Below are positions 1-64,000 of a DNA stretch of 64,000 nucleotides, one piece after another (positions within the stretch are counted from its first letter, which is position 1; the number at the start of each line of letters is the position of its first letter). The stretch is from assembly GCA_046539305.1 (NCBI GenBank), contig JBKHHE010000001.1:13150-77149 (forward strand), written 5' to 3'. The notes below the pieces were generated by a model. It was not told the DNA's origin. It did not search any database and saw only the letters and a program-made list of their open reading frames with translations. Source of the DNA: Candidatus Aenigmatarchaeota archaeon. Lineage in GTDB: Archaea; Aenigmatarchaeota; Aenigmatarchaeia; PWEA01. The translations under genes were made by a program, and so were the position numbers.

Positions 1-1
1 G

Positions 2-1345
2 GTGGTTTCCAACGAAAGTTCAAGTTTCTCTGCTGTGTTGGAAGCGTCTGACGAAGAGGAGGTGGAGATAGGTGTGGTCGTGGAGTTGAATGACGAGACG
101 GTAAGATCCTGTGAGAAAGTTCCCGAAGGGGCGAACGCATACGAGGTCGTGAACTCCGTTGAAGATATAGAACCAGAGTGGACGTACTGTTCCTCCTTCG
201 GGCATTCCTTAAATAAAATCAACGACACGGGAAACGATGGCAATCTTTCCACTTACTGGAATTTTTACATCTCAAAGGAAGATGAGAGTTCCTGGACTTA
301 TTCGCCCGTGGGATTCAGTGCCGGCCTGGATTCCAGAAACTGCTGGGACAGGAACTATAGCTCGTCGGAGGGGCATTACTGTGCTGAAGTTGGCGGCGAC
401 ACCCTAGGTTTTGCCTATGGTGATTACGGAACTGAGCCAGATTTCTTTGAATTCTGCGAAATTTGTGGAGGCTGTGAGAACGAAGGAGATGGAGACGAGG
501 AAGATGATACTGACACCAGTACAGGGAGCGGAACCCCGATAGATATTGACTTATCACCCAATTCAAAGGAGTGGGGTAGCATAGATGCCGGCAAGTCTGT
601 AGATTTCTCCCCACCTGAAAACACGGGTTTGAAGAAAATTGAGATAAACGCTGGTCAGGATCTCGTAGGCGTCAGTGTAGAGGTTAAAAGCGTTGATGAG
701 ATTCCTGGAGAAATTCAAAAACCGAGCGGTGAGTCTTACAAGTTTGTCAATATTTCCCACGAAAACCTGGAGGAAGGAGATCTTGACAATGTTTCCTTTA
801 CTTTCAACGTGGAGAAAGGCTGGCTAGAGGGGAAGAATTACTCCAAGGAAAACGTTTCGCTGAAGAGATATATAAACGAGAGCTGGGAGAGACTACTCAC
901 GGAGATATTGAATGAAACCTCGGAAAAGATACAGTTTCGAAGTATTTCTTCAGGTTTCAGTTACTTCGCCATCGCTGCTGATGTATGTCAAGTGGGAGAG
1001 AGGAGATGCCAGGACAACGAACTTCAGAAATGTGAAAACGGCACGGAATGGGTTACTGTAGAGGTCTGTGATTATATGTGTAATTCTTCCACCCTTGATT
1101 GTATAGAAAGGATATGTGAGCTTGGTCAGAAGAGGTGTAACGGAGATAATGTGGAGATATGCTCCGAGGAAGGTGCTGAGTGGGAAATCCACGAAGTTTG
1201 TGAAGAGGGTTGTGAAAACGCTACCTGCTTAACCCCCCAAGTCGAAGAAGAAGGAATTTCCCGGACGAGAATATTGCTGAGTTTAGGGACACTTCTTACT
1301 GTCACTTTTCTTAGTATTTTGGCTTGGAAAAGGTTTGAAGGATAA
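2..1345 (+). CDS. Cell-surface protein, 5'-truncated at window edge (DUF4430-like region, acidic linker, PGF-pre-PGF-type domain, two Cys-rich repeats, C-terminal TM anchor)
   Basis: Open from window edge. KIEINAGQDLVGVSVEV...WERLLTEILNETSEKIQFRSISSGFSYFAIAA matches my memory of archaeal PGF-pre-PGF surface domains. Two ~40-aa Cys-rich repeats. Hydrophobic tail ILLSLGTLLTVTFLSILAW then KRFEG. Confidence 0.6.
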   Translation: MVSNESSSFSAVLEASDEEEVEIGVVVELNDETVRSCEKVPEGANAYEVVNSVEDIEPEWTYCSSFGHSLNKINDTGNDGNLSTYWNFYISKEDESSWTYSPVGFSAGLDSRNCWDRNYSSSEGHYCAEVGGDTLGFAYGDYGTEPDFFEFCEICGGCENEGDGDEEDDTDTSTGSGTPIDIDLSPNSKEWGSIDAGKSVDFSPPENTGLKKIEINAGQDLVGVSVEVKSVDEIPGEIQKPSGESYKFVNISHENLEEGDLDNVSFTFNVEKGWLEGKNYSKENVSLKRYINESWERLLTEILNETSEKIQFRSISSGFSYFAIAADVCQVGERRCQDNELQKCENGTEWVTVEVCDYMCNSSTLDCIERICELGQKRCNGDNVEICSEEGAEWEIHEVCEEGCENATCLTPQVEEEGISRTRILLSLGTLLTVTFLSILAWKRFEG

Positions 1346-1347
1346 TT

Positions 1348-1932
1348 TTATATTAAAGTAAGAGCAGCCGCTAGTGATCCTTCTTCGGCTTCTTTCTTTG
1401 TCTTCCCTGAACCTATTATCAAAACGTCTCCATCTTCCAAATTCAGCTTTCCTTTCACTTTTTCGGGTAAGTCTACTTTTTCACCCATGAGCTGAAGCTT
1501 TTCATTTTCATGTTTTACGGTAGTTGCTCCCTCAGCACCTGCCTTCACGGCGGCGTCTCTTTGCTCTATACCATCGTTGATTTTTGAGGAGGCATCGCTT
1601 ACAGCCACGCATACGTTGCTTTCCCCGACAGTAAGTTCGGAGGACTCGAGGAAAAAAGGACCCGAAAGTTTATACGCAAGGTTGTTAGCAATTTTTCTTC
1701 CTTTTTCCGTCAGCCTGTGCCCCTTTGTGGATGTTTCGACAAGGCCGCTCTCTCTGAGTCTTTTAAGGAGAGTTCTAGTCGAGGCCTCGCTAAGACCCAG
1801 TTCGTCCATCAACTTCATCCTTCCTATCGGCTCTTCTTCCAGGAGAAGAAATGCTTTAAGAAGATGTACCTCACCAAAGGCGGACCTCTTGTCTATCAGG
1901 TCCAGTTCCCGGATTTGGTCAAAGACAGACAT
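1348..1932 (-). CDS. Putative winged-helix regulator with C-terminal ligand-binding-like domain (DUF4443-like, from memory)
   Basis: 194-aa ORF. HTH-like segment GRMKLMDELGLSEASTRTLLKRLRESGLVE, then a ~110-aa domain. Confidence 0.45.
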   Translation of the reverse strand: MSVFDQIRELDLIDKRSAFGEVHLLKAFLLLEEEPIGRMKLMDELGLSEASTRTLLKRLRESGLVETSTKGHRLTEKGRKIANNLAYKLSGPFFLESSELTVGESNVCVAVSDASSKINDGIEQRDAAVKAGAEGATTVKHENEKLQLMGEKVDLPEKVKGKLNLEDGDVLIIGSGKTKKEAEEGSLAAALTLI

Positions 1933-1988
1933 ACATACTATCTATTACCGAGAGTTAATAACCTTTTCAAAAAACAAGGAGCGAACAG

Positions 1989-3074
1989 TCACAAGGACAG
2001 CTCTTTTACGTAGTCCTCGAAATTGACCCCCTCCAGAACCTCCTCGAAGTCCTCCTTGAAGATATCGTCCTCGAAACATTCGTCGTAACCCCTTCTTATA
2101 AGTTGCTCAATGGACAGGATGTCCTGTTCCGTCTTTCCCAGAAACCTCCTCTCCTCATCCTCATTGTTAAGAATAACCCTGTCCTTCAGTTTGTCCATAT
2201 CTTCGGCGTATTCGGGTTTAGGTATGGGAAACAGATTGACCTTGATCTCCTCTTTACCCCAGTCCCTGATTAGCTTGTAGTAAGATGCCCCGTTGTGTCC
2301 ACAGAAAAAGTCCTGGTAGTACTGGTACTTGTGAGAGATGTTGCCTATCTCTTTGTCCTTACATATACCACCCTGGGAGGGCGAAATTCCCGCGTCGGGC
2401 CACTCGCTGTAAGGGTTTTTTCTGGAAGAATTCTTCCCCGTTGGAAGCCCCATCCAAACCGACTGATAAGTTTTACCTTCTTCTTCTTTGCTCGGTATAT
2501 CCTTGACGCTAGCCTCCTGCTTACAGCTGCCGTCTTCTATAATCATAGAAGGCAGAAATCCGTTCTCTGAGAGCAGGAAAAGCTCGAGTCCCTGTTTGAT
2601 CCTCTCCGGAGAGATGGTTTTGAGTATATTGTTGAAGCTCCACCAGGAAATAGACCTTTTGCCCTTGTCAGGTTCGGCGCTTTCTGCTGCACCGGCCAGG
2701 AGCATGGCAGGAGTCAGGCGGTTGGATTCGTACTGTTCCTGGGTAAAATCCTGTCTATTAATTTTGAGTTCACTTCCCTTGAATCTAACATCCTGCATAT
2801 CCCTCGTCAGGTTCACCTCCTCCTCGAAGACTTCCCTCTCACCGTCGCCATAGGTAATGCCACCCGTCTCAAAGGTCCTGCGGGTGGCAAAATCTTCCTT
2901 GAAGTCGTAGTTCTTAATCTCCAGCATCTGATCCCTGTAGTCCAGGCTCTCCACGACTCCGACTATTTCTCCCAGGTTCCCAGGCTCCTCTAGTTGCATC
3001 TGTTCAAGATCATTTACTTCTTCCTTGGAAGGGCTCTCAAACCCTGCCCGCGGACTGTCCAGGTCAGTGTACAT
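1989..3074 (-). CDS. Hypothetical acidic protein
   Basis: 361-aa ORF with composition like neighbouring genes. No motif I recognise. Confidence 0.6.
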   Translation of the reverse strand: MYTDLDSPRAGFESPSKEEVNDLEQMQLEEPGNLGEIVGVVESLDYRDQMLEIKNYDFKEDFATRRTFETGGITYGDGEREVFEEEVNLTRDMQDVRFKGSELKINRQDFTQEQYESNRLTPAMLLAGAAESAEPDKGKRSISWWSFNNILKTISPERIKQGLELFLLSENGFLPSMIIEDGSCKQEASVKDIPSKEEEGKTYQSVWMGLPTGKNSSRKNPYSEWPDAGISPSQGGICKDKEIGNISHKYQYYQDFFCGHNGASYYKLIRDWGKEEIKVNLFPIPKPEYAEDMDKLKDRVILNNEDEERRFLGKTEQDILSIEQLIRRGYDECFEDDIFKEDFEEVLEGVNFEDYVKELSL

Positions 3075-3119
3075 CTAGGAGAAATTTCTTCCTGAAAATT
3101 TAAATATTAAGAACTTTGT

Positions 3120-3839
3120 TTATCCACCCTTTCCGGGAATGGTCCAGCTCTCGTACCTGATCTTCTCCTCAGGAACTTCCATTTCAAGAAGGAGTTCTTC
3201 CATGGCGTCTATCATTGGAGGCGGCCCGCATATATACCAGAGCTTCCTCTCCGGTCTTTCGACATGTCTTTCCAATAATTCGCGGTCAATCAACCCCGTT
3301 TCACTTTCCCAGTCTTCAGGCCAGTTGTCAGTAAGTGTATTTACTACCTTGAATCCATCCCTCGAGTCTATCCTTTCGAGCTCCTCCCTGAAAATTATAT
3401 CCTTCTCAGTCCTGTTGCTGAATATGAGAGTCATACGGTTCTCCAGGTCTCGGTCTATGGCGTACCTTATCATGGACATGAAGGGTGTTATACCCGAACC
3501 ACCGGCAATAAAGACCGTGTCCTCCGCCACACTTTCGTCAAAGTTTAAGGACTGGCCCCTCGGACCGTTCAGGCGGAGCTTTTCGCCTTGCTCCAGTTTG
3601 TGCAGGGCCGTAGTAAAATCGCCCATCCTTTTGATCGTAAGTTCTACGTAATCCCTTGTGGGGGAGTTTGCGTATGTGAAGGGTTTCTCCACACCTCTGT
3701 GTTTGTCCGAGCCAACAATCGATACCAAGCAGTACTGGCCTGGTGTAAACTCTATATTCTCCTCCGGTTCCAGGCGAAAGGTCCTCACATCGTGCGTTTC
3801 CATCCATGTCCTTTTTATTTCAGCTTCAATTTTTTTCAT
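3120..3839 (-). CDS. FNR-family FAD/NAD(P)-binding oxidoreductase (no Fe-S domain)
   Basis: KPFTYANSP (RxYS-type FAD motif), FIAGGSGITPF (GGxGxxP NAD(P) motif), YICGPPPM. Confidence 0.8.
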   Translation of the reverse strand: MKKIEAEIKRTWMETHDVRTFRLEPEENIEFTPGQYCLVSIVGSDKHRGVEKPFTYANSPTRDYVELTIKRMGDFTTALHKLEQGEKLRLNGPRGQSLNFDESVAEDTVFIAGGSGITPFMSMIRYAIDRDLENRMTLIFSNRTEKDIIFREELERIDSRDGFKVVNTLTDNWPEDWESETGLIDRELLERHVERPERKLWYICGPPPMIDAMEELLLEMEVPEEKIRYESWTIPGKGG

Positions 3840-3979
3840 CAGAGACCCGTCGCCTCTTTCGCCTCGATTTCCTCTATTTCCTCGTAGGCCTCTTTGGAGC
3901 CGCAGGTAGGACAGATTTCAGGTCCGGCTTCGCCGTAGTGGACGTCGCCGCAGACCTGACACTCGAAAAACTTTTTCAT
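3839..3979 (-). CDS. Rubredoxin-like 4-Cys mini-protein (46 aa), translationally coupled to the FNR-like reductase
   Basis: Absent from ORF track (<60 aa). ATG at 3979. The TGA at 3839-3841 overlaps the reductase ATG (TGATG). Sequence MKKFFECQVCGDVHYGEAGPEICPTCGSKEAYEEIEEIEAKEATGL has CxxCG-x12-CPxCG, as in rubrerythrin-type rubredoxin domains. Confidence 0.6.
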   Translation of the reverse strand: MKKFFECQVCGDVHYGEAGPEICPTCGSKEAYEEIEEIEAKEATGL

Positions 3980-4074
3980 GGCTTATCACTTTCAACTTTC
4001 GCGTCCAGGTAAAAAACTTTAACCCTTCCGTGACAACGTGGATTTCCTCAACCTATTTAAGTTTTTATGAGAAA

Positions 4075-4731
4075 ATGAAAATTATGCGAATAGATGAGAA
4101 CATCCTGCTCCTGAACGGCGCCGGTATGGACTCGAACGTATACTGCATAGATAACGAGCTTCTGGTGGACGCTGGAACGGGCGCGTTCGTGGAGGAGACG
4201 CTGGAGCAGATGGACAGGTTTGACGTGGATCCCGGGAAGATAAAGAAGATAATACTGACGCACGAACACTTGGACCACTCCGGCGCCGCGAAACAGCTCA
4301 AGGAAAAGTTAGGTGCCAAACTCCTGGCCCATGAGGACGCCAAACTGACGCCCGAAGCTGCTCTGGTAGAGTACTTCGAAGATAGAGATTTCGAGCCTCC
4401 CGAGGTCGACAAGCATCTGAAGGAAGATGACACTATAAAGACCTCAAACTATCAGTTCAAAGTGCTGCATACCCCAGGACATTCACCCGGTTCTATAAGC
4501 CTCTGGGACAAAAACAATCAAGTTCTGGTGCCTGGCGACCTGCTATTCGTCGATGGCTTTGGAAGGACGGACATACCCGGAGGCGATGAGGATACGATAA
4601 AGGAGTCGCTCAGGAGAGTGAAAAATCTCGGTGACATATCCGTGCTCCTCCCCGGACATGGGACCCCTGCTTCCCAGGAGAATATCTACGACGAAGGAGT
4701 CATAGAGAACATACTCTCCCAGATACAGTAG
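4075..4731 (+). CDS. MBL-fold metallohydrolase (glyoxalase II-like)
   Basis: THEHLDHSG (HxHxDH) plus HTPGHSPG, GDLLF, PGHG ligand motifs. Start uncertain: ATG 4075 or 4084, with GTG 4030 in the ORF track. Confidence 0.8.
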   Translation: MKIMRIDENILLLNGAGMDSNVYCIDNELLVDAGTGAFVEETLEQMDRFDVDPGKIKKIILTHEHLDHSGAAKQLKEKLGAKLLAHEDAKLTPEAALVEYFEDRDFEPPEVDKHLKEDDTIKTSNYQFKVLHTPGHSPGSISLWDKNNQVLVPGDLLFVDGFGRTDIPGGDEDTIKESLRRVKNLGDISVLLPGHGTPASQENIYDEGVIENILSQIQ

Positions 4732-4734
4732 CTT

Positions 4735-5535
4735 TCAGAAGGAATTCAACTTCTTCTGAGACTTCAGCTCTTCCACTTTCTCTCTCATCTCCTCCTTCAC
4801 CGGGGTCAGTATGTAGCCCTCTTCCGTGTTTCCGAGGACCGCGCACATTTCGGGCTTGACCCAGCAGTAGTGTGCGATGTAGGCGCAGAATATCGCGTCC
4901 AGCTTGTCCTCGTAGTTCTTGAGTTCTTTGCCTTTAACACTTTCTACCTCCTTTCCGACAATTTCTTCGGGTAGCTTCAGCGAAGGGCTTCTATTTTCCA
5001 GCGCCTCTAATTTTTTCTGGTATCTCCGGAACTCTTCCCATAGGTCCCCGTAATCCCTCCCGGGTTTGTTCTTGTACTGAAGTATCTTGTCAAGTTCGAA
5101 GAGAACCACCATGGAAGGGTGGGGGTAAACCTCCACGACTTTTCTACAGGTCTTTCCCTTCTCTATTCTTGGATCGTGGTTGAATCCTATGCTTTCCAGC
5201 TCCTCTACGATGTCCTCGCCTCTGACCCTTCCCGTCCACTCCACGAACCTTCTGCGGTTGGCGGGGTGGGCCCCCGCGTCGTATTTTCGGAAGAGCTTGC
5301 CGACGAACTCTTCTGCGGGCCTCCTGCCGGTTTCGTTTGGAACCAGAAGCGGTGCGTCCACAGCGACTATGGCGTCTTCCCCTGCCACGTTCTTTTCGAT
5401 GGATTCCTTTATTTCGTCGTCGGTTACGAGCAGGTCCAGGGAAACCAACTCGCCCCCTTTATTATCCCCCTCTATCACGGCGAAACCGCTGGGATTGTTC
5501 TCCGACCAGGCCAGATCCACACCCACGAAAAACAT
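4735..5535 (-). CDS. DUF429-like (RNase H-fold) protein
   Basis: MFFVGVDLAWSENNPSGFAVIEGD N-terminus typical of DUF429. ATG 5535 preferred because a TATA-like GGATAAATAAAAATC lies ~25 nt upstream on the - strand. Confidence 0.6.
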   Translation of the reverse strand: MFFVGVDLAWSENNPSGFAVIEGDNKGGELVSLDLLVTDDEIKESIEKNVAGEDAIVAVDAPLLVPNETGRRPAEEFVGKLFRKYDAGAHPANRRRFVEWTGRVRGEDIVEELESIGFNHDPRIEKGKTCRKVVEVYPHPSMVVLFELDKILQYKNKPGRDYGDLWEEFRRYQKKLEALENRSPSLKLPEEIVGKEVESVKGKELKNYEDKLDAIFCAYIAHYCWVKPEMCAVLGNTEEGYILTPVKEEMREKVEELKSQKKLNSF

Positions 5536-5585
5536 GTTTTCCCTCGACACATAGATTTTTATTTATCCTCTGACAAACCTATAGT

Positions 5586-5801
5586 ATGATAGGCCCGAAG
5601 CCCTTTTTAATCCTTTGCCTGCCACTGACCGGTTCCATCTATCTGCTCCTGCTCAACCTCACGGGCACCGGCTTCGTGTCCATCTGGATATCCCTTGGTT
5701 TGACAGGACTTTTTGCAGTTATATCCATAATCGCTCTCCTGAGAATTTCCGAGAAGGAAGAGGAGAAGGTACTGTCCGACCAGATGCACTTCAGCCGCTG
5801 A
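5586..5801 (+). CDS. Small membrane protein (2 TM)
   Basis: 71-aa ORF with two hydrophobic helices. No homolog recognised. Confidence 0.4.
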   Translation: MIGPKPFLILCLPLTGSIYLLLLNLTGTGFVSIWISLGLTGLFAVISIIALLRISEKEEEKVLSDQMHFSR

Positions 5802-5805
5802 GAAA

Positions 5806-6336
5806 TCAATCATGGACTGCAGCCGTATTACCCCCTCTCATGACCTCTCTCATCCTGCTCTCTATAAGGTCTTCGACCTCGTTGGGGTGCGCCACACCTT
5901 TGATGAGGAAGTAGTCCTTTCCAGCGTCGACTCTTACATCTCCAATCCCGACAATTTTTTCCTGGAAAGTTCTGTGAACGCCACACCTTTCCAGTTTCAT
6001 AAACGGAAGGTCTGTGCTTCTATCGGAGAAGATGCCTATTTCTTCGTACACAGCGGATTCCGTTATCCTGTAGTTTTCTGCGTATCTTCTGGCCTCCGCG
6101 TACGCAAAGAAAAGAAAGGCGGCCGAGAAGAAGAATGCAGAGACCAGCAGCTGGGGATATTCAAGGAGATCCTCGAACGGCAGCTCCACAGGAAAATAGT
6201 AGATAAAAAGTCCTAGAGCCGTACAGATTATGGCGACGATGTACTCTTTGAAAAACCGCCTTCTGGCGGGCTTTAACTCCATCAAGACCCTTTCTTCCTT
6301 TCCGGCCTCTTCTCCCTTGGCGGTTTCTTCAGGCAT
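5806..6336 (-). CDS. Membrane protein with bacterial-type PH domain (bPH_2/YdbS-like)
   Basis: Two TM helices, then YRITESAVYEEIGIFSDRSTDLPFMKLERCGVHRTFQEKIVGIGDV. Confidence 0.65.
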   Translation of the reverse strand: MPEETAKGEEAGKEERVLMELKPARRRFFKEYIVAIICTALGLFIYYFPVELPFEDLLEYPQLLVSAFFFSAAFLFFAYAEARRYAENYRITESAVYEEIGIFSDRSTDLPFMKLERCGVHRTFQEKIVGIGDVRVDAGKDYFLIKGVAHPNEVEDLIESRMREVMRGGNTAAVHD

Positions 6337-6436
6337 GCTACAGAAATATATTTCGTCTGGGGTTTTAAATTCTTAAAAGAACGGATGAAATCAAGAAGGA
6401 CAGGATAACGGCCCGAGCAGCACTTTTTAGAAATCC

Positions 6437-6853
6437 CTACCTGAACATACGGTTTTTCTCCACGAGCTTCCTGTGGACGAAACGTGGAGCCTCGAAATCC
6501 TGATCCTCCGGAATGAAGTAAATCAGGTCTTCTTCCCTTCTCATCCCTATTTCATATCGTGCCAGAAGACTGATCTCTTCTTTCGTCCTGTCATACAGTT
6601 CATCCTCCTTTATGAGCTTGGTCAACGGCTTCTCTCCGGGGTCCTCGCCGATGAGTTCCTCCATCCTTTCGAGCCAGTCCTCCCTTGAAATTTCCTCCGT
6701 TTCGGCGGTTTCGTACAGTCTCCCGTCAACCTTGTAGAATGATTCTTCAAAGGCAGGAAGAATATCCTTCTTGATGTCCTCTTCCGACACATCAACGTAG
6801 AGGTTTGCCATTCCAATTATTTGGTCCTTTTCCTCCCGAGAGTCGGCACTCAT
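6437..6853 (-). CDS. Hypothetical acidic protein
   Basis: ORF track extends to 6931. ATG 6853 (MSADSREEK) preferred because of a TATA-like CCTTAAGTATTTTGG ~27 nt upstream, and because the longer form would overlap the divergent promoter of 6949. Confidence 0.5.
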   Translation of the reverse strand: MSADSREEKDQIIGMANLYVDVSEEDIKKDILPAFEESFYKVDGRLYETAETEEISREDWLERMEELIGEDPGEKPLTKLIKEDELYDRTKEEISLLARYEIGMRREEDLIYFIPEDQDFEAPRFVHRKLVEKNRMFR

Positions 6854-6948
6854 CTGTCCCAAACCATAGTTGATCTCCAAAATACTTAAGGCTTTGTAAT
6901 AGATCTCCGAAAAATATAAAACAGAAAACAACCATTATTTTATGCAGG

Positions 6949-7575
6949 ATGTCAGAGGAAGAAGAGATCGAGCTTAAAGTTGGAATGAGAGAAGGCCTAG
7001 AACTCCGGATGTTTGAGACAGACAAATCCTGTCCGGCCTGCGGAGAAGATCTCGAGGCCGTGGGTGTAGGAAACCAGGAAAGGAGGAAGGGACATTCCGC
7101 CGGACTTGCTCCCCTCCAAGGTATCGGAAGGGAAGTTGTGCAGGACAGCTTCTGGAGCTCCTTTTCCAGATGTACGGAATGTGGTTATCAGAGCCCCGTT
7201 TATACCCAGACCAGAGAATGGTTTCCATCCCTCAAAGTCCTGAACTCGGGCTCCAGGGAAAGCGACGCTGCCAAATATTACGTCAAGGCCCATGATTGTA
7301 GCGAGCTTGTTATAGAGGACAAGGGAGGGGAAGAAATAGCTTCCATGCCCGTGGGCAGAATAAAATCAGTGGAAGCCTACCTTGACGATGTTATTTCCAC
7401 CTTCGAAAACCTCTACGAGCCCTCTTCCGACTCCAGGGAAGATTTCGATGAAGCGTTGGATAAGCTCAGAAGCTACAAGGAAGGAGAGGAGTTTAGGGCA
7501 GAAATCAGGGGCCAGGTTCCCGGCGGAATCGCCACGGTAGATGAGATCCAAGGGGACCTCAACTATATTTTTTGA
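6949..7575 (+). CDS. Hypothetical protein with split zinc-ribbon-like CxxC pairs
   Basis: CPACG ... CTECG pairs. TATA-like AAAATATAAAAC ~30 nt upstream. Confidence 0.55.
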   Translation: MSEEEEIELKVGMREGLELRMFETDKSCPACGEDLEAVGVGNQERRKGHSAGLAPLQGIGREVVQDSFWSSFSRCTECGYQSPVYTQTREWFPSLKVLNSGSRESDAAKYYVKAHDCSELVIEDKGGEEIASMPVGRIKSVEAYLDDVISTFENLYEPSSDSREDFDEALDKLRSYKEGEEFRAEIRGQVPGGIATVDEIQGDLNYIF

Positions 7576-7663
7576 GGACGTCCTTAGTTTGGACAATGGA
7601 CCTCTCTATTTTCTCGGCCCTGTAGTAATCGCCGCCGTAGTAGACGTATTTCTCTGTTTTCAT
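7559..7663 (-). CDS. Candidate 34-aa leaderless small ORF
   Basis: MKTEKYVYYGGDYYRAEKIERSIVQTKDVLKKYS. A palindromic TATA, AAATATTTAAATTTTT (7683-7696), lies 20-33 nt upstream. Not in ORF track. Confidence 0.25.
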   Translation of the reverse strand: MKTEKYVYYGGDYYRAEKIERSIVQTKDVLKKYS

Positions 7664-7748
7664 GTTTTTGCTTTCTCGGAAAAATTTAAATATTTGCGCT
7701 CGCCGGTCAAAGAGATATAAATTTTATCCTTCAATTTTACCCCGAGCT

Positions 7749-8582
7749 ATGTCCCAGGAAAAGTTCACTCTGGAGAGACTTGAAGAATACGAGGGTTTTG
7801 AGGGTAAACATAGAACCCTTCAGGAAACGGAGGTGGGAAGCTACGAGGACCTTAGGCTGATAGACGGAGAGGGTGAGGACAATGGTTACAAGAATCTTGA
7901 GAACTACGTGCTGGATATGGAAAAGGATGTCTTTATCTTTGATGACCACAACCATGCCCTCGCGGCCTGGATAGCCGCCTACAACTCGGGTCTTTTTCAG
8001 GAAGAAACTAAACTTGTCCACGTTGATCAGCACCTGGACGGAAGAGCGCCTTCCTACAAGCCCAGCAAGTTTCCCCATCCCCCGACCCTAGAAGAAGTAC
8101 AACAGTGTGTCTCCGAAACGGGGGTGACGGAGTTCATAAGACCGGCCAGGGCCTGGGGAATTTTTGATGAAGTCGAGAACTGGGGTATCAAGGAATTTAA
8201 AGGGTTTGCCAGGAAAAATGAGAACGGCATCCCGCCGGTAAAGTATTTACAGGAAAAGATAGACGGTTGCGGAAGCTTCGCGCTGGACATAGATATAGAT
8301 GTTTTCAAGGGACTGAGAGAGGGGGCACGTGAAAAGAAAATCGACGAGGTTGTCTCCGAGCTTGTGTCAAAAAGGGGCAGTTGGATAAGCGACGAGGAGC
8401 TTGATCGGTACCTGAGCAAAGAGGTCGACGGCCTGGAAGCGGAGGTCGACTACGAAAAATACTACAGAGCTTTGGCGGAAGGGGTGAAAAAAGCTGGTTT
8501 CACCACGATAGCAACGAGCCCTGGTTTCATAGATCAGGACAAAGCCCTGGAACATATCCACGGGATCTTCGAGCACTACTGA
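7749..8582 (+). CDS. UPF0489-like protein (arginase/deacetylase-like fold, from memory)
   Basis: FIFDDHNHALAAWI and LVHVDQHLDG motifs. ATG 7749 preferred, with GATATAAATTTTA ~30 nt upstream. Confidence 0.5.
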   Translation: MSQEKFTLERLEEYEGFEGKHRTLQETEVGSYEDLRLIDGEGEDNGYKNLENYVLDMEKDVFIFDDHNHALAAWIAAYNSGLFQEETKLVHVDQHLDGRAPSYKPSKFPHPPTLEEVQQCVSETGVTEFIRPARAWGIFDEVENWGIKEFKGFARKNENGIPPVKYLQEKIDGCGSFALDIDIDVFKGLREGAREKKIDEVVSELVSKRGSWISDEELDRYLSKEVDGLEAEVDYEKYYRALAEGVKKAGFTTIATSPGFIDQDKALEHIHGIFEHY

Positions 8583-8641
8583 AAGATCTCAGTTGTTGAT
8601 ATAACAGAGGTCCAGAACGGACTCTTTTTACTTCTTTTCTG

Positions 8642-8815
8642 CTACTTTCCAAATTTTTCTTTGCTTCCATCCATGAGGTAGAGCTGGTCTATCCCGGCGT
8701 CGAGCATTTTCTCCCAACAAGGCTCGCATACCCAAGGGTTTGCACGGAAAATTTTTAAGCTTTGAGAAAGGACGCAGAGGAATTGATAGCGGTCTGGGCT
8801 ACCTTCCTTGCCCAT
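8642..8815 (-). pseudogene. Possible decayed gene remnant: 57-codon CxxC ORF inside a longer start-less open frame
   Basis: MGKEGSPDRYQFLCVLSQSLKIFRANPWVCEPCWEKMLDAGIDQLYLMDGSKEKFGK*. The frame is open upstream to a TAA near 8930. It is reminiscent of the N-terminal half of a thioredoxin/glutaredoxin fold. Confidence 0.25.
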
Positions 8816-9077
8816 GTCTTGCCCAAACGGCGTGACTCGCGGACTTCTCCCGTGTGTTTTACAATCCGTCTCACATACGCCCCCTGCCTGATCAAAACAG
8901 GTCTGATAGGACGTACGCTCCGCGCCTTAAAAAGACAGACTCGACCTTTTATCTCCCCTGCATACATATCTTTGTTTTCGAGGTATTTAACTTTAAAATC
9001 TGGGAAGGTTGGTTTATGGTTTTTATGGAAACGGTGGATGAGCAGCCTTCCTGGGACCCGATCCCTCCGGAACGCAG

Positions 9078-9451
9078 TCAGTGCTGCTCCCCTTCTTCAC
9101 TCACGAACAGGAGTGGAAAGATTATATCACTGGCACAGCACGGGAGCCAGACGGCCACAAACAGAAGGATGAACGCGAAAGGTAGTATAGGAATCCAGTT
9201 TTCGGTGCACCGGAAAGACCTATCAAAACAGCGGCCCATACGTTTCCTCTGTACTTTCTGTACAGTGCCGTGGTCATTATCGCACTGAAAAGGATATGGG
9301 GAGAATGGAGAACGTGGAAAATAGTGTGCGAAGCTTCCTGTGACAGGCCTACAAATATCATAAGAACCATGAGCAGTGTTCCCGTAAGAGCTCCTATCGT
9401 CGTGAACGGCATGTGTCGCTTAAGTTCAGCAAGAATCTTCTTTACGTTCAA
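9078..9451 (-). pseudogene. Small polytopic membrane protein with an apparent frameshift
   Basis: The tracked ORF 9122-9451 ends in a non-hydrophobic tail. Another frame continues as ENWIPILPFAFILLFVAVWLPCCASDIIFPLLFVSEEGEQH* (stop at 9078-9080). Confidence 0.4.
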
Positions 9452-9547
9452 ACTTCCACCTTTCTTCTCTTCTTTGCCCGACTTGATAAAGCTAAGCTCT
9501 TTTCAAAGAGGTCCTGTCAACCTGCCTGAGATCTGTCCTGAGGGAGA

Positions 9548-9688
9548 TTATTTTTCGTAGGTGTATACTTCTGCACCTGATTTGGGGTTGTAAAGCTTGA
9601 CCTTCTCTTCGTTTTCCCACATTTCAAGATCAAGGAAGTTGTCCACATGTTCATAGCCGTTTCTTTTCAAGCTTTCTCTATTTACCAT
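9548..9688 (-). CDS. Candidate 46-aa leaderless small ORF
   Basis: MVNRESLKRNGYEHVDNFLDLEMWENEEKVKLYNPKSGAEVYTYEK. TATA-like GATTTAAAGC ~25 nt upstream. Not in ORF track. Confidence 0.3.
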   Translation of the reverse strand: MVNRESLKRNGYEHVDNFLDLEMWENEEKVKLYNPKSGAEVYTYEK

Positions 9689-9736
9689 AATTTGGAATCT
9701 CTTCCCGAGCTTTAAATCTCTTGAAGGACAGAGGCT

Positions 9737-9774
9737 CGGTTCGGAGGGAACCCTTCAGAAGGAAAAACGAACCG
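9737..9774. promoter_or_regulatory. Inverted repeat CGGTTCG-N24-CGAACCG in a divergent intergenic region
   Basis: 7-bp perfect arms between the promoters of 9548-9688 (-) and 9827 (+). Confidence 0.25.
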
Positions 9775-9826
9775 CAGAAAATACTCAAAGTATAAATTCT
9801 TTCAGAATAAATCCTATCAAGATAAT

Positions 9827-10165
9827 ATGAGGCTGGGAGATATAAAGGAAGTCGAATACATCGGTATGGACGAGGGAGAGGAGGAATATGCCAGGGAAGT
9901 AATCAATAAAACGGGCGTGGATATAAAAAATGAGGCTTTTCCTGAACCAAAGATAAAGGTTAAGCCCGAAGAGATCGTGAAGAGCACTGGAATCGTTGCC
10001 CTGGGAATTTATCCTTCCAAGGAAATTCCCTTCGATAAGGTAGACGTGGAGAGTTCGGGCTCGGTAAAGGAAGTTGAAGCCAGACAAGAAGGACGCGTGG
10101 ACATCTACGAGGAATTTGACAACAGTCTCCTTTCCTGTCTGAGGGTTTACCTGAATCCTGAGTAG
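9827..10165 (+). CDS. Hypothetical acidic protein
   Basis: 112-aa ORF. TATA-like AGTATAAATTC ~30 nt upstream. Confidence 0.5.
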   Translation: MRLGDIKEVEYIGMDEGEEEYAREVINKTGVDIKNEAFPEPKIKVKPEEIVKSTGIVALGIYPSKEIPFDKVDVESSGSVKEVEARQEGRVDIYEEFDNSLLSCLRVYLNPE

Positions 10166-10227
10166 GTCGAGAGAAAGGCCTCGGAATGAGGACTAAAGTT
10201 ATTTAATCTCATCGGGAATTTTATTTC

Positions 10228-10470
10228 ATGTGGCACCTTTACATCCTCCGACTCTCTGACGGCTCGCTGTACACCGGGATATCAAAGGATCTGGAGCGTC
10301 GGTTGGAGGAACATCGCAGCGGTGAGGGAAGCAAGTACGTACGGAGCAGGCTGCCGTGCGAGCTGGTCTACAAAGAGGAGCACGGGGATAGAAGCTCTGC
10401 ATTGAAGCGCGAGGCGGAGATAAAAAGCTGGCCAAAGGAAAGGAAAGAGAAGCTGGCTAAGAACAAATAA
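10228..10470 (+). CDS. GIY-YIG nuclease superfamily protein (stand-alone, UPF0213-like)
   Basis: WHLYILRLSDGSLYTGISKDLERRLEEH...ALKREAEIKSW. Confidence 0.8.
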   Translation: MWHLYILRLSDGSLYTGISKDLERRLEEHRSGEGSKYVRSRLPCELVYKEEHGDRSSALKREAEIKSWPKERKEKLAKNK

Positions 10471-10485
10471 CCACTCACGACCTTA

Positions 10486-10836
10486 CTATCCTTCCTCGGA
10501 CGTGTGTTCCTTTCCCCTCTCCTTGAGCCGTTCTATCTTCTCGTCGATGGTTTCAACGATGTCGATGTTCAGGAGGTTGGCCATAGCTATGCTGTAGATT
10601 AGAATGTCTGCGAGCTCCCTGCGGACCTCAAGGAACTTGTCTTCCTCCCTTATTTTCTCCTGTATCTCTTTCTCCTCCGTGAAGTAGAAGTGCTCCATGA
10701 GTTCCGATGCTTCTATGGAGATGGCCATGGAGAGGTCCTTGGGCGCGTCGTACTTCCTCCAGCCTTTTCCCTCTCTGAAGTCCATGATCCTCTGCCTGAG
10801 TTCTTCAAAGGTCGTTTCCTCGTCCTTCATGGACAA
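10486..10836 (-). CDS. MazG-like nucleotide pyrophosphohydrolase
   Basis: All-alpha MazG signature: SIEASELMEHF ... ELADILIYSIAMANLLNIDI. Confidence 0.75.
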   Translation of the reverse strand: MSMKDEETTFEELRQRIMDFREGKGWRKYDAPKDLSMAISIEASELMEHFYFTEEKEIQEKIREEDKFLEVRRELADILIYSIAMANLLNIDIVETIDEKIERLKERGKEHTSEEG

Positions 10837-10874
10837 AGCTTTGACTCAGAAATTTATAAGGATTTGCAGGCTTC

Positions 10875-12188
10875 CTACAGGACCGTTATGCCCAGGTGTT
10901 CTAGAACGTTTATGACTACCACGAAGCCCGTCACCACCAGGATGGGTACGCGGACATACCAGAGCCAGACGTTCACCAGTCTTTCGGACTCCATGCCCTT
11001 CCTGAGCTCTTCCTTCGCGCCGTCGTAGAACCACCCCACGAAGAGAACGAACAAGAACATTCCGAGAGGAAGGAGAATCTGATAGACGAAGTCATCGTAG
11101 ACGGCCAAGAGGTCCGCCTGGAGAGCTACAGGAACTCCGGCGAGGAAGATCAGTGCAGCGACTCCCACGGAAGCAAACTTCCTCTCGATGTCGTAGGTGT
11201 CGACTACGTAGGAAACCACAACCTCGAGTATGCTTATAGCGCTGGACACCGCAGCTATGAAAACCGTGAAAAACAGGAGGAAGCCTATTACACGTCCTCC
11301 AGGTATACTGGCTACAGCCTCCCCCACGCCCACAAACAGTGCACCGGCCCCGGCCTCCATGGGTTCAAGGCCTATTGTAAATATCATTGGGAATACGACG
11401 AGACCTGCCATTATAGCAATTATACTGTCAAGACCTGTTATTGAGGCGGCGTCCTCGGCCAGGTTCTTGTCCTCGTCGAGGTAAGAAGAATAGGTCAGCA
11501 TCACCCCCATACCCAGGGACAGCGTGAAGAAGGCCTGGCCGGCGGCCTCGGAGAGTATGGAGGTCCAGTTCTGTGCCAGGTAGCCTAGATCAGGGGAGAG
11601 GTAGTAGGCGTATCCCAGTCCCGAACCTTCCAGGAAGAAGGCGTAGATTCCCAGGACCACGAGTAGGACGACTATCGATGGAACCATGAACTTGACAGAC
11701 TTCTCTATGCCCTTTCTGATCCCGAGTGCGATTATTCCCGCAACCACAGCCATGAATATGAAATGGAATAGAACGGCTCCTGCACCCTCCGAAATAACCT
11801 CAAAGTATCCCGCGACATTCGTGAAGTATCCGCCCGTGAGGCTGCTTCCCGCGTACCTCAGGACCCAGCCCCCAACCACGCTGTAGTAGGCTAGTACGAT
11901 GAATACGGTAGCTATACTCAAGACCCCCGCGAACTTCCACTTCTCATGTCCGATCTCTTTGAACGCGCCTATGGGGTTCCTGTTCGCTCTCCTCCCTATT
12001 ACAAATTCGACAAGAATCGCCGGGAAACCTATCAGGAATACGAAGGCAAGGTATATTGCTACAAAGGCCGCCCCGCCCGCTTCACCTACCCTGAAGGGAA
12101 AACGCCAGACGTTTCCGAGGCCTACAGCGCTTCCTACCGCAGCAAATATGAAGCCAAGTCTGGTCTTCCAGCTTTCCCTCTTGAGCAT
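10875..12188 (-). CDS. Sodium-dependent transporter, SNF (neurotransmitter:Na+ symporter) family
   Basis: GSAVGLGNVWRFPF signature and about 11-12 TM helices. Confidence 0.9.
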   Translation of the reverse strand: MLKRESWKTRLGFIFAAVGSAVGLGNVWRFPFRVGEAGGAAFVAIYLAFVFLIGFPAILVEFVIGRRANRNPIGAFKEIGHEKWKFAGVLSIATVFIVLAYYSVVGGWVLRYAGSSLTGGYFTNVAGYFEVISEGAGAVLFHFIFMAVVAGIIALGIRKGIEKSVKFMVPSIVVLLVVLGIYAFFLEGSGLGYAYYLSPDLGYLAQNWTSILSEAAGQAFFTLSLGMGVMLTYSSYLDEDKNLAEDAASITGLDSIIAIMAGLVVFPMIFTIGLEPMEAGAGALFVGVGEAVASIPGGRVIGFLLFFTVFIAAVSSAISILEVVVSYVVDTYDIERKFASVGVAALIFLAGVPVALQADLLAVYDDFVYQILLPLGMFLFVLFVGWFYDGAKEELRKGMESERLVNVWLWYVRVPILVVTGFVVVINVLEHLGITVL

Positions 12189-12296
12189 ACAGTTCTACTC
12201 TCAAATTCGTTGTATAAAAAAATAATGAAATCTCGCCCAAAGATATAAGTTGTGGGAGACAATAACCTATATAACTTCAAAGGTCTTCCGGGAAAT

Positions 12297-12470
12297 ATGA
12301 CGGGAAAGAGAAGGCTTGCACAGGCGCTGGTTGTACTGGGATTTTTATTGCTCCTAGTCGAAGTAAAACTCGGCATATCTGACAGTGCCCTACTAATTCC
12401 TCTGGCCGTTCTCCTCATACTTATAGGAAGCTTCTTCTGGCTTGGGTGTATAGAGAAGGGGGAAATGTAG
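12297..12470 (+). CDS. Small membrane protein (2 TM)
   Basis: MTGKRRLAQALVVLGFLLLLV...LLILIGSFFWLG. ATG 12297 is preceded by CCTATATAAC ~27 nt upstream. The ORF track starts at GTG 12252. Confidence 0.4.
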   Translation: MTGKRRLAQALVVLGFLLLLVEVKLGISDSALLIPLAVLLILIGSFFWLGCIEKGEM

Positions 12471-12549
12471 CAGTTATACCGGTATGCCAGCGGCTAGAAA
12501 GTATAAAAATCTCTCACGGAACAGGGTCCAAAGACCATTAACCATAACC

Positions 12550-12575
12550 TTTAAATAGTAGAAATGTTATTACTA
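12550..12575 (+). promoter_or_regulatory. Shared promoter/leader element, copy A (TTTAAATAGTAGAAATGTTATTACTA)
   Basis: Matches copy B at 47787-47812 at 25 of 26 positions. Contains a TATA box 40 nt upstream of ATG 12590. Confidence 0.6.
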
Positions 12576-12589
12576 TATCGTGATAAATT

Positions 12590-12856
12590 ATGAGTCTTTT
12601 TGGAGGAGTTCCGGGAGAAGACGAGAAGAAAGGTAGGAAAGACGTATCCATTATTTCCGTTGAGGAGGACCCTATAGACAGGAGTTTAGATGTTCCAGAA
12701 GAGTACCAGGAGAAATGTGCAAAGATAATTGAAAAGCACTACGGAGAAGGAGGGGAAATAGTGACGGAAGACCCCAGTACTATGGAAGGAATTTACAGAA
12801 ACTTGGACCCGGAAGGTCAGGGAAAACTGGACGAACTGCGGAAAGAATTCGAGTAG
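12590..12856 (+). CDS. Hypothetical acidic protein
   Basis: 88-aa ORF behind the shared 26-nt promoter element. Confidence 0.5.
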   Translation: MSLFGGVPGEDEKKGRKDVSIISVEEDPIDRSLDVPEEYQEKCAKIIEKHYGEGGEIVTEDPSTMEGIYRNLDPEGQGKLDELRKEFE

Positions 12857-12918
12857 AACCTCTTGGCCAGTAACTTATATATTCCCGGAGGACTATAGAT
12901 GGAGTGAGGCCCTGAGCC

Positions 12919-13077
12919 ATGTTCCCATTTGAGGGGGATGAACTGGAGGACTTGATACCTCCCACTTACAGGAACTTCTTGGAGTCCACCGGGAAACAGT
13001 TCAGTGTTTTTCAGGAGGTCTGCGAAGGCAGGAGTTACAGGGCAGAGGAAGCCGCGCGAAAAATACTCCGGGGTTAA
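12919..13077 (+). CDS. Candidate 52-aa small ORF
   Basis: MFPFEGDELEDLIPPTYRNFLESTGKQFSVFQEVCEGRSYRAEEAARKILRG. Not in ORF track. Fills an otherwise empty 250-nt gap. Confidence 0.3.
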   Translation: MFPFEGDELEDLIPPTYRNFLESTGKQFSVFQEVCEGRSYRAEEAARKILRG

Positions 13078-13179
13078 ACATTTCTGGTTGGATGGATTCC
13101 TTCTATTTTGGGGCCTGTGGTAAAAAATGAAAGAGGGATTAAAAATTTAAATTCCCGTGTTAAACTAATTCATGATAGA

Positions 13180-13431
13180 ATGTCCAAGGATCTTGAAAAG
13201 ATTTACGAGGAAGCGATTGAAAACGACAAGCCTTACTTTGCCGCCCATTTTGCCGAGTACAATAATCTGGGCCAGGATAGAGTCAAAGGAGCCGCTGCCG
13301 GGGCGGTTGCAGAAGAATTCAGAGATGAAAACTACGAGACTGGAAAGGAAATCGGCAGGAAGTTCGGCCTGGAAGAAGACAAGATCGACAGTATCTTTCA
13401 CGGCCAGTTTCTCGAGGAGGAACTGCTTTAA
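13180..13431 (+). CDS. Hypothetical acidic protein
   Basis: ATG 13180 preferred over TTG 13108 because AAAAATTTAAATT (13141-13153) lies ~30 nt upstream. Confidence 0.5.
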   Translation: MSKDLEKIYEEAIENDKPYFAAHFAEYNNLGQDRVKGAAAGAVAEEFRDENYETGKEIGRKFGLEEDKIDSIFHGQFLEEELL

Positions 13432-13607
13432 TCAGCGAGGAAACCCATCACTTCCCCGGGAATTGGCTGTTCAAGCACTTTCTCAGCTACCGGTCTGTCA
13501 GTAGTTAAGAAGGTAAAAATCTACCAACGAAGTCGTCAAGACCTCGGTGGATATATTTTAGAAGGAAGGCAAAAGAATTAAAATAGTTAAGGGTATTACT
13601 GAATACC

Positions 13608-14042
13608 ATGTTTCCTGAGAACAATAACTTCGAACCTGATGTCTTCGAAAGGGCTGTGGAAGAGGTTTCGCGCAACAGCCGACGGGAATCTCGAGAGAAA
13701 GTTCAGAGGAAGGAAGAGGATCTAAGGGAAAAGGACGAACTCGTGGGCAAGCTTTACTCCTCTCTATCCAAGAGTCCGGAGGAATCCCTCAAAGAGGAGC
13801 TGGGAAATCTTGGTCTTGACTTTGAAACCGATTACAGAGATCCCGATACGGTTCTGAAAGAAGAGCGGCCGGATGTCTATCGAGAAATCAGCGACGAGGA
13901 GATCATGGAGAGGTATGACGATGCGGATAGCGTTGTACTGCAACTCTTCCTGTGTGCCGACTTGGACAGAGAACTCCCAGAAGTCTTATCCTCCAAGAGG
14001 GGGACCAGAGAACTCTACCGAAGGATAAAGGAGGTATTCTGA
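13608..14042 (+). CDS. Hypothetical acidic protein
   Basis: 144-aa ORF. Its promoter resembles the shared element (TTAAAATAGTTAAGGGTATTACT). Confidence 0.55.
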   Translation: MFPENNNFEPDVFERAVEEVSRNSRRESREKVQRKEEDLREKDELVGKLYSSLSKSPEESLKEELGNLGLDFETDYRDPDTVLKEERPDVYREISDEEIMERYDDADSVVLQLFLCADLDRELPEVLSSKRGTRELYRRIKEVF

Positions 14043-14144
14043 GGCTATCCCTCAAATCACGATACTTTTCTTCCTTCCCATAATCTTCAATACAGAATAT
14101 GTTGAAATTCTTTATATTTCTGGAAAATAAGGCTAAAAATGGCC

Positions 14145-14176
14145 AGAAATTCGAAATTTCAGGGTCTTGAATTTCT
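14145..14176. promoter_or_regulatory. Inverted repeat AGAAATTC-N16-GAATTTCT upstream of hsp20 (GAAnnTTC-type)
   Basis: Perfect 8-bp arms at 14145-14152 and 14169-14176, ~30 nt upstream of the hsp20 TATA (14207-14214). Confidence 0.4.
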
Positions 14177-14267
14177 ACTTTCTCAACTACTGTCTGTTAG
14201 GAAACCTTTAAATATCATAAATGTAATTTTTATTTACGTAAACACAAAATCCTACTAAATCTTTCGT

Positions 14268-14276
14268 GGAGGTGAT
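14268..14276 (+). promoter_or_regulatory. Shine-Dalgarno GGAGGTGAT of hsp20
   Basis: Complementary to the conserved archaeal 16S 3' end. Lies 5 nt before ATG 14282. Confidence 0.7.
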
Positions 14277-14281
14277 TATAG

Positions 14282-14713
14282 ATGCCGATAAAAGATCCTT
14301 TCAAGGAGCTCGAAGAGATGCAGGAGAGGATGAACAAGCTCATGAAGAACTTCTGGGAAAGAGGTCCCAGGGCAGCAGGAACCATGAGAGGCTTTCCAGT
14401 AGACGTCCGCGAGGAAAACGGTACCATGGTTGTAGAGGCTGATCTCCCAGGAATAAGCAAGGAAAACGTCGCGGTGAAGGCCAGGGACAACAGACTGATG
14501 ATCTCTGCTCAGGAAGAAAAAGAAGAGCAGGAAGAAAGCGAGAACTACTACAGGCGCGAGCGGAGCAAGAGAGGCCTCAAGAGGACTGTAGCCCTTCCAG
14601 AAGGCGTAAAAGAGGAGGAAGCCGAGGCAGAGATGGAGGACGGTGTTCTCAGGGTGACAATGCCCAAGAAGGAGAAGAAAGAAGAAAAAAGCAAGGAGAT
14701 AGAGGTCGAGTAA
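14282..14713 (+). CDS. hsp20: Small heat-shock protein, Hsp20/alpha-crystallin family
   Basis: Alpha-crystallin core VDVREENGTMVVEADLPGISKENVAV...GVLRVTMPKK. Strong SD GGAGGTGAT. Confidence 0.9.
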   Translation: MPIKDPFKELEEMQERMNKLMKNFWERGPRAAGTMRGFPVDVREENGTMVVEADLPGISKENVAVKARDNRLMISAQEEKEEQEESENYYRRERSKRGLKRTVALPEGVKEEEAEAEMEDGVLRVTMPKKEKKEEKSKEIEVE

Positions 14714-14718
14714 ACCTC

Positions 14719-14737
14719 CTTTATTTCTTTTTCTGTA
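14719..14737 (+). terminator. Oligo-T tract after hsp20
   Basis: CTTTATTTCTTTTTCTG directly after the stop. Archaeal intrinsic terminators are T-runs. Confidence 0.4.
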
Positions 14738-14786
14738 TAACCGCAACACCCCAAGCTTAAAATACTTTCAGGTATAACATCAAGGT

Positions 14787-15203
14787 ATGCTTCCGGATAT
14801 TACTAGAGTTACTCGGATGCGATATATATCAAAAGTCGGCGGATGTTCCGAGTCGGAGTATCTGACCGACCGGGATATAGGGATGAACTACAGGGCACTG
14901 GAGCAAATAGACGGTTTACAACCCCGAAGTCCCGTTATCGTCAAACTTAAATCGGAAAGGAAGGACCCTCTCTTCACCAGAGATCAATTCACGGTGAGAC
15001 CGCTCTACGAGAACCAGGATGGATTTTTTAAAACAGAAGATGGAAGCGTAGTGTTCTCCGATCTGCTTGAGAAGAAGAGGAAGGGAAGGATGAAGGTGGG
15101 GGAAAGCCTGGAAATAGTTGAGACAAGAGATGTACCAAACAACTGGATAGAGGAAGTGTGGAAAAAGAAAGGCGTCTTCAAGGACCTAAGAGATCCGTAT
15201 TAA
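14787..15203 (+). CDS. Hypothetical protein
   Basis: 138-aa ORF. TATA-like GCTTAAAATAC ~28 nt upstream. 3' end overlaps rtcA convergently by 18 nt. Confidence 0.5.
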   Translation: MLPDITRVTRMRYISKVGGCSESEYLTDRDIGMNYRALEQIDGLQPRSPVIVKLKSERKDPLFTRDQFTVRPLYENQDGFFKTEDGSVVFSDLLEKKRKGRMKVGESLEIVETRDVPNNWIEEVWKKKGVFKDLRDPY

Positions 15204-16187
15204 TTTTTCTTCCATAGAGAAGTCCAGGTCCAGGAACTTCTCTACCACCCATCTGTTCGTCAGAAAGTGATCCGTAACCTCTGCTACTTTGATCTCTCCG
15301 CCAGCTATAGCGAGAAAGGGCAGGAGCTGGTCCGCGGCGTACCTGTCCACTGTGACTTCTTTGTTCCTCAGGAGGTCTTTCGCGGCCTTCCTCCCAACTT
15401 TTTCAGCAGGCTTCCCTTTCTCTCCGAGGCCGTTTCCTCCGATGAGGGAGTTTTCGGTTTTTAACCAGAGCTGAATGCCTGAGCCGGGGCATTGAGCGTC
15501 GCAATAATTAGCTTTGATTCGTGGTTCCACCTCAAGTTCTTCCCGTAGGGCTTTCCTTGAAGCCTCGGCCTGACGGTCAGCGACATTCGCTTTACTTAGG
15601 TGGTTTGAGGCGTGGGATATACCACCTGCCCCCCTTATCTCACCTCTATCCGTCAGGTCGAACCGCTTCAAATCCGACCCTTTACTCCTGAATATCACCT
15701 CTCCTCCACCCTTAGGGTAGTATCCTCTCCGCTTCAACTCAAGCTCGCAGTCATATCCATGAGCATTGAGAATAGGTAGCAAGATCTTCCTTATGTAGTC
15801 CACGGATGGACTCCACTTTACATCGGTCCCTCCCTTTATCCTTATCTCCATTTTCCTGTCGCAGCGTAGCATCGGGACGAGAAGTGACTGTAGAAGAAGG
15901 GTTACCGAGCCGGCCGTCCCTATGTCCACTGTCATGTCCCGGGGCTGGAAACTCTCGGGAGCGAACTCCACTTCTTCACTGCCTTTGTTCGCGCCCTCGA
16001 CCTCGGCTCCGGAAAGCTCGGCCAGGGTCTCCACGCACTTGACGTGTTGCGGACGAAGTCCTGGAGTCGGCCGGTTCGCCCTTATCCTGTAGATTCTCGT
16101 TGGTTTCCCCGTGTAAACGGACAGGGAAAGTGCTGTCCTGACTATCTGCCCGCCACCTTCTCTGTAGCTCCCATCAACGTCTATCAT
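15186..16187 (-). CDS. rtcA: RNA 3'-terminal phosphate cyclase
   Basis: MIDVDGSYREGGGQIVRTALSLS N-terminus and a length typical of RtcA. Confidence 0.9.
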   Translation of the reverse strand: MIDVDGSYREGGGQIVRTALSLSVYTGKPTRIYRIRANRPTPGLRPQHVKCVETLAELSGAEVEGANKGSEEVEFAPESFQPRDMTVDIGTAGSVTLLLQSLLVPMLRCDRKMEIRIKGGTDVKWSPSVDYIRKILLPILNAHGYDCELELKRRGYYPKGGGEVIFRSKGSDLKRFDLTDRGEIRGAGGISHASNHLSKANVADRQAEASRKALREELEVEPRIKANYCDAQCPGSGIQLWLKTENSLIGGNGLGEKGKPAEKVGRKAAKDLLRNKEVTVDRYAADQLLPFLAIAGGEIKVAEVTDHFLTNRWVVEKFLDLDFSMEEKLIRIS

Positions 16188-17512
16188 CTTTCACCTTGGG
16201 TCGGAAAATTCCCCGTTAGGCATCCCATACAGAGCTCCTCCCTGGGAAGACCTATAGCATCGATCACATCCTGTGGCGAATTATACGTGAGAGAGTCCAG
16301 GTTGAGTTTTTCACATATCTTCTCTACGGATCCGTTGTATCGGTTGTAGATAAGGTTAGACCTCTTGTTCGTGGTTTCTGTATATGGACATGGCTCCGTG
16401 ATGGGAGGGCAACCAATGCGGGCGTGGACCTCCTTTGCCCCACCCTTCTTTTTCAGAGTGTCCCTCAACCTTATCATCTGATTTCCCCTGACTATGGAGT
16501 CCTCCCCCAGAACGAGTTTCTTCCCCTTGGTCGAACTCCTGATAACGGAGAGCTTTTCCTTTGCGACCTGTTCTCTGACTTCGGGATCCGCTGGTATGTA
16601 ACTCCTTTTGGAGAAACGGTTGAGGTAGAAGAAATCCTCGTACGGAATTTTGCTGCCCTGATGATATCCTATAGCGTAGCCTATGCCGGACTGTGGTACC
16701 GGACCTATTTTGTCTCCTTCCACGTCGTCCACCTCAGCAAGACGTCTCCCTGCCCTCCTCCTGACTCCCATAGCTTCCACGTCCTGGATGACTGAGTCGG
16801 GCCTCGCAGTATACATCCACTCAAAAGCACAGTGAGCCCGTCCTCTACCCTCCAGCTGGCCAACCTTTTCCACTCCTTCCTTACCAAGCCTGAGTATTTC
16901 ACCAGGTTCCACGTCCCTGTAATTGTCAAACCCCAGCTCCACAAGGGAAGGGGACTCGGAGGACACCGCGACACCGTCCTCCCTCTTCCCAACGGCGAGT
17001 GGAAGGATTCCCCGAGGATCCCTCGTGGCGTAAAGGAAGCCGTTGTTGAGTATCAGGATGGTGTAAGAGCCTTCTACCTCCTCGCTCATTTTCTTGATAC
17101 CGTCGACCACGTCCTTGCCCTTGGATATAAGTCTGGCAAGGATTTCGGACGTGTTTCCCTTCGCGAAGGATTCACCGGACCTTTTCATTTCGTCTTTGAG
17201 CTCCTTGGAATTAGTTATCCTGCCCGCGAAAGCCAAGGAAAACTTGCCCATCTTTGAAGAAAGCCTCATGAACCCCGTTTTCCCACCGGATACAGAGGCC
17301 AGTCCGTAGTTCCCGGAGAACTCAGCACCCTCGGCACCTGAAAAGGCCTTTTTAACCTCCCCCGCCCTGACATTTTTGGAGGCCTTTGACTTAAATGTAT
17401 CCAGTGCCGAGGACTCTGTACCGCGGTGTTGGAGATGGAACGCTGAATGCAAAAGTGTGTCGTAGCAATCCTTCTCGTAAAGGTAAACTCCGGTAAGTCC
17501 CCCCATATTCAT
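16184..17512 (-). CDS. Amidophosphoribosyltransferase (PurF) homolog lacking the N-terminal nucleophile Cys
   Basis: HLQHRGTESS, HCAFEWMYTARPDS, VPQSGIGYAIGY and LVLGEDSIVRGNQ (PRPP loop) are present. The N-terminus reads MNMGGLTGVY instead of MCGI. TATA CATTTAAATATC lies ~20 nt upstream of ATG 17512. Confidence 0.75.
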   Translation of the reverse strand: MNMGGLTGVYLYEKDCYDTLLHSAFHLQHRGTESSALDTFKSKASKNVRAGEVKKAFSGAEGAEFSGNYGLASVSGGKTGFMRLSSKMGKFSLAFAGRITNSKELKDEMKRSGESFAKGNTSEILARLISKGKDVVDGIKKMSEEVEGSYTILILNNGFLYATRDPRGILPLAVGKREDGVAVSSESPSLVELGFDNYRDVEPGEILRLGKEGVEKVGQLEGRGRAHCAFEWMYTARPDSVIQDVEAMGVRRRAGRRLAEVDDVEGDKIGPVPQSGIGYAIGYHQGSKIPYEDFFYLNRFSKRSYIPADPEVREQVAKEKLSVIRSSTKGKKLVLGEDSIVRGNQMIRLRDTLKKKGGAKEVHARIGCPPITEPCPYTETTNKRSNLIYNRYNGSVEKICEKLNLDSLTYNSPQDVIDAIGLPREELCMGCLTGNFPTQGER

Positions 17513-17617
17513 TAAACGGAACCTCTGATATTTAAATGTCAGACCGGGAATTGTCCACAAGATAATAAAAAAGTATTTATACATGGAAGGAAAGTAAGCC
17601 ATAAAGCGGGGTTGTTT

Positions 17618-19096
17618 ATGGGGGGAATTTTGACCTCTTTCGTGACGTCGCTTGAAATGCGGATAATTCTTACTTTGCTAATAGTTGGGATTGGATTTCT
17701 CGCCATCAAGATAGCCCCGAAGGTCAGGAAGTGGATCAAAAAGAATGCGGCCGAGGGCGATGTAGAGGAGATAAAGGTTTCCAAAACTTCCGGCTCAAGG
17801 GCAGTGGAGGCCGTGATCCTTGCAGTTGCTGTTTCCGTAGCCCTTCTCGTGCTGAACACTCCGGGGGTAGGCAAAGTAGTTGAAGGGTTCGTTTTGGCCC
17901 TCCCAACGATACTCACGGCGCTTTTACTGGTGGCCCTCGGTTTCCTCCTGGTCAACCTAGTGGTCCATGCCTTTGGAAAATTCCTGAAGAGGTTCACAGG
18001 AGAGGAAAGGGCGATGGGCATGACCCCCAAGTTCCGGAAGATGGCCGAGATGGGGGTGCGCGCCTTCCTGTACCTCTTTGTGGTGAGTGTAGGCCTGAGC
18101 TACACCGGAATATCCGAAAGGTTTCTGGAAGGTATGGTCACCGCAAGTTCCTACGCCCTCGTCTTTATTATAGCACTCATTTTCTTCTTTGGATTCAAGG
18201 ACCTGCTTGTTAACTACTCCTCTGGGGTGTATCTCCGGGGCTCCAAGCTTATCAAGTCGGGGAGACGGGTCAAGATAGGCGAAGAGAGGGGAGAAATAAA
18301 GGACATATCGAGGTTTACAACTACAATATCCACGGACTCCGGATACTTCATGCAGATACCCAACTCCGTACTTAAAGACAAGGAGATTCTACTGAAGAGG
18401 AGCGAAGCGGAGGTGGACACGCTTGAAGAGATCCTGGACCACTTCAGTGGTGAAAACAGTTCCCAGGCCGATCTGGCCTCGATGGAAGTCGTTCTGGGCT
18501 TCTTCGGACACGAGGTCTCCAGAGAAGAGCTTGGAAAAGAAGCACCGGAAGATGTAAGCGAGGAGGAAGTTGGGGATATAGTAGAAGAGCTTTCGGGAGG
18601 AAAGGTCAAAACTTCCCGGATACCACTTGAAAGAATAACGAACCTTCAGGACGAACTAAAGGCCTGGCTGAACGACGGTGCCCTGATACTCTTACGGTTC
18701 GACAAGTCCGTGATCTTTCCCGAGACGGAGTCCATAAACTACGTGCTCTGCCTGGCCGTAGAGGGAGACGAGGTACTTGTAGCCGATCCACATGAGGAAT
18801 CAGGAGGAGTCTACTATGTGGATCACGAAGAGTTGCTCTCGGCGATGGAAAAATACGATTCAGAGGCGGGTTACGTGCTGCTTTCCCCCGAGGAAACGAC
18901 AGCTTCATGGAGAATAAAAAACGAGCTTCTATACTCCAAACCCGGCCTCTACGAGGACCTTTCCAAGAGCATGGAGCTTCAGCTTTCAAAGATAATGAGA
19001 AGAGCTAAAACTTCGGACACCGTAACTTCCAGGGCCATGGCCGACTTCGTGGAGAGATGGAGGGAGGAGGAGGACCTCTGGGAGTTCGAGAAATAA
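17618..19096 (+). CDS. MscS-like mechanosensitive channel fused to a C-terminal C39-like (papain-fold) domain lacking the catalytic Cys/His
   Basis: TM helices plus the MscS beta-domain (GRRVKIGEERGEIKDISRFTTTISTDSGYFMQIPNSVL). The tail has C39 motif order: QADLASMEVVLGFFG ... NYVLCLAVEGDEVLVADP. Confidence 0.65.
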   Translation: MGGILTSFVTSLEMRIILTLLIVGIGFLAIKIAPKVRKWIKKNAAEGDVEEIKVSKTSGSRAVEAVILAVAVSVALLVLNTPGVGKVVEGFVLALPTILTALLLVALGFLLVNLVVHAFGKFLKRFTGEERAMGMTPKFRKMAEMGVRAFLYLFVVSVGLSYTGISERFLEGMVTASSYALVFIIALIFFFGFKDLLVNYSSGVYLRGSKLIKSGRRVKIGEERGEIKDISRFTTTISTDSGYFMQIPNSVLKDKEILLKRSEAEVDTLEEILDHFSGENSSQADLASMEVVLGFFGHEVSREELGKEAPEDVSEEEVGDIVEELSGGKVKTSRIPLERITNLQDELKAWLNDGALILLRFDKSVIFPETESINYVLCLAVEGDEVLVADPHEESGGVYYVDHEELLSAMEKYDSEAGYVLLSPEETTASWRIKNELLYSKPGLYEDLSKSMELQLSKIMRRAKTSDTVTSRAMADFVERWREEEDLWEFEK

Positions 19097-19102
19097 ACCT
19101 CA

Positions 19103-19924
19103 ATGAGTCTCATGAGCCTGTTAATTCTGAGCGAGGAAAATGACCTTGAAGAGAAGTTCCAGCCCCACTTTGAAAGGGTTGAACACAGAAAACTCTCCCA
19201 GACAAGAGTTAATCTCATCGACGAAGAGAACGTCTTGGTGGACGGGATGGACGCGAAAAGCTTCGATTCTTTGCTGGTGATTACTGAAAAGGATATAGTG
19301 ATATACCTGAGAGCCCTGCTCGAGATGGTGGAGAAAAACGTCCGGTCTAACTTGGACTCTCTTTCTGCTTACATACTAACGAAAAAGCAGTACCTCTACA
19401 AGGTTTTGAATGAGAAAAACGTAAATACACCAAACGCCGTGTCCTTGGGCTCCAAGAAAGGCCTGAAGGGAATGACCAGCCTGGATTATCCCGTGGTCGC
19501 AAGGAAGTACACGGGTTTCATAAAAAAGGATTCAAACCTTCTGGAAAATAAAGAGGAAGCAGAAAATTTCATGGGCTCACTTGACTACGGCAAAGAAAGT
19601 GTAATACTACAGGAGCTCGCTTACGGAGAGGTCTTCGACTGTCTGGTTATAGGGGACGAAGTAATTAGTATAAAGATGACTGACGAGGGAAGGTGGGATC
19701 TCCAGGAAGGAGAGTGTAATGAAAAATATCACAAGGCACCATCCGATATAAAAGACCTTGTTCAAAAGGCGAGACTTTCCATCGGAGCAAAGGTTTGCAG
19801 GGTGAAGGTAGTTGGAAATAAAGTGGTCAACATGTATTCCCGGCCACACCTGGATCGATTCAAAAACATATCCGGAAAGGACGTGTACAGAAAAACTGCA
19901 GAACTCTTGAAGGGGGAAGAATGA
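19103..19924 (+). CDS. Degenerate RimK-type ATP-grasp paralog (probably non-catalytic)
   Basis: ATP-grasp landmarks are present (LDYPVVARK, VILQELAYGEVFDCLVIGDEV). The Gly-rich loop is absent and the metal-ligand positions read RVKVV...VVNMYS. Confidence 0.55.
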   Translation: MSLMSLLILSEENDLEEKFQPHFERVEHRKLSQTRVNLIDEENVLVDGMDAKSFDSLLVITEKDIVIYLRALLEMVEKNVRSNLDSLSAYILTKKQYLYKVLNEKNVNTPNAVSLGSKKGLKGMTSLDYPVVARKYTGFIKKDSNLLENKEEAENFMGSLDYGKESVILQELAYGEVFDCLVIGDEVISIKMTDEGRWDLQEGECNEKYHKAPSDIKDLVQKARLSIGAKVCRVKVVGNKVVNMYSRPHLDRFKNISGKDVYRKTAELLKGEE

Positions 19925-20811
19925 AGCTCGCTATAGTTTACAACGATGATTTGCCCGTTAACAAACTCATAGAGAAGGCCGAAAAGTATTTCGATAAAGT
20001 TCTTGCGCTTCCTGTGGAAGGTCTCAGGTACGTCTTCGACGAGGAAGGTAACAAGGCTATGTACAAGGATGCGAACCTCTGTGATTTTGACGCCGTCTAT
20101 CTCAGGATCCACGACTTCGATCTCTTCTTCATGGAGCAAATTATCGAAATTTTAAAGGAAAACAACGTTTACATGCAGATGGAACCCGACTCGGGGCTCG
20201 TCGCGTCCAACAAGTTTCTCACGATGATGAGGCTCAGGGAAAACGGTATCCCGGTCGCCGACTCCGTGTACGCACTGTCGCCCGAGGTAGCCGTAGAATC
20301 TACAAAAAGCCTGGGATATCCTGTCGCGGTCAAACTACTGTCCGGCTACGGAGGTAAAGGGGTTATGAGAGCTTCCGAAAAACAGGACCTCAGGCCGTTG
20401 ATGGATACCTTGGAGATGCTCGAGCAGTCCATCTGTCTTCAGGACTTTATAGAGGGGAAAACGAAGAACGTACGAATAGTCGTGGTGGGCGACAAAACGT
20501 TTTCCATGAAGTTTGTACCCGAGGAAGACGAATGGAGAGCCAGCCCCGGCTCGGGAGGAAAGAAGCGCAAGTACGACGCGTCGGAAGACGTGAGAGGAAT
20601 AGCGTTGGAGGCGGCGAAGGTATCCGGTTTCGATCTCTGTGATGTAGACCTGATACTTTCGGAAAAAGGTATTTACGTAGTGGAGATAGACCTCATACAG
20701 GTTACGGACGACGAAGCTTGCGAGCTGACGGGGACCGATCTCAGGGACGAGATAATGTTCTACATACAGGAAAAGGTAATGGACAGAAAATCCGGTCTTG
20801 ACCAGGCTTAG
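19921..20811 (+). CDS. RimK-family ATP-grasp ligase
   Basis: YPVAVKLLSGYGGKGV, LQDFIEGKTKNVRIVVVGD and CDVDLILSEKGIYVVEID. ATGA overlap with the upstream gene. Confidence 0.8.
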   Translation: MKLAIVYNDDLPVNKLIEKAEKYFDKVLALPVEGLRYVFDEEGNKAMYKDANLCDFDAVYLRIHDFDLFFMEQIIEILKENNVYMQMEPDSGLVASNKFLTMMRLRENGIPVADSVYALSPEVAVESTKSLGYPVAVKLLSGYGGKGVMRASEKQDLRPLMDTLEMLEQSICLQDFIEGKTKNVRIVVVGDKTFSMKFVPEEDEWRASPGSGGKKRKYDASEDVRGIALEAAKVSGFDLCDVDLILSEKGIYVVEIDLIQVTDDEACELTGTDLRDEIMFYIQEKVMDRKSGLDQA

Positions 20812-22211
20812 ATTCCAACGTCCTTCCTGTAATCCATGAAGCTGAAGAAAGCCTTTTCTAGGTCCTCGTAAGCCTTCCTCCTAGCTTTTTCAAGGGTTTC
20901 GGCCGTGTTCGTGAAGGTGAGAACCCTCCCGCCCCTGCTCCTTAGAAAATCATTATGAAGATCGGTCCCGTTGTGGTAGACGAAACCGTCCACGTACTTG
21001 CTTATACCTTCTTCACCTATCCTTTTATCCTTCTCCCCCGTCAGAAATATCGGTTGCTTGCTGTAATAATCTCCTGGGTATCCAGCATAGCCAGTCACGG
21101 GCTTCTCGTCTTTCCAGGGTCTTCCGCTTACTGCACAGATGCCCACACAATATTCGTCTTTCCAGTTTATCTCCATGTTTTCCAGGTTGCCCGCGGCCAA
21201 GGAGCTGTAGATCTCGTATATGTCCGACTCCAGTCTCGGCAACCTAGCCTGTGTTTCGGGGTCACCGTCCCGCACGTTTATCTCAAGGACGTATGGCTTC
21301 TTTTCCCCATTCTCCTCCACGATCATCAGGACGAAGTGGAGCACGCCCACGTAGTCCTCTTCGAGGTTCCTGACCGTGGGCACAGCCACCTCCTCCATAA
21401 TCTTTCCCTCCAACTCCTCACTCAGCTCCTGGGGAGAGTAGGCACCCATTCCTCCTGTGTTCGGATTCAAACCGCCGAAGTATTTGTAAACGAAGGAATG
21501 GTCGTCGTCTGAAAACCTCCTCTTGTAGTCACGGGCAGTGCCGAAAGGCTTCACTGTCTCGCCATCGGTTATCACAAAGAAAGATACTTCCTGTCCACAC
21601 AGTCTCTCCTCCACTTCTATCCGTCTCCCGGCTCCGTCGTATTCCTGGTTGAACTCCTTGCTCGCTATCTTGTCTATGGAATCAAGCGTCTCCTCAAGGG
21701 AACTGCAGACGAAGGCGCCTTTTCCAGCGGCGATGCCGTCGGCCTTGGGGACCAGGTCCTTGTCAGGGTTCTCCTCGTAGAACTTTTCGGCCCACTTTTT
21801 TGCTTTCTCCTCGTCCTTGAAATTTCTGTATTCCGGGACAGGAACTCCTATCGAGTCCAGGTAGTCCTTGGCGTCACATTTGCTCGTCTCCAGGAAGGCC
21901 GCCTCCTTGGCAGGTCCGACTACGGGTATATCCGTTTTTTCGTGGAAGGAATCGACCACCCCGACGGACAGCCACCCTTCGGGTCCCGGAACCACGAGAT
22001 CCGCGCCTATGCCCTCCGCCTTCCTTATCAGGTCGGGTATCATCTCTTTTTTTGTCCCTCCCTGCAGCGGTAGCGCCTCGCCGCCGTATTCATGGACTCC
22101 AGCGTTACCTGGGGCCACGTAGACCTTCCCAACTTTCTCGCTCTTCGAAAATGCGTGCGCCATCGCGTTACCCCTTCCACCGCCGTCGATCACAAGCACC
22201 TTCTTTCCCAT
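20808..22211 (-). CDS. purD: Phosphoribosylamine--glycine ligase
   Basis: MGKKVLVIDGGGRGNAMAHAF N-terminus. PurD length and ATP-grasp core. Confidence 0.9.
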   Translation of the reverse strand: MGKKVLVIDGGGRGNAMAHAFSKSEKVGKVYVAPGNAGVHEYGGEALPLQGGTKKEMIPDLIRKAEGIGADLVVPGPEGWLSVGVVDSFHEKTDIPVVGPAKEAAFLETSKCDAKDYLDSIGVPVPEYRNFKDEEKAKKWAEKFYEENPDKDLVPKADGIAAGKGAFVCSSLEETLDSIDKIASKEFNQEYDGAGRRIEVEERLCGQEVSFFVITDGETVKPFGTARDYKRRFSDDDHSFVYKYFGGLNPNTGGMGAYSPQELSEELEGKIMEEVAVPTVRNLEEDYVGVLHFVLMIVEENGEKKPYVLEINVRDGDPETQARLPRLESDIYEIYSSLAAGNLENMEINWKDEYCVGICAVSGRPWKDEKPVTGYAGYPGDYYSKQPIFLTGEKDKRIGEEGISKYVDGFVYHNGTDLHNDFLRSRGGRVLTFTNTAETLEKARRKAYEDLEKAFFSFMDYRKDVGI

Positions 22212-22307
22212 AACACCACAGCATAAATTTTGGGGCGCGGATATAAAAAAATTCCGAGGAGAAAAAGCTTTTATTCCCTGGAAAGGATAAATACGTGTGT
22301 GGGGCTT

Positions 22308-23258
22308 ATGAAGGAGCAGTTCATCGAAGACCTAAAGGAAGGAATGGAGGTAGACTCAAAGTTCTCGGTCAAATACAAGAAACCTCTGCGCGAATACAAG
22401 AAGGGCTACATGTTCGTACTTGGACTGGCCGACAGGACGGACGAGATAGAGGCAAAGTTCTGGGGCGGCTCGGACAGGGAAAAGGTCCAGGAGCTGCTGG
22501 ACTCTATATCGCCAGGGGACGTGGTAAGGATCAGGGGAAAGGCGTCCGTTTTCCAGAACAACCTCCAGATAAACGTGGAGGAAGGGAACCTCAAGATGAC
22601 GGAGGACTACGAGATAGAGGATTTCGTAGGAAGCAGTAAAAGAGACGTGGAAGAAATACTGGAAGAAGTCAGAGGAAAGTTTGAGGACCTGGAAAACGAC
22701 CACCTCAAGAGGCTCATGGAGGATCTCCTCGAAGATGAAGACTTCGTCGGAAGGTTGAAAAGGACTCCGGCGGCGATGTACTACCACCACGCGTACCTCG
22801 GCGGCCTGCTAAAACACACTCTAGACATGATAGAGCTTGCGGAGACCCTCCAGGAGAGGCATCCCGAGCTAGACCTGGACCTGCTGAAGGTCGGGTGTTT
22901 CGTCCATGACATAGGCAAGATAGAGGAGTTCAAGGTCACCACCAATATAAAGCAGTCCAGGGCCGGCCTTCTGACGGGTCACATACCCCTAGGGCAGGAA
23001 ATACTCTCCAAAAGGATCGAACAAACTGAAGGATTTCCGGAAGACCTGAAACACAAGCTTCTGCACATAATATCTTCACACCACGGGGAAAAAGAAAATG
23101 GCGCAGTAAAGGAACCAATGTTCCCTGAGGCCCTTGCAGTTCACTACTTGGACGAGATAGACTCGCAGGTCGTGCAGATGATAGACGTGAAGGAGGATGC
23201 AAATACGGAGGACTTTCACACCTGGGACAAGAGGTTCGGACAGGTCTATCTGGAGTAG
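22308..23258 (+). CDS. OB-fold + HD-domain phosphohydrolase (YhaM/CbF1-like 3'-5' exoribonuclease family)
   Basis: N-terminal OB fold (GDVVRIRGKASVFQNNLQI), then the HD domain (HHAYLGGLLKHTL ... FVHDIGK ... SHHG). Confidence 0.65.
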   Translation: MKEQFIEDLKEGMEVDSKFSVKYKKPLREYKKGYMFVLGLADRTDEIEAKFWGGSDREKVQELLDSISPGDVVRIRGKASVFQNNLQINVEEGNLKMTEDYEIEDFVGSSKRDVEEILEEVRGKFEDLENDHLKRLMEDLLEDEDFVGRLKRTPAAMYYHHAYLGGLLKHTLDMIELAETLQERHPELDLDLLKVGCFVHDIGKIEEFKVTTNIKQSRAGLLTGHIPLGQEILSKRIEQTEGFPEDLKHKLLHIISSHHGEKENGAVKEPMFPEALAVHYLDEIDSQVVQMIDVKEDANTEDFHTWDKRFGQVYLE

Positions 23259-23268
23259 AGGGACGGAA

Positions 23269-23877
23269 CTAGCTCAACATATATTCCAGATCCTTCATAC
23301 TGGCCTCAAGAAGTTCTTCCTCGGCCAGTTCAAGCCTCTTGGAAAGTTCAGTGCTCCAGATATCACCCTCGTCTTCCTTCTCCCCATAGGCCATTACGTA
23401 GGAAATGTCTACCTCGTCCATGTTGATTTTCGACATCTCTTCCTGTATATCAGGGAAATGGCCATTGCCCCTGTGCAGGTATTTTCTATCCTTTTTCAGC
23501 TGTTCCAAGGCGCTTTTGACTGTGTGCCGATTTTTGATACATTTTCCCTCTACCACCGTAATTTCGTCGGAGCCGAACTTGAAACCAGCCAAGTCTATCT
23601 CACCTTCAGTTTGCTTACCCTTTTTCTCTGAGTAGTCAAAAAAGGGAATTTTACCCTTAACAGTGTCGTACCCGTTTTTTAGCAACCTATTGCACTCTTC
23701 CTGGAGGATTTTGACGTCATGGGGATGGTCCATAAGGGGTATAACATAAATTTCTTCCGTGGGTTTTTCAGTAGAGCTTTCAAGACAATTGGTTTGGATG
23801 GAAACACCTCGAAGGATTTTTACTTCTGTAAGGATTTTGGACGGGAGAATAGGAACGTGGAAAGAAGAGGGAAGCAT
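23269..23877 (-). CDS. Hypothetical protein with PD-(D/E)xK nuclease-like motif
   Basis: GEIDLAGFKFGSDEITVVEGKCIK fits D...(D/E)xK spacing. Otherwise unrecognised. Confidence 0.4.
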   Translation of the reverse strand: MLPSSFHVPILPSKILTEVKILRGVSIQTNCLESSTEKPTEEIYVIPLMDHPHDVKILQEECNRLLKNGYDTVKGKIPFFDYSEKKGKQTEGEIDLAGFKFGSDEITVVEGKCIKNRHTVKSALEQLKKDRKYLHRGNGHFPDIQEEMSKINMDEVDISYVMAYGEKEDEGDIWSTELSKRLELAEEELLEASMKDLEYMLS

Positions 23878-24080
23878 CTTTTTGAAGAAGCCGGACCATT
23901 TCTGATTTCGAATGGCTGCTCAAAATCTTATCTTACCCCACACTGCTTCTCAGGCAACTAAACTAAATAATATATCGATTTTTCGGTTTAAAAAATTTTC
24001 TCAAAAAGGAGATGGGAATTTAAAGCGGCTCCGATCACGGACAAATTTAAATCTTTCCACGAGTTATACTCTTGGGAATT

Positions 24081-24908
24081 ATGGATGAAGAAACTAATCA
24101 TATAGATGTTGAATGCTACGAGGAGTGGGGCGAAGCGGAGTTCGGGGAGGGGGCCGAGGGAAACGAAATCAAGGGAGAAGAGGAAATTCTGAAAATAATA
24201 GAAGCCTGTCAGGAAGCCTGCGAAAAACTCGGAGAGAAGTACGATTTTGAGGAATCGCATGGACCCGAGAAAGAGGTGGCATCTGCCGTCGGCTTCATAC
24301 CCGTGGACAAGGGTGAAGAGGGTAGGGCTTCGGCTATGGCGACAGGCGCGTACATTTCCCAAGAAGAACGGAGGGGTCGCGAGCCTAGAGAGGGTGTTTC
24401 GGAGGTGCTGGAAGAATGCCTCCAGGCCTGGAGCCTCGAACCTGACTGGACGGACGCAAGGGAGAAGCTAATAGAATTCACCCGGTCAGAGACGGGAAGA
24501 AAGCTTGCTCCTCTCCGTAAAAACCTCGGAAAGATCCTCACGACGAGCAGGGAAGAGAGAAGTCAGCTGGGAGAAATATCTATTTTAGTGGCGAGTCATC
24601 TGTACGAAGAAGGTAAAACAGGAGAAATACTGGACGGGCTAGTCCACCTCAAGGGGGATCTGAAATCTCTGGAGGAGGAATTTTACGAAGAAATGCCAGG
24701 GGGTTTTGATATTCCCCTAGAGGAATACGATAAACAAGGCATGATAAGGGGTAAAATTAAGGAGGGGTACAGAAAGGGGTCGATGGGCATAAGAGGAAAT
24801 TCCAAGTTCTGGAATAAAGAAATCTACATGCTGGAAGATACCGTGGAAGAACTCCCACGGAAAGAAGCCTCGAAAATGAGTGGGCTTTTATACGACCGGT
24901 ATGATTAG
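24081..24908 (+). CDS. Hypothetical acidic protein
   Basis: ATG 24081 with CAAATTTAAATC ~30 nt upstream. The ORF track starts at TTG 24072. Confidence 0.55.
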   Translation: MDEETNHIDVECYEEWGEAEFGEGAEGNEIKGEEEILKIIEACQEACEKLGEKYDFEESHGPEKEVASAVGFIPVDKGEEGRASAMATGAYISQEERRGREPREGVSEVLEECLQAWSLEPDWTDAREKLIEFTRSETGRKLAPLRKNLGKILTTSREERSQLGEISILVASHLYEEGKTGEILDGLVHLKGDLKSLEEEFYEEMPGGFDIPLEEYDKQGMIRGKIKEGYRKGSMGIRGNSKFWNKEIYMLEDTVEELPRKEASKMSGLLYDRYD

Positions 24909-26179
24909 ATCTTTATTTCTTCCCCATTCTTCGGTGAGTCTGCGTTGTATCCTTCGTCCCTGAGCTGCTGCGCAAAATCCTTCGTCTCGTCGCCGTGCAT
25001 CGCTATCACTTTGTTTGGATTCACCTGGTCCACGAAGTCGAAAAGCTCGTCACGACCGCAGTGGGCGGAGAAGTCGAAAAGCTCGTAGTAGCAGTTGACG
25101 TCCAGGTCGAGCGCACCAGGCTTGTATACACCCGTGTCCAGAAGTTTTCTCCCAGCAGTCCCTTCCACCTGATAACCGGTCATAAGTATTGAGCAGTTTT
25201 CCCTGGAATATATTTCCTTTATGTAATAGGCAAAGGGTCCGCCACCCAGCATCCCAGCCGTGGTAACTATCACACTCGGCCCCTCAAGTATTTTCCTCCT
25301 TTCATCGTCGTCCTCGGGGGTCCTCGCGTCGTGGTAGGCTTTCTTCAGTTCGTCGGGTTCTCTGAGGAACTCCGGATATTGGAGAATCTTTTTTGTGGCC
25401 TCCACGGACATTCCATCCAGGTATACCTGAGCATCTATTCCGTGTTTTCTCAGCACGAGGAGCATCTCCTGGCTCCGACCTATGGCAAAGGAGGGTACAA
25501 CTACCACGCCGTCCTTGTCCAATCTCTCCTTCACCTTCTGGATGAAGTTCTCTTCCAGCTCTTCCCGGGGTGTATGGTTTATCTGCGAGTACGTGGACTC
25601 GGTCACCAGTACGTCGACGTCAGGATAGTTCGGCTCGAGGCCTTTCATGAGGCGGGTATCTATGGTGTTTATATCGCCCGTGTAGAGTACGGTTTTATCG
25701 CCGGTGTCCGTAAGAAAGGAACAGCTCCCGGGTACATGTCCAGCGCCGTAAATGGAGACGGAAGAACTCCCCACGGGAACCGTTTGTCCCACGGCAATCC
25801 TTCTCCGATATTTCTCGGTCTTTTCCAGATCGGATTCGAGGAACTCTTGATTTCTCCCTTCCATCTGAGCTATCTTTATCGAGTCTTCCCATAACGTCCT
25901 GGCCAGATCAAAGGTGGTCGCGGTTGCGTAGACGTTTCCGTGGTATCCGCGGTTGTACAGGCGCGGCACCAGGCCGGAGTGATCCAGGTGGCAGTGGGTA
26001 ACGAAAACGCCGTCAAGGTTCAGGCCGGGCTTCTGGGGCTTGCTCACAGGACCCTCGTCCTCCTCCGGGCCGTTCAACTTGATTCCGTAGTCAAATAGCA
26101 TCTTCTCGGCACCGGTATCAAGAAGAACTGCGGACCTGCCCACTTCCCTGCATCCACCCAAAAACTTTAAAGATGACAT
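24905..26179 (-). CDS. MBL/beta-CASP ribonuclease (aCPSF2-type)
   Basis: FVTHCHLDHSG, then beta-CASP and C-terminal motifs (AMHGDE). ~420 aa without KH domains. Confidence 0.8.
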   Translation of the reverse strand: MSSLKFLGGCREVGRSAVLLDTGAEKMLFDYGIKLNGPEEDEGPVSKPQKPGLNLDGVFVTHCHLDHSGLVPRLYNRGYHGNVYATATTFDLARTLWEDSIKIAQMEGRNQEFLESDLEKTEKYRRRIAVGQTVPVGSSSVSIYGAGHVPGSCSFLTDTGDKTVLYTGDINTIDTRLMKGLEPNYPDVDVLVTESTYSQINHTPREELEENFIQKVKERLDKDGVVVVPSFAIGRSQEMLLVLRKHGIDAQVYLDGMSVEATKKILQYPEFLREPDELKKAYHDARTPEDDDERRKILEGPSVIVTTAGMLGGGPFAYYIKEIYSRENCSILMTGYQVEGTAGRKLLDTGVYKPGALDLDVNCYYELFDFSAHCGRDELFDFVDQVNPNKVIAMHGDETKDFAQQLRDEGYNADSPKNGEEIKI

Positions 26180-26206
26180 TTACGGATCACTGTTTGATTA
26201 AACGTA

Positions 26207-27163
26207 TTATCTCTCGACCCGTTTGAAGCCAGAGAGTTCGAAAAATTCCAAATCGAATTCGTTCTGAATCTTGTCCAAGAGAAGATTGATTCCGAGGGAA
26301 TCCGAGGGCATATGTCCTGCGGAGATTATATTTATGTTCTCCTCCTTAGCCTTCTCTATCTGCTCTTTTCTAGCGTGCATCACCACTATCGTATCAATAC
26401 CTGACTCAACCATCTTTTCTATAAGATTATCCTTGAGTGAGGTCCCGCCTGTGAATCCCAGAACTTCGACTTTCCCCGCTCTGTTGTTCTCGCTCCCGGC
26501 AAAAATCTCGGGTCCCATCTCGTATTCCAGGGCCCATCCATACTCCGGAAGTTCGAGGATAACATCAATCAAATCGCCGAGCGTCTCGAACTCTTCCTCC
26601 TCAAGGTAGTCTTCCATAAACTGGTAGGCGTGGTTGTCACATACCGTATGTAGATTTAGCATCGGGATATCGAGGAGCTCGGCAGTCTTCGGCGCTCTGG
26701 GATGGTTGGCGGCATGGACGTTCTTTTTCACTTCTTCGGCTCTTGGACGTACGATCCCTTCGGCCTGGGAAACGGGGACCCCTGCCCTCTCTAATGTGTC
26801 AATCTGAAGACCCATGACTTCATGTAGGTTCGCAAGGGCTCTGCCCTCGGGATGGTGCGCTAGCGCACCGTCTATGTCCTCCCCTTTTTCATTAAGCCTG
26901 TCTATAAGAATAAGGTCCTGGGTCTCAATATCTATCCCTACAGCAACCCTTTTAACATCCTCGTCGCCGCCATAGATCACCTTGGAGTCGTCGAAAGGAT
27001 TTTCGAGCCTGTCCTCATCGAACTTTTCCTTCTTCACACCTTCAAGATCTTCGTATTTTTCTCCTCTTTTCTCCAGCATTTCCTCTATCTTTTCTCTGTC
27101 CCTTGGATCCTCTTTTATGCCCTCCTCCACCGCGAATTTATGTATCTCTTTCAGCGTTACCAT
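26207..27163 (-). CDS. NIF3/DUF34-like dinuclear-metal protein
   Basis: GALAHHPEG, LHTVCDNHA and SAGHMPSD motifs in NIF3 order. ATG 27163 preferred (GTTATTTAAAAG ~30 nt upstream). Confidence 0.55.
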   Translation of the reverse strand: MVTLKEIHKFAVEEGIKEDPRDREKIEEMLEKRGEKYEDLEGVKKEKFDEDRLENPFDDSKVIYGGDEDVKRVAVGIDIETQDLILIDRLNEKGEDIDGALAHHPEGRALANLHEVMGLQIDTLERAGVPVSQAEGIVRPRAEEVKKNVHAANHPRAPKTAELLDIPMLNLHTVCDNHAYQFMEDYLEEEEFETLGDLIDVILELPEYGWALEYEMGPEIFAGSENNRAGKVEVLGFTGGTSLKDNLIEKMVESGIDTIVVMHARKEQIEKAKEENINIISAGHMPSDSLGINLLLDKIQNEFDLEFFELSGFKRVER

Positions 27164-27397
27164 CTTGACACCTTGTAGAAATTTATCGCCTTCTTTTAAA
27201 TAACTTTTCAAGAGTGGGGGAAAAGTTTTATATATTTCGGCCCCTCCTAAATTGGACAACAGGTGACCAAGGATGAGTGGTACTCGCCAATCTATGAGGG
27301 CGTAACGAGGCAGAGGTCGCCCAGACGTTTCTCTTCAAAATTCTTCCGATTGAAAAAATACTTTAAAATGGAAAATCAAATCTAGAGGTGTTGGAAT

Positions 27398-28681
27398 ATG
27401 CTGTCGATTGAAACAGTACGCGAAAATCCAGAAAGGGTAAAAGAATCTCAGAAGAAAAGGGGTGACTCCACGAAGATAGTGGACAGAGTCCAGGAGCTGG
27501 ACGAGGAATGGCGCGAGAAGCTCCAGGAGCTGGAAAACCTTCGCCAGAAAAGAAACGAAAAAACCGACGAAATAGAAGAGCTCAAGAAGAAGGGTGAGGA
27601 TACGGAGGAAGAGATAGAGGAAATGAGGGAAGTAAAGTCAAGGATACAGAACCTGGAGCCAGAAGTAGAGAAGCTGAAGGAAAGAAGAAATAAAAAACTT
27701 GCCAAGATACCGGCGATACTCCACGAGTCCGTCCCCAGAGGTGGGGGTGAAGAGGACAACGTGGAGATAAGAAGGTGGGGGGAGCCGCCTGAATTTGACT
27801 TCGAGCCCAAGATACACACGGAGATACTCGAAAACCTCGGACTCCTCGACTTGGACCGAGGCGCGAAGGTCGCGGGCTCGGACTTCTACTACATGAAGGG
27901 TGACCTCGCGAGGCTCGACAGAGCGATAATGAAGTTCGCCGTGGACTTTCTGAGGGACAAAGGCTACGAGTTCGTCCTGCCCCCGCTCTTTGTGAACAGG
28001 GATGTCTACGAGGCCATGCTTGGCGCAAAGGGTTCGATGGGAGAGGCGTCCTACAAGATAGAGGACAAGGAGCTGTGGGCCATACCTACTTCGGAGTATC
28101 CCCTCGGTGGGATGCATAAAGACGAGGTCTTCCTTGAGGAAGAGCTGCCAAAGAAATTTTGCTCCTTCTCGCCCTGTTTCAGACGGGAGGGTGGTGGCCA
28201 CGGGAAGTACTCGCGGGGACTGTACCGTGTACACCAGTTCAACAAGGTGGAGCAGTTTATCTATTCGAGGCCGGAGAACTCCTGGGACTTCCACGAGGAA
28301 TTACAAGAAAACGCAGAGAAGCTGTACCAGAAGATGGGACTGGCCTACAGAGTTGTAAACGTCTGCACAGGTGACATGGGAAGCAAAGCCGCAAAGAAGT
28401 ACGACACGGAATGTTGGATGGCCGACGGGAACTACCACGAGACCGGTTCCAACTCCAACTGCCTGGACTACCAGGCGCGGGACCTGAACATAAAGTACAG
28501 GAGGAAGGAAGGCGAAGCGCCGGAGGGCTGCGTGCACACGCTGAACAACACCGCGCTCGCCACGTCCAGGACGATAATCGCGATCGTGGAGCAGTATCAG
28601 CAGGAGGACGGAACCGTGAAGATTCCTGAGGCTCTGCAGCCCTACATGGACGGCCAGGAGTTCATTGGCAAGGAGGACTAG
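27398..28681 (+). CDS. serS: Seryl-tRNA synthetase
   Basis: N-terminal coiled coil plus class-II core (FRREGG, TLNNTALATSRT). Confidence 0.95.
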   Translation: MLSIETVRENPERVKESQKKRGDSTKIVDRVQELDEEWREKLQELENLRQKRNEKTDEIEELKKKGEDTEEEIEEMREVKSRIQNLEPEVEKLKERRNKKLAKIPAILHESVPRGGGEEDNVEIRRWGEPPEFDFEPKIHTEILENLGLLDLDRGAKVAGSDFYYMKGDLARLDRAIMKFAVDFLRDKGYEFVLPPLFVNRDVYEAMLGAKGSMGEASYKIEDKELWAIPTSEYPLGGMHKDEVFLEEELPKKFCSFSPCFRREGGGHGKYSRGLYRVHQFNKVEQFIYSRPENSWDFHEELQENAEKLYQKMGLAYRVVNVCTGDMGSKAAKKYDTECWMADGNYHETGSNSNCLDYQARDLNIKYRRKEGEAPEGCVHTLNNTALATSRTIIAIVEQYQQEDGTVKIPEALQPYMDGQEFIGKED

Positions 28682-28685
28682 CTCC

Positions 28686-29211
28686 ATGCTCCCTGGAAAA
28701 GTAATCGAGGAGTTTGAAGTTGACGGGAAAAAGGCGAGGATACGGTACGAAGAGATGAGGGACGCGGAGGACTATATGGAGCTGAAGAACTCCCTGGTGG
28801 AGGAAGGTGCCAAAATAGGCTCGCAGGAAAAGATCGACAGTAAGGAAGCCGTGGAAAAAGTTGCCGGCGCCCTCAAAGAAATTGCCAAGGGTGAAGGCAT
28901 TTATCTGGTCCTTGAAGTGAACGGTGAAGGGATGGGGGTTGCAAACGTGAGTAGGGAAAGTTCGGGTGCCCAGGAACACGTGGGAACCTCGGGAATTTTT
29001 CTGAGAAGGGAATGGAGAGAGAAAGGCCTCGGCACAAAGCTCATGGAGACGCTTATTTCTGAAGCCAGAAGCCAAGAGTAATCTGGACATAGATATTATT
29101 CTGCTTGAAGCTTTCGAGGACAATGAACCGGCTATAAACCTTTACAGGAAAGTGGGTTTTGAGGAGGTCGGCGAAGTGGAGGATGGGATTAAAGTAGACG
29201 GGGATATGTAA
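28686..29211 (+). pseudogene. GNAT N-acetyltransferase interrupted by a +1 frameshift near 29079
   Basis: Frame 0 ends ...KGLGTKLMETLISEARSQE* (TAA 29079-29081). Frame +1 continues NLDIDIILLEAFEDNEPAINLYRKVGFEEVGE...* (stop 29209-29211), which is the expected GNAT C-terminus. Confidence 0.7.
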
Positions 29212-29282
29212 ACAAGATCATAATGTCCAAGGACCTGCACGACTAATTCTTTTTAAGCTTTGAGGAAAATCTAATCTTGGCC

Positions 29283-30350
29283 ATGAAGACGGTGGAAGAA
29301 GGCGAAGTCGAGATAGAAGTGGACGAGGGCAGACCTTACGATAAAGAGGTTTTTTACAACCCGAAGATGGAGTTCGATCGCAACCTCTCCGTAGCCGTCG
29401 CTTCCGTTGTGGAGCCCGAAAAGCTCTGCGACGCGCTTTCCGCCTCGGGAGTCCGTGGAATTCGCTACGGAAAGGAAGCCGAGGTCCCAGAGGTCTGGGT
29501 AAACGATGCCAATCCAAAATCTATTGAGCTTATCCACAAAAATCTGGAAAGAAACGAGCTGGACTGTGAGGTCAGAAACGAGGACGCTGCAGTTCTGCTC
29601 CGGGAAGAGGACTTCGACTTCGTAGACATAGATCCCTTCGGCTCGCCGGCAGAGTTTTTGGACGCTGCAGCAGGCTCTATCAGACGCAGGGGGTTTCTCG
29701 GAATCACCGCGACAGATACATCTTCCTTCTTCGGGACCTATCCCCGTGTATCGAGGCGACGGTACGGGAGGAAGAGCATGAAGACAGGCTACAACAAGGA
29801 GCTTGGACTGCGGATTTTGGTCTCAGCCCTGATCGAAAGCCTCGGCCGGTACAAGAAAACCTTCTATCCCAGGCTGTGCTACTTCAGGGAGCACTACGCA
29901 CGCATCTTTGGCGAGGTGGTGAAAGGCGCGAGGGAGGTGCAGGAGAACTTCCAGGAGTTCGGACACATCTCGCACTGTTTTTCATGTGGATGGAGGAAGA
30001 AAGACATAGTGAAGAAGTGCCCACAATGCGGCGAAAGAACGGAGTTCGTGGAGGTTTATCTGGGGAAGCTGAACAACGAGATGTTCTGCAAGGATGTCGC
30101 AAAAGAGGCCAGGGAAAGAAGCTTTTACGACGAAGCGGAGCTCGCAGAAAAGTTATCGGAGGACGTAAAAATACCTTTCCACCACGACCTGCACTACGTG
30201 GCGAAGAAACAGAAGTTGGAGGTAAGGAAAACCAGAGGAGTTATAAAAGAACTAAAGGAAGGGGGTTACGAGGCATCAGAGTCCGTCTATTCCACCACAG
30301 GCGTCAAAACGGACGCACCCTTCAAGGAAGTTGTAGAAGCCATGAAATGA
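29283..30350 (+). CDS. trm1: tRNA (guanine26-N2)-dimethyltransferase
   Basis: VFYNPKMEFDRNLSV, DIDPFGSP and the Zn-finger CFSCG...CPQCG. Confidence 0.9.
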   Translation: MKTVEEGEVEIEVDEGRPYDKEVFYNPKMEFDRNLSVAVASVVEPEKLCDALSASGVRGIRYGKEAEVPEVWVNDANPKSIELIHKNLERNELDCEVRNEDAAVLLREEDFDFVDIDPFGSPAEFLDAAAGSIRRRGFLGITATDTSSFFGTYPRVSRRRYGRKSMKTGYNKELGLRILVSALIESLGRYKKTFYPRLCYFREHYARIFGEVVKGAREVQENFQEFGHISHCFSCGWRKKDIVKKCPQCGERTEFVEVYLGKLNNEMFCKDVAKEARERSFYDEAELAEKLSEDVKIPFHHDLHYVAKKQKLEVRKTRGVIKELKEGGYEASESVYSTTGVKTDAPFKEVVEAMK

Positions 30351-30548
30351 CTACGAGGCTTCGATCTGTTCTCCTTCGGACTCTTCTTCAAGAGTATTGG
30401 CTATCGGGCATTCGCCGTTCTTCTTCCAGAAACACCTGTCGTTGAAGCACTCGTTCATCCCTTTGTACATAAAGCACTCTTCCACGGTATCGCCTTCTCT
30501 GACAACGGTCGGCTTCTTGATTTTGACAGCCTCCTGAAGTTCTCTCAT
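30351..30548 (-). CDS. Small 4-Cys protein (65 aa)
   Basis: CFMYKGMNECFNDRCFWKKNGEC. Lies directly downstream of tfb. Its stop abuts the trm1 stop with zero spacer. Confidence 0.4.
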   Translation of the reverse strand: MRELQEAVKIKKPTVVREGDTVEECFMYKGMNECFNDRCFWKKNGECPIANTLEEESEGEQIEAS

Positions 30549-30590
30549 AAATCCACACCCCACAAGGGAAATTTGAAAGTTTGAAACTAT

Positions 30591-31553
30591 TTAATCGCTA
30601 TTATTGTTGTTCTCGTCCTCCTTGACCTTCTTCTCCACTTCCTCTTCGATGCCAAGCGTCTCCACTATCTCCTTGTACCTGTTACGTATCGTAACTTCGG
30701 TCGCATCCACGACGTCGGCGACTTCCCTCTGGGTCTTCTTCTGTCCGGTCAGAACCGCAGCTATATACAGAGCAGCTGCGGCCACACCCACGGGACCCTT
30801 TCCAGAGGTTATCTCCTGATTCTTCGCCTTCTCAAGTATGTCCAGAGCCTTGGCCTGTGCCTCATCCGAAAGGCCGAGCATGGTAGAGAACCTGGGTATG
30901 TAGTCCTCGGGCTGCGAAGGAAGTATTCTTATCCCAAGCTCCCTGCAAACGTATCGGTAAGTCCTCCCTATCTCCCTTCTGTCCACGCCGGAGGCCTCGG
31001 TTATCTCGTCAAGCGTCCTGGGAGTCTTGTGTTGCCTGGCAACCGCGTAGATGAGGGCAGCCACGACCGCCTCCATCGAACGGCCCCTGACCAGGCCTTT
31101 ATCCACGGCCTTCTCGTACAGAATAGCGACCTCCCTGTGTACGGACTGGGGAAGTCCAAGGTACGAAACCAGCCTCTTTAGCTCGGAAAGCGCAAAGGAA
31201 AGGTTCCTGTTCTTGGATTCGACTATCCTGGACTGCCACTTCTTAAGACGGGAGTACTGGGCTCTCTTGTTCGGGTTGACCTTGAAAAGCTCGCCCGGAC
31301 CCTTGCCTATCTTTGTGGTCACGCCCTTGTCATGTTTGGTGGGCGTCAGCGGGGCTCCGGTTCTGGCCCTGTTTGATCTCTGCTCCTCGTCGAATGCGCG
31401 CCACTCCTGAGTCATGTCGATCATAGATTCCTCTATCACTTCACCGCACTCCGAACAGGTCAGTTCTCCCCTAGACTCGTTTTCCTCGAAGTTGGTGGAC
31501 CCGCACTCGGGACATACCTTCTGAGTCTTCGCCTTTTTTTCACGTGCAGACAT
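30591..31553 (-). CDS. tfb: Transcription initiation factor IIB (TFB), canonical copy
   Basis: Zn ribbon CPECG...CSECG, B-reader/linker, two cyclin folds. Confidence 0.95.
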   Translation of the reverse strand: MSAREKKAKTQKVCPECGSTNFEENESRGELTCSECGEVIEESMIDMTQEWRAFDEEQRSNRARTGAPLTPTKHDKGVTTKIGKGPGELFKVNPNKRAQYSRLKKWQSRIVESKNRNLSFALSELKRLVSYLGLPQSVHREVAILYEKAVDKGLVRGRSMEAVVAALIYAVARQHKTPRTLDEITEASGVDRREIGRTYRYVCRELGIRILPSQPEDYIPRFSTMLGLSDEAQAKALDILEKAKNQEITSGKGPVGVAAAALYIAAVLTGQKKTQREVADVVDATEVTIRNRYKEIVETLGIEEEVEKKVKEDENNNNSD

Positions 31554-31808
31554 AATATCACAGAGTTTTTACCATCGAGTAGTAATACATATGATTTCGT
31601 GTTCCTACTATTTAAAAGTTAGGGTTGATGTATTCACTGGGAAGGAGTGATTTGAGGGCTCGTATAAAAACTTTTCTATGGAGCGGTATATTTATCCATG
31701 CCTATATACTCTCTCGCACATATAAACTTTTGGGTGGTTTTCGTCGATTGTCGTTTTTCTTAGGAAGTTAGTTTTTTATTGACGCGTCAAGAAATAAATC
31801 TTGGTAGA

Positions 31809-33203
31809 ATGGACGAGGTGCTGGAAGACATACTTGATGAAATAAGTCCGGAGTTAGATGAGATGAAGGGCTTGAAGGCGACCTGTCAGGCATTGAGAGA
31901 CACTGCCGAAAAATACAGGGAAGACTACGAATATGAACCGCTCTTCTGCGGCTCCATAGCCAAGGACACCTGGCTCAAAAGCAAGAAAGACATAGATCTT
32001 TTCCTTCTCTTCGAAGAAGAGGTGGAGATGGATGAGCTGGAGGAAAGGGGTCTGGAGGCAGGGAAGAAAATAGTAGAAAGCCTGGAAGGGGAGTGGGATA
32101 TAGCGTATGCAGAGCATCCCTATGTGGAGGGGCACGTCAGGGGATACAAGGTGGATATAGTTCCTGCTTACGACACGGAGCCGGATGATATAAAGAGCAG
32201 TGTGGACAGGACTCCATGGCATGTGAGATGGGTCGAGGAGAACCTAAGCAAAGAGCAGCGCGATGAGGTACGCCTTCTCAAAAAGTTCACGAAGGAACAC
32301 GGTCTCTATGGAAGCGACCTGAGAACAAGGGGTTTTTCCGGCTACCTCTGCGAGATACTGATAGCCGAGTGTGGAAGCTTCAAAGAACTTGTAAAAAAGG
32401 CTGCGGAGTGGACACCTGGAAAGGTCATAGACCCGGAAAACTACTTTAAATCAAAGGGCTATCTGAAAAGGGAAAAGTTCGGGGGCGATGCACTGATAGT
32501 GGTAGATCCCGTGGACAAGAACAGAAACGTCGCATCCGTCCTTTCTGCTGAAAACTTTCTGCTCTTCAAGAAAAAGATCCGACAGTTTCTAGAAAATCCC
32601 ACCAGGGATAGGTTCTTCGGCGAGAAGCCGGAGCCTCTATCCATGGACGAGCTTCAGGACAGGATAGACAGGCGCGGCACGGACTTCATGCTGATAAGGT
32701 TCGGGGCGCCGGAGGTGCACGAAGATGTCCTTTACCCACAGATGAGAAAGATGAACAGACGTGTGGAGGAGGTCCTGGAAGATGAGGGCTTTGTGGTTCT
32801 CAGGAAGGACGTGTGGAGCGACATGGAAAAATGCGTACTGATACTGGAACTGGAGGTGGACGAGCTCCCACGGGTGGACAAGAGAGAGGGTCCTCCCATC
32901 TTCGATAGAAGGAACTCGGAGAAGTTTATCCATAGGTACGAAGGTGAGCACAACCTCCTGGTGGAAGACGGGAAGTGGTACGCGGAGTACTTCAGGGAGT
33001 GGACGACGGCACTCGACTTTGTCCGGGACTTTTTGTACGAAGACGAGGAAACCCTCCAGGAGGAAGGGGTTCCGAGACACCTCGCGGAGAAGATAAGTGA
33101 TGGTCTCACGATAGCGACCTCGGACCACTCCTTGCATATATTTCAGGAGGAAGAAGGTCTCAGGAAGAAGATGGCCGAGTATTTCGAGAAGGATCTGGCT
33201 TGA
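31809..33203 (+). CDS. cca: CCA-adding tRNA nucleotidyltransferase (archaeal class I)
   Basis: FCGSIAKDTWLKSKKDIDLFL and RTPWHVRW motifs. ATG 31809 lies within the TTG-started tracked ORF. Confidence 0.9.
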   Translation: MDEVLEDILDEISPELDEMKGLKATCQALRDTAEKYREDYEYEPLFCGSIAKDTWLKSKKDIDLFLLFEEEVEMDELEERGLEAGKKIVESLEGEWDIAYAEHPYVEGHVRGYKVDIVPAYDTEPDDIKSSVDRTPWHVRWVEENLSKEQRDEVRLLKKFTKEHGLYGSDLRTRGFSGYLCEILIAECGSFKELVKKAAEWTPGKVIDPENYFKSKGYLKREKFGGDALIVVDPVDKNRNVASVLSAENFLLFKKKIRQFLENPTRDRFFGEKPEPLSMDELQDRIDRRGTDFMLIRFGAPEVHEDVLYPQMRKMNRRVEEVLEDEGFVVLRKDVWSDMEKCVLILELEVDELPRVDKREGPPIFDRRNSEKFIHRYEGEHNLLVEDGKWYAEYFREWTTALDFVRDFLYEDEETLQEEGVPRHLAEKISDGLTIATSDHSLHIFQEEEGLRKKMAEYFEKDLA

Positions 33204-33212
33204 GGTTTTTCT

Positions 33213-34943
33213 ATGTTGCTCAAAGATCTGAAGGAAGAGGTCAAAGGGCTGGTAGAAGATTTGGTTGAAAGCAAAGCCGAGGTCAAGGTGGAGCTACACA
33301 GCCTGTCCAGTGGGAAAGGAACTCTTGCTGTGCCCTGCCATGCTTTCGCCTCAAATTTGAAAAAATCCCCGGAAGAAGTCGCAGAAGAGCTCGCCGAAAG
33401 AACCGGAAAACTTCCGGAGCTGATTGAAAGAGTCGAATCAAAGAGCGGTTTCCTGAACTTTTACCTCGATGAGGAGGAGTACGGGAAAAGAATTCTGGAA
33501 GCGGTTCTGGAGGAAAGAGAGGAGTACGGAGAAGTGGAAGCAACTAAGGTCGCCATAATGGACGAGGTGGCGCCCAACCTCGCGAAACCCATGCATATAG
33601 GCCACCTCAGGAACCTCGTCCTTTCATACTCGTTGAACAGCGTTCTCGAGAAGGGGGGTTGGAGTCTTATTACGGACACGCATCTCGGTGACTGGGGTCT
33701 GCAGTACGGAAACCTCATCTATGCCTTCAAAAAGTGGGGGGACGAAGAAAAGTTCCGGGAAGAGCCTATTGAACACCTCCTTGACCTGTACCAGAAGTTT
33801 GGGAAGAAAGAGTCGGGGCTTTCGGGCCAAGAGAAGGAAAGGTGGAGGGATAAGGGAAGGAAGGAATTTGAAAAACTGGAAAAGGGAGACGAAGAAGCTG
33901 TGGAGCTCTGGGAAAAGATGAAGGACGTCAGCGTCGAGAGGTTCAAGGAAACTTTCTCCGTGTTTGGCATGGAGTTCGACGAGTGGATAGGCGAGTCCTT
34001 TTACGTTATGGAGGGCACGACGGATGAGATTTTAGAGGAGGCATTGGAGAAGGATATCGCAGTGGAGAAAGGTGATGGGAGCGTCGTTATTCCTCTAGGC
34101 GAGGAGGATCCTGAGTCAGGCGAACAGGCAGAGTTCGTTATCCTGAAGTCCGACGGCAGCACGGTTTACGGGACCAGGGACCTCGCCACGATAAAGTATA
34201 GATCGGAGAAATGGGATCCGGAAAAGATAATCTACGTCGTCGCCTCCGAGCAGAACCAGTACTTCCGTGATCTCTTCAAGGCTGCGGGGAAACTGGGCTA
34301 CGATGCTGATAAACTCAAGCACGTGAGCTACGGAATGGTTTCACTTCCCGAGGGGAGCATGTCCACGAGAAGAGGGCGTATAATCAGGGCGAGGGAAGTA
34401 CTAGAAGAAGTAAGGGATGAGGCTTACGAAGTCGTTGCGAAGAATAGAGAGGACTTAGAGGAAAGCCAGCTGCAGAAAGTTGCTGAAAAGGTCGCACATG
34501 CAGCCATAAGGTACGGTATGCTGAGGTACAGCCGGGAAAAGGATATGAAATTCGACAAAGACCGGGCCACGAGATTTGAGGGTGAAACCGGGCCCTATCT
34601 CCAGTACTCTTTGACTCGGGCCTGCAGCATTCTGAACAAAGAACCGCTGGACGATGAGCCTGAAAGCCTGGTTCTCGGTGAGGAGGAAAAGAACCTGCTG
34701 GACAAGATGGCTCGCTATCCCCTCGCGCTGGAAGAGGCCCTTGGGAAGTATGATCCCCATCCTGTGGCGAAGTATGGCTTCGAGCTGGCCGAGGAGTTCA
34801 ACAACTTCTACCACGACTGTCCCGTGATACAGGCTGATGAAGAAGATGTTAAGAAGTCTCGGAAGGTTGTACTGAAGGCTTTTATAGAGGTGATGAGGAA
34901 TCTTTTTTCTGTCCTTGGTATCAAGGAAATAGAAGAGATGTGA
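33213..34943 (+). CDS. argS: Arginyl-tRNA synthetase
   Basis: PNLAKPMHIGHLRN (HIGH) and a class-I core. C-terminal anticodon-binding domain ending in M. Confidence 0.95.
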   Translation: MLLKDLKEEVKGLVEDLVESKAEVKVELHSLSSGKGTLAVPCHAFASNLKKSPEEVAEELAERTGKLPELIERVESKSGFLNFYLDEEEYGKRILEAVLEEREEYGEVEATKVAIMDEVAPNLAKPMHIGHLRNLVLSYSLNSVLEKGGWSLITDTHLGDWGLQYGNLIYAFKKWGDEEKFREEPIEHLLDLYQKFGKKESGLSGQEKERWRDKGRKEFEKLEKGDEEAVELWEKMKDVSVERFKETFSVFGMEFDEWIGESFYVMEGTTDEILEEALEKDIAVEKGDGSVVIPLGEEDPESGEQAEFVILKSDGSTVYGTRDLATIKYRSEKWDPEKIIYVVASEQNQYFRDLFKAAGKLGYDADKLKHVSYGMVSLPEGSMSTRRGRIIRAREVLEEVRDEAYEVVAKNREDLEESQLQKVAEKVAHAAIRYGMLRYSREKDMKFDKDRATRFEGETGPYLQYSLTRACSILNKEPLDDEPESLVLGEEEKNLLDKMARYPLALEEALGKYDPHPVAKYGFELAEEFNNFYHDCPVIQADEEDVKKSRKVVLKAFIEVMRNLFSVLGIKEIEEM

Positions 34944-34949
34944 CCGCCT

Positions 34950-35930
34950 ATGGAGCTGTTAGTTCTCGTCGGTGGGTTCCACCCTGAGATGCCCCTGGAA
35001 GAGCTTCGGAGTCTGGGCGCGGAAGTCGAGGAGAAAGACGGAAGAATAGTCGCTGGGAAGACTGACGAGTGGGAAAAATTGAAAAGGCTCGGGTACTCGC
35101 ATCTCATTCTCAAGTTCCTGGGTTCCTTCTCTCCTGGCGAAGAGCTCCCGTTCGACCCGGAGAAACATATCGAAGGAAAGTTCGCCGGTCGTTTCAAGAA
35201 GCTGGATTTTTCTGGAAACTTCGATGAAAGGAGAAAGGAAATACTTGGAGAACTGGACCCACACATAAAGGAGGTGGACCTCAGGAATCCGGATACGACC
35301 ATCTATTTCTTCTTCCGTGGAAACAAGATCTACGCGGGAAAACTGTTCCACGAGTTCAAGCCGGAGGAGTTCTACCAGAGGAAAGTTGCAGTCCGCCCCT
35401 TTTCAAGGCCAATTTCCCTCCCGCCGAGGGAGGCCCGATGCTGGGTAAACCTGTCAGGCGTAGAAGAGGGGGGAAAGCTCCTGGACCCGTTCTGCGGCAC
35501 AGGAGGGATTCTGATAGAAGCGGCTATGATCGACTGCAAGGTCTACGGCTCGGACCTGGACGCGGAGATGGTCTCGGGCTCCAGGATGAATCTCGACTAC
35601 TACGGTCTGGAGGGGGAGGTGGAGAAAGTGGATGCACAGGAACTGAGCCGGAGGTGGAATGAAAGTTTCGACGCCGTGGTTACGGACCCACCCTACGGCC
35701 GGGCTGCGAAGGTTGGAGGTGAAGAAGTCAAGAACCTGTACGGGAAATCTCTGGAGGAGATAAGCAAGGTGCTCAAGGAAGGTGCAAAGTGTGTGATAGG
35801 AGCTCCGAAGAAGATAGGTCTGGAAGGGGTTCTGAAGGAGAAAGCGCCAGGACTTAAAACTGAGAAAAGGTTCGAGGAGAAGGTTCACGGGGACCTGTTC
35901 CGGGAGATTTACATTCTGAGAAAGGTCTAG
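34950..35930 (+). CDS. THUMP-domain tRNA (guanine10-N2)-methyltransferase (Trm11/TrmG10)
   Basis: LDPFCGTGGILIEA and VVTDPPYG motifs after a THUMP-sized N-terminus. Confidence 0.8.
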   Translation: MELLVLVGGFHPEMPLEELRSLGAEVEEKDGRIVAGKTDEWEKLKRLGYSHLILKFLGSFSPGEELPFDPEKHIEGKFAGRFKKLDFSGNFDERRKEILGELDPHIKEVDLRNPDTTIYFFFRGNKIYAGKLFHEFKPEEFYQRKVAVRPFSRPISLPPREARCWVNLSGVEEGGKLLDPFCGTGGILIEAAMIDCKVYGSDLDAEMVSGSRMNLDYYGLEGEVEKVDAQELSRRWNESFDAVVTDPPYGRAAKVGGEEVKNLYGKSLEEISKVLKEGAKCVIGAPKKIGLEGVLKEKAPGLKTEKRFEEKVHGDLFREIYILRKV

Positions 35931-35932
35931 CC

Positions 35933-36316
35933 TTAGAGCTTCCTAACCTTCTCTTTTATCTCGTGGAAGGCTTCTTCCGGGTCCACGTCGAAGCCTATCG
36001 GGTCCTCTACGTCCCAGACCTCTATGTTTTCCTCGTCGGCCCCGAAGTTCTCCAGGATATATTTTTTGTGACGGTCTTTCATGGCTACAGCAGTGTCCGC
36101 CTTGTCCAAGGCCCTCTGGCTGAGCGGATCGGGGTCCGGCTTCACGTATTCGAAAGCGCCCTCCACTTCCAGCAGCTCCTTTCCGTTCTCCGCTATATGG
36201 GAAGCGGGGTCCGTGCCCGCGGACTCCACCTCCAGCTTTGGCCTGTATTTCCTGGTCAGTGCCTCCGCCACGGGGCTTCGGAAGCTGTTGCCCGTGCAGA
36301 CGTAGAGGACACGCAT
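35933..36316 (-). CDS. Low-molecular-weight protein-tyrosine phosphatase / ArsC-like
   Basis: MRVLYVCTGNSFRSP (CX5R). ATG 36316 preferred (AATTATTTAAGTC ~25 nt upstream). The tracked N-terminal extension to 36478 would overlap the neighbouring gene. Confidence 0.8.
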   Translation of the reverse strand: MRVLYVCTGNSFRSPVAEALTRKYRPKLEVESAGTDPASHIAENGKELLEVEGAFEYVKPDPDPLSQRALDKADTAVAMKDRHKKYILENFGADEENIEVWDVEDPIGFDVDPEEAFHEIKEKVRKL

Positions 36317-36368
36317 ATAGAACTTCGGCTCGGGAAGACTTAAATAATTTTTCTCCTTTAGTATTACT

Positions 36369-36755
36369 ATGTCTCCGTACGAGCCCGACTGGAAGGAGGG
36401 GGAGGTCAAAGTCTGCTTTAATTTCCCGATTAGCGAGCAGTCAGCCGAAGGGTTTGGGGAGGAAAAACTTGGATACAAGCTGAAGGGGGAAATGAAATAC
36501 GGCTACGGAATCCCGGGCTTTCTTTACGAGGTTCCTGAAGACAAAGAAGAAGAAGCGGTGGAAAAGTTCGAGAAGATGGAAATCGTTAAATGGGCCGAAA
36601 AGCGCGACCTAAAGGTGGAAAGGCAACTGGAGAAGGTGGACGAAGTAGAAAGGAAAGTGGAAGAAGAGATCGATAAACTAATGGATAGCGTGGGTACCGA
36701 GGACTACGAGTCCCAGCTGGAGAAGTTCCAAGGACTAATAGGGGACTCGGAGTAG
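36369..36755 (+). CDS. Hypothetical acidic protein
   Basis: 128-aa ORF. No motif recognised. Confidence 0.5.
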   Translation: MSPYEPDWKEGEVKVCFNFPISEQSAEGFGEEKLGYKLKGEMKYGYGIPGFLYEVPEDKEEEAVEKFEKMEIVKWAEKRDLKVERQLEKVDEVERKVEEEIDKLMDSVGTEDYESQLEKFQGLIGDSE

Positions 36756-36807
36756 GGTAGGGGAACTTTCCTAAGATTTAAATAAGAGATGTAACTATAT
36801 ATACGAT

Positions 36808-37398
36808 ATGGTAGAAAAACTTACTAAATGGAAACTTTTATTCCCTTACCTGAATGACTACCGACGGAGCCTGATCCTCGCTGACTTCGAGAGGGAGCTC
36901 GGGAAACCCCACCAGACCCTGAAGAGATACCTGGAGGAACTTCTGGAGGAAAACACCCTCCGTATAGAGGGAAAAGGCAAACATAAAAAGTACAGTCTGA
37001 ACACTGAAAGCTTCATGTTTTTCCACCACCTATCCATAGCTGAGAAGCTGAGGGCGGACGAGGTCCTTGGAGAAAGGACCCTGATTAAGAGGCTCTACGA
37101 AAAAACTGCACCCTTTCTCTCAGGGGGAAGGTTCCTCGTCTTTGGATCCTATGCTGTCGGCAGGGAAGGAAACGATATAGACCTACTTGTCGTTGGTGAA
37201 GACTCAAAGGAGCTGAACGAAACTCTAAAAGAGTTCGGCGATACATACAAGTCGGTTCACAAGGTCCAGGTACTGGGAAAGGAAGGGCTGGACAGAAGAT
37301 TTAAGAAGGAGCTACACAAGAAACATATTATCCTCAGTGGCTCCGACTACTTCGTGAGGCTTTTCGGTGACATGTATGGCGAATTTGGAATGGTGTAA
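36808..37398 (+). CDS. wHTH + minimal nucleotidyltransferase (MNT-type)
   Basis: LVFGSYAVGREGNDIDLLVVGE (GS-x9-DxD) after an N-terminal wHTH-like segment. Confidence 0.75.
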   Translation: MVEKLTKWKLLFPYLNDYRRSLILADFERELGKPHQTLKRYLEELLEENTLRIEGKGKHKKYSLNTESFMFFHHLSIAEKLRADEVLGERTLIKRLYEKTAPFLSGGRFLVFGSYAVGREGNDIDLLVVGEDSKELNETLKEFGDTYKSVHKVQVLGKEGLDRRFKKELHKKHIILSGSDYFVRLFGDMYGEFGMV

Positions 37399-37837
37399 AA
37401 AACAGAGCAGCGGGCTTCAGAAGGTTGAGCCAAGTGAAAACATTGCCGAGGATCACTTCAGAAGTGCGGAGGAAAGTCTGAAAGTTCTACGAAAGGTGAT
37501 GGACGGCTCGAGGATGTGGGCCGCTACTGTTAAATACTACGTGGAATACTTCTGCGTATCCGCTGTCCTTTCAAGGCTTGGAGTAAAATCCGAGATACAT
37601 GACTGCACAATAGCCGCGGTCGAATTTCTCGAAGAGGAGGGTGTGTTTCAACAGGGAACCACCAGGAGGCTGGAGAAGAGCAAGGAACTCCGCATAGACA
37701 ACCAGTACAACCTCAAGGAAAGGTCCGTGGAACTTGACCTGGAAGAGTTGAGTGATTTTATCCTTGAAACGAAAGAGATCATGGAGGGGCTCCATAGAAA
37801 AAGAGTGAATGAACTTAGGAGCAAGCTCTTCCGGTAA
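37376..37837 (+). CDS. HEPN-domain protein, partner of the MNT
   Basis: Overlaps the MNT 3' end by 23 nt. All-helical, with AEDHFRSAEESLKVL ... KELRIDNQYN. Confidence 0.6.
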   Translation: MANLEWCKKQSSGLQKVEPSENIAEDHFRSAEESLKVLRKVMDGSRMWAATVKYYVEYFCVSAVLSRLGVKSEIHDCTIAAVEFLEEEGVFQQGTTRRLEKSKELRIDNQYNLKERSVELDLEELSDFILETKEIMEGLHRKRVNELRSKLFR

Positions 37838-37876
37838 GCTCAAAAACTACCTCACATAATTATGCCACTCCCAGGG

Positions 37877-39106
37877 TTAGAGTAATTCCTTCACAGCTCT
37901 CCTCACCTTCTCCCTGTTGCCCGGGGTCGTGTAAACGGAAAAGAGGTTCCTCATAGGTCCGTCTTCCTTGAGCGCTTTGGTTATTTCGGAAATTTCTTCG
38001 AGTGGCACCACGTCTCCATTGTTCTTGGTGATTTTTATGTCAAACTTCCTCAGGCGTGGCTCCACAGAAACGAGAGTACCTTCCTGCTCATTGACCATGA
38101 CCTCTTTTACCTCCAGACCCACCCTGTCCGCTATTTCTCTCTCCAACTCCTCTGCTTCTTTGATCTTGAGGTCTTCAACTTTCCTTTTTTTCTCCTCGGG
38201 GTCGGTGCTTTTCAGGACGTAGGCTTCTTTGTAGAGGTTCCTCTTTCTTATCCTCTCTACCATCTCCCTGGAATAGGGATTTGAGGATCCGAGTCTCTGA
38301 AGGAGCTCACCATCCGTGAGCCATAGGAGGTCCTTGATGTCTTTCTCTTCCGCATATCTCTTGACAGCTCTCAATAACATTCCTTCGACGATGTCCACGG
38401 TCTTATGTCTGTAGACGCTGGAGTACATCTGGTCCCTTGCCACGAGGTACTGCTCTATTCCGTCCAGGCCCTTCTCAAGGTAGGTCAGCCTTCCTTCGTT
38501 TATCCTCATGACGTTCATCAGCCACTCCACTTCGACCGCGCCATAAGAAACGCCTGTATGGTGCCCATCCCTCGCCAAGTAGTCCAGCTGATCTGCGTCC
38601 ATCTGGGAGCTTATTATATCCTGCAGATACCTTTCACCTTCGAAGTCTCCGGTGACAAGGTCCGCGACCTTTCGGGGGGAAACACCGTGCTCTTCCAGCG
38701 TGGACGGGACTCCGGTTTCCTCAGGAAGTTCGCTCTCACCGAGGATGAGCTTCCTTGTTATCTCTGTGTGAGACTCGGGCATTATGGGCTCGATGGCGTG
38801 GCTGAAGGGCGCGTGACCCAGGTCATGCAGCATGCCGGCAGCCTCCAGCAGCTTATTCTCATCCTTCCCCAACCCCAGACGGTCGGCGATCTGACTGCAG
38901 AGATACGATGCCCCTATAGAATGCTCCAGCCTGGTCTGGTGGGCCCCCGGATAGATCAAGAAAACGAGGCCGAGCTGCCTTATCCATGCAAGCCTCTGGA
39001 CCTCCGGCTGTGAGAGGAGGTCTACCTGCATCCCGTCAAGGTCAATAAACCCATGGACAGGATCCTTCACCACCTTGTCTTCGGAACTTTTTGCCACACT
39101 CGACAC
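37877..39106 (-). CDS. HD-domain phosphohydrolase (SAMHD1/dGTPase-like, COG1078 type)
   Basis: VKDPVHGFIDL, QTRLEHSIG and HDLGHAPFSH. Start uncertain: GTG near 39106/39097, with ATG 39181 in the ORF track. Confidence 0.8.
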   Translation of the reverse strand: MSSVAKSSEDKVVKDPVHGFIDLDGMQVDLLSQPEVQRLAWIRQLGLVFLIYPGAHQTRLEHSIGASYLCSQIADRLGLGKDENKLLEAAGMLHDLGHAPFSHAIEPIMPESHTEITRKLILGESELPEETGVPSTLEEHGVSPRKVADLVTGDFEGERYLQDIISSQMDADQLDYLARDGHHTGVSYGAVEVEWLMNVMRINEGRLTYLEKGLDGIEQYLVARDQMYSSVYRHKTVDIVEGMLLRAVKRYAEEKDIKDLLWLTDGELLQRLGSSNPYSREMVERIRKRNLYKEAYVLKSTDPEEKKRKVEDLKIKEAEELEREIADRVGLEVKEVMVNEQEGTLVSVEPRLRKFDIKITKNNGDVVPLEEISEITKALKEDGPMRNLFSVYTTPGNREKVRRAVKELL

Positions 39107-39231
39107 CCTCTTCCATAAATTGGAGAACCACAAACTTAAAACTCGGGTATTACAAAAATGAACGGTGCTCCTGGCCAACACCTTTCTACAAAGTATAAAA
39201 ATCTCCTCTGCACAATTCTGAAGAGACAGAT

Positions 39232-40131
39232 ATGAAGCCGCTCGAGGTCGTGATACTTGGTTCCGGGGCCATAGTCCCGACGAAGGAGAGACACCACTCC
39301 GCGATATGGATCAGGAGGGAAGGTGACGTTTTCCTCTGGGACTGTGGTGAAGGAACCCAGAGACAGATACAGAAGGCCGGGCTCTCTTTCATGAAAATAG
39401 ACAAGATCTTCATAACCCACTGGCACGCGGACCATTTCGCTGGCCTACTGGGACTTATAGAGACCTTTAACCTTGAGGGTAGAGAGCGCAAACTGGAGAT
39501 CTATGGACCGGAGGCTTCTCGGTTCGTCTCCCTACTCCTGGACCTTTCGTGGTACGACTTCGGCTTCGACGTGGAGGCCATGGACGTGGAGTTCGAGGAC
39601 AAAGGAGAAACAACAGTTGTGGAAGGGGACGGATACACCATCAAGTCCACGCCTGCAGAGCACTCCATCCCCGCCGTGGCATATTCACTGGAGGAGGAGG
39701 GAAAGATGAATATAAATGAGGACAAGGCCGCAAACTACGATCTCCACCCCGGGCCAAAGATGGGCGAGCTGAAGGAGAAGGGCGAGATAAAGTATAAAGG
39801 AAATACGATAAAACTTGAAGACGTCTCGGAGTTCACCTCCGGGAGAAAGGTAATCTACACGGGAGACACCTGTCCCACGGAAAACATAAAGAAGTTTTCG
39901 GAGGACGCAGACTTACTGATTCACGACGCGACCTTCGCAGAAGAGGCAAGCCACAAACACTCATCTGCGGCGGAGGCAGCGAAACTGGCGACCGAGGCAA
40001 ATGTAAAAAAACTCCTGCTAACCCACTACTCAAGAAGATACAAAGATCCAGGAGAACTTTTGAAGAAAGCAAGGGAGTATCACGAAAACGTGGAGGCAGC
40101 GGAAGAACTAATGAGGATAAAAGTAGAGTAG
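39232..40131 (+). CDS. rnz: Ribonuclease Z (tRNA 3' endonuclease)
   Basis: ITHWHADH, YTGDT, IHDATF and LLLTHYSRRY. Confidence 0.9.
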   Translation: MKPLEVVILGSGAIVPTKERHHSAIWIRREGDVFLWDCGEGTQRQIQKAGLSFMKIDKIFITHWHADHFAGLLGLIETFNLEGRERKLEIYGPEASRFVSLLLDLSWYDFGFDVEAMDVEFEDKGETTVVEGDGYTIKSTPAEHSIPAVAYSLEEEGKMNINEDKAANYDLHPGPKMGELKEKGEIKYKGNTIKLEDVSEFTSGRKVIYTGDTCPTENIKKFSEDADLLIHDATFAEEASHKHSSAAEAAKLATEANVKKLLLTHYSRRYKDPGELLKKAREYHENVEAAEELMRIKVE

Positions 40132-40137
40132 ACAGAC

Positions 40138-41091
40138 TCAGTCCTTATTTTTATAAGGGTTCACCTCAAGGTCAAGCTCTTCAGCTATTTCCCTGTACCT
40201 GTCCCGCAGGGTAACCTCCGTAATACCGGCGATGTCGCTGAGCTCCACCTGAGTCACGTAATCTTCCCCGGCCATCATGCTAGCTATATATACTGCGGAT
40301 GCGGCTATCCCGGACGGAGACTTACCGCTGGAAATGTCTTCTTCTTCAGCGTACCTTGCAATTTCCTTTGCCTTCTTCGAGACGTGGTCCGGGACACCCA
40401 CCCCATCCGAATACCGGGGTACAAACACCTCGGGGCTTAGGGGAGAAGAAGGTAGACCGAGCTTCCTGGAAAGCTGTCTCTCAATCCTTGATATCTCCTT
40501 CTTGTCGCAGGGCGATACCTCCTGGATGTCCTGATACGTCACGGGCAAGTCATTCCTCTTGAGAACATGATGAAGAAGTGCCGAAGCCGATCCTTCAATG
40601 GACCTGCCCCTCAGTAGATCCTCCTTCGACGCTTCTTTAAACAGTTTCGCGGTTTCCTTCTGAACGTTCTTGGGAATATTAAGGGAGTGACCTGAAAGCT
40701 GTGAAGACATCCTCTTTATTTCCTGGTTCCCGATGATAACTGACCGGTCCTTACCTTCAGTTACACGGGATCTCTTGTTCCACTTCCGGAGCCTGTAGGC
40801 TTTTCTTCTCTCCTCGGGTGACAGGTCCTTTCCCCTGGAATCCTTGTCTTTATAGCTTACCCTCGTGGAGAGGTTATCATGCCTGAGCTCCGTGGGGGTT
40901 GGGCCTGCGCGGCTCTTTTCCTTCTTTTCCTCGTTGCTGTAAGCGCGCCACTCGGGACCCCTGTCCTTCAGCCCATCCTCTATAATCTTTCCTGACTCTC
41001 TGCAGATTATCTTCCCTTCGGCAGGTTTTTCCAGAACAGATGCCCCACAATCAGGGCATTCCTCGTATATACTCTGGGTTTCCTCGGACAT
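40138..41091 (-). CDS. tfb: Transcription initiation factor IIB (TFB), divergent second copy
   Basis: Zn ribbon CPDCG...; cyclin folds. The linker region differs from copy 1. Confidence 0.85.
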   Translation of the reverse strand: MSEETQSIYEECPDCGASVLEKPAEGKIICRESGKIIEDGLKDRGPEWRAYSNEEKKEKSRAGPTPTELRHDNLSTRVSYKDKDSRGKDLSPEERRKAYRLRKWNKRSRVTEGKDRSVIIGNQEIKRMSSQLSGHSLNIPKNVQKETAKLFKEASKEDLLRGRSIEGSASALLHHVLKRNDLPVTYQDIQEVSPCDKKEISRIERQLSRKLGLPSSPLSPEVFVPRYSDGVGVPDHVSKKAKEIARYAEEEDISSGKSPSGIAASAVYIASMMAGEDYVTQVELSDIAGITEVTLRDRYREIAEELDLEVNPYKNKD

Positions 41092-41155
41092 TTCCTGTAG
41101 GCTTCATCCGTTAAAATATTTAAGTTTTGAGAAACTTGAAACGGAAAACCAAAAC

Positions 41156-41569
41156 CTACCTGTACGCCTCATCTCCTCCGGCGGTATCGGACAGAATTCC
41201 CGAGGCATAGTTGTGGATAGCGTACATGACCGAGAAGCGGGTGTCCTCCTCGCCCAGCTCCTCGCTGTAGTCTCTGATGAGCTCCGTGAGGTCGTCGCTC
41301 TTCTCCAGCTCCTCTTTGAAAAGCCTGTAACCCTTCTCGTTCAGTTCCTGGGGGTTCTCGTGGGCGACCTCCTTCCCCATCTCATCCTGAACTTTCTGCA
41401 TACACATAAACTCAAAGACGGACTTCAGGTAGTTCTCCGGGGAAATATCCTTTCTCTGGACCAAGGTTCTGTACCCGGTTTCCATCCATTTCGCTGCTTC
41501 CTCGTATTCCAGATCCAAAATATCGCTAAAATCAGGTTTTTCCTCTCCTTCGTTCTCAGCCATAGACAT
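41156..41569 (-). CDS. Hypothetical acidic protein
   Basis: 137-aa ORF. TTAATTTAAAC TATA ~22 nt upstream. Confidence 0.5.
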   Translation of the reverse strand: MSMAENEGEEKPDFSDILDLEYEEAAKWMETGYRTLVQRKDISPENYLKSVFEFMCMQKVQDEMGKEVAHENPQELNEKGYRLFKEELEKSDDLTELIRDYSEELGEEDTRFSVMYAIHNYASGILSDTAGGDEAYR

Positions 41570-41659
41570 CTATTGGGTCGCAAAGTTTAAATTAATTGCC
41601 CCCACGAAACTTTTTATAGTTGTAACTTTCAAGTAATTAAATTAAAACAAAAAGTTGGG

Positions 41660-43471
41660 GTGACAAGGTTGCACGGGAAACCCGTAGAAGGTTCGCCGCT
41701 GAAGGAGCAGAAGAAGAGGATAGATAGACCTATATCCAAGCTGCTGTACTACTGCAGGCCCTACAAGAAGAAATTTGTTACAGGTCTCGTCGCCCTGTCG
41801 GTCGCGACCATACTGGGCCTGATGCCGCCCTACCTAACGAGGATAGCAATAGACGAGGCCATCATCCCGGGAAACTACGAACTGCTTATGACCTTGGTCG
41901 CGGTTTTCCTGGGAGTTTACGGCGGTAAAGCTGTGTTCGACTACCTGCAGAACTTCCTACTCTTCACGTTTGCCCAGGACGCGATATACCATCTGCGGAT
42001 GGAGACCTACAGGCACCTGCAGGAACTTTCCCTGTCATTCCACAGCGATCAGCCGACGGGCAAGATGATGTCGAAGCTCTCCAACGATATAAACAGGCTG
42101 CAGAGGTTCCTCTCGGACACGATGAGGGAGATAGGAAGGAACGTGCTGATAGCTGTGCTGATAGGAGTGATACTGTTCTGGATGAACTGGAAGCTCGCCT
42201 TCTTCACCCTGGTCCCCATACCTGTAATCGGCTTCATGACTTACCACTTCGTCGGGAAGATAAGGCCGAAATGGGACGCCGTGAGAAGAGCTGTGGGAAA
42301 CATAAACAGGAGACTTCACGACAACATGGCAGGGATAGAGACCATAAAGAGCTTCGCAAGGGAGGACTACGAGATGGAGAGGGTCGAAGAAGTCAACGAG
42401 GAGTACAGGGAAACGAACGTGGAGTCCATAAGGCTGTGGACCAAGTTCTTCCCGGCCGTGGGCTTCGCCGTGGCAATAGGCACGATAATAGTCATAGGCT
42501 ACGGAGGTTACCTCGTGATGGAAGAGGTGATCACTATAGGTACCCTGATAGCTTTCAACGGCTACATATGGCAGTTTTACCAGCCGATGAGGATGCTTGG
42601 CTGGGTCACCAACTCCCACCAGAGGGCCGCCGCATCCGCCTCCAGGATATTCGGAATTCTCGAGGAGCCCGTAGGAATAACCAGCGACGAGGACGCGGAG
42701 GAAGTGGGGGAGATAGAAGGAGAGGTGGAGTTCGACCACGTCACCTTTCACTACGGCGATCCCGAAGAAGAAGATGAAAGGGCTCTCCACGACGTCTCAT
42801 TCAGAGTGGAGCCGGGAAATACAGTAGCTCTGGTCGGACCAAGCGGTTCCGGAAAGACGACCACGGTAAACCTCCTGTTCCGGTTCTACGATCCGGACGA
42901 CGGCGAGATAAGGATAGATGGGAAGGACGTCAGAAAGCTGGACCTGAAAGAGCTCAGGGACAGGATGGGTATAGTCTCCCAGGAGACGTTTATGTTCGAC
43001 GACGACGTGAGGATGAACATCTCCTACGGGGATCCGGACGCTTCGGACGAGAGGATAGAAGAGGCGGCGAAGAAGGCCGCAGCCCATGAGTTTATAGAGA
43101 AGTTCCCCGAAGGTTACAAGACGAAAGTAGGGGAGGACGGCGTGAAGCTCAGCGGCGGGCAGAAGCAGAGGATATCCATAGCAAGGACCATACTCAACGA
43201 CCCGGAGATTCTGGTTCTGGACGAGGCGACCAGCGACGTGGACACGATAACCGAGGTAAAGATACAGGAGGCGATAAGGGAACTGATAAGGGACAGGACC
43301 ACGATAATGATAGCCCACGACCTGAGCACTGCAAGGCTGGCCGACAGGATTATCTGCCTGGAGGACGGGAAGGTCGTGGAAAAGGGCACGCACGAAGAGT
43401 TGCTGGAAGAAGACGGCCTGTACAAAGAGCTCTGGGACATGCAGTCCTCACTGAACGAGCCCGAGGAGTAA
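41660..43471 (+). CDS. ABC exporter, fused permease/ATPase (MsbA/multidrug type)
   Basis: Six TM helices plus GPSGSGKTT, LSGGQKQR and ILVLDEATS. Confidence 0.9.
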   Translation: MTRLHGKPVEGSPLKEQKKRIDRPISKLLYYCRPYKKKFVTGLVALSVATILGLMPPYLTRIAIDEAIIPGNYELLMTLVAVFLGVYGGKAVFDYLQNFLLFTFAQDAIYHLRMETYRHLQELSLSFHSDQPTGKMMSKLSNDINRLQRFLSDTMREIGRNVLIAVLIGVILFWMNWKLAFFTLVPIPVIGFMTYHFVGKIRPKWDAVRRAVGNINRRLHDNMAGIETIKSFAREDYEMERVEEVNEEYRETNVESIRLWTKFFPAVGFAVAIGTIIVIGYGGYLVMEEVITIGTLIAFNGYIWQFYQPMRMLGWVTNSHQRAAASASRIFGILEEPVGITSDEDAEEVGEIEGEVEFDHVTFHYGDPEEEDERALHDVSFRVEPGNTVALVGPSGSGKTTTVNLLFRFYDPDDGEIRIDGKDVRKLDLKELRDRMGIVSQETFMFDDDVRMNISYGDPDASDERIEEAAKKAAAHEFIEKFPEGYKTKVGEDGVKLSGGQKQRISIARTILNDPEILVLDEATSDVDTITEVKIQEAIRELIRDRTTIMIAHDLSTARLADRIICLEDGKVVEKGTHEELLEEDGLYKELWDMQSSLNEPEE

Positions 43472-43537
43472 TCTCGAGCATCTGGCGCCGACGAAAGCCT
43501 TATATCTTTTTCGGAAGATATTATCATCAGTGATAAA

Positions 43538-43747
43538 ATGATTATAGATGAGGTTGAAAGGGAAGTTTTACATGAAATCGCAGGGAAGCATAACTTTTTA
43601 CCTTCCATCCAGGAAGGGGGCGGAACGGTGAGAGTGACTCCCCATCGATACAAAGGAACCAACGGAGAAGAGTACGAGTGGAGAGAGGCGAGGAAGGACA
43701 TGGAGCGGCGGGCAGAAAGGAAAGGCTACGAACTGACAGTGGGCTGA
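43538..43747 (+). CDS. Hypothetical small protein
   Basis: 69-aa ORF. GTGATAAA SD-like motif immediately before the ATG. Confidence 0.4.
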   Translation: MIIDEVEREVLHEIAGKHNFLPSIQEGGGTVRVTPHRYKGTNGEEYEWREARKDMERRAERKGYELTVG

Positions 43748-43919
43748 AGCCCCGACTCCTCGAAGAAGTTCTGGAAACCTATCCCCTCGACGAACCCAAA
43801 GTATAAAAGATTTAACACTGTATTGATATGAGATAATTGAAATGACTGAGGAAGAACTCGAGGCAGAAGAGGTCGAGAAGTACGGATCGCCTGACAAATC
43901 TCCGGATTAATGAGGAGAA

Positions 43920-44258
43920 CTAGCTCTTAGAGTGTGCCCGAATTCTTTCACTGCATTTCTCACATCTGTCTTTCAGGTCCTCCAAATTCTTTTCCAGGTC
44001 CACGGAGCCCAGATCCAGTTCGTCCCCGTAGTCAAGGGGGGTGTCATGGTCGAAGCCGCGCCCCTCCATCTCCCGCGCAAGCTCTTTGTGCCTCTCCTTT
44101 ATCCTGGAGGTGTCTACCTGTCCCTTCTCGGCATGCCCTCTTACAACTTCCGTATTTCCTTTTTCGATATGCCCGACCAGCTTGTGCAGCTCGTTGTGCT
44201 CTCCCAGGAGATGCTGTCTGCACAGGAGCTCCGGATCGACCATCCACATCCTTGTCAT
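43920..44258 (-). CDS. Pyrimidine-dimer DNA glycosylase-like / TIGR02328-like protein (from memory)
   Basis: MWMVDPELLCRQHLLGEHNELHKLVG N-terminal signature. Confidence 0.45.
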   Translation of the reverse strand: MTRMWMVDPELLCRQHLLGEHNELHKLVGHIEKGNTEVVRGHAEKGQVDTSRIKERHKELAREMEGRGFDHDTPLDYGDELDLGSVDLEKNLEDLKDRCEKCSERIRAHSKS

Positions 44259-44317
44259 AGTTTATCCCTTGACTCTGTTCCACAAAACCTTTTAACCTTT
44301 TCCATCAATTTCTACCT

Positions 44318-45223
44318 ATGCTTTCCGAGGAGAGAAAAAGGGAACTGGAAGAGAGGCAGTACCGCTTCGTGGGGAACCATTCGGCGGTCCGCACGTGCAA
44401 CTGGCTGAAGGAGTCGCTGCGATGCAACGACGTGTGCTACAAGCAGAAGTTTTACGGAATCAAGAGTCACAGATGCCTCCAGATGACGCCCGCCCTGCTC
44501 TGCAACCAGAGGTGCAGGCACTGCTGGCGCGACATTTCTTTCTTTTCTTCCGAGTGGGAGGGACCCGTGGACGAACCAAAGGACATCGTGGACGGCTGTA
44601 TCGAGGCGCAGCGCGAGCTGATCTCAGGCTTCGGCGGGAACGAGGACGTGCCAGAGGAGAAGCTGGAGGAAGCCAAAAAACCAAATCAGGCCGCAATATC
44701 GCTCATAGGCGAGCCCACGATGTATCCCAGGATCTCCGACCTGATCCAGGAGTTCCACTCTCGAGACTTCACCACGTTCCTGGTCACCAATGGAACTTTT
44801 CCCGAAAGGATAAGGAAACTGAAGGAGCTCCCTACGAACTTATATGTGTCCATTGAAGCACCGAACAAGAAGCTATACAAAAAACATTGCCGTCCCGTCG
44901 AGGAGGACAGCTGGAACAAGCTTCAGGAAACTCTGGACTTGATCAAGGACTTGAACACGACCACAGTCCTCCGAATAACCTGCATGGAAGGCGTGAACAT
45001 GGACAAGGCGAAAGAGTTCGGAGAGCTCATGGACAGAACAGGCTTCGACTTCGTCGAGGCGAAGGGCTATATGCACGTGGGTTACTCGCAGGATCGGATG
45101 CCAAGAGACTCGATGCCGAGCCACGAGGACGTGAAAGACTTCGCGAAGAGGCTACAGAACCGTTCCGGCTACACAGTCGAGGACGGAAAGAAAAAGTCCA
45201 GGGTAGTTCTGCTGGAGAAGTAA
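44318..45223 (+). CDS. taw1: tRNA 4-demethylwyosine synthase (radical SAM)
   Basis: YRFVGNHSAVRTCNW and CNQRCRHCW (CxxxCxxC). Confidence 0.9.
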   Translation: MLSEERKRELEERQYRFVGNHSAVRTCNWLKESLRCNDVCYKQKFYGIKSHRCLQMTPALLCNQRCRHCWRDISFFSSEWEGPVDEPKDIVDGCIEAQRELISGFGGNEDVPEEKLEEAKKPNQAAISLIGEPTMYPRISDLIQEFHSRDFTTFLVTNGTFPERIRKLKELPTNLYVSIEAPNKKLYKKHCRPVEEDSWNKLQETLDLIKDLNTTTVLRITCMEGVNMDKAKEFGELMDRTGFDFVEAKGYMHVGYSQDRMPRDSMPSHEDVKDFAKRLQNRSGYTVEDGKKKSRVVLLEK

Positions 45224-45277
45224 GTAGCTTCTCCACATTTATAAATTTTGTATATTAACTAAGGACAGGTTTTGACG

Positions 45278-46342
45278 ATGAGTGATGAGGACAAGAAATC
45301 CCAAGATTCTATGCCCGAAGACATCGAGAAGTGGTACAAGGCCTGTATAGAGGCCTCCGACGACTCCGTCTACATGATAGATCCGGAGGGAAACTACATT
45401 TTCGCCAATGAAGAACATCTCTCCAGGCTGGAGGAGGACGGAAGGATACCGGACTCCGAGGAAAATGGACTTACGGGCCGAAATATCCAGGAAATTCATC
45501 CTGAAGAGGACTCAGAAAAACTGATGGAAAACATCGGGGAAGTGCTCAAGACCGGCAAATCAAAGAAAGAAGAGAACAAATTCCAGTCGGTCGGCAGGTG
45601 TTCCCTAAGGACTTACAGCCCTGTCAAGGACCCTGAATCAGACGAGGTGAAGGGCGTTGCTGTAATCTCAAAGGACATGACCGAAAAGAAAAAGACGGAG
45701 AAAGACCGGGAATTCCTTCATTCCCTCCTCCGTCACGATATACGGAACAAGATGCAGGTCACAAGAGGCTACGTTGAACTCGCCAAGGATTTTGATTTAC
45801 CCGAAGACTGCGAGAACTACGTCGAGAAGGCCAAGAAAAGTCTGGAGGAGGGGGTGGACATAATAGAAAAAATCAGGAATATAAGAAAGGTCGGTGAGGG
45901 GGAAACAAAGGGAAGGAATCTTGACAAAACTCTTAGAAACGTGATATCCGAGGACGAAACCTACGCCTCGGGGGAGGGCATGGAGATAGAGTACGACAAC
46001 GGCTCGGGTTACAGCGTCAGGGGCGGGGAGTTGCTTGAGGAGCTCTTCTCCAATATAGTCGAGAACTCGGTAAAACATTCGGAAGGGAAGAATATAAGGA
46101 TAAGGACGGAGGATTTGGGCGACAAGGTGGATGTCATAGTCGAAGATGACGGGAAAGGCATACCCGACGAGAAGAAAGACAAAATCCTTGACAAAGGTCT
46201 TTCCGTTGGAAGCTCCGGTGGTTCAGGACTGGGCATGTATTTCGTAGATAAGATAACCGAAAACTACGGCGGCGAGGTGGAGGTCGGGGATTCGGAGCTG
46301 GGCGGGGCAAGGTTTGACGTGTATCTGGAAAAGGTCTCCTGA
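45278..46342 (+). CDS. PAS-domain sensor histidine kinase (no cognate response regulator in window)
   Basis: PAS region, then H-box LLRHDIRNKM and the HATPase N/G boxes (ENSVKHS, DDGKGIP, GSGLGM). Confidence 0.85.
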   Translation: MSDEDKKSQDSMPEDIEKWYKACIEASDDSVYMIDPEGNYIFANEEHLSRLEEDGRIPDSEENGLTGRNIQEIHPEEDSEKLMENIGEVLKTGKSKKEENKFQSVGRCSLRTYSPVKDPESDEVKGVAVISKDMTEKKKTEKDREFLHSLLRHDIRNKMQVTRGYVELAKDFDLPEDCENYVEKAKKSLEEGVDIIEKIRNIRKVGEGETKGRNLDKTLRNVISEDETYASGEGMEIEYDNGSGYSVRGGELLEELFSNIVENSVKHSEGKNIRIRTEDLGDKVDVIVEDDGKGIPDEKKDKILDKGLSVGSSGGSGLGMYFVDKITENYGGEVEVGDSELGGARFDVYLEKVS

Positions 46343-46373
46343 GAAATAAAAATCTTCTGTACCTAATGTTTAA

Positions 46374-47177
46374 ATGATGACCATAAACAGGGAAAGGGAA
46401 AATACAGTTGATCTAGTTGCTACAGATTTCCACGGGACGCTATACAGTGCCATCCACCCTGAAATATTTCTCGGAAAATACTCTATTGAAGAAAGAATTA
46501 GGAAAGGGGAGCTGGAGAAATCCATACAATCCTTTTTCAATCACGGGTTGAAAGGGTACTTGAAATTCTGGGATAGAAACGGATCAACCCGTCTCCTCGA
46601 AAACCTGGGATGCATTTTGGAGGGTCAGGATATAGAGATAGTTGAGGATTTCAAGAAAAACTACGACAGTTCGAAAGTATTTAACCAGTTTCTAAACTCA
46701 CTCAGAGGTATGGACAAAAGGAAAGAATATTATCCTGGCGCTATGAACATGTTTTCCGGAGCCCCCGAGGAAATGGAAACGATGGTTTACAGCCAATCGT
46801 TGGAGGAACTCGTCAATTTCCATCTCTCCAAGGACGATTACATTGACTGTTTTACGGAAGGAGTTGTAGGGAACAGGCTCGAGGTCTCCGAAGATGGAAA
46901 CATATCAGGTATCGACTGGAAGGTGGACGGACCTGACGTACCTCTGGAAGAGCAGAAGATGGAGCTCCTGGACCTTATAAGTTCAAAGGGCTACGAACCC
47001 GAGGAAACAGCCTATATAGACAACCGTAACGTCGGCGTTTTGGAAAAGCTTAACGAGAAAGGTGGAGAAGGCATACTGGCCCCGGCAGCCGATCAAGAGG
47101 TCAAGGGGTGGGGGAGACAAAACGGTATCTATACTCCGGAGAGCTGGAACGATATCGGGGAATATCTGGGGGTTTAA
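46374..47177 (+). CDS. Hypothetical protein, possibly degenerate HAD-like hydrolase
   Basis: LVATDFHGTLY resembles HAD motif I, with His at the second Asp position. Low-GC gene. Confidence 0.35.
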   Translation: MMTINRERENTVDLVATDFHGTLYSAIHPEIFLGKYSIEERIRKGELEKSIQSFFNHGLKGYLKFWDRNGSTRLLENLGCILEGQDIEIVEDFKKNYDSSKVFNQFLNSLRGMDKRKEYYPGAMNMFSGAPEEMETMVYSQSLEELVNFHLSKDDYIDCFTEGVVGNRLEVSEDGNISGIDWKVDGPDVPLEEQKMELLDLISSKGYEPEETAYIDNRNVGVLEKLNEKGGEGILAPAADQEVKGWGRQNGIYTPESWNDIGEYLGV

Positions 47178-47189
47178 TTTTTGGGGGTT

Positions 47190-47705
47190 TCAGTTTTCTT
47201 CAACTTTCTTGCCCTTCTCTTTGGGTACCACTTCTATTTCCGCACCTTCAAGCTCCTTTTCCAGCTCCTCGCCTTCCTGCAGCCTGTCGAGAAAAACTGC
47301 GAGCGCCGCCACCTCCGAGTGCGGCTGGTTGGTCACCGCGACCTGGAGGTCTATGTAGTCATAGATGTCTCCGGGAACCTTCTCCCCGCCCACAACGATA
47401 CAGAGGTCCTCGTCGTAGTTTCGAATTTCCTGAATCTCGTCCTGAACCGGCAGGCCGAACATCGCGAGGTAAACCCTCTTCCCGTCGAAGTTTTTAAGAT
47501 ACGTCTTCCAGCTTTCCCTGTATTTTATCTCGAAGCCGCCACCCCACTTCTCGACAACGTTCCGCACGTTTTTTTCCATCTTTTTGTCCTGGTCGCCTGT
47601 ATATACCATCCTTTCGGCCCCAAGTGCTCTGGATACCAGTGCACAGTGCGTGGTCATCCTTTTATCCCTGCCTGCGCGGTGGTTTAGTCTGAGGACTGTT
47701 AGCAT
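47190..47705 (-). CDS. trm56: tRNA (cytidine56-2'-O)-methyltransferase
   Basis: MLTVLRLNHRAGRDKRMTTHCALVSRALGA... SPOUT family, archaeal Trm56. Confidence 0.9.
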   Translation of the reverse strand: MLTVLRLNHRAGRDKRMTTHCALVSRALGAERMVYTGDQDKKMEKNVRNVVEKWGGGFEIKYRESWKTYLKNFDGKRVYLAMFGLPVQDEIQEIRNYDEDLCIVVGGEKVPGDIYDYIDLQVAVTNQPHSEVAALAVFLDRLQEGEELEKELEGAEIEVVPKEKGKKVEEN

Positions 47706-47727
47706 GGAAAAGTTTTATCTTGGAATT

Positions 47728-47762
47728 TTTAAATAGCTATAATTTCCCTTATAGTTATTACT
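47728..47762. promoter_or_regulatory. Split third copy of the element (TTTAAATAGC ... AGTTATTACT); its palindromic TATA probably also serves trm56
   Basis: TTTAAATAGC at 47728-47737 lies 23-30 nt from trm56 ATG 47705 on the other strand. AGTTATTACT is at 47753-47762. Confidence 0.4.
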
Positions 47763-47786
47763 TAAAGGTTAAAAATACCCCTAACT

Positions 47787-47812
47787 TTTAAATAGCAGAA
47801 ATGTTATTACTA
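47787..47812 (+). promoter_or_regulatory. Shared promoter/leader element, copy B (TTTAAATAGCAGAAATGTTATTACTA)
   Basis: See copy A. The similarity continues to the ATG (RTGATAAAnnATG). Confidence 0.6.
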
Positions 47813-47825
47813 AAACATGATAAAC

Positions 47826-48230
47826 ATGGATTATGAGGCTATTCAAGATTTCTTTGAGGACCCCACAATGGAGAAATATGAAAATATCCTAAATCAGGGA
47901 ATTCCACCTGAAACAGTAACTCAAGAGATAAGGAAGTATAACGATGCTCTGGCTTGTGCCAAACAGGCTGAACTGATAGAACAGGAAGCGGGACATGAAA
48001 AGTGGAGGAATAGGGGAAGTTTGTTTGAAGATGTTTTAAGACGTGCATGGCCTCTCGCAGGCGATGCAGTTACTGAAGGAATTGATTGCGCCGGTGACGC
48101 AGGCAAAAAGATAGCTTACCATACGGGTGAAATAGGCGAAGAAGCTGGAAGAACAGTAGGTAAGTTTGGAAAAGGCATGGGTCATGCTGCCAGTGGAATA
48201 GCTGAAGGTGTCCAAGAGGCAGAAAATTAA
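47826..48230 (+). CDS. Hypothetical protein (low-GC gene)
   Basis: Lies behind the shared 26-nt promoter element. ATG 47826 chosen by spacing analogy with 12590 (the ORF track starts at 47817). Confidence 0.5.
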   Translation: MDYEAIQDFFEDPTMEKYENILNQGIPPETVTQEIRKYNDALACAKQAELIEQEAGHEKWRNRGSLFEDVLRRAWPLAGDAVTEGIDCAGDAGKKIAYHTGEIGEEAGRTVGKFGKGMGHAASGIAEGVQEAEN

Positions 48231-48293
48231 CCCATATTTCCTTCAATTTCAAGAAGCCGGTTGTACTTGGAAGTTCTCTCACCTCTGGCAGGC

Positions 48294-48322
48294 GCGCCTG
48301 CTTTTATGCCGTAGGCTCCCAG
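48294..48322. repeat. 29-nt exact copy of enolase 3' coding sequence (49601-49629)
   Basis: Direct comparison. A diverged alignment extends to the stop codons (48227 / 49537). Confidence 0.9.
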
Positions 48323-48341
48323 AGCTCTGGAGGTGAGGGCG

Positions 48342-48394
48342 CAGTGCGTGGTCATCCTTTTATCCCTGCCTGCGCGGTGGTTTAGTCTGAGGAC
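48342..48394. repeat. 53-nt exact copy of trm56 5' coding sequence (47644-47696)
   Basis: Direct comparison of the two stretches. Flanks continue at lower identity. Confidence 0.9.
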
Positions 48395-48491
48395 CGCTAG
48401 CATAGGTAACAAAGGTGTTGTCCGGTATAAAATTCTTCCGGTCCCGGAAAAAGTTAAATAAATGAATTGAGAGAAGGTGTGTAGTGATGAG

Positions 48492-49526
48492 ATGTCCGAG
48501 GAAACTAAAAACAGAAAAACGGACCATATAAAAATCTGTGTGGAGAAGGACGTCGAGTTCAACAAGAAAAGTACACTTCTCGGGGAGGTAGTCCTGCCCA
48601 AGACGGTCCCGGACATGGACGCCAAAGACGTGGATCCAAGCACAGCTTTCCTGGGCAAGAAAATCTCGGCACCGGTCTTCGTGAACTCTATAACCGGGGG
48701 CGAGGAGAGAGCTGAAAAGATAAACAAGGACATAGCCGCGGCCTGCGAGGAGCTGGGACTTGGGATGGCCCTGGGCAGCCAGAGGGCGATGCTGGAGGAC
48801 AGATCGCTGGCCTACACATACGACGTGAGGGAGGAACACGATCCCGCCTTCCTCCTTGGAAATATAGGGATAGCACAGCTCGGGGAGTACACGGTCGAGG
48901 AACTGGAGTGGCTTGTCGAGAAGATAAACGGTGACGGCCTTTTCGTACATATAAATCCCGCGCAGGAGGCTGTCCAGCCGGAGGGAGACACCGACTTCAG
49001 CGGAGCCATGAAAAGGCTGGAAGAAATTGCCAAAAAGATGGATTATCCCGTAATTGCGAAACAGGTCGGAGAGGGAATATCCAGGAAAACGGCACAGAAA
49101 CTGAGTGAGATGAATCTGTACGGCGTCGACGTCGGAGGAGCCGGTGGGTCCGACTGGACCAAGATCGAGCAGCTGAGATCTGAGGACAACTACGGGGAGA
49201 CCTTCGAAAACTGGGGAATACCCACTGCACAGTCCCTGATAGATGTTCTGGAAACAGTTACCGGAGGAAAGGTAACTGCAACAGGAGGGATAAGGAACGG
49301 ACTACAAGTGGCAAAGTCTCTGGCTCTGGGAGCGGATGCCGCCGGACTCGCGCTTCCTGCATTAAAGGCTCAACAGAAGGAAGGAAAGGAAGGGGTCAAA
49401 GCGCTCCTTGAAAGGATGGTAGAGGAGTTGAAAATAGCTATGTTCCTCACAGACTCCGGCAGCGTAGAAGAGCTGAGGTCTCTGGATCCGAAGATATCAC
49501 CAAAACTGAGGAGCAGAATCGGATAG
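48492..49526 (+). CDS. fni: Isopentenyl-diphosphate delta-isomerase, type 2 (FMN-dependent)
   Basis: KTDHIKICVEKDVEF, LGSQRAML and TGGIRNG motifs. Confidence 0.9.
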   Translation: MSEETKNRKTDHIKICVEKDVEFNKKSTLLGEVVLPKTVPDMDAKDVDPSTAFLGKKISAPVFVNSITGGEERAEKINKDIAAACEELGLGMALGSQRAMLEDRSLAYTYDVREEHDPAFLLGNIGIAQLGEYTVEELEWLVEKINGDGLFVHINPAQEAVQPEGDTDFSGAMKRLEEIAKKMDYPVIAKQVGEGISRKTAQKLSEMNLYGVDVGGAGGSDWTKIEQLRSEDNYGETFENWGIPTAQSLIDVLETVTGGKVTATGGIRNGLQVAKSLALGADAAGLALPALKAQQKEGKEGVKALLERMVEELKIAMFLTDSGSVEELRSLDPKISPKLRSRIG

Positions 49527-49536
49527 CTCTAACAAG

Positions 49537-50769
49537 TTAAAGTTCTTCTTCAACCCTGAGAAGCCTGTTATACTTCGCGGTCCTTTCTCCCCTGGCAGGT
49601 GCGCCTGCTTTTATGCCGTAGGCTCCCAGGGCCACGGCCAGGTCCGATATAAAAGGATCGGTAGTCTCGCCGCTCCGGTGGGAAACTATCACTTTCCAGT
49701 CGTTCGACTTCGCCAGTTTGGCAGCTTCCATGGCCTCGGTCAGCGTACCTATCTGATTGACCTTGAGAAGTAGGGTGTCGCAAGCTTCCTTTTCTATCGC
49801 CTTCTCTATCCTGCCCGGATTCGTCACCAAAAGATCGTCCCCCACGACTCTCGCCTCCGTTCCTTCGTTCAACGAGGCAAACGCCTCGAAGTCCTCCTCG
49901 TCAAAGGGATCCTCTATAGAAAGGATAGGGTAGTTTTCGATTAGCTCTAGCCAGAAATCCTCCAGCTGTTCCTGATTCATAACTCTGTTGTCTATGGCGT
50001 AGTCCCCGTCTTCGTAGAACTGGGAGGCTGCGGCGTCCATCGCCAGCTTGACATCCTTTCCAGGCCTGTACCCGGCCACCTCCGTAGCTTCTATCAGAAG
50101 GTCCAGGGCGTCCTCCGTTTTTGTGAGGGAGGGAGCGAAACCTCCCTCGTCGCCAACGTTCACCGCCTCCTTTCCGTATCGGCTTTCGAGAATTCCTTCC
50201 AGGCCGTGGTAAATCTCCGCCGTCGCCTGGATATTTTTACTGAAGTCCTCGAAGAGTGGTACAATCATGAACTCCTGTACTGCGAGGTCGTTGCCGGCGT
50301 GCTCACCACCGTTGATTACGTTCAGAAAGGGTCTCGGAATTTCCATTTTTCCGCCAGAAGAAAACTTTTCATGAAGGAGCTTGTAGAGCTCTTTATCCTT
50401 CTCATCAGCAGCAGCTCTGGCCGCTGCTAGAGAAACCGAAAGAATCGCATTCGCCCCTAGGGTGCTTTTGTCTTCCGTCCCGTCCAGGTCTATCATCCTT
50501 TCGTCCAGCTCCTCCGGGTTCTGACAGTCCGCACCTTCCAGCTCCTCTTTTATCTCGTTCTCCACCACAGACACGGCCTTCTGCACGCCCTTGCCGCCGT
50601 ATCTTCTGCCGCCATCGCGCAGCTCCAGCGCCTCGTTTTCTCCCGTAGAAGCTCCCGAAGGAACGGCGGCCTTGCCACAGCTCTCTTCGGTTATCACTTC
50701 CGTCTCCACCGTCGGGTCGCCCCTTGAATCAAGAATTTCTCTGGCTTTGATATCCTTTATAGCCGACAT
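49537..50769 (-). CDS. eno: Enolase
   Basis: MSAIKDIKAREILDSRGDPTVE...SHRSGET. ATG 50769 with TTTATAAAAAA 22-32 nt upstream. Confidence 0.95.
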   Translation of the reverse strand: MSAIKDIKAREILDSRGDPTVETEVITEESCGKAAVPSGASTGENEALELRDGGRRYGGKGVQKAVSVVENEIKEELEGADCQNPEELDERMIDLDGTEDKSTLGANAILSVSLAAARAAADEKDKELYKLLHEKFSSGGKMEIPRPFLNVINGGEHAGNDLAVQEFMIVPLFEDFSKNIQATAEIYHGLEGILESRYGKEAVNVGDEGGFAPSLTKTEDALDLLIEATEVAGYRPGKDVKLAMDAAASQFYEDGDYAIDNRVMNQEQLEDFWLELIENYPILSIEDPFDEEDFEAFASLNEGTEARVVGDDLLVTNPGRIEKAIEKEACDTLLLKVNQIGTLTEAMEAAKLAKSNDWKVIVSHRSGETTDPFISDLAVALGAYGIKAGAPARGERTAKYNRLLRVEEEL

Positions 50770-50790
50770 ACAGTTTATTAAGGTAGAGTC

Positions 50791-50801
50791 TTTTTTATAA
50801 A
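50791..50801 (-). promoter_or_regulatory. TATA box of eno (TTTATAAAAAA)
   Basis: 22-32 nt upstream of ATG 50769. Typical example of the leaderless layout in this window. Confidence 0.55.
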
Positions 50802-50844
50802 TCAATTTTGTAAAGGTGGCCTGACTACCGAAGAAAAAAAGCTC

Positions 50845-52158
50845 TCACGACCCGAACTTCTTCATCCAGTCGTTGTAGTTGAAGAGGACGGAAAGTACCT
50901 CCCTCCCGTTTATATGGCCCAGATCTCCCCTGGCGGACGTCCTTTCACCTATTTCCTCGACCGAGTCCTTCCTCACTTCCGGGCCGTAGTAGAGTATGGG
51001 GACCGGCTCGGCGGAATGGTTGCCAAGGCTTACAGGGGTGCTGTGGTCACCCGTGAAGACCATATGCGTCTTGTTCCAGTCCAGGTTCTGGAGGAGGTAT
51101 CCCACAGCCTCGTCTATCATCTCTATACACTCCACCTTCTTCTCCGCGTCGTGGTCGTGGGCGGCGTTGTCAGGTGCCTTTATATGGACGAAAACAAAGT
51201 CGTTGTCCCCCAGCTCATCGACTACAAGTTTTGTTTTTCCGAGAAAGTCAGAACCCATGTTTCCCGTAGCCCATTCCGGACTTCTAATATCCAGGCCCAC
51301 CTCCTTGGCCACGCCCAGGTACAGGGCCCCCGCAGCTATGCCCACGCCCTCCAGGCCATACTTTTCACCGAAGTCCTCTACCTCCGGTTTGGTAGAAGCT
51401 CCCCGGAGAAGTAAGGCATTGGCCGGAAGTTTTTCCTTGTCCTCGCGCCTTTCCTCGTTTATGGGATGATCTCTCAAAATTTCGTGCGCTCTTTCCGAGA
51501 CCCTGTTCACTATTTCAGCGGTCCTTTTCGCTGCATCACTGTCCTCGAGCGGCTCCGATTTCTTTACTTCCTTTCCCACTTCCGGGCCCAGAGGCTCCGG
51601 AGACTTGCTTGGATTATAGGGGCTGACGTGGCGGATATTTATATGTCCGCCCTCATGCGGGTCCGTGTCTGAAACCCTGGGAGAGAGTCCGTCACCTCGG
51701 AGAATCAGAGCGCCGCGGTGCTGTGTCGTAGCTTTAAACTCCACCTCCACGTCTTCCTCCGCCCCCAGATCCTGGAGGGCTTCCTCCAGCTCTTCCTGGC
51801 CTTCCGTTATTCTTCCCGCCCTCCTATCCACTACCTCCATCGTATCCGCGACGGTCGCGAAGTTCGTCCTGAAGCACACGTCCGTTTTTTGTACTTCCAT
51901 CCCTGCACCGGAAGCCTCGAATACACCCCTCCCCGAGTAAACCTCTTCCGGATCGTAGCCGAACAAGGATAGGTGGGCAGTGTCGCTCCCAGGCCTCACA
52001 CCGCGTTTAACCGAATGGAGAAGTCCGTTGATTCCCTTGGAAGCGAGCTCGTCCAAATGTGGCGTATAGGCCGCCTCCAGACATGTCTCCCCGTCCAGGT
52101 CCGTGGGCCTTCCCCCAAGACCGTCCGCGACGAAAAGAACTGCTTTCTTTTTACGCAT
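50845..52158 (-). CDS. apgM: 2,3-bisphosphoglycerate-independent phosphoglycerate mutase (archaeal type)
   Basis: AVLFVADGLGGRP, VHIKAPDNAAHD and FTGDHSTP. Confidence 0.9.
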   Translation of the reverse strand: MRKKKAVLFVADGLGGRPTDLDGETCLEAAYTPHLDELASKGINGLLHSVKRGVRPGSDTAHLSLFGYDPEEVYSGRGVFEASGAGMEVQKTDVCFRTNFATVADTMEVVDRRAGRITEGQEELEEALQDLGAEEDVEVEFKATTQHRGALILRGDGLSPRVSDTDPHEGGHINIRHVSPYNPSKSPEPLGPEVGKEVKKSEPLEDSDAAKRTAEIVNRVSERAHEILRDHPINEERREDKEKLPANALLLRGASTKPEVEDFGEKYGLEGVGIAAGALYLGVAKEVGLDIRSPEWATGNMGSDFLGKTKLVVDELGDNDFVFVHIKAPDNAAHDHDAEKKVECIEMIDEAVGYLLQNLDWNKTHMVFTGDHSTPVSLGNHSAEPVPILYYGPEVRKDSVEEIGERTSARGDLGHINGREVLSVLFNYNDWMKKFGS

Positions 52159-52217
52159 GTCAATACCTCAACCAACAAAGGATATTTACTTTTCTTCCTT
52201 TATGATGTTTTTGGCTT

Positions 52218-52376
52218 TCAAGCAAACCTTTCCGCAATTTCAAGCACCTCTTCTGCCCTTGCTTCGTCTATGTCAGACCCTGAAACAGAGTCCTCGTACT
52301 TACTTTCCTCCAACAGAAGCTCCGCAGTCGAAAGCTTCTCCCTGGACTTTTCCATCAAATCCTCTATCTCACTCAT
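52218..52376 (-). pseudogene. Internally deleted HEPN remnant (52 aa)
   Basis: MSEIEDLMEKSREKLSTAELLLEESKYEDSVSGSDIDEARAEEVLEIAERFA. The first and last HEPN helices are joined and the middle ~65 aa is missing. Not in ORF track. Confidence 0.5.
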
Positions 52377-52423
52377 AACTCGACACCTTCCTCCTGCACA
52401 TTCGTATGGAAGCTGTAACCCTC

Positions 52424-52696
52424 CTATACTTTCTCTTCGAAGTCATCTTTTTCGAAAACTCTAACAGAAAACCTCAGGTCTGTTTCCTGCATCCACTCCT
52501 CAGCCAGCTCCTGAACTTTTTTCCTGTCATCCTTCTCCTTACTCTCAAGAATCACAGCTATATCTATGTCGCTCCCAGGAACCTCCTCGTCACGTGCGTA
52601 GGAGCCATACAGCATTACCCTATCAGTTCTGGTCCTGAACAACGGCCTAACATCTTCTGCAAACTCCTTCACGTGCTTCTGCCTGGCCACCAACAT
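52424..52696 (-). CDS. Minimal nucleotidyltransferase (MNT-type)
   Basis: VMLYGSYARDEEVPGSDIDIAVIL. Confidence 0.8.
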   Translation of the reverse strand: MLVARQKHVKEFAEDVRPLFRTRTDRVMLYGSYARDEEVPGSDIDIAVILESKEKDDRKKVQELAEEWMQETDLRFSVRVFEKDDFEEKV

Positions 52697-52738
52697 ACCA
52701 TTAAGTTGTGGGTAATAGAATAAAAATATAAGGTACTG

Positions 52739-54106
52739 CTATGCTTCCCTGAAGGCCTTCTTCTCGTAGAGGAAGTCAGAAATATAACCTTCGTGGGGTT
52801 CCTTTATGTCTATGTCACAGCTCGGGACATCAACGTAAACTTTCTCCACAGTGGGATTCATAAGCGCATTCTCAATCTTTTCCTCATCATTAGTCAACAT
52901 AGTCAGGGTAAGGGAATCACTCAAGATACCTTCAGAGTAATCTGTAACGGAGCTGTACTGGAAGGGAAATTCGTTGAAGAGTGGATGACTTTCTCCCTGG
53001 GGAATGTATGTAACGGTAGGCTTGAGATAAGTAGTGCCATCTTTCTTTACCAGTCTCTCGGAACCTTCATCATAGGTAAAATCGACAGCCCCCCCTTCCA
53101 AACTTTCTTCAAGTAGCTTGTTGAATTTCTCGGCCTCTTCCATCGGCATGGCAGGTATTTGAGCGTCTTCTTCATATGGAGAGGTGGGTTCAATATCTCT
53201 AACTTCCTCGGCAAGTTCCTCGGCAAAGTCCTTTACTCCGTCTTCAACCACGACCTGGCTTATATTGATGCATCCTCTACCACCATCTTTCATCATAGAA
53301 TTTTTGGCCAGATCCAAAGCCATATCTTCACCGACAAAGTCCTCGTCTATGTAGATCTTGCTATTTCCAGGTCCAAAGGCCTTTATATCGGGATTACCTT
53401 GATATCTTTCCTTTATATCAGGCCCACCAAAAACTATGCCCTTATCTGTCTCGTTCACAAGTGAATTTCCAAACTCTCTATCACCGGGAAGAAAATGTAA
53501 TGAATTTTCAGGAAGACCTGCTTCGTAAAGTGAATCGATGACCCGTTTCGGTGTCAATGGCTCATCGTTTGAGGGTCTAACCATAGTAGGATATTTCATT
53601 CCCACAGCAGACAGCCAAAGAGAATTAACCGCCGGGTGATTCGAAGGTGTTACCACACCCAGATTTTTTCCTTCGGGTACATAGACGAAGTTTCCTTCAG
53701 GAGAAAAACCATCGTAAAGGCTGAGATCACTATCTGGTGTCTGTGCCCTCACCGTCTCTTCTATATTTCTCATGGCACCTTCCAACATTTTTCCTGCTCT
53801 CTTTACATCAGATATCGGAAGCCCTGTTAATGAAGTGACTTTTTGGCAGTATTCGTCGTAATCTATGTCACCAGTATTTGAGGAAAAATAATCCGCCGCC
53901 TCTTCTATAGTTTCAAGTAACTCTTCCTGAGGCATCTCCCTCAAAGCCTCAAAGCCCTCTTTCCTCGATTGGTCAAGATCACCACTGTAAAGGATAACAG
54001 AAGAAGTCTGGGATGCCTCGCCGATCTCCTGGCCCTTGAAGTCGGTCAGAGGGACCTTGTCCAGCGACTCGTACTCCTCTCCACCCCGGTTGAGATGAAT
54101 ATCCAT
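52739..54106 (-). CDS. ALDH-superfamily enzyme lacking the ELGG general-base motif (acylating/LuxC-like?)
   Basis: TPSNHP, IVFGGP and GGRGC (catalytic Cys), but AFGPGNSK where ELGG is expected. ATG 54106 lies 1 nt after the upstream stop. Confidence 0.7.
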   Translation of the reverse strand: MDIHLNRGGEEYESLDKVPLTDFKGQEIGEASQTSSVILYSGDLDQSRKEGFEALREMPQEELLETIEEAADYFSSNTGDIDYDEYCQKVTSLTGLPISDVKRAGKMLEGAMRNIEETVRAQTPDSDLSLYDGFSPEGNFVYVPEGKNLGVVTPSNHPAVNSLWLSAVGMKYPTMVRPSNDEPLTPKRVIDSLYEAGLPENSLHFLPGDREFGNSLVNETDKGIVFGGPDIKERYQGNPDIKAFGPGNSKIYIDEDFVGEDMALDLAKNSMMKDGGRGCINISQVVVEDGVKDFAEELAEEVRDIEPTSPYEEDAQIPAMPMEEAEKFNKLLEESLEGGAVDFTYDEGSERLVKKDGTTYLKPTVTYIPQGESHPLFNEFPFQYSSVTDYSEGILSDSLTLTMLTNDEEKIENALMNPTVEKVYVDVPSCDIDIKEPHEGYISDFLYEKKAFREA

Positions 54107-54107
54107 C

Positions 54108-55163
54108 TCAGTATACACCACCCTTGTTCTTTTCTTCTCTAGACTTACTGGGCACAATGTCCTTTACACAAGGAAGATCTGTATCAAGATAGCTAGGTGA
54201 TTCTACCATAACTGCTTCATCTTCCTCAAGATAGGCAGGCATAAGGAAATTTTCTGTTACTTTACTAGTAGCAAGGGTACCCTTTTCACCGTAATCACAT
54301 AATTTTCCATCGTCATCATAGACCTCCAATCTCCTTGTAGGCCCGGCAGACAGGTAAATTACCTCGTAGTCATCAGTATCCAAAAGTTGAATTCCTGTAA
54401 ATTCCGTTAATGCTGTTCCAAATCCACCTGTAAAAGGCATATCATCATAAATTTCTTCCTGGAAGACCCTGTTTTGTTCTTGGGAAAGAGGAGCACCAGC
54501 CTGGATAATCCCATCTAAATCAAGCTTATCAACATCCATCTTCCCTGCCATCTCTTCAAGAATATCTGCTGTAGTAAAGGTGTAACCAACATCCTGACTT
54601 TTGACAAGATCCTTGACCTGTTTTCCAATATGTTTTTTATACCTCTCAAGAGAATCCTGCATTCCTTCTCTCCCGAATTTTTTGAGAATCCGAGGGTCAA
54701 GATCGATTCCAAGTATATTTCCACCTCTCGATTCAGCAAGATCTCTCGCATAAGCAGCTATCGTGTGAGGAGGAAACTGAGGACCTATCCAAAGCATATC
54801 TTCATCTCTTGGAATCCCTGCGTTATCGAGGTATTCATTAAACCTCTCTATATTGCTGAACCAATCTTCTTTGGGCAAAGGAGCATTTTTTGGAGACCCT
54901 GTAGTTCCTCCACTCTCCCCAACAGCATAAATTTCCTCAAGTTTGCTTTCTGGAACGAAGTTCTTGTATGAGGTATTTCTCATAGCTTTAGCAAAATGCT
55001 CCGATTTTTCGGGATTATTGAGGCCCAGAACATCGACCATGTCTCTCCAAGACTCGATATCCCTGATAGCAGTTTTGACACCTTCTTCAAGATCGCCATA
55101 CTCTTCAGCTACTTTCCTCCAGTACGGTGTCTCTCTGAGATGAGTTTCAACGGAATTTTTCAA
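54108..55163 (-). CDS. PaaK/F390-synthetase/LuxE-like adenylate-forming enzyme (351 aa, no C-terminal lid)
   Basis: ANL P-loop GESGGTTGSPK. Size and architecture resemble acyl-protein synthetase/PaaK N-domain. Confidence 0.65.
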   Translation of the reverse strand: MKNSVETHLRETPYWRKVAEEYGDLEEGVKTAIRDIESWRDMVDVLGLNNPEKSEHFAKAMRNTSYKNFVPESKLEEIYAVGESGGTTGSPKNAPLPKEDWFSNIERFNEYLDNAGIPRDEDMLWIGPQFPPHTIAAYARDLAESRGGNILGIDLDPRILKKFGREGMQDSLERYKKHIGKQVKDLVKSQDVGYTFTTADILEEMAGKMDVDKLDLDGIIQAGAPLSQEQNRVFQEEIYDDMPFTGGFGTALTEFTGIQLLDTDDYEVIYLSAGPTRRLEVYDDDGKLCDYGEKGTLATSKVTENFLMPAYLEEDEAVMVESPSYLDTDLPCVKDIVPSKSREEKNKGGVY

Positions 55164-55207
55164 TTCTTCTTCAGTTGGTTCACGATATGGATAATTAATC
55201 TTATCAC

Positions 55208-56740
55208 CTATTCTGTTTGGAGTTTGTCAGAAATTACAAGATTTGTTGCCGTAATATTATTATACTGAGCAGGCTGGTTTCTCCTTCCGCCAATCTCACC
55301 CGCCGTATAGAACCCAAAGAAGGGAACTTCAGGATAAGACTGTTTGACCTTATCAATGGCCTTTTCAACATCTTCTTCGAGAAGGATTCTCCTGATTCCA
55401 CATGTAGAGAAAAGTACCAGGGCAGGATCAAAGTTTCTATCCTCAACAGCATTGTTGATAGATTTCTTCAAAGCATTTACTGTTTTCTCAGCATTAAAAC
55501 TCGAAATCATAACAGACTGGCCTTCACCATACTTAAAGGAACCCTGTAAAAACTCCTTATTCTGTGGGTTTAGTAGAGCTACCTTTGGATAAATATTTTG
55601 TGACGTATCAAAAACTGACACCGGCCTCTGCATAGTATACTTTCCAATATCATCCAATAGATCCTCCTTATCAACATCTATCACTTCTGAATATCTACTA
55701 AGAGCTGGTTTATTGTCAAGCTCCTTAATGACTCTACCCTGACGCCCTACCTCTGTTATTAGAGTCATATCCGTAGTTTTTTCAAATCCATGCTCCAAAC
55801 CATAAGAAAAGTATAGTTCTGAAACAACAAAAGCAACTACAGCACCTGACTTAGCATATTTACCATTAGCAAAGACGTAATTTGGTCCTTTCTTCTGTGT
55901 AAAATAGTTTTCCATTGGAATCGAAGCCGATCCACCTATAATCGGTATATGGGGGCCAAGTACTTCTTTTATGCCATCTAAAAACTCTATCTCCGCCCCG
56001 GGAACAGGTTTATCGTCTTTATCATAGTAAAAGCCTCCTGGGAAAGTCATTACAAAGTAGGGTGGATTTTTAATTATATCAGAGAAATCCTTTTTCGTAG
56101 ACCTCATATACTGAGAAGTGGCATGAACTGATCTCTCTACATTGGCCTCATCTACGACTTCTTCCGCTGCATTTTTCGCCTTCTTCTTTGGTTCACTTCG
56201 ATAGTCTTCAATTAGAGTTGGAGAAAAATGAAGATACTTTGAGTTTAGTGAAAGTACCTCTATGGTACCCCGAGAAAACCCTAATATTGAGTTCAACTCA
56301 CTGTCCGATGTACATCCCATCCAGTCATCGCCGAGTATCTTGTTGAATCCCTTAGTTACCTTTTCGACCTGGTCGTTGTACTCCGAGGAAACGAAAACTA
56401 GGGAAAAGGTAGGATTCTCGCCGCTTGCGGCCTGGTTGGCGGCCTGTTTTGCCGCGGACTGTGCTGCCTTGAAGCCATCACTGAGATCGGATACTCCTAT
56501 TCCAACCTGTATGTTTTCTCCTTCGTACTGTGAATCCATCTCGTGAATTCCAGAATATTCCTCAAGATAATATATTTTGGCTGAACCTACTTTTTTCTTC
56601 TTTACTTCTTCCTCTTCAACGAGATCCTTGATCTTAGAAGAGACAGTATTTCGATGTAAATCGCTCTCGTCGGCCATATCAGAAATTGATAGGCCGGCTG
56701 GGTGTTCCTCAAGAGTTTTCAAAATCTTCTCCTTGGACAT
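55208..56740 (-). CDS. wHTH + FIST_N/FIST_C sensor-regulator
   Basis: N-terminal wHTH (LSISDMADESDLHRNTVSSKIKDLVEE). FIST-like body ending FFGFYTAGEIGG. Confidence 0.7.
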   Translation of the reverse strand: MSKEKILKTLEEHPAGLSISDMADESDLHRNTVSSKIKDLVEEEEVKKKKVGSAKIYYLEEYSGIHEMDSQYEGENIQVGIGVSDLSDGFKAAQSAAKQAANQAASGENPTFSLVFVSSEYNDQVEKVTKGFNKILGDDWMGCTSDSELNSILGFSRGTIEVLSLNSKYLHFSPTLIEDYRSEPKKKAKNAAEEVVDEANVERSVHATSQYMRSTKKDFSDIIKNPPYFVMTFPGGFYYDKDDKPVPGAEIEFLDGIKEVLGPHIPIIGGSASIPMENYFTQKKGPNYVFANGKYAKSGAVVAFVVSELYFSYGLEHGFEKTTDMTLITEVGRQGRVIKELDNKPALSRYSEVIDVDKEDLLDDIGKYTMQRPVSVFDTSQNIYPKVALLNPQNKEFLQGSFKYGEGQSVMISSFNAEKTVNALKKSINNAVEDRNFDPALVLFSTCGIRRILLEEDVEKAIDKVKQSYPEVPFFGFYTAGEIGGRRNQPAQYNNITATNLVISDKLQTE

Positions 56741-56817
56741 CGTTAACTAATTTGTGCATTATTGAACAAAATATTTAAAGGTTTGGATATTCACGAAAAC
56801 GTAGAAAGATCGCGAAT

Positions 56818-57501
56818 TTAAATACTTAGAACTGAAATTCCCTTGTCGTCTATCTCCATAGGAAATTTCTCTTCCTCGAAGTTCGTTCTCCTCATCTTTC
56901 TAACTGCAAGGCTTCTTCCAGAATCAGTTCCCACGAGACTGAAATTGAGCTCAATAACCCCATCCACGAGGTATTCCTCCACACCGAATCTGGTTAGTTT
57001 GTCCTCGCCCTCGGGTGCCTCCGTGGTAAGCACTGCCGTTGTATCGGCCTCCTCTATCGTCCTGACTATCTTGAACAGGTTTTCCCTGACTTTGTACTGG
57101 TCGTCGTAGTAGAGGGAGAGGATTGAAGTTGAGTCCATGGCAAGCCTGTCCACGTCCTGCTTCTCCAGCTCGCTCCTGAACCAGAATAGCTCGTCGCCTT
57201 CTGCAGCTTCAAAGGGATCTTTTTGTCTGAGGACAAGCTGTCCATTTTCCTCGTATTTTTCAAAATCCCAGCCGAAGTCAGAAGCAGAGTCCTTTATTTT
57301 TTCTGGTCTCTCCTCGAAAGTTATGAACATGCAGTTCTCTCCGTTCTGTAGACCTTCCCATATGAACTGTGAGCAGAAAATGGTCTTGCCTGTACCAGCG
57401 GAACCCGTGACGAGGACAGCGTTGTCCTTGACGAAGCCGCCCTCTATTAGGTCGTCGAGACCGGGAATTCCAGTGGATACACGCTCCAGGTTCCGGGGCA
57501 T
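56818..57501 (-). CDS. KaiC/RadA-like single-domain RecA-superfamily ATPase
   Basis: GIPGLDDLIEGGF, Walker A GSAGTGKT, Walker B RLAMDS. Confidence 0.85.
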   Translation of the reverse strand: MPRNLERVSTGIPGLDDLIEGGFVKDNAVLVTGSAGTGKTIFCSQFIWEGLQNGENCMFITFEERPEKIKDSASDFGWDFEKYEENGQLVLRQKDPFEAAEGDELFWFRSELEKQDVDRLAMDSTSILSLYYDDQYKVRENLFKIVRTIEEADTTAVLTTEAPEGEDKLTRFGVEEYLVDGVIELNFSLVGTDSGRSLAVRKMRRTNFEEEKFPMEIDDKGISVLSI

Positions 57502-57616
57502 CGTTACTTACTTCACGTTCATTTTTTATAAGCTTTCCGGTTCTGCAAGGGATATCATTGCTTTTCTTCTCATCAGGAAACCTTTAAAGCTTTGACTATA
57601 GAATAAATTTGTTACC

Positions 57617-58867
57617 ATGAACCTCCAGGAAAGGGCCGAAAAGATACTGCAGAAGGGATACGTATGCGACCACTGTCTCGGGAGACAGTTCGCACAGCTA
57701 CTCACGGGTATGTCCAACGAGAAGCGCGGTGAGGTTATGCGGAAGTTCATTGCAATGGCCCTTGACAAAGGAGAGGTAGCAGACGTCGATGAGAAGAACT
57801 TCAGGGACATAGAGTTCAGGAACCGCGATGCAGAAGGAGAAAAAGGAGAATGCGTGGTCTGCGAAGGGTTGTTCGGGGAGCTGGACGAATGGACTGGAAA
57901 GGTCATGAGGGGACTGCAGGACTACGAGTTCGAGAACTTTTTGCTGGGTACCAGGCTTCCCGACGGGCTGGTGAAAAGGGAGGAGGAGCTGTGGGAGGAA
58001 GTGGGTATAGAGTACTGTGAGGAGATGAAGGCGGAGTTTAACAGGGAGCTCGGGAAGAGGCTGGAGGAAAAAATGAAAAAGGAGGTGGAGTTTGAGCTTC
58101 CGGAGATACAGGTACTCGTGGACGTGGAAAAGGACAAGGTCAAACTGGACGTGAACTCGATCTGTGTCTACGGTGAATACCAGAAAACTGAGCGCGGTAT
58201 ACCACAGACTGAGTGGCCCTCTGGCAAGTACGAAATCTCGCTTGAGGAGATAATAGCTCCAGCATTTCTGCGGGAGAGCGATTCCCCGGACGAAAAGTTC
58301 CACGGCGCAGGCAGGGAAGACATCGACGCGCGCTGCCTCGGGTGGAGGCCGTTTATCCTGGAGCTGCTGGAGCCGAAGAAGAGAAATCTGGACCTGGAGA
58401 AAGTAAAGGAAGAGGTGAACGAGAATCCGGAGGTGAACGTGAGGAACCTGCAGACAGTCAGGAGGGACAAAATCGAGGAGCTGAAGAGCTGGCGCCCGGA
58501 CAAGAGCTACCGGGCACTGGTGGAACTGGAGGAGGACGTGGACGAGGAGGAACTTGAGGAGTTGGAGGAGTTGGAAAGGACAACGCTTACACAGAGAACG
58601 CCGCAGAGGGTCGAGCATCGGAGGGCGGACAGGCACAGAAAAAGGAAGGTGAAAGAACTGGAGTGGGAGAAGAAAGGTGAAAAGGAGCTGGAGATCGTGG
58701 TAAAGGCGGAGGCAGGCACGTATATCAAAGAGTTGATTTCAGGAGATGGGGGAAGGACGGAACCGTCCGTAGCATCAGTTCTGGGCATCGAAGCGGAATG
58801 TGTGGAGCTGGATGTGGTGGAGATTCATGGGAAGGAGGAGCTTGATTTTCGAGCTGTAAACGGGTAA
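57617..58867 (+). CDS. pus10: tRNA pseudouridine(54/55) synthase Pus10
   Basis: CDHCLGRQFA Zn module, THUMP-like region, catalytic domain. 416 aa. Confidence 0.85.
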   Translation: MNLQERAEKILQKGYVCDHCLGRQFAQLLTGMSNEKRGEVMRKFIAMALDKGEVADVDEKNFRDIEFRNRDAEGEKGECVVCEGLFGELDEWTGKVMRGLQDYEFENFLLGTRLPDGLVKREEELWEEVGIEYCEEMKAEFNRELGKRLEEKMKKEVEFELPEIQVLVDVEKDKVKLDVNSICVYGEYQKTERGIPQTEWPSGKYEISLEEIIAPAFLRESDSPDEKFHGAGREDIDARCLGWRPFILELLEPKKRNLDLEKVKEEVNENPEVNVRNLQTVRRDKIEELKSWRPDKSYRALVELEEDVDEEELEELEELERTTLTQRTPQRVEHRRADRHRKRKVKELEWEKKGEKELEIVVKAEAGTYIKELISGDGGRTEPSVASVLGIEAECVELDVVEIHGKEELDFRAVNG

Positions 58868-58915
58868 GGATTAGGTATATAAACCTAGAGGTCAATGACT
58901 TCTGAGTGTGGTAGA

Positions 58916-59197
58916 ATGAAAGGCTCAAAAGGAAAGATGCACGGGACTAGAAGAAAACTTAAGAAGAAGAAAGATGTAGCCCCAAACGAGTTTCTCAAGG
59001 ACTTTGAGGTTGGAAGGAAAGTTCAGATAGATATAGAGCCTTCATCCCACAAGGGGATGCCCCATCCAAGGTTCCAAGGCCGAATAGCAAAGATTGTAGA
59101 CAAGAAGGGCAGCGCTTACACAGTAAAGTTTAAAGAAGGTCAAAAGGAGAAAAGGTTAAACGTGAGGCCCGAACATCTTAAGTCTGTAAAATCGTAG
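58916..59197 (+). CDS. rpl21e: 50S ribosomal protein L21e
   Basis: MKGSKGKMHGTRRKL...HPRFQGRIAKIV. Confidence 0.9.
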   Translation: MKGSKGKMHGTRRKLKKKKDVAPNEFLKDFEVGRKVQIDIEPSSHKGMPHPRFQGRIAKIVDKKGSAYTVKFKEGQKEKRLNVRPEHLKSVKS

Positions 59198-59206
59198 GTA
59201 GATATC

Positions 59207-59530
59207 ATGGAAATAATAGATGAGAAACCGGTTCCTGCCGCCGAGGCAAGGAATACGATGTCGAAAAAGAAGGACGAAAGCCTCGTATATGAGCAGAAAA
59301 TATCCAAAGATTTTCTCTCGAAGAATGTGGATATAAACGTGACTGACGCAAGGAAGGCCATGAAGGAGCTTCAGGAGGTCGGAAGGATAAAGGCGGGGCA
59401 GGCAGCAATTCTGATAAACATCATGCCGGAGGAGAAGAGCGACATAAGGCTGATTTTCTCAAAGGAGAGAACCAGCCTCTCGGAAGAGGAGATGGAAGAA
59501 GTCCTGGAAATTCTGGATAAATATAGGTAG
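59207..59530 (+). CDS. rpoF: DNA-directed RNA polymerase subunit F (Rpo4)
   Basis: Rpb4-like 107-aa protein in the conserved L21e-RpoF-DUF655 order. Confidence 0.8.
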   Translation: MEIIDEKPVPAAEARNTMSKKKDESLVYEQKISKDFLSKNVDINVTDARKAMKELQEVGRIKAGQAAILINIMPEEKSDIRLIFSKERTSLSEEEMEEVLEILDKYR

Positions 59531-59559
59531 AAATTTACCATTTCTTAAGGTGCCAAAAG

Positions 59560-60120
59560 ATGCCCAAAGAGAAAAAGGACGATAATGCCATAGTCTTGGA
59601 CTTTATGCCTACAGGCAGGGTCTCGGACAGCAGAAGCGAGCCCACGGCCCAAGTCCTGGGTGATAGATACTTCTCCCTGCTTGAGGTTGTTCTAAGAGAT
59701 GGCGAAGAAGTAGAACCTGGCGACGAGATTTATATTGGGAGTGGAAAGAGAGAGAAGGTCAAATATATAAAGAAGAGTATCACCGTGGAGGAGCTGAGCA
59801 CGGTCGGAAAGGAAGAACTGGAAGAGAAGCTGGAGGAGCTCATAGAGAAAAATGAAGATCGCTTTGTGGAGTTCTTCAACAACTCCGGTCCTATAACTCC
59901 CCGCATGCATCAATTAGAGGCGCTTCCAGGTGTGGGAAAGAAGCACATGTGGAACGTGCTCGACGAAAGGAAGGAGAAAGAGTTTGAGTCCCTTGACGAC
60001 CTCAAAGAAAGGGTTTCCTTGCTCCCCAAGCCCAAGAAACTCATCAAAGAAAGGATAATGGACGAACTCTGGGGCGACGTAAAACATTACCTTTTCACGG
60101 TCCCAAAAAGCGAAGAGTGA
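59560..60120 (+). CDS. DUF655 RNA-binding protein (OB + HhH)
   Basis: IVLDFMPTGR...LLEVVL...FNNSGPITPRMHQLEALPGVGKK. Confidence 0.8.
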   Translation: MPKEKKDDNAIVLDFMPTGRVSDSRSEPTAQVLGDRYFSLLEVVLRDGEEVEPGDEIYIGSGKREKVKYIKKSITVEELSTVGKEELEEKLEELIEKNEDRFVEFFNNSGPITPRMHQLEALPGVGKKHMWNVLDERKEKEFESLDDLKERVSLLPKPKKLIKERIMDELWGDVKHYLFTVPKSEE

Positions 60121-60825
60121 TTATCCGCCGAAACGCCTTTCCCTTTTCCTGTAGTTGGTAACTGCCCTTTCAAATTCCTCACCGCCGAACTCGGGCCAGA
60201 GTTTCTCGGAGAAATAGTACTGGGAGTTCGCAACATCCCACATCATAAAACCCGTGCTGTTATGTGGCTCACCACCGGTTCTTATCATTAAATCAACCTC
60301 GGGAAGTTCCGAAGTGTATAGATTTTCCTTCACAAGATCGGAAGTAATTTCTACGTCTTCCTTGCGCGCTCTCTCCGCTACACCCTTTATGGCCTCGAGC
60401 ATCTCGTCCCTGCCTGAGTATGCCACCAACAGATTCAGGAAGTGTTCGGAATAGTCCTTGGTAGCCTCCATGGCTTCCTCTATGGCCTCGACAACCCTGT
60501 CAGGTAGTGTTTCCTTCCATCTTCCCAGAACATTGATTCTAACCTCATTTTCATGTATCCTATCATCGTTCTTCATCTTCTTGAAGTTTTTTTCGAAAAG
60601 ATCCATCAGGTGCTCCACCTCCTCCCTTGACCTTTTTTCAATATTATCCAAAGAAAGCGCCCAGAAGGTCACATGTTTTATGTCTAAATCAAGGGCCTTC
60701 TCCAGAACCTTTTCCACGGAATCCTCGCCCTCTTCATGCCCCTTGCGAGGCGGAAGTGACTTTCTCTCGGCCCATCTTCTGTTGCCGTCCATTATTATTG
60801 CGACATGGTTTGGAACAGGAAGCAA
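60121..60825 (-). CDS. uppS: cis-Prenyltransferase (undecaprenyl-diphosphate synthase family)
   Basis: HVAIIMDGNRRWA ... RTGGEPHNSTGFMMW ... RRFG. Confidence 0.9.
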   Translation of the reverse strand: MLPVPNHVAIIMDGNRRWAERKSLPPRKGHEEGEDSVEKVLEKALDLDIKHVTFWALSLDNIEKRSREEVEHLMDLFEKNFKKMKNDDRIHENEVRINVLGRWKETLPDRVVEAIEEAMEATKDYSEHFLNLLVAYSGRDEMLEAIKGVAERARKEDVEITSDLVKENLYTSELPEVDLMIRTGGEPHNSTGFMMWDVANSQYYFSEKLWPEFGGEEFERAVTNYRKRERRFGG

Positions 60826-60954
60826 TCTGACACCCAGATTTCTCTGTCTTTTTTCCTTTTAAAATTCACAGTCCCTCAACTGTTGTTATTGAATGAAGTT
60901 TTTATAAACTTGATGTTCTCATAAATATGTCTAGCAATAAGAGGATTTAATAAT

Positions 60955-62013
60955 ATGTTTGTTCGTTTAAGCATCGGGATTGCTCTTGGGGCCTCGGCCC
61001 TCGCGGGAGTCTACGACCTAAAGACCACGGAGATACCAGACTGGCTTTCCCTGGGCATGGTCATTACTGGCCTGCTCCTCAACCTCATCCGTTCCCTGGT
61101 AGAGTGGAACCCGATGTATATTTTCCGCTCCGCATCCATAGGCTCGGCCTTTTTCACCTTTGGACTGATCATGTATCTCGGCGGGCAGTGGGGTGGAGGA
61201 GACGCAAAGGTCCTGGCCGGGCTCGGAGCTCTCCTTCCAACCTATCCTTTAATCCATGGGAAGATTCCGCTGCTTTCCTCCTTTCCTGTCGCGCTTCTGA
61301 TTAATGTCTTCCTGATCGGAGCGATCTACATGCTCATATACGCCTTCGGTATATCACTTACGAGGAGGGAGGTCATCGAAGACTTCAAGACAAGGGTCCA
61401 GGAAAATCCAAGGAGGATAGCCCTCCTCTCAGCCCTCCCGCTGGCCGTACTCATCGCAACGGTCCCGTTCGTAAGCCCTTCAACCCATGCCCTTTACCTC
61501 ATTGCGCTTGTTCCCGTGATAGCCGGCGTATGTCTTCTCCTCAGGTTCCTCAAGGCCGTTGAGGAGACAGGGTTCGTCAAAAAAGTCGACCCAGAAGAAC
61601 TGGAGCCAGGAGATATGCTTGCCGAAGAGGTCGAAGAGATAGACACAACCTATGACTCTACGGATGAGCTAAAGAATGTTTCTCTGTTCCTATTATCCTT
61701 CGTGGCTCTTCCCGTCGCCATGTATATTTTCGGGAGGGTTGAAAATCTTTATTTTTACGCAGGCCTTTTGGCGCCGACGGTCGGAATCATAATCTCGGTA
61801 TCCTGTCTGTTCTGTTCCGTTTCAGAAAACGGAAACTCGGTATTCAAAAGTTCTAGCACCAGAATACGGGGACTGGAAGAGGATGAAGTGGAAGAAATCA
61901 GGGAGAGTAGAGACGAGGTGAAAATAAGAGAAGGTGTAAGGTTCGTTCCTGTGTTCCCCATCTCTGTTCTCGTCACACTCCAATACGGAAATCTTCTGCT
62001 GACGATGTTGTAG
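60955..62013 (+). CDS. A24-family prepilin/preflagellin aspartic peptidase with long C-terminal extension
   Basis: First Asp in YDLKTTEIPD and second in GGGDAKVL. 352 aa, with extra TM helices and an acidic insert. Confidence 0.8.
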   Translation: MFVRLSIGIALGASALAGVYDLKTTEIPDWLSLGMVITGLLLNLIRSLVEWNPMYIFRSASIGSAFFTFGLIMYLGGQWGGGDAKVLAGLGALLPTYPLIHGKIPLLSSFPVALLINVFLIGAIYMLIYAFGISLTRREVIEDFKTRVQENPRRIALLSALPLAVLIATVPFVSPSTHALYLIALVPVIAGVCLLLRFLKAVEETGFVKKVDPEELEPGDMLAEEVEEIDTTYDSTDELKNVSLFLLSFVALPVAMYIFGRVENLYFYAGLLAPTVGIIISVSCLFCSVSENGNSVFKSSSTRIRGLEEDEVEEIRESRDEVKIREGVRFVPVFPISVLVTLQYGNLLLTML

Positions 62014-62064
62014 CAGGACTAAGCTTTTTAAAATTCAACAATAGTAAGAATATAGGCGATATAT

Positions 62065-62505
62065 ATGGGGAGATATGATTTCCTTGAAGACGAAGAACTA
62101 AGAGGAAAACTCGAGAAGAAGCAGGAGGAAGCAATATCAAGGAGGAAAAGGGAGGAGGTTAAGAAATCCAGGGACAAGTCCAAGGAACAAAAAGACGAAG
62201 GTCCCAGAGTTTATACGAAAGAAGATGGTCATATTGGTGGGGTCATATATCCCGAGGACAAGGACAAGCCCAGAAAAACCCCGGAAACTACCGCCGACAA
62301 AGTAATGGGTCCTGAAGAGAAGGGGGAAGACGAAGGAAAGAAGGAGGAAGAAGATCTGCCTGTGAACCTACACCACACAAAAAATACGAAAGTGGGAAGC
62401 AAGGACAGGCCAAACCCAGGAGAGGCCAACTCCAGCGAAACAGAAGAAGACCAAAAAGAAAAGGGAAAGGATGTTAAAGACGCCAGGAAAAGCATCTGGC
62501 AATAG
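62065..62505 (+). CDS. Lys/Glu-rich, probably disordered, hypothetical protein
   Basis: 146-aa low-complexity charged ORF. Confidence 0.4.
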   Translation: MGRYDFLEDEELRGKLEKKQEEAISRRKREEVKKSRDKSKEQKDEGPRVYTKEDGHIGGVIYPEDKDKPRKTPETTADKVMGPEEKGEDEGKKEEEDLPVNLHHTKNTKVGSKDRPNPGEANSSETEEDQKEKGKDVKDARKSIWQ

Positions 62506-62522
62506 ACCGATTAGCTAACCAA

Positions 62523-62858
62523 TTAGCTATACTCTCTCCACTTGTGCCCACATTTCTTGCACTTGTAGAATCTGGTCGGAGCTTCATCGCCGGAGCGAGT
62601 TTGCTGGGTCCACCATCCCGCCTTTTCGTGGCCGCACTCGGGACACTTCTTGTCGACTACAGGAAGGGCATCAGCTTCTTCTCTGCTCTCCTCATCCATC
62701 ACCACTATGTTCTCCCCATCGCTCTCATGTTTTTTAGCAACCTTGAAGTCCCCATCCTTGACCTTCTTCTTGTGGCCACAGCTTCTGCAGACTAAATATT
62801 TTTCTCCGTCTTCCTTCTTTGGAGACATTACAGAGCCACATTCATCACAGTATTCCAT
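62523..62858 (-). CDS. tfs: Transcription factor S / RNAP subunit M
   Basis: Two zinc ribbons. C-terminal QTRSGDEAPTRFYKCKKCGHKW. Confidence 0.9.
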   Translation of the reverse strand: MEYCDECGSVMSPKKEDGEKYLVCRSCGHKKKVKDGDFKVAKKHESDGENIVVMDEESREEADALPVVDKKCPECGHEKAGWWTQQTRSGDEAPTRFYKCKKCGHKWREYS

Positions 62859-62929
62859 AATCTGTCAACCTCGAGATATAAGTGGCTAAACCTTTAGGAA
62901 AAGTATATTTAAATGTTTTGGTTCGACCT

Positions 62930-63523
62930 TTAACGAAACAAGAGAGAAATCCAATTGATGAGCCTGCTGGCACCAAGTTTAATCCAGCCAAGATAGGGTA
63001 CTTTCAAAATTTCCCTGCCATGAACGTCCTCGGGGGTTACAAAATCTGCGCCCCTTTCCTGGTCGGAGTCCTGAACGTTGTCGCCCTTGGTAACGTACAG
63101 TATATCGGACTCGATCGATTCATGTGCCTCCCTGAGCTGATTATCCTGAATCCCGTCAAAGCCTTCCCAACTTTCCACCTGTATGCTCCCGTCAACCTTT
63201 CTGGACCTTGAAACCACACGGTGTATTATGGGTATTTCCCTCCACCCACCAAAGATTATTATGTCGCCGGGCTCGTATTCTTCCGCAGACTTGACGAAGA
63301 CTATGTCTCCAGGGTTGAGTGTAGAACGCATGGAATCACTTTCTACAGTTACTACAGGATACTCCGTGGAAAGTGCCGTGCTCAAACCCCAGTGTAGCAA
63401 AACCGCAAGAGCCACACCCAGGAGAAGATAGACCACCCAGCCCGTGGGGCCTTCCATCAATCTGTTCCACTCTTCCCTAAGCTCCTCCAACTGATTCACC
63501 TCTCTGGATAGCAGTTGCGACAA
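62930..63523 (-). CDS. Signal peptidase I, archaeal/ER Sec11 type
   Basis: VESDSMRSTLNPGDIVFV and IIHRV motifs. The alternative start ATG 63457 would remove the overlap with the upstream gene. Confidence 0.85.
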   Translation of the reverse strand: MSQLLSREVNQLEELREEWNRLMEGPTGWVVYLLLGVALAVLLHWGLSTALSTEYPVVTVESDSMRSTLNPGDIVFVKSAEEYEPGDIIIFGGWREIPIIHRVVSRSRKVDGSIQVESWEGFDGIQDNQLREAHESIESDILYVTKGDNVQDSDQERGADFVTPEDVHGREILKVPYLGWIKLGASRLINWISLLFR

Positions 63524-64000
63524 GATGTGATATCCTTATAGGCTCGGGTATGCGGCCTTTTGACGCAGATATTTCCAGCACTCTTCTGGCTTTATCTTCC
63601 TCTATGCCCGTATGTTGAAAATATACCTTCCCTCCTGAAACTCCAAGCTCTTTCAATTCTCCCGCCTTTTCCACGCATTTCCACCTCTCTTCAAAACGCG
63701 GCAACTTTTTCATGGCCTCTCGGAAACCCTTGAAGTCTATATCCTTCCTGGTCACAACTACTACGGGAAGTTCTGTTTTTCTGCTGATTTCCTGTATATC
63801 CACCGTGTTGAAACCAGCAAAAGTTATCCCGTCCAGCATCATGATCCTGAGCTGGCCCTTGTGTTTTGTCCCATTGGCGGCATGGATTATGGTTTCCGTG
63901 GCGTCAAATCCATCCACTTCTACTTCCTCAACAAGAACGCCGTCCAGATAAGGCTTCCCACCCCGAACCACACTACCAACCAGAGGGATCTTACCACTGC
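63477..64000 (-). CDS. DUF99/UPF0215 protein (endonuclease V-like fold), 5' end beyond window
   Basis: VRGGKPYLDGVLVEEVEVDGFDATE...MLDGITFAGFN. The frame stays open to the window edge. Confidence 0.7.
   Translation of the reverse strand, partial: SGKIPLVGSVVRGGKPYLDGVLVEEVEVDGFDATETIIHAANGTKHKGQLRIMMLDGITFAGFNTVDIQEISRKTELPVVVVTRKDIDFKGFREAMKKLPRFEERWKCVEKAGELKELGVSGGKVYFQHTGIEEDKARRVLEISASKGRIPEPIRISHLVATAIQRGESVGGA

Follow-up and report, generated by a model that had tools for sequence, protein, structure and literature searches.

What could bring a mechanosensitive-type channel, a peptidase-like domain and two RimK-family proteins together in one gene cluster of a tiny symbiotic archaeon? 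The cluster, on the + strand of a 64,000-nucleotide window (the whole stretch of DNA that was analysed) from a Candidatus Aenigmatarchaeota (DPANN) genome, consists of three packed genes between a purF-like gene (16184-17602) and purD (20808-22211), both of which are on the - strand according to the list of open reading frames (ORFs). Gene 1 (17618-19096; 492 aa from the ATG at 17618, in an ORF that is open from TTG 17612, 494 aa) encodes an MscS-like channel with a cytoplasmic papain-fold domain, as judged from the ORF, Pfam and alignments; gene 2 (19103-19924; 273 aa) encodes a RimK-family pseudo-ATP-grasp protein (Pfam, alignments, hhalign); and gene 3 (19921-20811; 296 aa) encodes a RimK-type ATP-grasp ligase (Pfam, NCBIfam, PDB profile). 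Direct reading of the junctions (the TAA of gene 1 at 19094-96, a 6-nt gap and the ATG of gene 2 at 19103; an ATGA overlap of genes 2 and 3 at 19921-24) agrees with the ORF coordinates and with the three-gene operon proposed in the first-pass annotation, and all the peptide strings quoted there are found in the translated ORFs. The purF-like gene probably starts at Met33 (17506), judging from alignment to B. subtilis PurF, and the AT-rich divergent intergenic region between this start and gene 1, delimited by reading the sequence (17509-17617), contains a TATA-like TTTATA at 17576-17581, 37 nt 5' of the gene 1 ATG, a putative promoter element.

An NCBI protein of Candidatus Aenigmatarchaeota, named 'mechanosensitive ion channel domain-containing protein', matches the gene 1 product at 100%. 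Hydropathy, positive-inside analysis and alignment with MscS delineate a membrane part of about 5 TM helices (17654-18205, + strand), with the N-terminus outside and the C-terminus inside according to the hydropathy and positive-inside analyses. The last helix resembles the MscS pore helix TM3, with Asn201/Gly205 aligned with MscS Asn117/Gly121, and the MscS beta-domain (aa 198-255; 18203-18376, + strand) is recognised by Pfam PF00924 (MS_channel_2nd; E 1.6e-7, 31.7 bits against a GA of 20.2). Together with the gapless alignment of E. coli MscS (2vv5, residues 62-170) across TM3 and the beta-domain, this match confirms the MscS-like nature of the N-terminal half that had been suspected from motifs. 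Because the pore helix has bulky Phe/Ile at positions of MscS Gly/Ala, conduction may differ from that of MscS. The domain searches gave no match to 7TM_transglut, Transglut_i_TM or RLAN.

In place of the alpha-beta and beta-barrel cage domains of MscS, gene 1 carries a papain-fold peptidase-like core (aa 262-436; 18395-18919, + strand) identified by AF2 modelling, Foldseek and PDB profile searches; this replacement puts the domain at the inner entrance of the pore, on the side of the membrane where the ligases are. The AF2 model of the tail domain (pLDDT 91.5, pTM 0.88) retrieves as the top Foldseek match the Nostoc phytochelatin-synthase-like protein Alr0975 (E 1.3e-6), followed by the C39 domains of PCAT1 (1.5e-4), ComA and LahT and by the HlyB CLD (4e-3), and Alr0975 is also the best match in the PDB profile search (E 9e-5). 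Members of the gene 1 family match the Pfam domains C39_2 (21/33), C39 (17/33) and Phytochelatin (13/33); the tail of the window protein itself has no Pfam match at E<=0.01 (DUF3335 appears at E 0.27 only), and its assignment to the papain fold is based on homologs and the structure model. No unrelated fold came up, in line with the C39-like tail predicted in the first-pass annotation; the postulated kinship with C39 holds at the level of the fold, but the closest match is a phytochelatin-synthase-like gamma-Glu-Cys peptidase, which ranks above the bacteriocin-type C39/CLD. Beyond the core, the AF2 model (with high confidence) and the family alignment define a conserved helical C-terminal extension (18920-19093, + strand) with the pattern WR...YS..LY..LSKS.E.QL.K..R...W.

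The nucleophile motif of the window protein (aa 280-286; 18449-18469, + strand) is degenerate: in family alignments and a column tally, Glu280 occupies the oxyanion Gln column and Ala286 the Cys column of the family consensus Q-x-P-S-Y-C-G-P-A-S. It is Ala286, and not Leu288 as originally proposed, that takes the nucleophile position; the Asn noted at the catalytic His position is indeed found there as Asn376 (NYVLC versus HY.LC in the family), and the third triad residue, Asp392 of the conserved D-P, is kept (18737-18787, + strand). The description of the tail as dead is correct for this genome but applies to a minority of the family: Gln, Cys, His and Asp are all kept in 32 of the 52 representatives, and the active site is intact in 80/80 genome loci retrieved with the active-site pattern. 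With the peptidase intact in most of the family, the ancestral role of the domain includes hydrolysis or transpeptidation, the dead binder being a derived state with repeated origins. According to the family alignment of 52 sequences, the active site was lost several times independently, while E348, W352, D392, G399, R434 and Y447 vary little or not at all. That the dyad disappeared repeatedly from an otherwise conserved domain speaks for a binding role, independent of catalysis, in all family members.

Gene 2 encodes a full-length RimK paralog that is co-linear with gene 3 (hhalign to the gene 3 family, 99.9%, E 4e-37) and matches Pseudomonas RimK (7qyr) at the profile level (E 1.3e-14); the score against Pfam RimK lies slightly below the GA (E 3.7e-4, 20.6 bits versus 21). 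Alignment to E. coli RimK and LysX puts TGFIKKDS at the position of the Gly loop and Lys235, Asn243 and Tyr245 in the three Mg-ligand columns. Since none of the 44 loci tallied retains the Gly loop, either Arg or any Mg ligand, gene 2 is an ancient, universally dead pseudo-ligase; the degeneracy seen at first reading holds in both the alignment and the tally, neither of which uncovered a complete active site. The gene 2 homologs stand apart as a family of their own (28 clusters score >=182 bits, and the next one 51 bits). Gene 3 belongs to a family that is catalytically equipped throughout the loci tallied and keeps the Lys, the GYGGKGV loop, QDF, both Arg, GG, Asp243 and Glu255. Its designation as an intact RimK-type ligase therefore stands for these landmarks but not for two conserved Asn columns, where Ser208 replaces the Asn of the RimK RSN and Asp257 the Asn that is the third Mg ligand, both changes being limited to the window clade. 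The protein matches Pfam RimK (3e-24) and, in PDB profile searches, RimK and LysX (1e-14), and scores 121.6 bits against TIGR00768 (rimK_fam; cutoff 143.4), 94 bits against MptN and 91 bits against LysX, under the equivalog cutoffs of RimK (66.9 versus 331 bits), LysX, MptN and CofF. These features support gene 3 as the predicted active partner of the pseudo-ligase, and from paralogy and translational coupling we infer that the two form a heteromer.

All three genes occur together in 46 fetched loci (some 43 of them distinct, given a few duplicate contigs), and the trio is flanked by purF/purD here and by RTC/Hsp20, S6e-eIF2gamma or IMPDH elsewhere. Because it recurs in this manner with several sets of flanks, it is evidently not a chance arrangement, and the linkage postulated from the single locus extends to related genomes. 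The genes overlap or nearly so across at least four flank contexts in several DPANN phyla, and gene 2 lies directly 3' of gene 1 in 6/7 distinct contexts reached from a gene 2 homolog; by these patterns the trio is a conserved module widespread in DPANN archaea. Within the window clade (loci L005, L007 and L010), identities amount to 42-59% for gene 1, 50-67% for gene 2 homologs and 64-77% for gene 3. Many of the carriers are halophilic and encode TrkH and a canonical MscS close by; non-halophilic groundwater lineages carry the trio as well. In 37 further loci, about half of all gene 1 loci, gene 1 has an intact triad and lacks an adjacent ligase pair, which points to a function of the channel-peptidase that is independent of the ligases. 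Every variant of the ligase pair seen has alongside it a hydrolase for Glu-amide or C-terminal bonds: besides the C39/PCS-like domain of gene 1 itself, an FGase-family gene is the fourth same-strand gene in L047/L091, L055, L063, L071 and L092, and in L093 a MATCAP-family carboxypeptidase replaces gene 1 next to genes 2 and 3.

Taken together, the module probably couples the function of the channel to a peptide or protein tail that is rich in glutamate. The best explanation, to which we give somewhat less than an even chance, is a ligase/hydrolase couple that acts on an acidic peptide or tail and is read out by the channel. RimK is an oligomer, and the products of genes 2 and 3 could likewise form a heteromeric amino-acid ligase. 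Its acceptor would be a carboxylate on an acidic peptide or on an acidic C-terminal tail, to which it would attach Glu or a similar residue. The channel's papain-fold domain would recognise the same product and, in most lineages, also cleave it, as the hydrolytic antagonist of the ligase, in the manner of RimB versus RimK; how much product there is, or in what state, could in this way be coupled to the channel, either by ligand-controlled gating or because the amino acid set free leaves through the pore. In this genome, where Glu280, Ala286 and Asn376 stand in for Gln, Cys and His, the domain could retain no more than a binding or regulatory role, by analogy with the C39-like domain of HlyB. 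The release or sensing of an 'osmolyte-like peptide', as originally suggested, is plausible; NAGGN is a known case of an osmolyte dipeptide that a non-ribosomal ligase synthesises (PMC8070244).

The tail in question might instead be that of the channel itself: the RimK-type pair would extend its acidic C-terminus, and the in-cis papain-fold domain would trim it or cut at Gly-Gly, tuning the channel. This would be a prokaryotic counterpart of the cycle on tubulin tails, in which the TTL/TTLL ATP-grasp ligases are opposed by the cysteine protease vasohibin and the carboxypeptidase MATCAP. RimK and LysX do act on protein C-termini, and the tail after the last conserved Trp is longer in trio-linked (median 20 aa, n=43) than in solo gene 1 proteins (median 5 aa, n=41; Mann-Whitney p = 8e-12 without correction for phylogeny), a correlation that may reflect lineage. 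Halophile tails are acidic and share a terminal motif (..LDEFT.. / T-x-D-x-x-x), often with GG; 11/43 trio-linked tails end in Glu, the RimK/LysX acceptor type, but the termini are heterogeneous (K, E, N, R, Q). The ligase pair of L093, with its MATCAP-family partner and a 33-aa ORF ending in ..SEY, also fits. However, GG and the DEFT motif persist in the dead-peptidase lineages L002 and P0014, so that cleavage is not what conserves the motif; solo proteins have an active peptidase with neither tail nor ligase; and the window and its closest relative, which keep gene 2 and an equipped gene 3, are nearly tail-less (EFEK/DFEK), the window tail of 4 residues being the shortest among trio-linked homologs. 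We consider modification of the channel's own tail unlikely overall, and because the tail is nearly gone in this clade while the ligase stays equipped, the ligase product in this genome would more likely be a diffusible peptide or another protein. The window clade combines three changes: the dead dyad, Ser208/Asp257 in gene 3 and the shortest tail.

Somewhat less probable than modification of the channel's own tail is a glutamate buffer and valve, in which genes 2 and 3 polymerise free Glu into an osmotically inert store of oligo- or poly-Glu, the peptidase depolymerises it at the channel and the pore vents glutamate, the dead domain of the present genome only sensing the polymer. Glutamate export by an MscS-family channel is established for MscCG of Corynebacterium, and both the halophilic setting and the FGase (N-acyl-glutamate amidohydrolase family) gene in one lineage would suit such a scheme; however, we know of no precedent for cleavage of poly-Glu by a papain-fold C39/PCS-like domain. 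RimK produces free poly-alpha-Glu, RimB and RloA cut poly-Glu, and the Rlo phenotype is osmotic (PMC11957051). Nevertheless, the scheme is one particular form of the best explanation that needs additional putative steps, and the groundwater carriers are not halophilic.

Slightly more doubtful still is a PCAT-like function, whereby the C39 domain would cut the double-glycine leader of a ribosomal peptide, which the ATP-grasp enzymes may have modified in the manner of a graspetide, and the peptide would then leave through the MscS-like pore. The peptidase is at the cytoplasmic mouth of the pore, as in PCATs, most family members match C39 or C39_2, and PCAT1, ComA and LahT are significant structural matches (TM-target about 0.7); yet MscS channels have no energy source for transport, none is known to us to export peptides, the top structural and profile match is phytochelatin-synthase-like, and this genome's peptidase is dead. 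Graspetide ATP-grasp loci are associated with C39-ABC transporters more often than with any other protein family (PMC8939145). However, gene 3 matches RimK, MptN and LysX at 1e-35 to 1e-26, with no graspetide-ligase model among its best 25 NCBIfam matches, and the trio neighbourhoods, with their overlaps and few-nt gaps, contain no conserved precursor ORF, nor space for one. The least probable alternative, that the channel and the ligases are mere neighbours or that the module is decaying here, could draw on the 37 solo loci and the combined changes of the window clade but fits poorly with retention of the tightly spaced trio through the different flanks and phyla, and with three intact ORFs conserved in L005, L007 and L010 with their family-invariant residues.

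The favoured ligase/hydrolase couple would be a variation on a known theme; the literature search found no description of the combination of a channel-peptidase with paired RimK ligases or of any MscS-like/C39-like fusion, in agreement with the first-pass annotation, which knew of no characterised fusion of this kind. Systems of a 7TM inactive transglutaminase and a RimK-like ATP-grasp were reportedly predicted through comparative genomics by Iyer et al. in 2009. In RloABC of P. aeruginosa, these two components are accompanied by a poly-Glu-cleaving protease, and the phenotype is hypo-osmotic (PMC11957051). As in RloABC and other 7TM systems, a RimK-like ATP-grasp shares an operon with a polytopic membrane protein bearing a papain-superfamily domain, inactive in the present case; however, the membrane part of the trio is an MscS-like channel and not a 7TM module, and the domain is C39/PCS-like, cytoplasmic and active in most members, as opposed to transglutaminase-like and periplasmic. 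The trio also lacks a retropepsin, includes an extra pseudo-ligase and is carried by DPANN archaea rather than Proteobacteria.

RimK and RimB are a ligase-protease pair antagonistic on poly-Glu (PMC11957051). The trio resembles this pair in its RimK-family proteins and in the predicted pairing of a ligase with an antagonistic peptidase but differs in that gene 3 scores below the RimK equivalog and rimK_fam cutoffs, a dead paralog is conserved, and a papain-fold domain attached to a channel takes the place of the soluble retropepsin. bS6, the target of the RimK/RimB glutamylation cycle, is absent from archaea. With PCAT1, ComA, LahT and HlyB, gene 1 shares a C39-type papain fold on the cytoplasmic side of a membrane conduit (TM-target 0.6-0.7) and the occurrence of both catalytic and dead versions; in these proteins, however, the domain precedes an ABC exporter at its N-terminus, whereas in gene 1 it follows an MscS-type channel at the C-terminus, has a ~60-aa helical extension and is closer to Alr0975, and no gene for a GG-leader substrate was found in the trio neighbourhoods. 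Alr0975 (NsPCS, peptidase family C83) aligns over the whole domain (about 195 columns, including the Gln/Cys/His/Asp columns) and cleaves glutathione, a substrate that is small, contains Glu and is itself the product of ATP-grasp enzymes; however, Alr0975 is soluble, the identity is only 16-18%, and the window protein lacks the Gln, Cys and His. The likeness is one of fold and profile and does not indicate a tie of the trio to glutathione. Finally, MscS-family channels with added C-terminal sensor domains are known, such as the cyclic-nucleotide-binding bCNG channels, in which, as in gene 1, a cytoplasmic ligand-type domain is added after the pore/beta-domain region; in gene 1, however, this domain has a peptidase fold and replaces the alpha-beta and beta-barrel domains instead of following them.

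Gene 1, encoding an MscS-like channel with a papain-fold domain at its C-terminal end, occupies the ORF 17612-19096 on the + strand; the identical NCBI protein, recorded from a Candidatus Aenigmatarchaeota MAG, begins at the ATG at 17618 and consists of 492 aa. The TAA stop codon of this gene (19094-19096) is followed, after a 6-nt gap, by the ATG of gene 2 (19103-19924, +), which in turn shares an ATGA overlap at 19921-19924 with gene 3 (19921-20811, +), so that the tight packing reported in the first-pass annotation is borne out by both the ORF list and the junctions. The NCBI names of these proteins are generic. The 109-bp AT-rich spacer 5′ of gene 1 carries, 37 nt ahead of the ATG, the sequence TTTATA, a plausible archaeal promoter. 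The trio lies between an upstream purF-like gene (16184-17602, − strand) and a downstream purD gene, also on the opposite strand, and the remaining genes of the window are housekeeping ones (SerRS, ArgRS, TFIIB, CCA-adding enzyme, Trm1); ARAGORN detected no tRNA genes in the whole 64-kb window (1-64000). The purF-like gene, which probably starts at Met33 (17506), has Gly in place of the N-terminal nucleophile Cys1 (MGGLTGV versus CGVFGIW in Bacillus subtilis PurF); the four Cys of the Fe-S cluster and the PRTase part align well with PurF, and the TIGR01134 score of 274.6 falls below the cutoff of 350. This gene may encode a PurF that is glutaminase-dead, ammonia-dependent or re-purposed. A role of the trio in anti-phage defence was discarded given that no PADLOC defence model matched genes 1-3 at E≤0.01.

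The MscS-like nature of the N-terminal half of gene 1, noticed on the first reading, is confirmed by a match of Pfam MS_channel_2nd (PF00924) to aa 198-255 (E 1.6e-7; 31.7 bits, above the GA of 20.2) and by a gapless alignment with residues 62-170 of Escherichia coli MscS. The alignment runs from TM2/TM3 through the beta-domain, thus covering the pore-lining TM3 and the beta-domain that define MscS membership; the equivalents of Asn117 and Gly121 are kept, and the pore helix has bulky Phe/Ile at positions of MscS Gly/Ala. Five TM helices are indicated by hydropathy and the positive-inside rule, which put the N-terminus outside the cell and the C-terminus inside it; the domain that follows the channel is therefore cytoplasmic and shares its compartment with the ligases. 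Past the beta-domain, no counterpart of the alpha-beta and beta-barrel cage domains of MscS was found in the alignment with the E. coli protein; in place of these, gene 1 has beyond aa ~262 a papain-fold domain (hereinafter the tail domain, as distinct from the C-terminal tail, the residues past the last conserved Trp).

Analyzed alone, the tail domain of the window protein has no Pfam match at E≤0.01 (the best is DUF3335, ‘C39-like’, E 0.27) and no match in a PDB sequence search, so the fold assignment was decided by its homologs. One of these, P0002 (42% identical), is recognized by Peptidase_C39_2 (5.7e-10) and Peptidase_C39 (9e-8), with motifs that read SYCGPAS...HYVLC. Among 1.84 billion representative proteins, 66 matched a profile built from four tail domains; nearly all of these have 480-545 aa and carry the tail domain at ~250-500, that is, the same fusion. 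Among 33 tail domains of the family scanned with Pfam, C39_2 matched 21, C39 17, Phytochelatin synthase 13 (best 5e-7) and DUF3335 4. An hmmsearch of the PDB with a 36-sequence profile retrieved the phytochelatin synthase-like (C83) protein Alr0975 of Nostoc over the entire domain (E 9e-5). The same protein took the first nine ranks (E 1.3e-6, TM 0.56/0.64) in a Foldseek search with an AF2 model of the tail domain built on 33 sequences (pLDDT 91.5, pTM 0.88); a model of the full-length gene 1 monomer, built with 4 sequences, was discarded (pLDDT 51). Next came PeiR, PCAT1 (1.5e-4), ComA (3e-4), LahT (1e-3), the C39-like domain (CLD) of HlyB (3zua; E 4e-3, TM-target 0.61), AvrRpt2 and BtrH-like acyltransferases, the TM-target of the C39 matches being 0.68-0.71. 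Together, the structural and Pfam matches of the family place the tail domain within the C39/C39_2/PCS/BtrH_N group, to which its matches correspond exactly and which constitutes a single cluster of papain-like enzymes (PMC10318531). The structure and profile comparison suggested in the first-pass annotation thus did recover C39 and CLD structures, and the original C39-like assignment holds at the clan level, but the nearest solved relative is the glutathione-cleaving Alr0975 and not a bacteriocin peptidase.

The catalytic site of the window protein is degenerate: Glu280 occupies the Gln column, Ala286 the Cys column and Asn376 the His column. Only Asp392 is left of the Gln/Cys/His/Asp of peptidase C39, and Cys and His of the C83 Cys/His/Asp are likewise absent. 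An inactivated nucleophile motif had been recognized from the start, correctly as to the dead site and the Asn in the His column, but with Leu assigned to the Cys column. Nor does inactivation, although real in the window, extend to the family as a whole, because most relatives have a live triad: in an alignment of 52 tail domains, the Cys column contains C in 32 sequences, S in 10 and other residues in 10, and His is present in 32/52 and Asp in 50/52. The ratio of active to dead forms is to be taken from the unbiased representative search only, since loci L011-L090 were retrieved by an active-site pattern and are accordingly skewed to active peptidases. The ancestral and majority state of the tail domain is predicted to be an active cysteine peptidase or transpeptidase. 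In the listed gene 1 sequences, Cys and His are retained or lost jointly, and the residue pairs that replace them differ among the dead forms (A/N, S/N, Q/S, R/S, S/G, S/E, M/R and S/R), which implies that the dyad was lost repeatedly. Throughout the alignment, E348, W352, D392, G399, R434 and Y447 are invariant or nearly so; their persistence after loss of the dyad indicates that the domain serves a conserved function independent of catalysis. Repeated, independent loss of the dyad in an otherwise maintained domain makes this family a clean case of conversion of an enzyme into a binder.

Gene 3 is a RimK-type ATP-grasp ligase (Pfam RimK, 3e-24; PDB structures of RimK and LysX, 1e-14) that scores below every relevant NCBIfam cutoff (rimK_fam, 121.6 versus 143.4; RimK, 66.9 versus 331; LysX, 90.6 versus 275.6; MptN, 94.1 versus 350; CofF, 39.5 versus 300) and is a distinct clade of the RimK superfamily. 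Involvement in LysX/LysW lysine or arginine biosynthesis was rejected, given that LysW/Y/Z/J/K-type neighbors are missing in all locus listings and the LysX cutoff is far from being reached. The ATP-grasp fold with its pre-ATP-grasp domain and the landmarks of the family (Lys, Gly-rich loop, QE(Y/F), Arg, RSN..GG and the Asp/Glu/Asn Mg site) are present, so the ligase is intact as first described except that Ser208 and Asp257 replace conserved Asn residues. Across 43 loci, the landmark columns are invariant apart from these two, in which Ser and Asp occur in five loci only: the window, L005, L007, L009 and L010 (L007 and L009 contain the same genes). Ser208 corresponds to the Asn of RSN and Asp257 to the Asn at the third Mg ligand; both are confined to the clade of the window, where gene 1 also shows the His-to-Asn change of its peptidase domain together with the shortest C-terminal tails. 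Two loci of other dead-peptidase lineages, L002 and L003, keep Asn/Asn. The association reflects either co-adaptation or shared ancestry.

Gene 2 is homologous to RimK over its full length: its profile matches Pseudomonas RimK (7qyr; E 1.3e-14, residues 1-288) and E. coli RimK (5e-11), and hhalign aligns the gene 2 and gene 3 families co-linearly over 275 columns (99.9%, E 4e-37). None of the 44 loci has, in gene 2, the Gly-rich loop, the DIR Arg, RSN..GG or any of the three Mg ligands, and the Asp column is Arg/Lys in 30 of these; the degeneration noted earlier thus stands upon proper alignment. The family is discrete (28 clusters at ≥182 bits, followed by a drop to 51 bits) and, considering the lack of catalytic residues in all 44 loci, represents an old, maintained pseudo-ligase rather than a recent decay product. 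That genes 2 and 3 form a heteromer is a reasonable inference. A CDC123-like connection of gene 2 to the neighboring eIF2gamma was dismissed, as the gene matches RimK alone; the adjacency, missing in the window, can be explained by insertion of the trio into the S6e-eIF2gamma...PIN-RpoE-Spt4-S24e gene string.

The neighborhood survey proposed at the outset corroborated the linkage. Of 90 fetched loci, classified by context look-ups and an HMM scan, 46 contain the complete trio (including a few duplicate contigs), 37 contain gene 1 alone and 7 are too short to judge. The 80 genome loci that came from the active-site-pattern scan are assigned to Aenigmatarchaeota, Nanohaloarchaeota, Woesearchaeota, Iainarchaeota/Diapherotrites and Nanoarchaeota and include the complete Nanohaloarchaeota genomes CP046106 and NZ_CP180230. 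The genes that flank the trio differ, with at least four contexts: purF/purD in the window; Hsp20-RTC in L005 and L010; IMPDH upstream in L047/L091, L055, L056, L063 and L092; and S6e-eIF2gamma upstream with PIN_9 downstream in ~25 loci, many of which have TrkH and a canonical MscS close by. The last arrangement, seen in Nanohaloarchaeota and halophilic Aenigmatarchaeota, appears to have arisen when the trio inserted into a string of translation/transcription genes conserved in archaea; in L007, L012, L014, L016, L018-L030, L050, L058, L060 and L088, the trio is bordered by S6e-eIF2gamma on one side and PIN_9(-RpoE-Spt4-S24e) on the other. Just upstream of trios in this setting, on the opposite strand, is TrkH (plus TrkA in L007) and, in some loci, a canonical MscS of 283 aa. 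The loci with solo gene 1 are mostly of the Woesearchaeota type and have no conserved neighbor in common; in two, a single canonical RimK gene is convergent to gene 1. No description of an MscS-peptidase fusion, of the trio or of RimK in Nanohaloarchaeota was found in the literature.

Several loci carry additional genes. In the IMPDH-flanked lineage, gene 3 is directly followed on the same strand by a gene of the FGase family (N-formylglutamate amidohydrolase, PF05013; 6751-7470 in L047/L091, 6742-7467 in L092, also in L055, L063 and L071), often with an M29 aminopeptidase gene next to it on the opposite strand. In L093 (265-3386), a divergent gene 2-gene 3 pair lacking gene 1 is followed by a gene of the MATCAP family, that of tubulin-detyrosinating carboxypeptidases (PF08014), and preceded by a called ORF of 33 aa (92-193; MVLVKQKQTKINKAPQQTKENQNAQKSKQYSEY) that ends in ..SEY (Glu-Tyr). 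Hence enzymes that hydrolyze Glu-amide or C-terminal bonds accompany the ligase pair, which fits a ligase/hydrolase antagonism of the kind known for RimK and RimB (PMC11957051). Halophile loci have, downstream of the trio and on the opposite strand, a MobB/CbiA-like P-loop protein, a third ATP-grasp of the YheCD/TTL type, or both (L001, 6792-7835; L003, 3430-4359; L011, 9261-11254; all on the − strand; and ~30 other halophile loci). The former is conserved, with ~347 aa and an uncharacterized N-terminal domain, and the latter has ~310 aa; the window has neither.

Based on these observations, we tentatively favor, at somewhat less than even odds, a scheme in which the product of the ligases is recognized by the channel. 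Genes 2 and 3 would attach Glu, or a residue like it, to an acidic peptide or tail; the papain-fold domain of gene 1 would bind this product and, where active, also cleave it, thereby coupling the level or state of the product to the channel. In the genome of the window, binding alone could remain.

One candidate for the modified molecule is the C-terminal tail of the channel itself, on which ligation and cleavage would write and erase a code. The residues past the last conserved Trp are more numerous in trio-linked than in solo gene 1 (median 20 versus 5; p = 8e-12, a value that ignores phylogeny), which suggests that the C-terminal tail could be a substrate or docking site for genes 2 and 3. 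In L001-L090, trio-linked proteins have a disordered extension of 14-37 aa and solo ones end 2-11 residues past the Trp. Halophile tails are acidic and often show GG and, after it, a partly conserved terminus (...KKLDEFTDTDE, ...GGLNEFVDDN; motif ..LDEFT.. / T-x-D), 11 of 43 tails end in Glu, and the Iainarchaeota-like tails are 24-37 aa long and rich in Lys/Ser/Glu. However, the tail is merely EFEK (19082-19093) in the window and DFEK in L005, yet both ligase genes are kept, and dead-peptidase lineages retain the GG/DEFT motif; accordingly, the tail is disfavored as a general substrate, and a self-modifying channel appears unlikely. Less likely again is an archaeal ‘tail code’ on a mechanosensitive channel, working in the manner of tubulin tyrosination and glutamylation, in which the RimK-type pair would write on the channel's own tail or, in loci without gene 1, on a separate mini-peptide, such as the 33-aa ORF of L093, with the dead paralog, gene 2, as the tail-binding adaptor. 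The eraser would be the papain-fold domain in cis or, in its place, a hydrolase of the MATCAP or FGase family, and the window copy would be a derived form devoid of both eraser activity and tail. A glutamate store with the channel as its valve seems improbable, and PCAT-like peptide export slightly more so, as neither the window nor the conserved neighborhoods of the trio have a precursor-peptide ORF, or space for one, beside it; a substrate gene at some other site may nonetheless exist. That the genes are functionally unlinked, or a relic, is the least probable.

MscS proteins are the standard example of valves that protect cells from osmotic pressure, and there is no consensus yet on how their cytoplasmic domains perceive conditions inside the cell. 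In the gene 1 family, the entire cage has been swapped for a peptidase-fold domain, which dozens of DPANN genomes tie to a ligase and pseudo-ligase pair; the family offers a natural experiment on how a peptide or tail might control an MscS pore chemically. The module has been retained in Aenigmatarchaeota, Nanohaloarchaeota and Iainarchaeota/Diapherotrites-like lineages, many of which carry it inside the S6e-eIF2gamma/PIN-RpoE superoperon, and given the tiny genomes of DPANN, this retention makes it likely to be important for the biology of these archaea.

Among known systems, the bacterial Rlo-type ones, only recently tied to osmotic stress, combine an inactive transglutaminase of the 7TM type with a RimK-like ATP-grasp. 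In contrast, none of their defining families (7TM_transglut, Transglut_i_TM and RLAN) is detected in genes 1-3 by Pfam at E≤1, and the retropepsin gene, an Rlo partner, is absent from all locus listings. In PCATs, C39 is fused to an ABC exporter that acts on GG-leader substrates, whereas the gene 1 domain is attached to an MscS-like channel. The module fails a defining feature of each of the Rlo, RimK/RimB, PCAT/HlyB CLD and NsPCS systems and shares logic with all of them, providing a second, archaeal case of the theme in which an ATP-grasp ligase is set against a papain-fold hydrolase at a membrane protein.

Follow-up and report, generated by a model that had tools for sequence, protein, structure and literature searches.

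An in-frame trm56-enolase chimeric ORF in an Aenigmatarchaeota archaeon as the probable joint between two alleles of a variable gene slot

Homology-facilitated illegitimate recombination (HFIR) is known from transformable bacteria and from E. coli conjugation (de Vries & Wackernagel 2002, Prudhomme et al. 2002, cited in PMC5361080; PMC3240628). The displaced gene ends found beside old cargo in bacterial T6SS/Rhs arrays are a known signature attributed to this process (PMC5361080; PMC3240628). Homologous recombination has been reported in a DPANN population (PMC5905446). The locus described here belongs to a DPANN archaeon and resembles these cases in several respects. It lies in a stretch of 64,000 nucleotides, the window, from a Candidatus Aenigmatarchaeota archaeon (assembly GCA_046539305.1, contig JBKHHE010000001.1, positions 13,150 to 77,149), where an ORF of 58 codons at 48227-48403 on the minus strand combines the start of trm56 with the end of the enolase gene. 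We argue from comparison of sequences that this ORF probably marks the joint formed when the eno-trm56 slot, without losing its resident allele, gained a second, diverged allele next to it.

Structure of the chimeric ORF and its neighbourhood

The chimera lies between its two parents, each separated from it by a gene on the opposite strand. Resident trm56 (47190-47705, minus strand) encodes tRNA C56 2'-O-methyltransferase, a protein of 171 aa that carries the PF01994 domain at residues 54-168 (E 2.8e-43) and is 66-75% identical to other Aenigmatarchaeota Trm56 proteins; its first 90 nt correspond to one part of the chimera. The other part corresponds to the last ~96 nt of resident enolase (49537-50769, minus strand; 410 aa as called in the MAGs L001 and L002), which matches PF00113/PF03952 (Enolase_C and Enolase_N, E 6e-104). 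The genes between, which we call cargo, are X (47817-48230, plus strand; alternative start at 47826), an orphan of 137 aa convergent with the chimera, with which it shares overlapping stop codons (TTAA, 48227-48230), and fni (48492-49526, plus strand), which encodes a type 2 isopentenyl-diphosphate isomerase (TIGR02151, 362 bits against a cutoff of 281) and is convergent with enolase. GC3 is 0.62-0.66 in the neighbouring core genes and 0.62 in fni, a value typical of the genome, but 0.32 in X, which is compositionally odd. Family matches and GC3 together bear out the first-pass annotation of these neighbours as trm56, a low-GC gene, fni and enolase.

Gene X has no match in Pfam, PHROG or NCBIfam, and among 5.8 billion proteins only identical copies of it were found; one credible distant homologue, P0136 (E 3e-6), stands in an unrelated context. 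Four of the six matches returned in searches with X were discarded as score inflation from perfectly repetitive proteins. The region between trm56 and X (47706-47816) is AT-rich (~28% GC) and serves as a divergent promoter region, with two copies of the promoter-like motif TTTTAAATAGC. The motif belongs to a tandem arrangement, TTTTAAATAGC ... GTTATTACT, with copies at 47724-47737 and 47783-47796 and at 47754-47775 and 47803-47824, respectively 59 and 49 nt apart. Part of this region recurs elsewhere in the window: a 49-nt repeat, 47776-47824 and 12539-12587 (86% identical, E 2.5e-8), which includes a TATA-like box, TTTAAATAG, and leader, precedes both X and an unrelated orphan ORF of 88 aa (12590-12856; GC3 0.46; no Pfam or NCBIfam match), and seems to be a promoter module common to these two orphan genes.

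The translation of the chimeric ORF, reproduced here exactly as first read, is MLAVLRLNHRAGRDKRMTTHCALTSRALGA followed by YGIKAGAPARGERTSKYNRLLEIEGNMG, the joint falling between them; codons 1-30 of trm56 run on, in frame, into the final 31 enolase codons, and the enolase-type end reads ...TSKYNRLLEIEGNMG. The trm56-derived part (48314-48403, minus strand) aligns with 47616-47705 at 79 of 90 nt (E 1.5e-27), and matches the trm56 allele of another assembly, L001, at 76 of 90. The enolase-derived part (48227-48325, minus strand), comprising the last 31-32 codons and the stop, aligns with resident enolase over 85 nt at 81-85% identity (48241-48325 with 49548-49632), the blastn core of the similarity being 63/74 (E 7e-19). 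Each alignment contains a tract of exact identity, of 53 nt with trm56 (48342-48394 = 47644-47696) and of 29 nt with enolase (48294-48322 = 49601-49629), both as reported at first pass. These similarities go far beyond chance. Self-BLAST of the window finds only the two repeats that involve the chimera and the unrelated 49-nt repeat already mentioned, and a six-frame all-against-all protein search of the window reveals no further copied gene fragment. The sole pair of paralogues at the protein level in the window is 40141-41103 and 30594-31568 (minus strand), 36% identical over 313 aa.

The trm56 and enolase similarities overlap at 48314-48325 (minus strand), the ALGA codons GCT CTG GGA GCC, which are common to both parents, as codons 27-30 of trm56 and codons -31 to -28 of enolase; the illegitimate join lies within these 12 nt, where the first-pass annotation had placed it, and at most 12 nt of microhomology were available to it. 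The 12-mer of resident enolase, GCCCTGGGAGCC, is also present in trm56 of two relatives, L089 and L094. Because trm56 and enolase have a common reading frame for ALGA, the joint is in frame automatically, no selection being needed. At its outer limits the similarity to trm56 ends exactly at the ATG and that to enolase near the stop, as would be expected if only coding DNA were conserved between donor and recipient.

Profile searches recognise both halves. NCBIfam models match the 58-aa product as Trm56 at residues 2-34 (E 1e-11) and as enolase at residues 8-57 (E 1.4e-7), which, with the nucleotide similarity, upholds the description of an in-frame trm56-5'/enolase-3' chimera. As a member of either family it falls far short: NF003048 (aTrm56) scores 45 bits against a cutoff of 223, with no PF01994 match, and TIGR01060 (enolase) 30.5 bits against 300, covering model positions 363-410 of 425; the PF00113 match spans only 49 of 296 model positions. 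Although a fragment, the ORF exceeds the gathering score of Pfam Enolase_C, and this calls for caution in annotation, as it is labelled a hypothetical protein in three MAGs deposited at NCBI. The Trm56 N-terminus, NHRAGRDKRMTTHCALTSRALGA, is loosely like the enolase segment that precedes ALGA, SHRSGETTDPFISDLAVALGA (chimera residues 8-30), and for this reason the Pfam and NCBIfam enolase alignments extend over most of the chimera (residues 8-58).

Recurrence of the locus and content of the eno-trm56 interval

The same ORF in the same gene order is present in at least four independent assemblies: the window contig, L001 (GCA_046545755.1), L002 (GCA_046540015.1) and L003 (Logan SRR21542051). L001, for example, is a 9.5-kb contig that reads apgM - eno - fni - ORF - X - trm56 - wyosine gene. 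Against the window, L001-L003 show 99.8-99.9% identity and SNPs that are scattered, and they therefore represent independent populations; strain diversity is ~0.1-0.2%. Several public contigs break in the trm56 5' repeat—the end of L002, and L098-L100, which start at the position corresponding to window 48365—and P0013 is a truncated trm56. Such breaks arise because a genuine repeat of 32-53 nt fragments short-read assemblies, and the chimera in this way gives rise to 'partial' trm56 annotations.

Strain differences are also seen on either side of this locus. From ~52150 onward, just past apgM, L001 (1-970) has no similarity to the window; it carries a gene for a CYTH-domain protein where the window and L002 have a 52-aa ORF and a nucleotidyltransferase (NTP_transf_2) gene, and the region appears to be a second strain-variable slot, ~4 kb from the chimera. 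On the other side, half of the SNPs that distinguish L001 from the window, nine of 18, are clustered in ~100 nt (window 43865-43970; L001 9150-9542), and L001 has ~230 extra bases before similarity resumes (9488-9542 = 43881-43827), which suggests local recombination or an indel between strains.

In the closest relatives sampled, enolase and trm56 are adjacent to the same interval and point in the same direction, but the genes between them differ. The order is eno-RDD-trm56 in L004 and L090, whose Trm56 proteins are 72% and 75% identical to that of the window; eno-MazE-PIN-trm56 in L089 (71%); MazE-PIN-trm56 in L095 (73%); and, in the window, eno-fni(-)-chimera-X(-)-trm56. In more distant relatives trm56 is preceded by other small genes, and enolase is not nearby. 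Because its content differs in this way among relatives—RDD, MazE-PIN, or fni and X—the eno-trm56 interval is a variable cargo slot between two conserved genes. Both halves of the window locus follow one layout, an eno-type 3' end convergent with cargo, then a divergent promoter, then a trm56-type start, so that they look like two alleles of one slot placed in tandem.

A locus of the form eno-fni-trm56 or eno-X-trm56, which might represent a donor or ancestral allele, is not among the sampled loci and contigs listed. When GTDB species representatives were scanned using an alignment of Trm56, neither fni nor X stood beside trm56 in any of the 80 loci listed; a metagenome scan with Fni gave, among the matches listed, only two relatives, at 48-50% identity; and no full-length gene with the exact sequence of the chimera is among the matches listed. 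A donor was, in short, not identifiable among these sequences.

Divergence of the two pieces and origin of the joint

The divergence of the pieces from their resident counterparts is informative as to where they came from. We compared the trm56 part with trm56 of the L001 type, the window copy having been converted in part (see below). Eleven codons differ, nine of them purely synonymously. In the enolase part 11 of 25 conserved codons differ, 10 of them synonymously, and amino-acid differences are otherwise confined to the naturally variable last six residues. By the Nei-Gojobori method over 51 codons, Sd = 19 and Nd = 4, giving dS = 0.76 and dN/dS = 0.05, a signal carried by no more than 51-57 codons. 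Neutral decay of the chimera alongside a constrained parent is rejected by these counts (P = 4e-5; P = 0.006 if the enolase tail is included).

Several of the variants are, moreover, those of relatives. The enolase tail of the chimera, TSKYNRLLEI, resembles that of L089 enolase, and the resident tail, TAKYNRLLRV, those of L004 and L090; chimera trm56 codons 21-24 and 27-29 match L094, L089 and L004, not the resident gene. Parsimony polarisation with 3-5 outgroups suggests at least as many derived changes in the resident genes as in the chimera, but synonymous sites are near saturation against these outgroups, and we give the result no weight. Because the divergence is large and almost purely synonymous, where diversity among strains is only 0.1-0.2%, it would appear that, for most of the time over which they diverged, the two pieces were parts of functional genes in a different lineage.

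Addition of a diverged allele to the slot would account for these features in the following way. An incoming segment consisting of an enolase 3' end, cargo and a trm56 5' end, from a related but diverged lineage, would recombine into the locus, one of its ends anchored by homology in a conserved flanking gene and the other closed illegitimately through the microhomology at ALGA (≤12 nt). The product, eno - fni - [trm56 5' | eno 3'] - X - trm56, could be reached in a single event by homology-facilitated illegitimate insertion, or, also counted as one event, by circularisation of the segment at the microhomology followed by single-crossover integration; tandem duplication followed by replacement of one cargo would lead to the same product. 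The newcomer would be either fni or X. The GC3 of X (0.32) gives it a foreign look; hot-spot cargo is often AT-rich wherever it is resident.

The first-pass annotation had proposed a tandem duplication of the resident genes. In its full form this alternative holds that duplication occurred in this genome, with end points at trm56 codon 30 and enolase codon -31, by unequal crossover at ALGA, that the cargo was later replaced or the copies differentially lost, and that the chimera then drifted. We consider it unlikely, though it has points to commend it. The order [eno 3'][trm56 5'], recognised at first pass as that of a novel junction and supported here, is that of a duplication join point, with microhomology at the joint; enolase and trm56 are ancestral neighbours; and if one cargo was replaced through homologous recombination between its flanks and those of a diverged allele, diverged arms would be imported with it, which could mimic the divergence observed. 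Against it, the intervening segments are not copies of each other, since 47706-48226 and 48404-49536 have no DNA or protein similarity, as the first reading had already noted. The differences are nearly all synonymous (19 against 4), at odds with unconstrained divergence after a plain duplication at the P values of 4e-5 to 0.006 given above, and even at dS 0.76 the ORF has remained intact. Duplication would also call for at least two more events, and is therefore a less parsimonious account than one in which a second allele was added directly. The pieces are, in sum, too diverged, and almost only synonymously so, to be taken as copies of the resident genes, and the best reading appears to be the stacking of a diverged allele. 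The puzzle of two unrelated intervening segments is resolved under allele stacking because the slot varies among relatives and two of its alleles would stand here in tandem.

The chimera has exchanged sequence with trm56. Within that gene, the only differences that set L001 and L002 apart from the window are at 47649, 47661 and 47664; all three are third codon positions and synonymous, and at each the window carries the base of the chimera (48347, 48359, 48362). This is a recent gene-conversion patch of 16-53 nt, spanning at least 47649-47664 and at most the identical tract 47644-47696 (minus strand), transferred from the chimera to functional trm56 in the window strain. Gene conversion also accounts for part of the 53-nt identity between the two.

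Whether the chimera is itself a gene bears on how the synonymous excess is read, for purifying selection on the chimera would give the same dN/dS signal. The intergenic region 48404-48491, a divergent promoter region between the chimera and fni, contains TTTTATA (48426-48432, minus strand), ending ~22-25 nt before the chimeric ATG. This is the TATA-like element seen at first pass, which we confirm, with the box ending ~22-24 nt from the ATG; the same spacing is found at resident trm56 and at trm56 of L004 and L006. In archaeal promoters such spacing fits a leaderless transcript. Having retained a trm56-type promoter, the chimera may be transcribed, and a leaderless transcript encoding the 58-aa peptide is plausible.

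If the chimera were a new gene, formed by fusion and expressed as a micro-protein under selection, the low dN/dS (0.05) would accordingly be explained, and the ORF is intact, has a TATA box at the right distance, and is unchanged in four assemblies. We nevertheless regard this explanation as improbable. Conservation in the four assemblies carries no information, because they are 99.8-99.9% identical. Among 5.8 billion proteins the ORF has no homologue beyond identical copies, which form a single cluster, with no homologue of the whole ORF in other lineages; it is absent from the related eno-trm56 loci (L004, L090, L089, L095 and the more distant ones), which speaks for the original description of a rearrangement scar and not of an independent family conserved in related genomes. 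Other matches to the ORF were rejected as homologues, being ordinary C-terminal fragments of enolase or, in the case of P0009, a piece of a frameshifted enolase. The residues conserved are those required by the parent folds, and these folds are absent from the 58-aa fragment, which has neither the Trm56 SPOUT domain nor the enolase barrel; its single-sequence AlphaFold2 model is of low confidence and uninformative, with a pLDDT of 52 and a pTM of 0.18. The peptide is most likely a non-functional by-product of the joint. A more specific proposal, a newborn, transcribed and selected micro-protein in which the promoter and initial strand-helix of trm56 are coupled to the final strand-helix of enolase, and which might, for instance, modulate the assembly of enolase or Trm56, we hold to be improbable, a shade more so than micro-protein birth in general.

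A site-specific integrative element that targets the trm56 5' end or the enolase 3' end, and leaves the chimera as its duplicated attachment site, has very little likelihood. Direct repeats of gene ends do flank a short, low-GC segment with an orphan gene. However, X or fni is all that is encoded in the segments that separate the repeats (698 and 1307 bp), no integrase ORF is found there, and the arrangement of the repeats is interleaved, not nested, with copies in the order trm56, eno, trm56, eno. The 64-kb window contains neither a tRNA gene nor an Rfam element, and X has no PHROG match or relative on a viral contig; an integrative element or provirus was rejected on these grounds.

That the chimera is merely an assembly product of two co-existing strains, eno-fni-trm56 and eno-X-trm56, can be dismissed with near certainty, together with the mis-assembly envisaged in the first-pass annotation: several assemblies do break inside the repeats, but four independent ones (L001, L002, L003 and the window), from different samples, carry the junction with both flanks and cross it with identical sequence, the parents share ≤12 nt at the joint, below the k-mer size of any assembler, and the breaks are those that a true 32-53-nt repeat yields.

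Comparison with known systems

We regard the chimera as a by-product of rearrangement of an ordinary sort and not as a new family of genes. Its interest lies in what it would record, a sequence-level footprint of gene acquisition in a genome-reduced DPANN archaeon in which both cargoes have been kept. It also supplies direct repeats of 85-90 nt that already exchange sequence with the real trm56. With two such pairs of repeats, the locus is predicted to resolve by deletion to either single-cargo form, eno-fni-trm56 or eno-X-trm56, with intact flanking genes in both, and such a naturally marked locus could serve to gauge recombination in an uncultivated lineage from population metagenomes.

The exchange with trm56 is like pseudogene-templated gene conversion in that a partial, non-functional copy has given a short patch, here three linked synonymous changes at 47649-47664; it differs in that no antigenic or functional variation results, all of the converted sites being synonymous. 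Fusion ORFs at tandem-duplication join points share with the chimera the order of a 3' piece of the downstream gene followed by a 5' piece of the upstream gene, joined at microhomology, and they too can be in-frame hybrids served by the promoter of the upstream gene. A plain duplication, however, leaves identical intervening segments and copies that are initially identical to their parents, whereas the segments here are unrelated and the copies stand at dS ~0.76 from the parents.

The likeness to HFIR extends further: a homology anchor in a conserved gene at one end and a microhomology join at the other, foreign DNA added, and a partial copy of a recipient or donor gene remaining at the joint. 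Experimental demonstrations of HFIR are known only from bacteria, whereas we invoke it for a DPANN archaeon from sequence, and here the joint is in frame between two unrelated housekeeping genes. The orphan 3' ends and orphan immunity genes of T6SS/Rhs/CDI arrays, described as the outcome of 'sequential displacement' (PMC5361080), offer a similar picture of a conserved flank and variable cargo, with a new allele inserted and the old 3' gene end and its cargo shifted downstream, not deleted. Those arrays consist of toxin-immunity modules under conflict-driven selection; in the Aenigmatarchaeota locus enolase and a tRNA methyltransferase form the flanks, a housekeeping isomerase and an orphan gene make up the cargo, and only one step of displacement is seen.

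Follow-up and report, generated by a model that had tools for sequence, protein, structure and literature searches.

In a 64-kb window of an Aenigmatarchaeota (DPANN) metagenome-assembled genome (MAG), the whole stretch of DNA analyzed here, we found three minus-strand ORFs that, on balance, we favor as an operon encoding a wHTH-FIST sensor-regulator and a carboxylate reductase of the EhpF/EhpG (GriC/GriD) type, made of two components and using ATP and NAD(P)H. This reading is based on homology, folds, motifs, gene order, conservation, and a recombination mosaic. The ORFs encode a 510-aa protein with wHTH, FIST_N, and FIST_C domains (55208–56740), an ANL adenylating enzyme of the EhpF type, which has no C-terminal domain (54108–55163 in the ORF list), and a 455-aa EhpG-type ALDH-like reductase (52739–54106/54157). 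The gap between the FIST and ANL genes is 8–44 nt, and that between the ANL and ALDH genes is 1 nt; at the latter junction (TAC TGA G ATG), the stop codon occupies 54110–54108 and the ATG begins at 54106. The three same-strand genes, their named motifs, and the 1-nt junction, all described in a first-pass annotation of this DNA, were reproduced in the ORF list and the sequence readout. A KaiC-like single-domain ATPase gene (56818–57501, minus strand; Pfam PF06745, 5.7e-64) is located directly upstream, and the neighborhood of the trio consists of housekeeping genes, with apgM and enolase on one flank. If our reading is correct, a small symbiotic-type archaeon carries enzymes of a kind familiar from the antibiotic pathways of bacteria.

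The 351-aa adenylating protein, which carries the P-loop GESGGTTGSPK at residues 82–92, is a full-length homolog of EhpF, an ANL type without the C-terminal domain. In a phmmer comparison, its residues 40–342 aligned with residues 51–356 of EhpF (3l2k/3hgu; E 5.5e-23). The AF2 model (pLDDT 81.6) has its best structural match in 3hgu, with a TM score of 0.75, followed by ClxA, AjiA1, NatL2, and the PaaK family. The C-terminal lid that had been noted as missing is indeed absent, as it is in EhpF itself, and the EhpF-like family is short as a rule (340–390 aa; 485 clusters among 1.84 billion representatives). The annotated start is TTG at 55163, which gives the 351-aa protein. The ATT at 55199, located 4 nt past a Shine-Dalgarno-like AGGTGA motif, is probably the true start and would extend the gene to 54108–55199 (363 aa).

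The ALDH-like protein, which is 100% identical to NCBI protein P0007, is a homolog of EhpG that retains the catalytic Cys and Asn but has no general-base Glu, as judged from alignments. BLASTP gave 26% identity with EhpG over nearly the full length (E 3e-34) and 30% identity with the neighbor gene in Halalkalicoccus (E 3e-66). In the HMMER alignment with betaine aldehyde dehydrogenase, FGPGNSK falls on LELGGKNPN and leaves the Glu position without an acidic residue, GGRGC falls on GQVC, and PSNHP falls on PWNYP; the retained Cys in GGRGC and the AFGPGNSK sequence in place of ELGG were thus correctly recognized in the first pass. Cys279 and Asn156 are present, and a C-terminal EPHEG motif accompanies the GPGxSK sequence. 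The family invariants were drawn from 54 EhpG-like sequences, 16 of which also match the LuxC acyl-CoA reductase model. The AF2 model (pLDDT 93.4) adopts the ALDH fold (TM ~0.8). The protein is predicted to bind NAD(P)H, although its version of the ALDH cofactor motif, FGGPDIK, does not keep the second Gly.

The two enzyme genes are associated far beyond this window. The ehpG gene is an ALDH-family gene directly after ehpF, and an EhpG-like gene adjoins an EhpF-like gene in most loci where both are visible, including those of Pantoea, Halalkalicoccus, Streptomyces sp. Mg1, S. cattleya, Baekduia, and DPANN archaea; the linked genes often share a 1-nt overlap. In a Helarchaeota locus, they are ~2 kb apart, and one Streptomyces EhpF-like homolog precedes a PKS without an ALDH. 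EhpF-like domains are also found in natural fusions with a class-III aminotransferase or a Zn alcohol dehydrogenase. Enzymes of both classes commonly use aldehydes, so these fusions fit aldehyde production.

Pfam upheld the assignment of the 510-aa protein as wHTH plus FIST (FIST_N 1.9e-26, FIST_C 3e-12, and an N-terminal wHTH, HTH_IclR 1.3e-4), and it is a candidate one-component sensor-regulator. Its orthologs form ~35 clusters of ~510 aa, and all of those with a named source come from Aenigmatarchaeota/Aenigmarchaeota. One or two KaiC genes are located directly upstream of wHTH-FIST in all seven loci compared (the window, L001, L004, L005, L017, L018, and L019), which are distinct Aenigmatarchaeota loci with differing flanks and share the order KaiC, wHTH-FIST, ALDH-superfamily gene. 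L001, from a related Aenigmatarchaeota MAG, contains all three genes of the trio in full synteny. The EhpF/EhpG-like pair is present in four of the seven loci, and FIST-ANL-ALDH trios are found in two further archaeal loci from other lineages. The KaiC-like gene has its own TATA-like element, TTATAAAA, ~30 nt upstream. A BRE/TATA-like element, AAACCTTTAAATATTT (56769–56784, minus strand), lies ~30–45 nt 5′ of the FIST start codon in a region 100% identical to that of L001, and probably serves as the promoter for the FIST-ANL-ALDH operon. The motif AAACCTTTAAA is also found upstream of Pus10 in the opposite orientation.

In the proposed mechanism, the EhpF-like protein would adenylate a carboxylic acid to form acyl-AMP and PPi. 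Because its C-terminal domain is absent, the usual thioester-forming second half-reaction would not be possible. The acyl group would move to Cys279 of the ALDH-like partner, whose gene, placed 1 nt 3′ of the adenylating gene, is probably translationally coupled, and the thioester would then be reduced by NAD(P)H to an aldehyde. The loss of the general-base Glu would keep the thioester from being hydrolyzed back to the acid. The wHTH-FIST protein would bind a small ligand, for which the acid and the aldehyde are candidates, and control transcription from the TATA-like element that precedes its gene; the KaiC-like ATPase, which always precedes it, may modulate this protein. We infer the reaction direction, the transfer of the acyl group, the control of the pair by FIST, and any role of KaiC. 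The module for carboxylate activation and reduction suggested in the first pass is supported by the homology and fold of the EhpF-like protein and by the homology of its partner to EhpG without the general base, because GriC/GriD and, as proposed, EhpF/EhpG are two-component carboxylate reductases.

The pair might instead work oxidatively, with an aldehyde forming the Cys thioester and the ANL enzyme running backwards (acyl-enzyme + AMP + PPi to acid + ATP), which would provide substrate-level phosphorylation or aldehyde detoxification for a fermentative DPANN cell. Loss of the general base would also suit an enzyme that must not hydrolyze its thioester, and no aldehyde-consuming enzyme (alcohol dehydrogenase or aminotransferase) was found adjoining the pair among the called neighbors. 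According to PMC8407114, Aenigmarchaeota live by fermentation and have no respiratory chain, which is also consistent with oxidation. However, all relatives with evidence on direction (GriC/GriD, and EhpF/EhpG by genetics) proceed from acid to aldehyde, and the aminotransferase and alcohol dehydrogenase fusions suit aldehyde production. From general thermochemistry, conversion of a thioester to an acyl-adenylate is energetically uphill. We consider the oxidative direction quite improbable. Only slightly less doubtful is a stand-alone role for the short ANL protein as an amide, ester, or CoA-thioester ligase, with the ALDH acting as a CoA-acylating PduP/EutE-like enzyme on free acyl-CoA or in an unrelated role. 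The next-best structural matches (ClxA, AjiA1, NatL2, and PaaK), the Streptomyces homolog before a PKS, and the LuxC-model matches within the EhpG-like family fit such a ligase, but the PaaK-type C-terminal domain for the second half-reaction is absent across the whole EhpF-like family, and the ANL/ALDH linkage is tight and widespread, often with the 1-nt overlap.

A further alternative concerns the functional unit rather than the chemistry of the pair. The adenylating gene is absent, or replaced by a gene with little or no relation to it, in three of the Aenigmatarchaeota loci: L018 has the order KaiC-KaiC-FIST-ALDH with no middle gene, and in L017 and L019 other genes hold the middle position, one for a weak 420-aa ANL and one for a 442-aa protein without a match. 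This raises the possibility that KaiC-FIST-ALDH, and not the reductase pair, is the conserved core; the signaling pair would then control or use an aldehyde/redox enzyme, and the adenylating gene would be an exchangeable accessory. FIST may in that case work as a partner protein of the enzymes and not regulate their transcription. HTH-less FIST genes accompany the ANL/ALDH pair in L013 and L015; judging from these related trios, FIST could serve the pair without being a transcription factor. A CPR bacterial homolog of the window FIST is flanked by a response regulator and a PAS-HisKA kinase, in a NosP-like manner. On the other side, the ALDHs of L017–L019 are canonical or LuxC-type rather than EhpG-type, perhaps reflecting different chemistry under the same regulator, and the wHTH fusion favors DNA binding by the window protein. 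We regard this alternative as unlikely, and retain the regulated carboxylate reductase as the preferred reading.

The low-GC cluster had also been proposed to be a horizontally acquired island with a LuxE/LuxC-like module. The GC dip is real: the 52.0–56.5 kb region is the GC minimum of the 64 kb (39.7–46.4% in 1-kb windows, against a mean of 49.2% and an sd of 3.4%), and nowhere else do nine successive 1-kb windows all stay at 46.4% or lower. Its size had been overstated, because in 500-nt windows the region has 38–45% GC, against a summary figure of 49–56% for the flanks (52–58% on the apgM/enolase side and 46–52% over the KaiC gene), not the 60% or more first counted. By codon position, the trio stands apart chiefly in GC3 (0.378 for FIST, 0.338 for ANL, and 0.444 for ALDH; z = −2.4, −2.9, and −1.6 against 69 ORFs with a mean of 0.586 and an sd of 0.086). 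GC1 and GC2 of the trio are ordinary, and the drop is almost wholly at the third codon position. However, the orthologous clusters in L001 and L004 show this offset too, and the trio proteins are as acidic as those of their neighbors. No tRNA or flanking repeats were found around the cluster, and no integrase was found among the called neighbors. The syntenic orthologs named beforehand as speaking against import were found in L001, and the order KaiC, wHTH-FIST, ALDH-superfamily gene recurs across the seven Aenigmatarchaeota loci. A recent foreign origin is thus largely refuted and very improbable; the cluster is ancestral to the lineage, old and recombining, and not a recent import.

The strong divergence from L001, which might also be taken as a sign of import, lies in an internal segment. 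Sliding nucleotide and amino acid identities delimit a mosaic segment of ~1.9 kb (54130–56060) that comprises the C-terminal half of FIST, the whole ANL gene, and the first ALDH codons, is only 53–63% identical to L001 in nucleotides, and coincides with the lowest GC in the window. Within this segment, the window and L001 proteins are no closer to each other than either is to L004; the C-terminal half of FIST is closer to P0264, and the N-terminal half is closer to L001. Nearby, a block at 56510–56960, which spans the 3′ end of the KaiC gene, the intergenic promoter region, and the wHTH-coding part, is 95–100% identical to L001 overall and 99–100% over most of its length, against ~70–90% otherwise around it. 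The divergent segment beside this nearly identical block indicates horizontal exchange of another kind, a homologous replacement in which a divergent allele of the same lineage took the place of the earlier one. The cluster diversifies through homologous exchange of the C-terminal half of FIST together with the adenylating gene.

Among known systems, the closest is EhpF/EhpG of the Pantoea agglomerans D-alanylgriseoluteic acid (phenazine) cluster, for which EhpF structures are available (3hgu, 3hgv, and 3l2k). Like EhpF (366 aa), the window ANL protein (351–363 aa) has no C-terminal domain and is homologous in both sequence and fold. In both systems, an ALDH-family gene of ~455–473 aa immediately follows, and its product has the GPGxSK, Cys, and PH(E/D)GY elements. 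The activity of EhpF/EhpG was reportedly proposed by Bera and colleagues in 2010 from structure and genetics. The window pair differs in its archaeal DPANN host, its housekeeping neighborhood instead of an antibiotic cluster, its low identity (23–27%), and its linkage to FIST and KaiC genes, both missing from the bacterial clusters. Because no phz genes are present, phenazine-1,6-dicarboxylate is surely not the substrate. GriC/GriD of the Streptomyces griseus grixazone pathway, which belongs to a secondary-metabolite cluster and acts on 3-amino-4-hydroxybenzoate, resembles the window pair in the proposed mechanism; a passage in PMC10179220 (citing Suzuki 2007) describes acyl-AMP formation by GriC, an AMP-binding protein, followed by reduction to the aldehyde by the ALDH-type GriD.

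The window pair also shares the logic of LuxE/LuxC of luminous bacteria. In that system, a short ANL-clan enzyme activates the acid with ATP, the acyl group moves to the Cys of a non-hydrolytic ALDH-superfamily reductase, and reduction uses NADPH. The likeness to LuxE, LuxC, and PaaK pointed out in the first-pass annotation holds as a distant analogy but not as family membership, as no model of these families (PF04443 and PF05893 for LuxE and LuxC) matched the window proteins. Neither LuxD, luciferase, nor any sign of a fatty-acid substrate was found in the window. The earlier surprise at such a module in an archaeon with isoprenoid lipids does not apply, because the characterized relatives use aryl carboxylates, not fatty acids. 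Single-polypeptide CARs (A-T-R domains, e.g. Nocardia Car) convert acid, ATP, and NADPH to aldehyde, the same net reaction as that proposed here. They employ a phosphopantetheine carrier domain and an SDR-type reductase domain, whereas the window pair has no carrier and an ALDH-fold reductase. The regulator shares the FIST_N + FIST_C module with NosP-type sensors, although it matches the NosP model weakly (81 bits, far under the 450-bit cut-off). Unlike NosP, it is fused to a wHTH and adjoins a KaiC-like ATPase rather than a histidine kinase, the latter arrangement being seen in its CPR homolog.

The feature comprises three minus-strand genes: the wHTH-FIST gene (55208-56740, 510 aa), the gene of the adenylating (ANL) protein (54108-55163, 351 aa from the annotated TTG codon at 55163), and the ALDH-like gene (52739-54106, 455 aa from an ATG codon). 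The three ORFs, the ANL/ALDH junction (TAC-TGA-G-ATG, a 1-nt gap) and the motifs quoted in the first-pass annotation were all found in the window sequence. A TTG codon at 54157 would extend the ALDH-like protein to 472 aa; the ATG start is backed by the alignment of orthologs and by an identical 455-aa NCBI protein. In front of the annotated ANL start, an ATT triplet (55199-55197, minus strand) is located 4 nt past an AGGTGA sequence (55209-55204). At the homologous position, L001 (the locus of a syntenic, related Aenigmatarchaeota MAG) and L004 (a further Aenigmatarchaeota locus) have AGGTGA followed by 5 nt and a TTG or ATG codon. Translation from the ATT yields 363 aa with an N-terminus that matches the orthologs residue for residue, and the ANL gene probably starts at this rare AUU codon. 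The FIST and ANL genes are separated by 8-44 nt and the ANL and ALDH genes by the single nucleotide, and this short spacing suggests one FIST-ANL-ALDH transcript. A AAACCTTTAAATATTT element is present upstream of the FIST gene and the same motif in front of Pus10, and the KaiC gene has its own TATA-like box (the TATA-like boxes were read by eye).

In a phmmer search of PDB sequences, the ANL protein matched EhpF of the Pantoea agglomerans phenazine cluster (3l2k and 3hgu; E 5.5e-23, residues 40-342 on EhpF 51-356), and no other significant match was observed. The best PDB structures for its AlphaFold model (AF2, pLDDT 81.6) were 3hgu, 3hgv and 3l2k (TM 0.73-0.75), followed by ClxA, AjiA1, NatL2 and PaaK, each about 80 residues longer and the PaaK-family structures with lower target coverage. 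Seven of the 11 positions of the P-loop (A3, GESGGTTGSPK) are invariant in seven archaeal members. The C-terminal (A8-A10) domain is missing from the ANL protein (351-363 aa vs ~430 aa for PaaK). EhpF is reportedly an ANL enzyme without a C-terminal domain as well (Bera et al. 2010). A profile of seven archaeal sequences, searched against 1.84 billion representatives, retrieved 485 clusters (76 at E<=1e-30), and because nearly all of them are 340-390 aa long, the short form is the norm for the EhpF-like family. The lack of an identical database protein prompted us to consider a pseudogene, which we rejected, as gene calling in the source MAG includes it and all 59 family-invariant columns are kept.

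The ALDH-like protein aligned over nearly its full length with EhpG of Pantoea (26% identity, E 3e-34), which is encoded directly downstream of ehpF and annotated as 'aldehyde dehydrogenase family protein'. It also matched the product of the gene after an EhpF-like gene on a Halalkalicoccus jeotgali plasmid (30% identity, E 3e-66), and its alignments with solved canonical ALDHs were partial (E 2e-9 at best). Among 54 family members, Asn156 of the oxyanion hole and Cys279 in the G-R-G-Cys motif are invariant, and E379/F382 (by position resembling EEIFGP) and a C-terminal P-H-E-G motif are invariant or nearly so. The latter also holds for G245-P-G-x-S-K, which occupies the position of ELGG and places no acidic residue there. 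EhpG has all of these features (Asn, GPGxSK, Cys, E/F and the C-terminal motif). In the model of the window protein (pLDDT 93.4) the ALDH fold is complete (TM ~0.8 at 14-18% identity), and the fold together with the conserved E379/F382 leads us to infer that it would bind NAD(P)H as a cofactor.

Other family assignments were weighed against the EhpF/EhpG type. The first-pass annotation had described a LuxE/LuxC-like pair, which the HMM searches did not bear out: PF04443 (LuxE) gave no match at E<=0.1 for the ANL protein and none, even at E<=1, for EhpF and seven other relatives, and PF05893 (LuxC) gave none for the window ALDH-like protein, which matches PF00171 alone. The LuxC model was matched at E<=1e-3 by 16 of its 54 relatives. 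All 54 family members match PF00171 weakly, and the 61 bits of the window protein are above the cut-off of 23, but the general-base Glu268 of ELGG expected of a canonical hydrolytic ALDH is absent, and the NCBIfam equivalog scores of the protein are all far under their cut-offs. PaaK (phenylacetate-CoA ligase) has a structure similar to that of the ANL protein, but the latter is shorter by those ~80 residues and gave no match to the PaaK family model in the NCBIfam search. F390-synthetase family models gave no usable match for the window proteins. The ANL protein scored 23.8 bits on PF00501, under the Pfam cut-off of 29.9, and EhpF itself scored 28 bits. The EhpF-like family has no model in Pfam or NCBIfam, no dedicated NCBIfam model stands behind the RefSeq name 'arylcarboxylate reductase', and a literature search on this name and on EhpF/EhpG biochemistry found nothing useful.

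The two genes travel together. An EhpG-like gene is located beside an EhpF-like gene in Pantoea, Halalkalicoccus, Streptomyces sp. Mg1, S. cattleya, Baekduia and all DPANN loci seen, and the two are ~2 kb apart on a Helarchaeota contig that has no FIST gene; the single exception is a Streptomyces EhpF-like copy ahead of a PKS. In natural fusion proteins (P0134, P0157 and P0247), a class-III aminotransferase, a zinc alcohol dehydrogenase or an alpha/beta hydrolase is attached to the EhpF-like domain. The aminotransferase and alcohol dehydrogenase fusions fit an aldehyde product, because both enzyme classes commonly act on aldehydes. The scan of GTDB returned three loci, and because its back-translated patterns were narrow, the phyletic breadth is a lower bound. 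On a 2.3-kb contig from a MAG labelled Hadarchaeota (L010), the ANL and ALDH genes are 45% and 75% identical to those of the window. Such identity is much higher than another phylum would be expected to show, and the contig is therefore probably Aenigmatarchaeota DNA that was binned wrongly.

The region had been proposed to be a low-GC, horizontally acquired island. The dip in GC is genuine: nowhere in the 64 kb is the GC content lower than at 52.0-56.5 kb, and nowhere else do nine consecutive 1-kb windows all stay at or below 46.4% (here 39.7-46.4%, vs a mean of 49.2% and sd of 3.4). However, the flanks have 46-58% GC and not the 60% or more claimed. The GC3 values of the three genes are 0.338-0.444 (z = -1.6 to -2.9) vs a mean of 0.586 and sd of 0.086 for 69 ORFs. 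Their GC1 and GC2 are ordinary and the shift lies at third codon positions, and the orthologous clusters of L001 and L004 likewise have lower GC3 than their own flanks. Although the deviant GC3 speaks for an island, the remaining evidence argues against it. L001 (MAG GCA_046540935.1) is syntenic with the window over the entire neighbourhood, sharing the order peptidase A24, UppS, DUF655, Rpb4, L21e, Pus10, KaiC, FIST, ANL, ALDH, MNT, HEPN, apgM and enolase; such orthologs within the lineage largely overturn the idea of horizontal acquisition. All three genes are called in the NCBI MAG GCA_046540015.1, labelled Candidatus Aenigmatarchaeota. The module proteins are acidic like their neighbours (pI 4.3-5.1), no tRNA or flanking direct repeats were found at the locus, and no integrase is present among the called neighbour genes.

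Several other features were observed in the neighbourhood. An antitoxin-type MNT nucleotidyltransferase gene (52424-52696) is followed by a HEPN remnant (52218-52376; both minus strand); the remnant has only 52 aa and covers Pfam HEPN positions 1-29 of 117. The pair looks like a decaying toxin-antitoxin system. In L001, the HEPN protein is intact (124 aa), and ALDH and MNT are separated by two additional hypothetical genes. The 3' end of the enolase gene is present in a ~110-nt copy (~48230-48340 and 49537-49650; ~85% identical over the well-aligned core). Because the copy lies beyond the FMN_dh (type-2 IPP-isomerase-like) gene (48477-49526, plus strand), this gene has the enolase end on one side and the duplicate on the other, an arrangement that looks like an insertion scar. 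In L001, enolase is followed by RDD and Trm56 genes instead of FMN_dh. A 137-aa ORF adjoining the enolase-fragment scar (47817-48230, plus strand) has no Pfam match, and its GC3 (0.319, z = -3.1) is lower than that of any other ORF in the window.

The similarity between the window and L001 changes abruptly within the operon. The amino acid identity is 91% for KaiC, 86% for ALDH, 80% for Pus10 and 75% for enolase, vs 50% for ANL, and within the FIST protein it falls from 97-100% in the first ~200 residues to 37-60% in the C-terminal half. At the nucleotide level, a ~450-nt block (56960-56510), which takes in the 3' end of KaiC, the promoter region between the two genes and the wHTH coding part, is 95-100% identical, mostly 99-100%, where the two MAGs are otherwise ~70-90% identical. 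In the adjacent ~56060-54130 segment, which holds the FIST C-half, ANL and the first codons of ALDH, the identity is 53-63%, and it varies between 68% and 94% along the ALDH gene. In the divergent part, the window is no closer to L001 than either is to L004, whereas in the flanks it is far closer. Compared with L001, the FIST sequence P0264 resembles the window more in the C-half but less in the N-half. This incongruence indicates that homologous recombination replaced a ~1.9-kb segment with a divergent allele that came from the same lineage, and that the window and L001 populations exchanged the promoter/wHTH block (56510-56960) very recently. The lowest GC of the window is found in this divergent segment. 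In every other comparison ANL evolves faster than its ALDH partner, as on the L010 contig (45% vs 75%), and therefore a high rate and exchange both contribute to its divergence. Identities of 99-100% beside 53-63% make this a clean natural case of within-operon allele replacement in uncultured DPANN populations.

The 510-aa FIST protein contains an N-terminal wHTH, FIST_N (PF08495, 93.6 bits) and FIST_C (PF10442, 47.2 bits). It gave no match among PDB sequences, and we rejected an identity with NosP on the basis of its equivalog score (81 bits vs a cut-off of 450). The order KaiC-FIST-ANL-ALDH is kept in L004 and L005, which have different flanks. Other Aenigmatarchaeota loci differ in what lies between wHTH-FIST and the gene of the ALDH superfamily. 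L017 has two tandem KaiC genes, wHTH-FIST, a 420-aa weakly ANL-like gene and an ALDH-superfamily gene; L018 has two tandem KaiC genes and wHTH-FIST, no middle gene and a canonical-type ALDH; L019 has KaiC, wHTH-FIST, a 442-aa protein without detectable relative and a LuxC-type reductase. In two further archaeal loci (L013 and L015), an HTH-less FIST gene is divergently transcribed beside the EhpF-like/EhpG-like pair, with no KaiC. KaiC thus adjoins wHTH-FIST in all seven loci and is absent at both HTH-less ones, and therefore KaiC adjacency goes with the wHTH-FIST form. A literature search on a link between KaiC and FIST found nothing. The nearest bacterial relatives of the FIST domain, in Patescibacteria/CPR (L022/L023), are stand-alone FIST proteins whose genes have a response regulator on one side and a PAS-HisKA histidine kinase on the other. 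This arrangement with two-component genes is NosP-like, and no ANL or ALDH gene is present in that neighbourhood.

An EhpF/EhpG-type pair in a DPANN archaeon, set among housekeeping genes, is new; reductases of the EhpF/EhpG-GriC/GriD type are known from a few bacterial secondary-metabolite pathways. Also new is the conserved link to FIST, which in Aenigmatarchaeota extends to the wHTH fusion and a KaiC-like ATPase, and this link is among the few gene-context clues to what the FIST domain might sense. A third new point is that the FIST C-terminal half and the ANL gene behave like an exchangeable cassette. Because no dedicated Pfam or NCBIfam model exists, such genes carry labels limited to 'hypothetical protein', 'AMP-binding' and 'aldehyde dehydrogenase'. 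Metabolic reconstructions of DPANN archaea take such ALDH labels as acetaldehyde-to-acetate fermentation (e.g. PMC8407114). This reading is probably wrong for the EhpG-type family, whose members lack the general base and have an adenylating enzyme as partner. A broader proposal, which we consider improbable, is that KaiC and wHTH-FIST form a lineage-wide metabolite-sensing circuit in Aenigmatarchaeota, the archaeal counterpart of NosP-type FIST and histidine kinase. The circuit would have as its output a cassette of enzymes that form or handle aldehydes, and homologous recombination would exchange the FIST C-half and ANL jointly, as a matched 'ligand sensor + substrate selector' that sets specificity. 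If so, symbiont populations would retune which host- or community-derived carboxylate is sensed and reduced.

For the EhpF/EhpG-type pair itself, a mechanism can be proposed by analogy. EhpF/EhpG were reportedly proposed by Bera et al. to activate and reduce phenazine-1,6-dicarboxylate as GriC/GriD do with their own substrate. In the grixazone pathway of Streptomyces griseus, according to the account in PMC10179220, which cites Suzuki et al. 2007, GriC (AMP-binding) converts 3-amino-4-hydroxybenzoate to its acyl-AMP, from which GriD makes the aldehyde by reduction. On the basis of homology and of the likeness to GriC/GriD, the EhpF-like protein would adenylate a carboxylate, Cys279 of the ALDH-like protein would capture the acyl group, and hydride transfer from NAD(P)H would free the aldehyde, the absent general base shielding the thioester from hydrolysis. 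No aldehyde-using enzyme is encoded adjacent to the pair. From its domain content and conserved adjacency, wHTH-FIST may sense a small ligand and exert control; we infer this regulatory role and the reaction direction alike. A partnership of KaiC with FIST, resembling that of NosP-type FIST with a histidine kinase, is speculation by analogy.

The likeness to GriC/GriD is drawn from the literature description of their mechanism. The window pair agrees with EhpF/EhpG in every sequence and structure test applied for the type. Because these tests were positive and those for LuxE, LuxC, PaaK and hydrolytic ALDH negative, the closest known thing, as judged from sequences and predicted structures, is a two-component carboxylate reductase.
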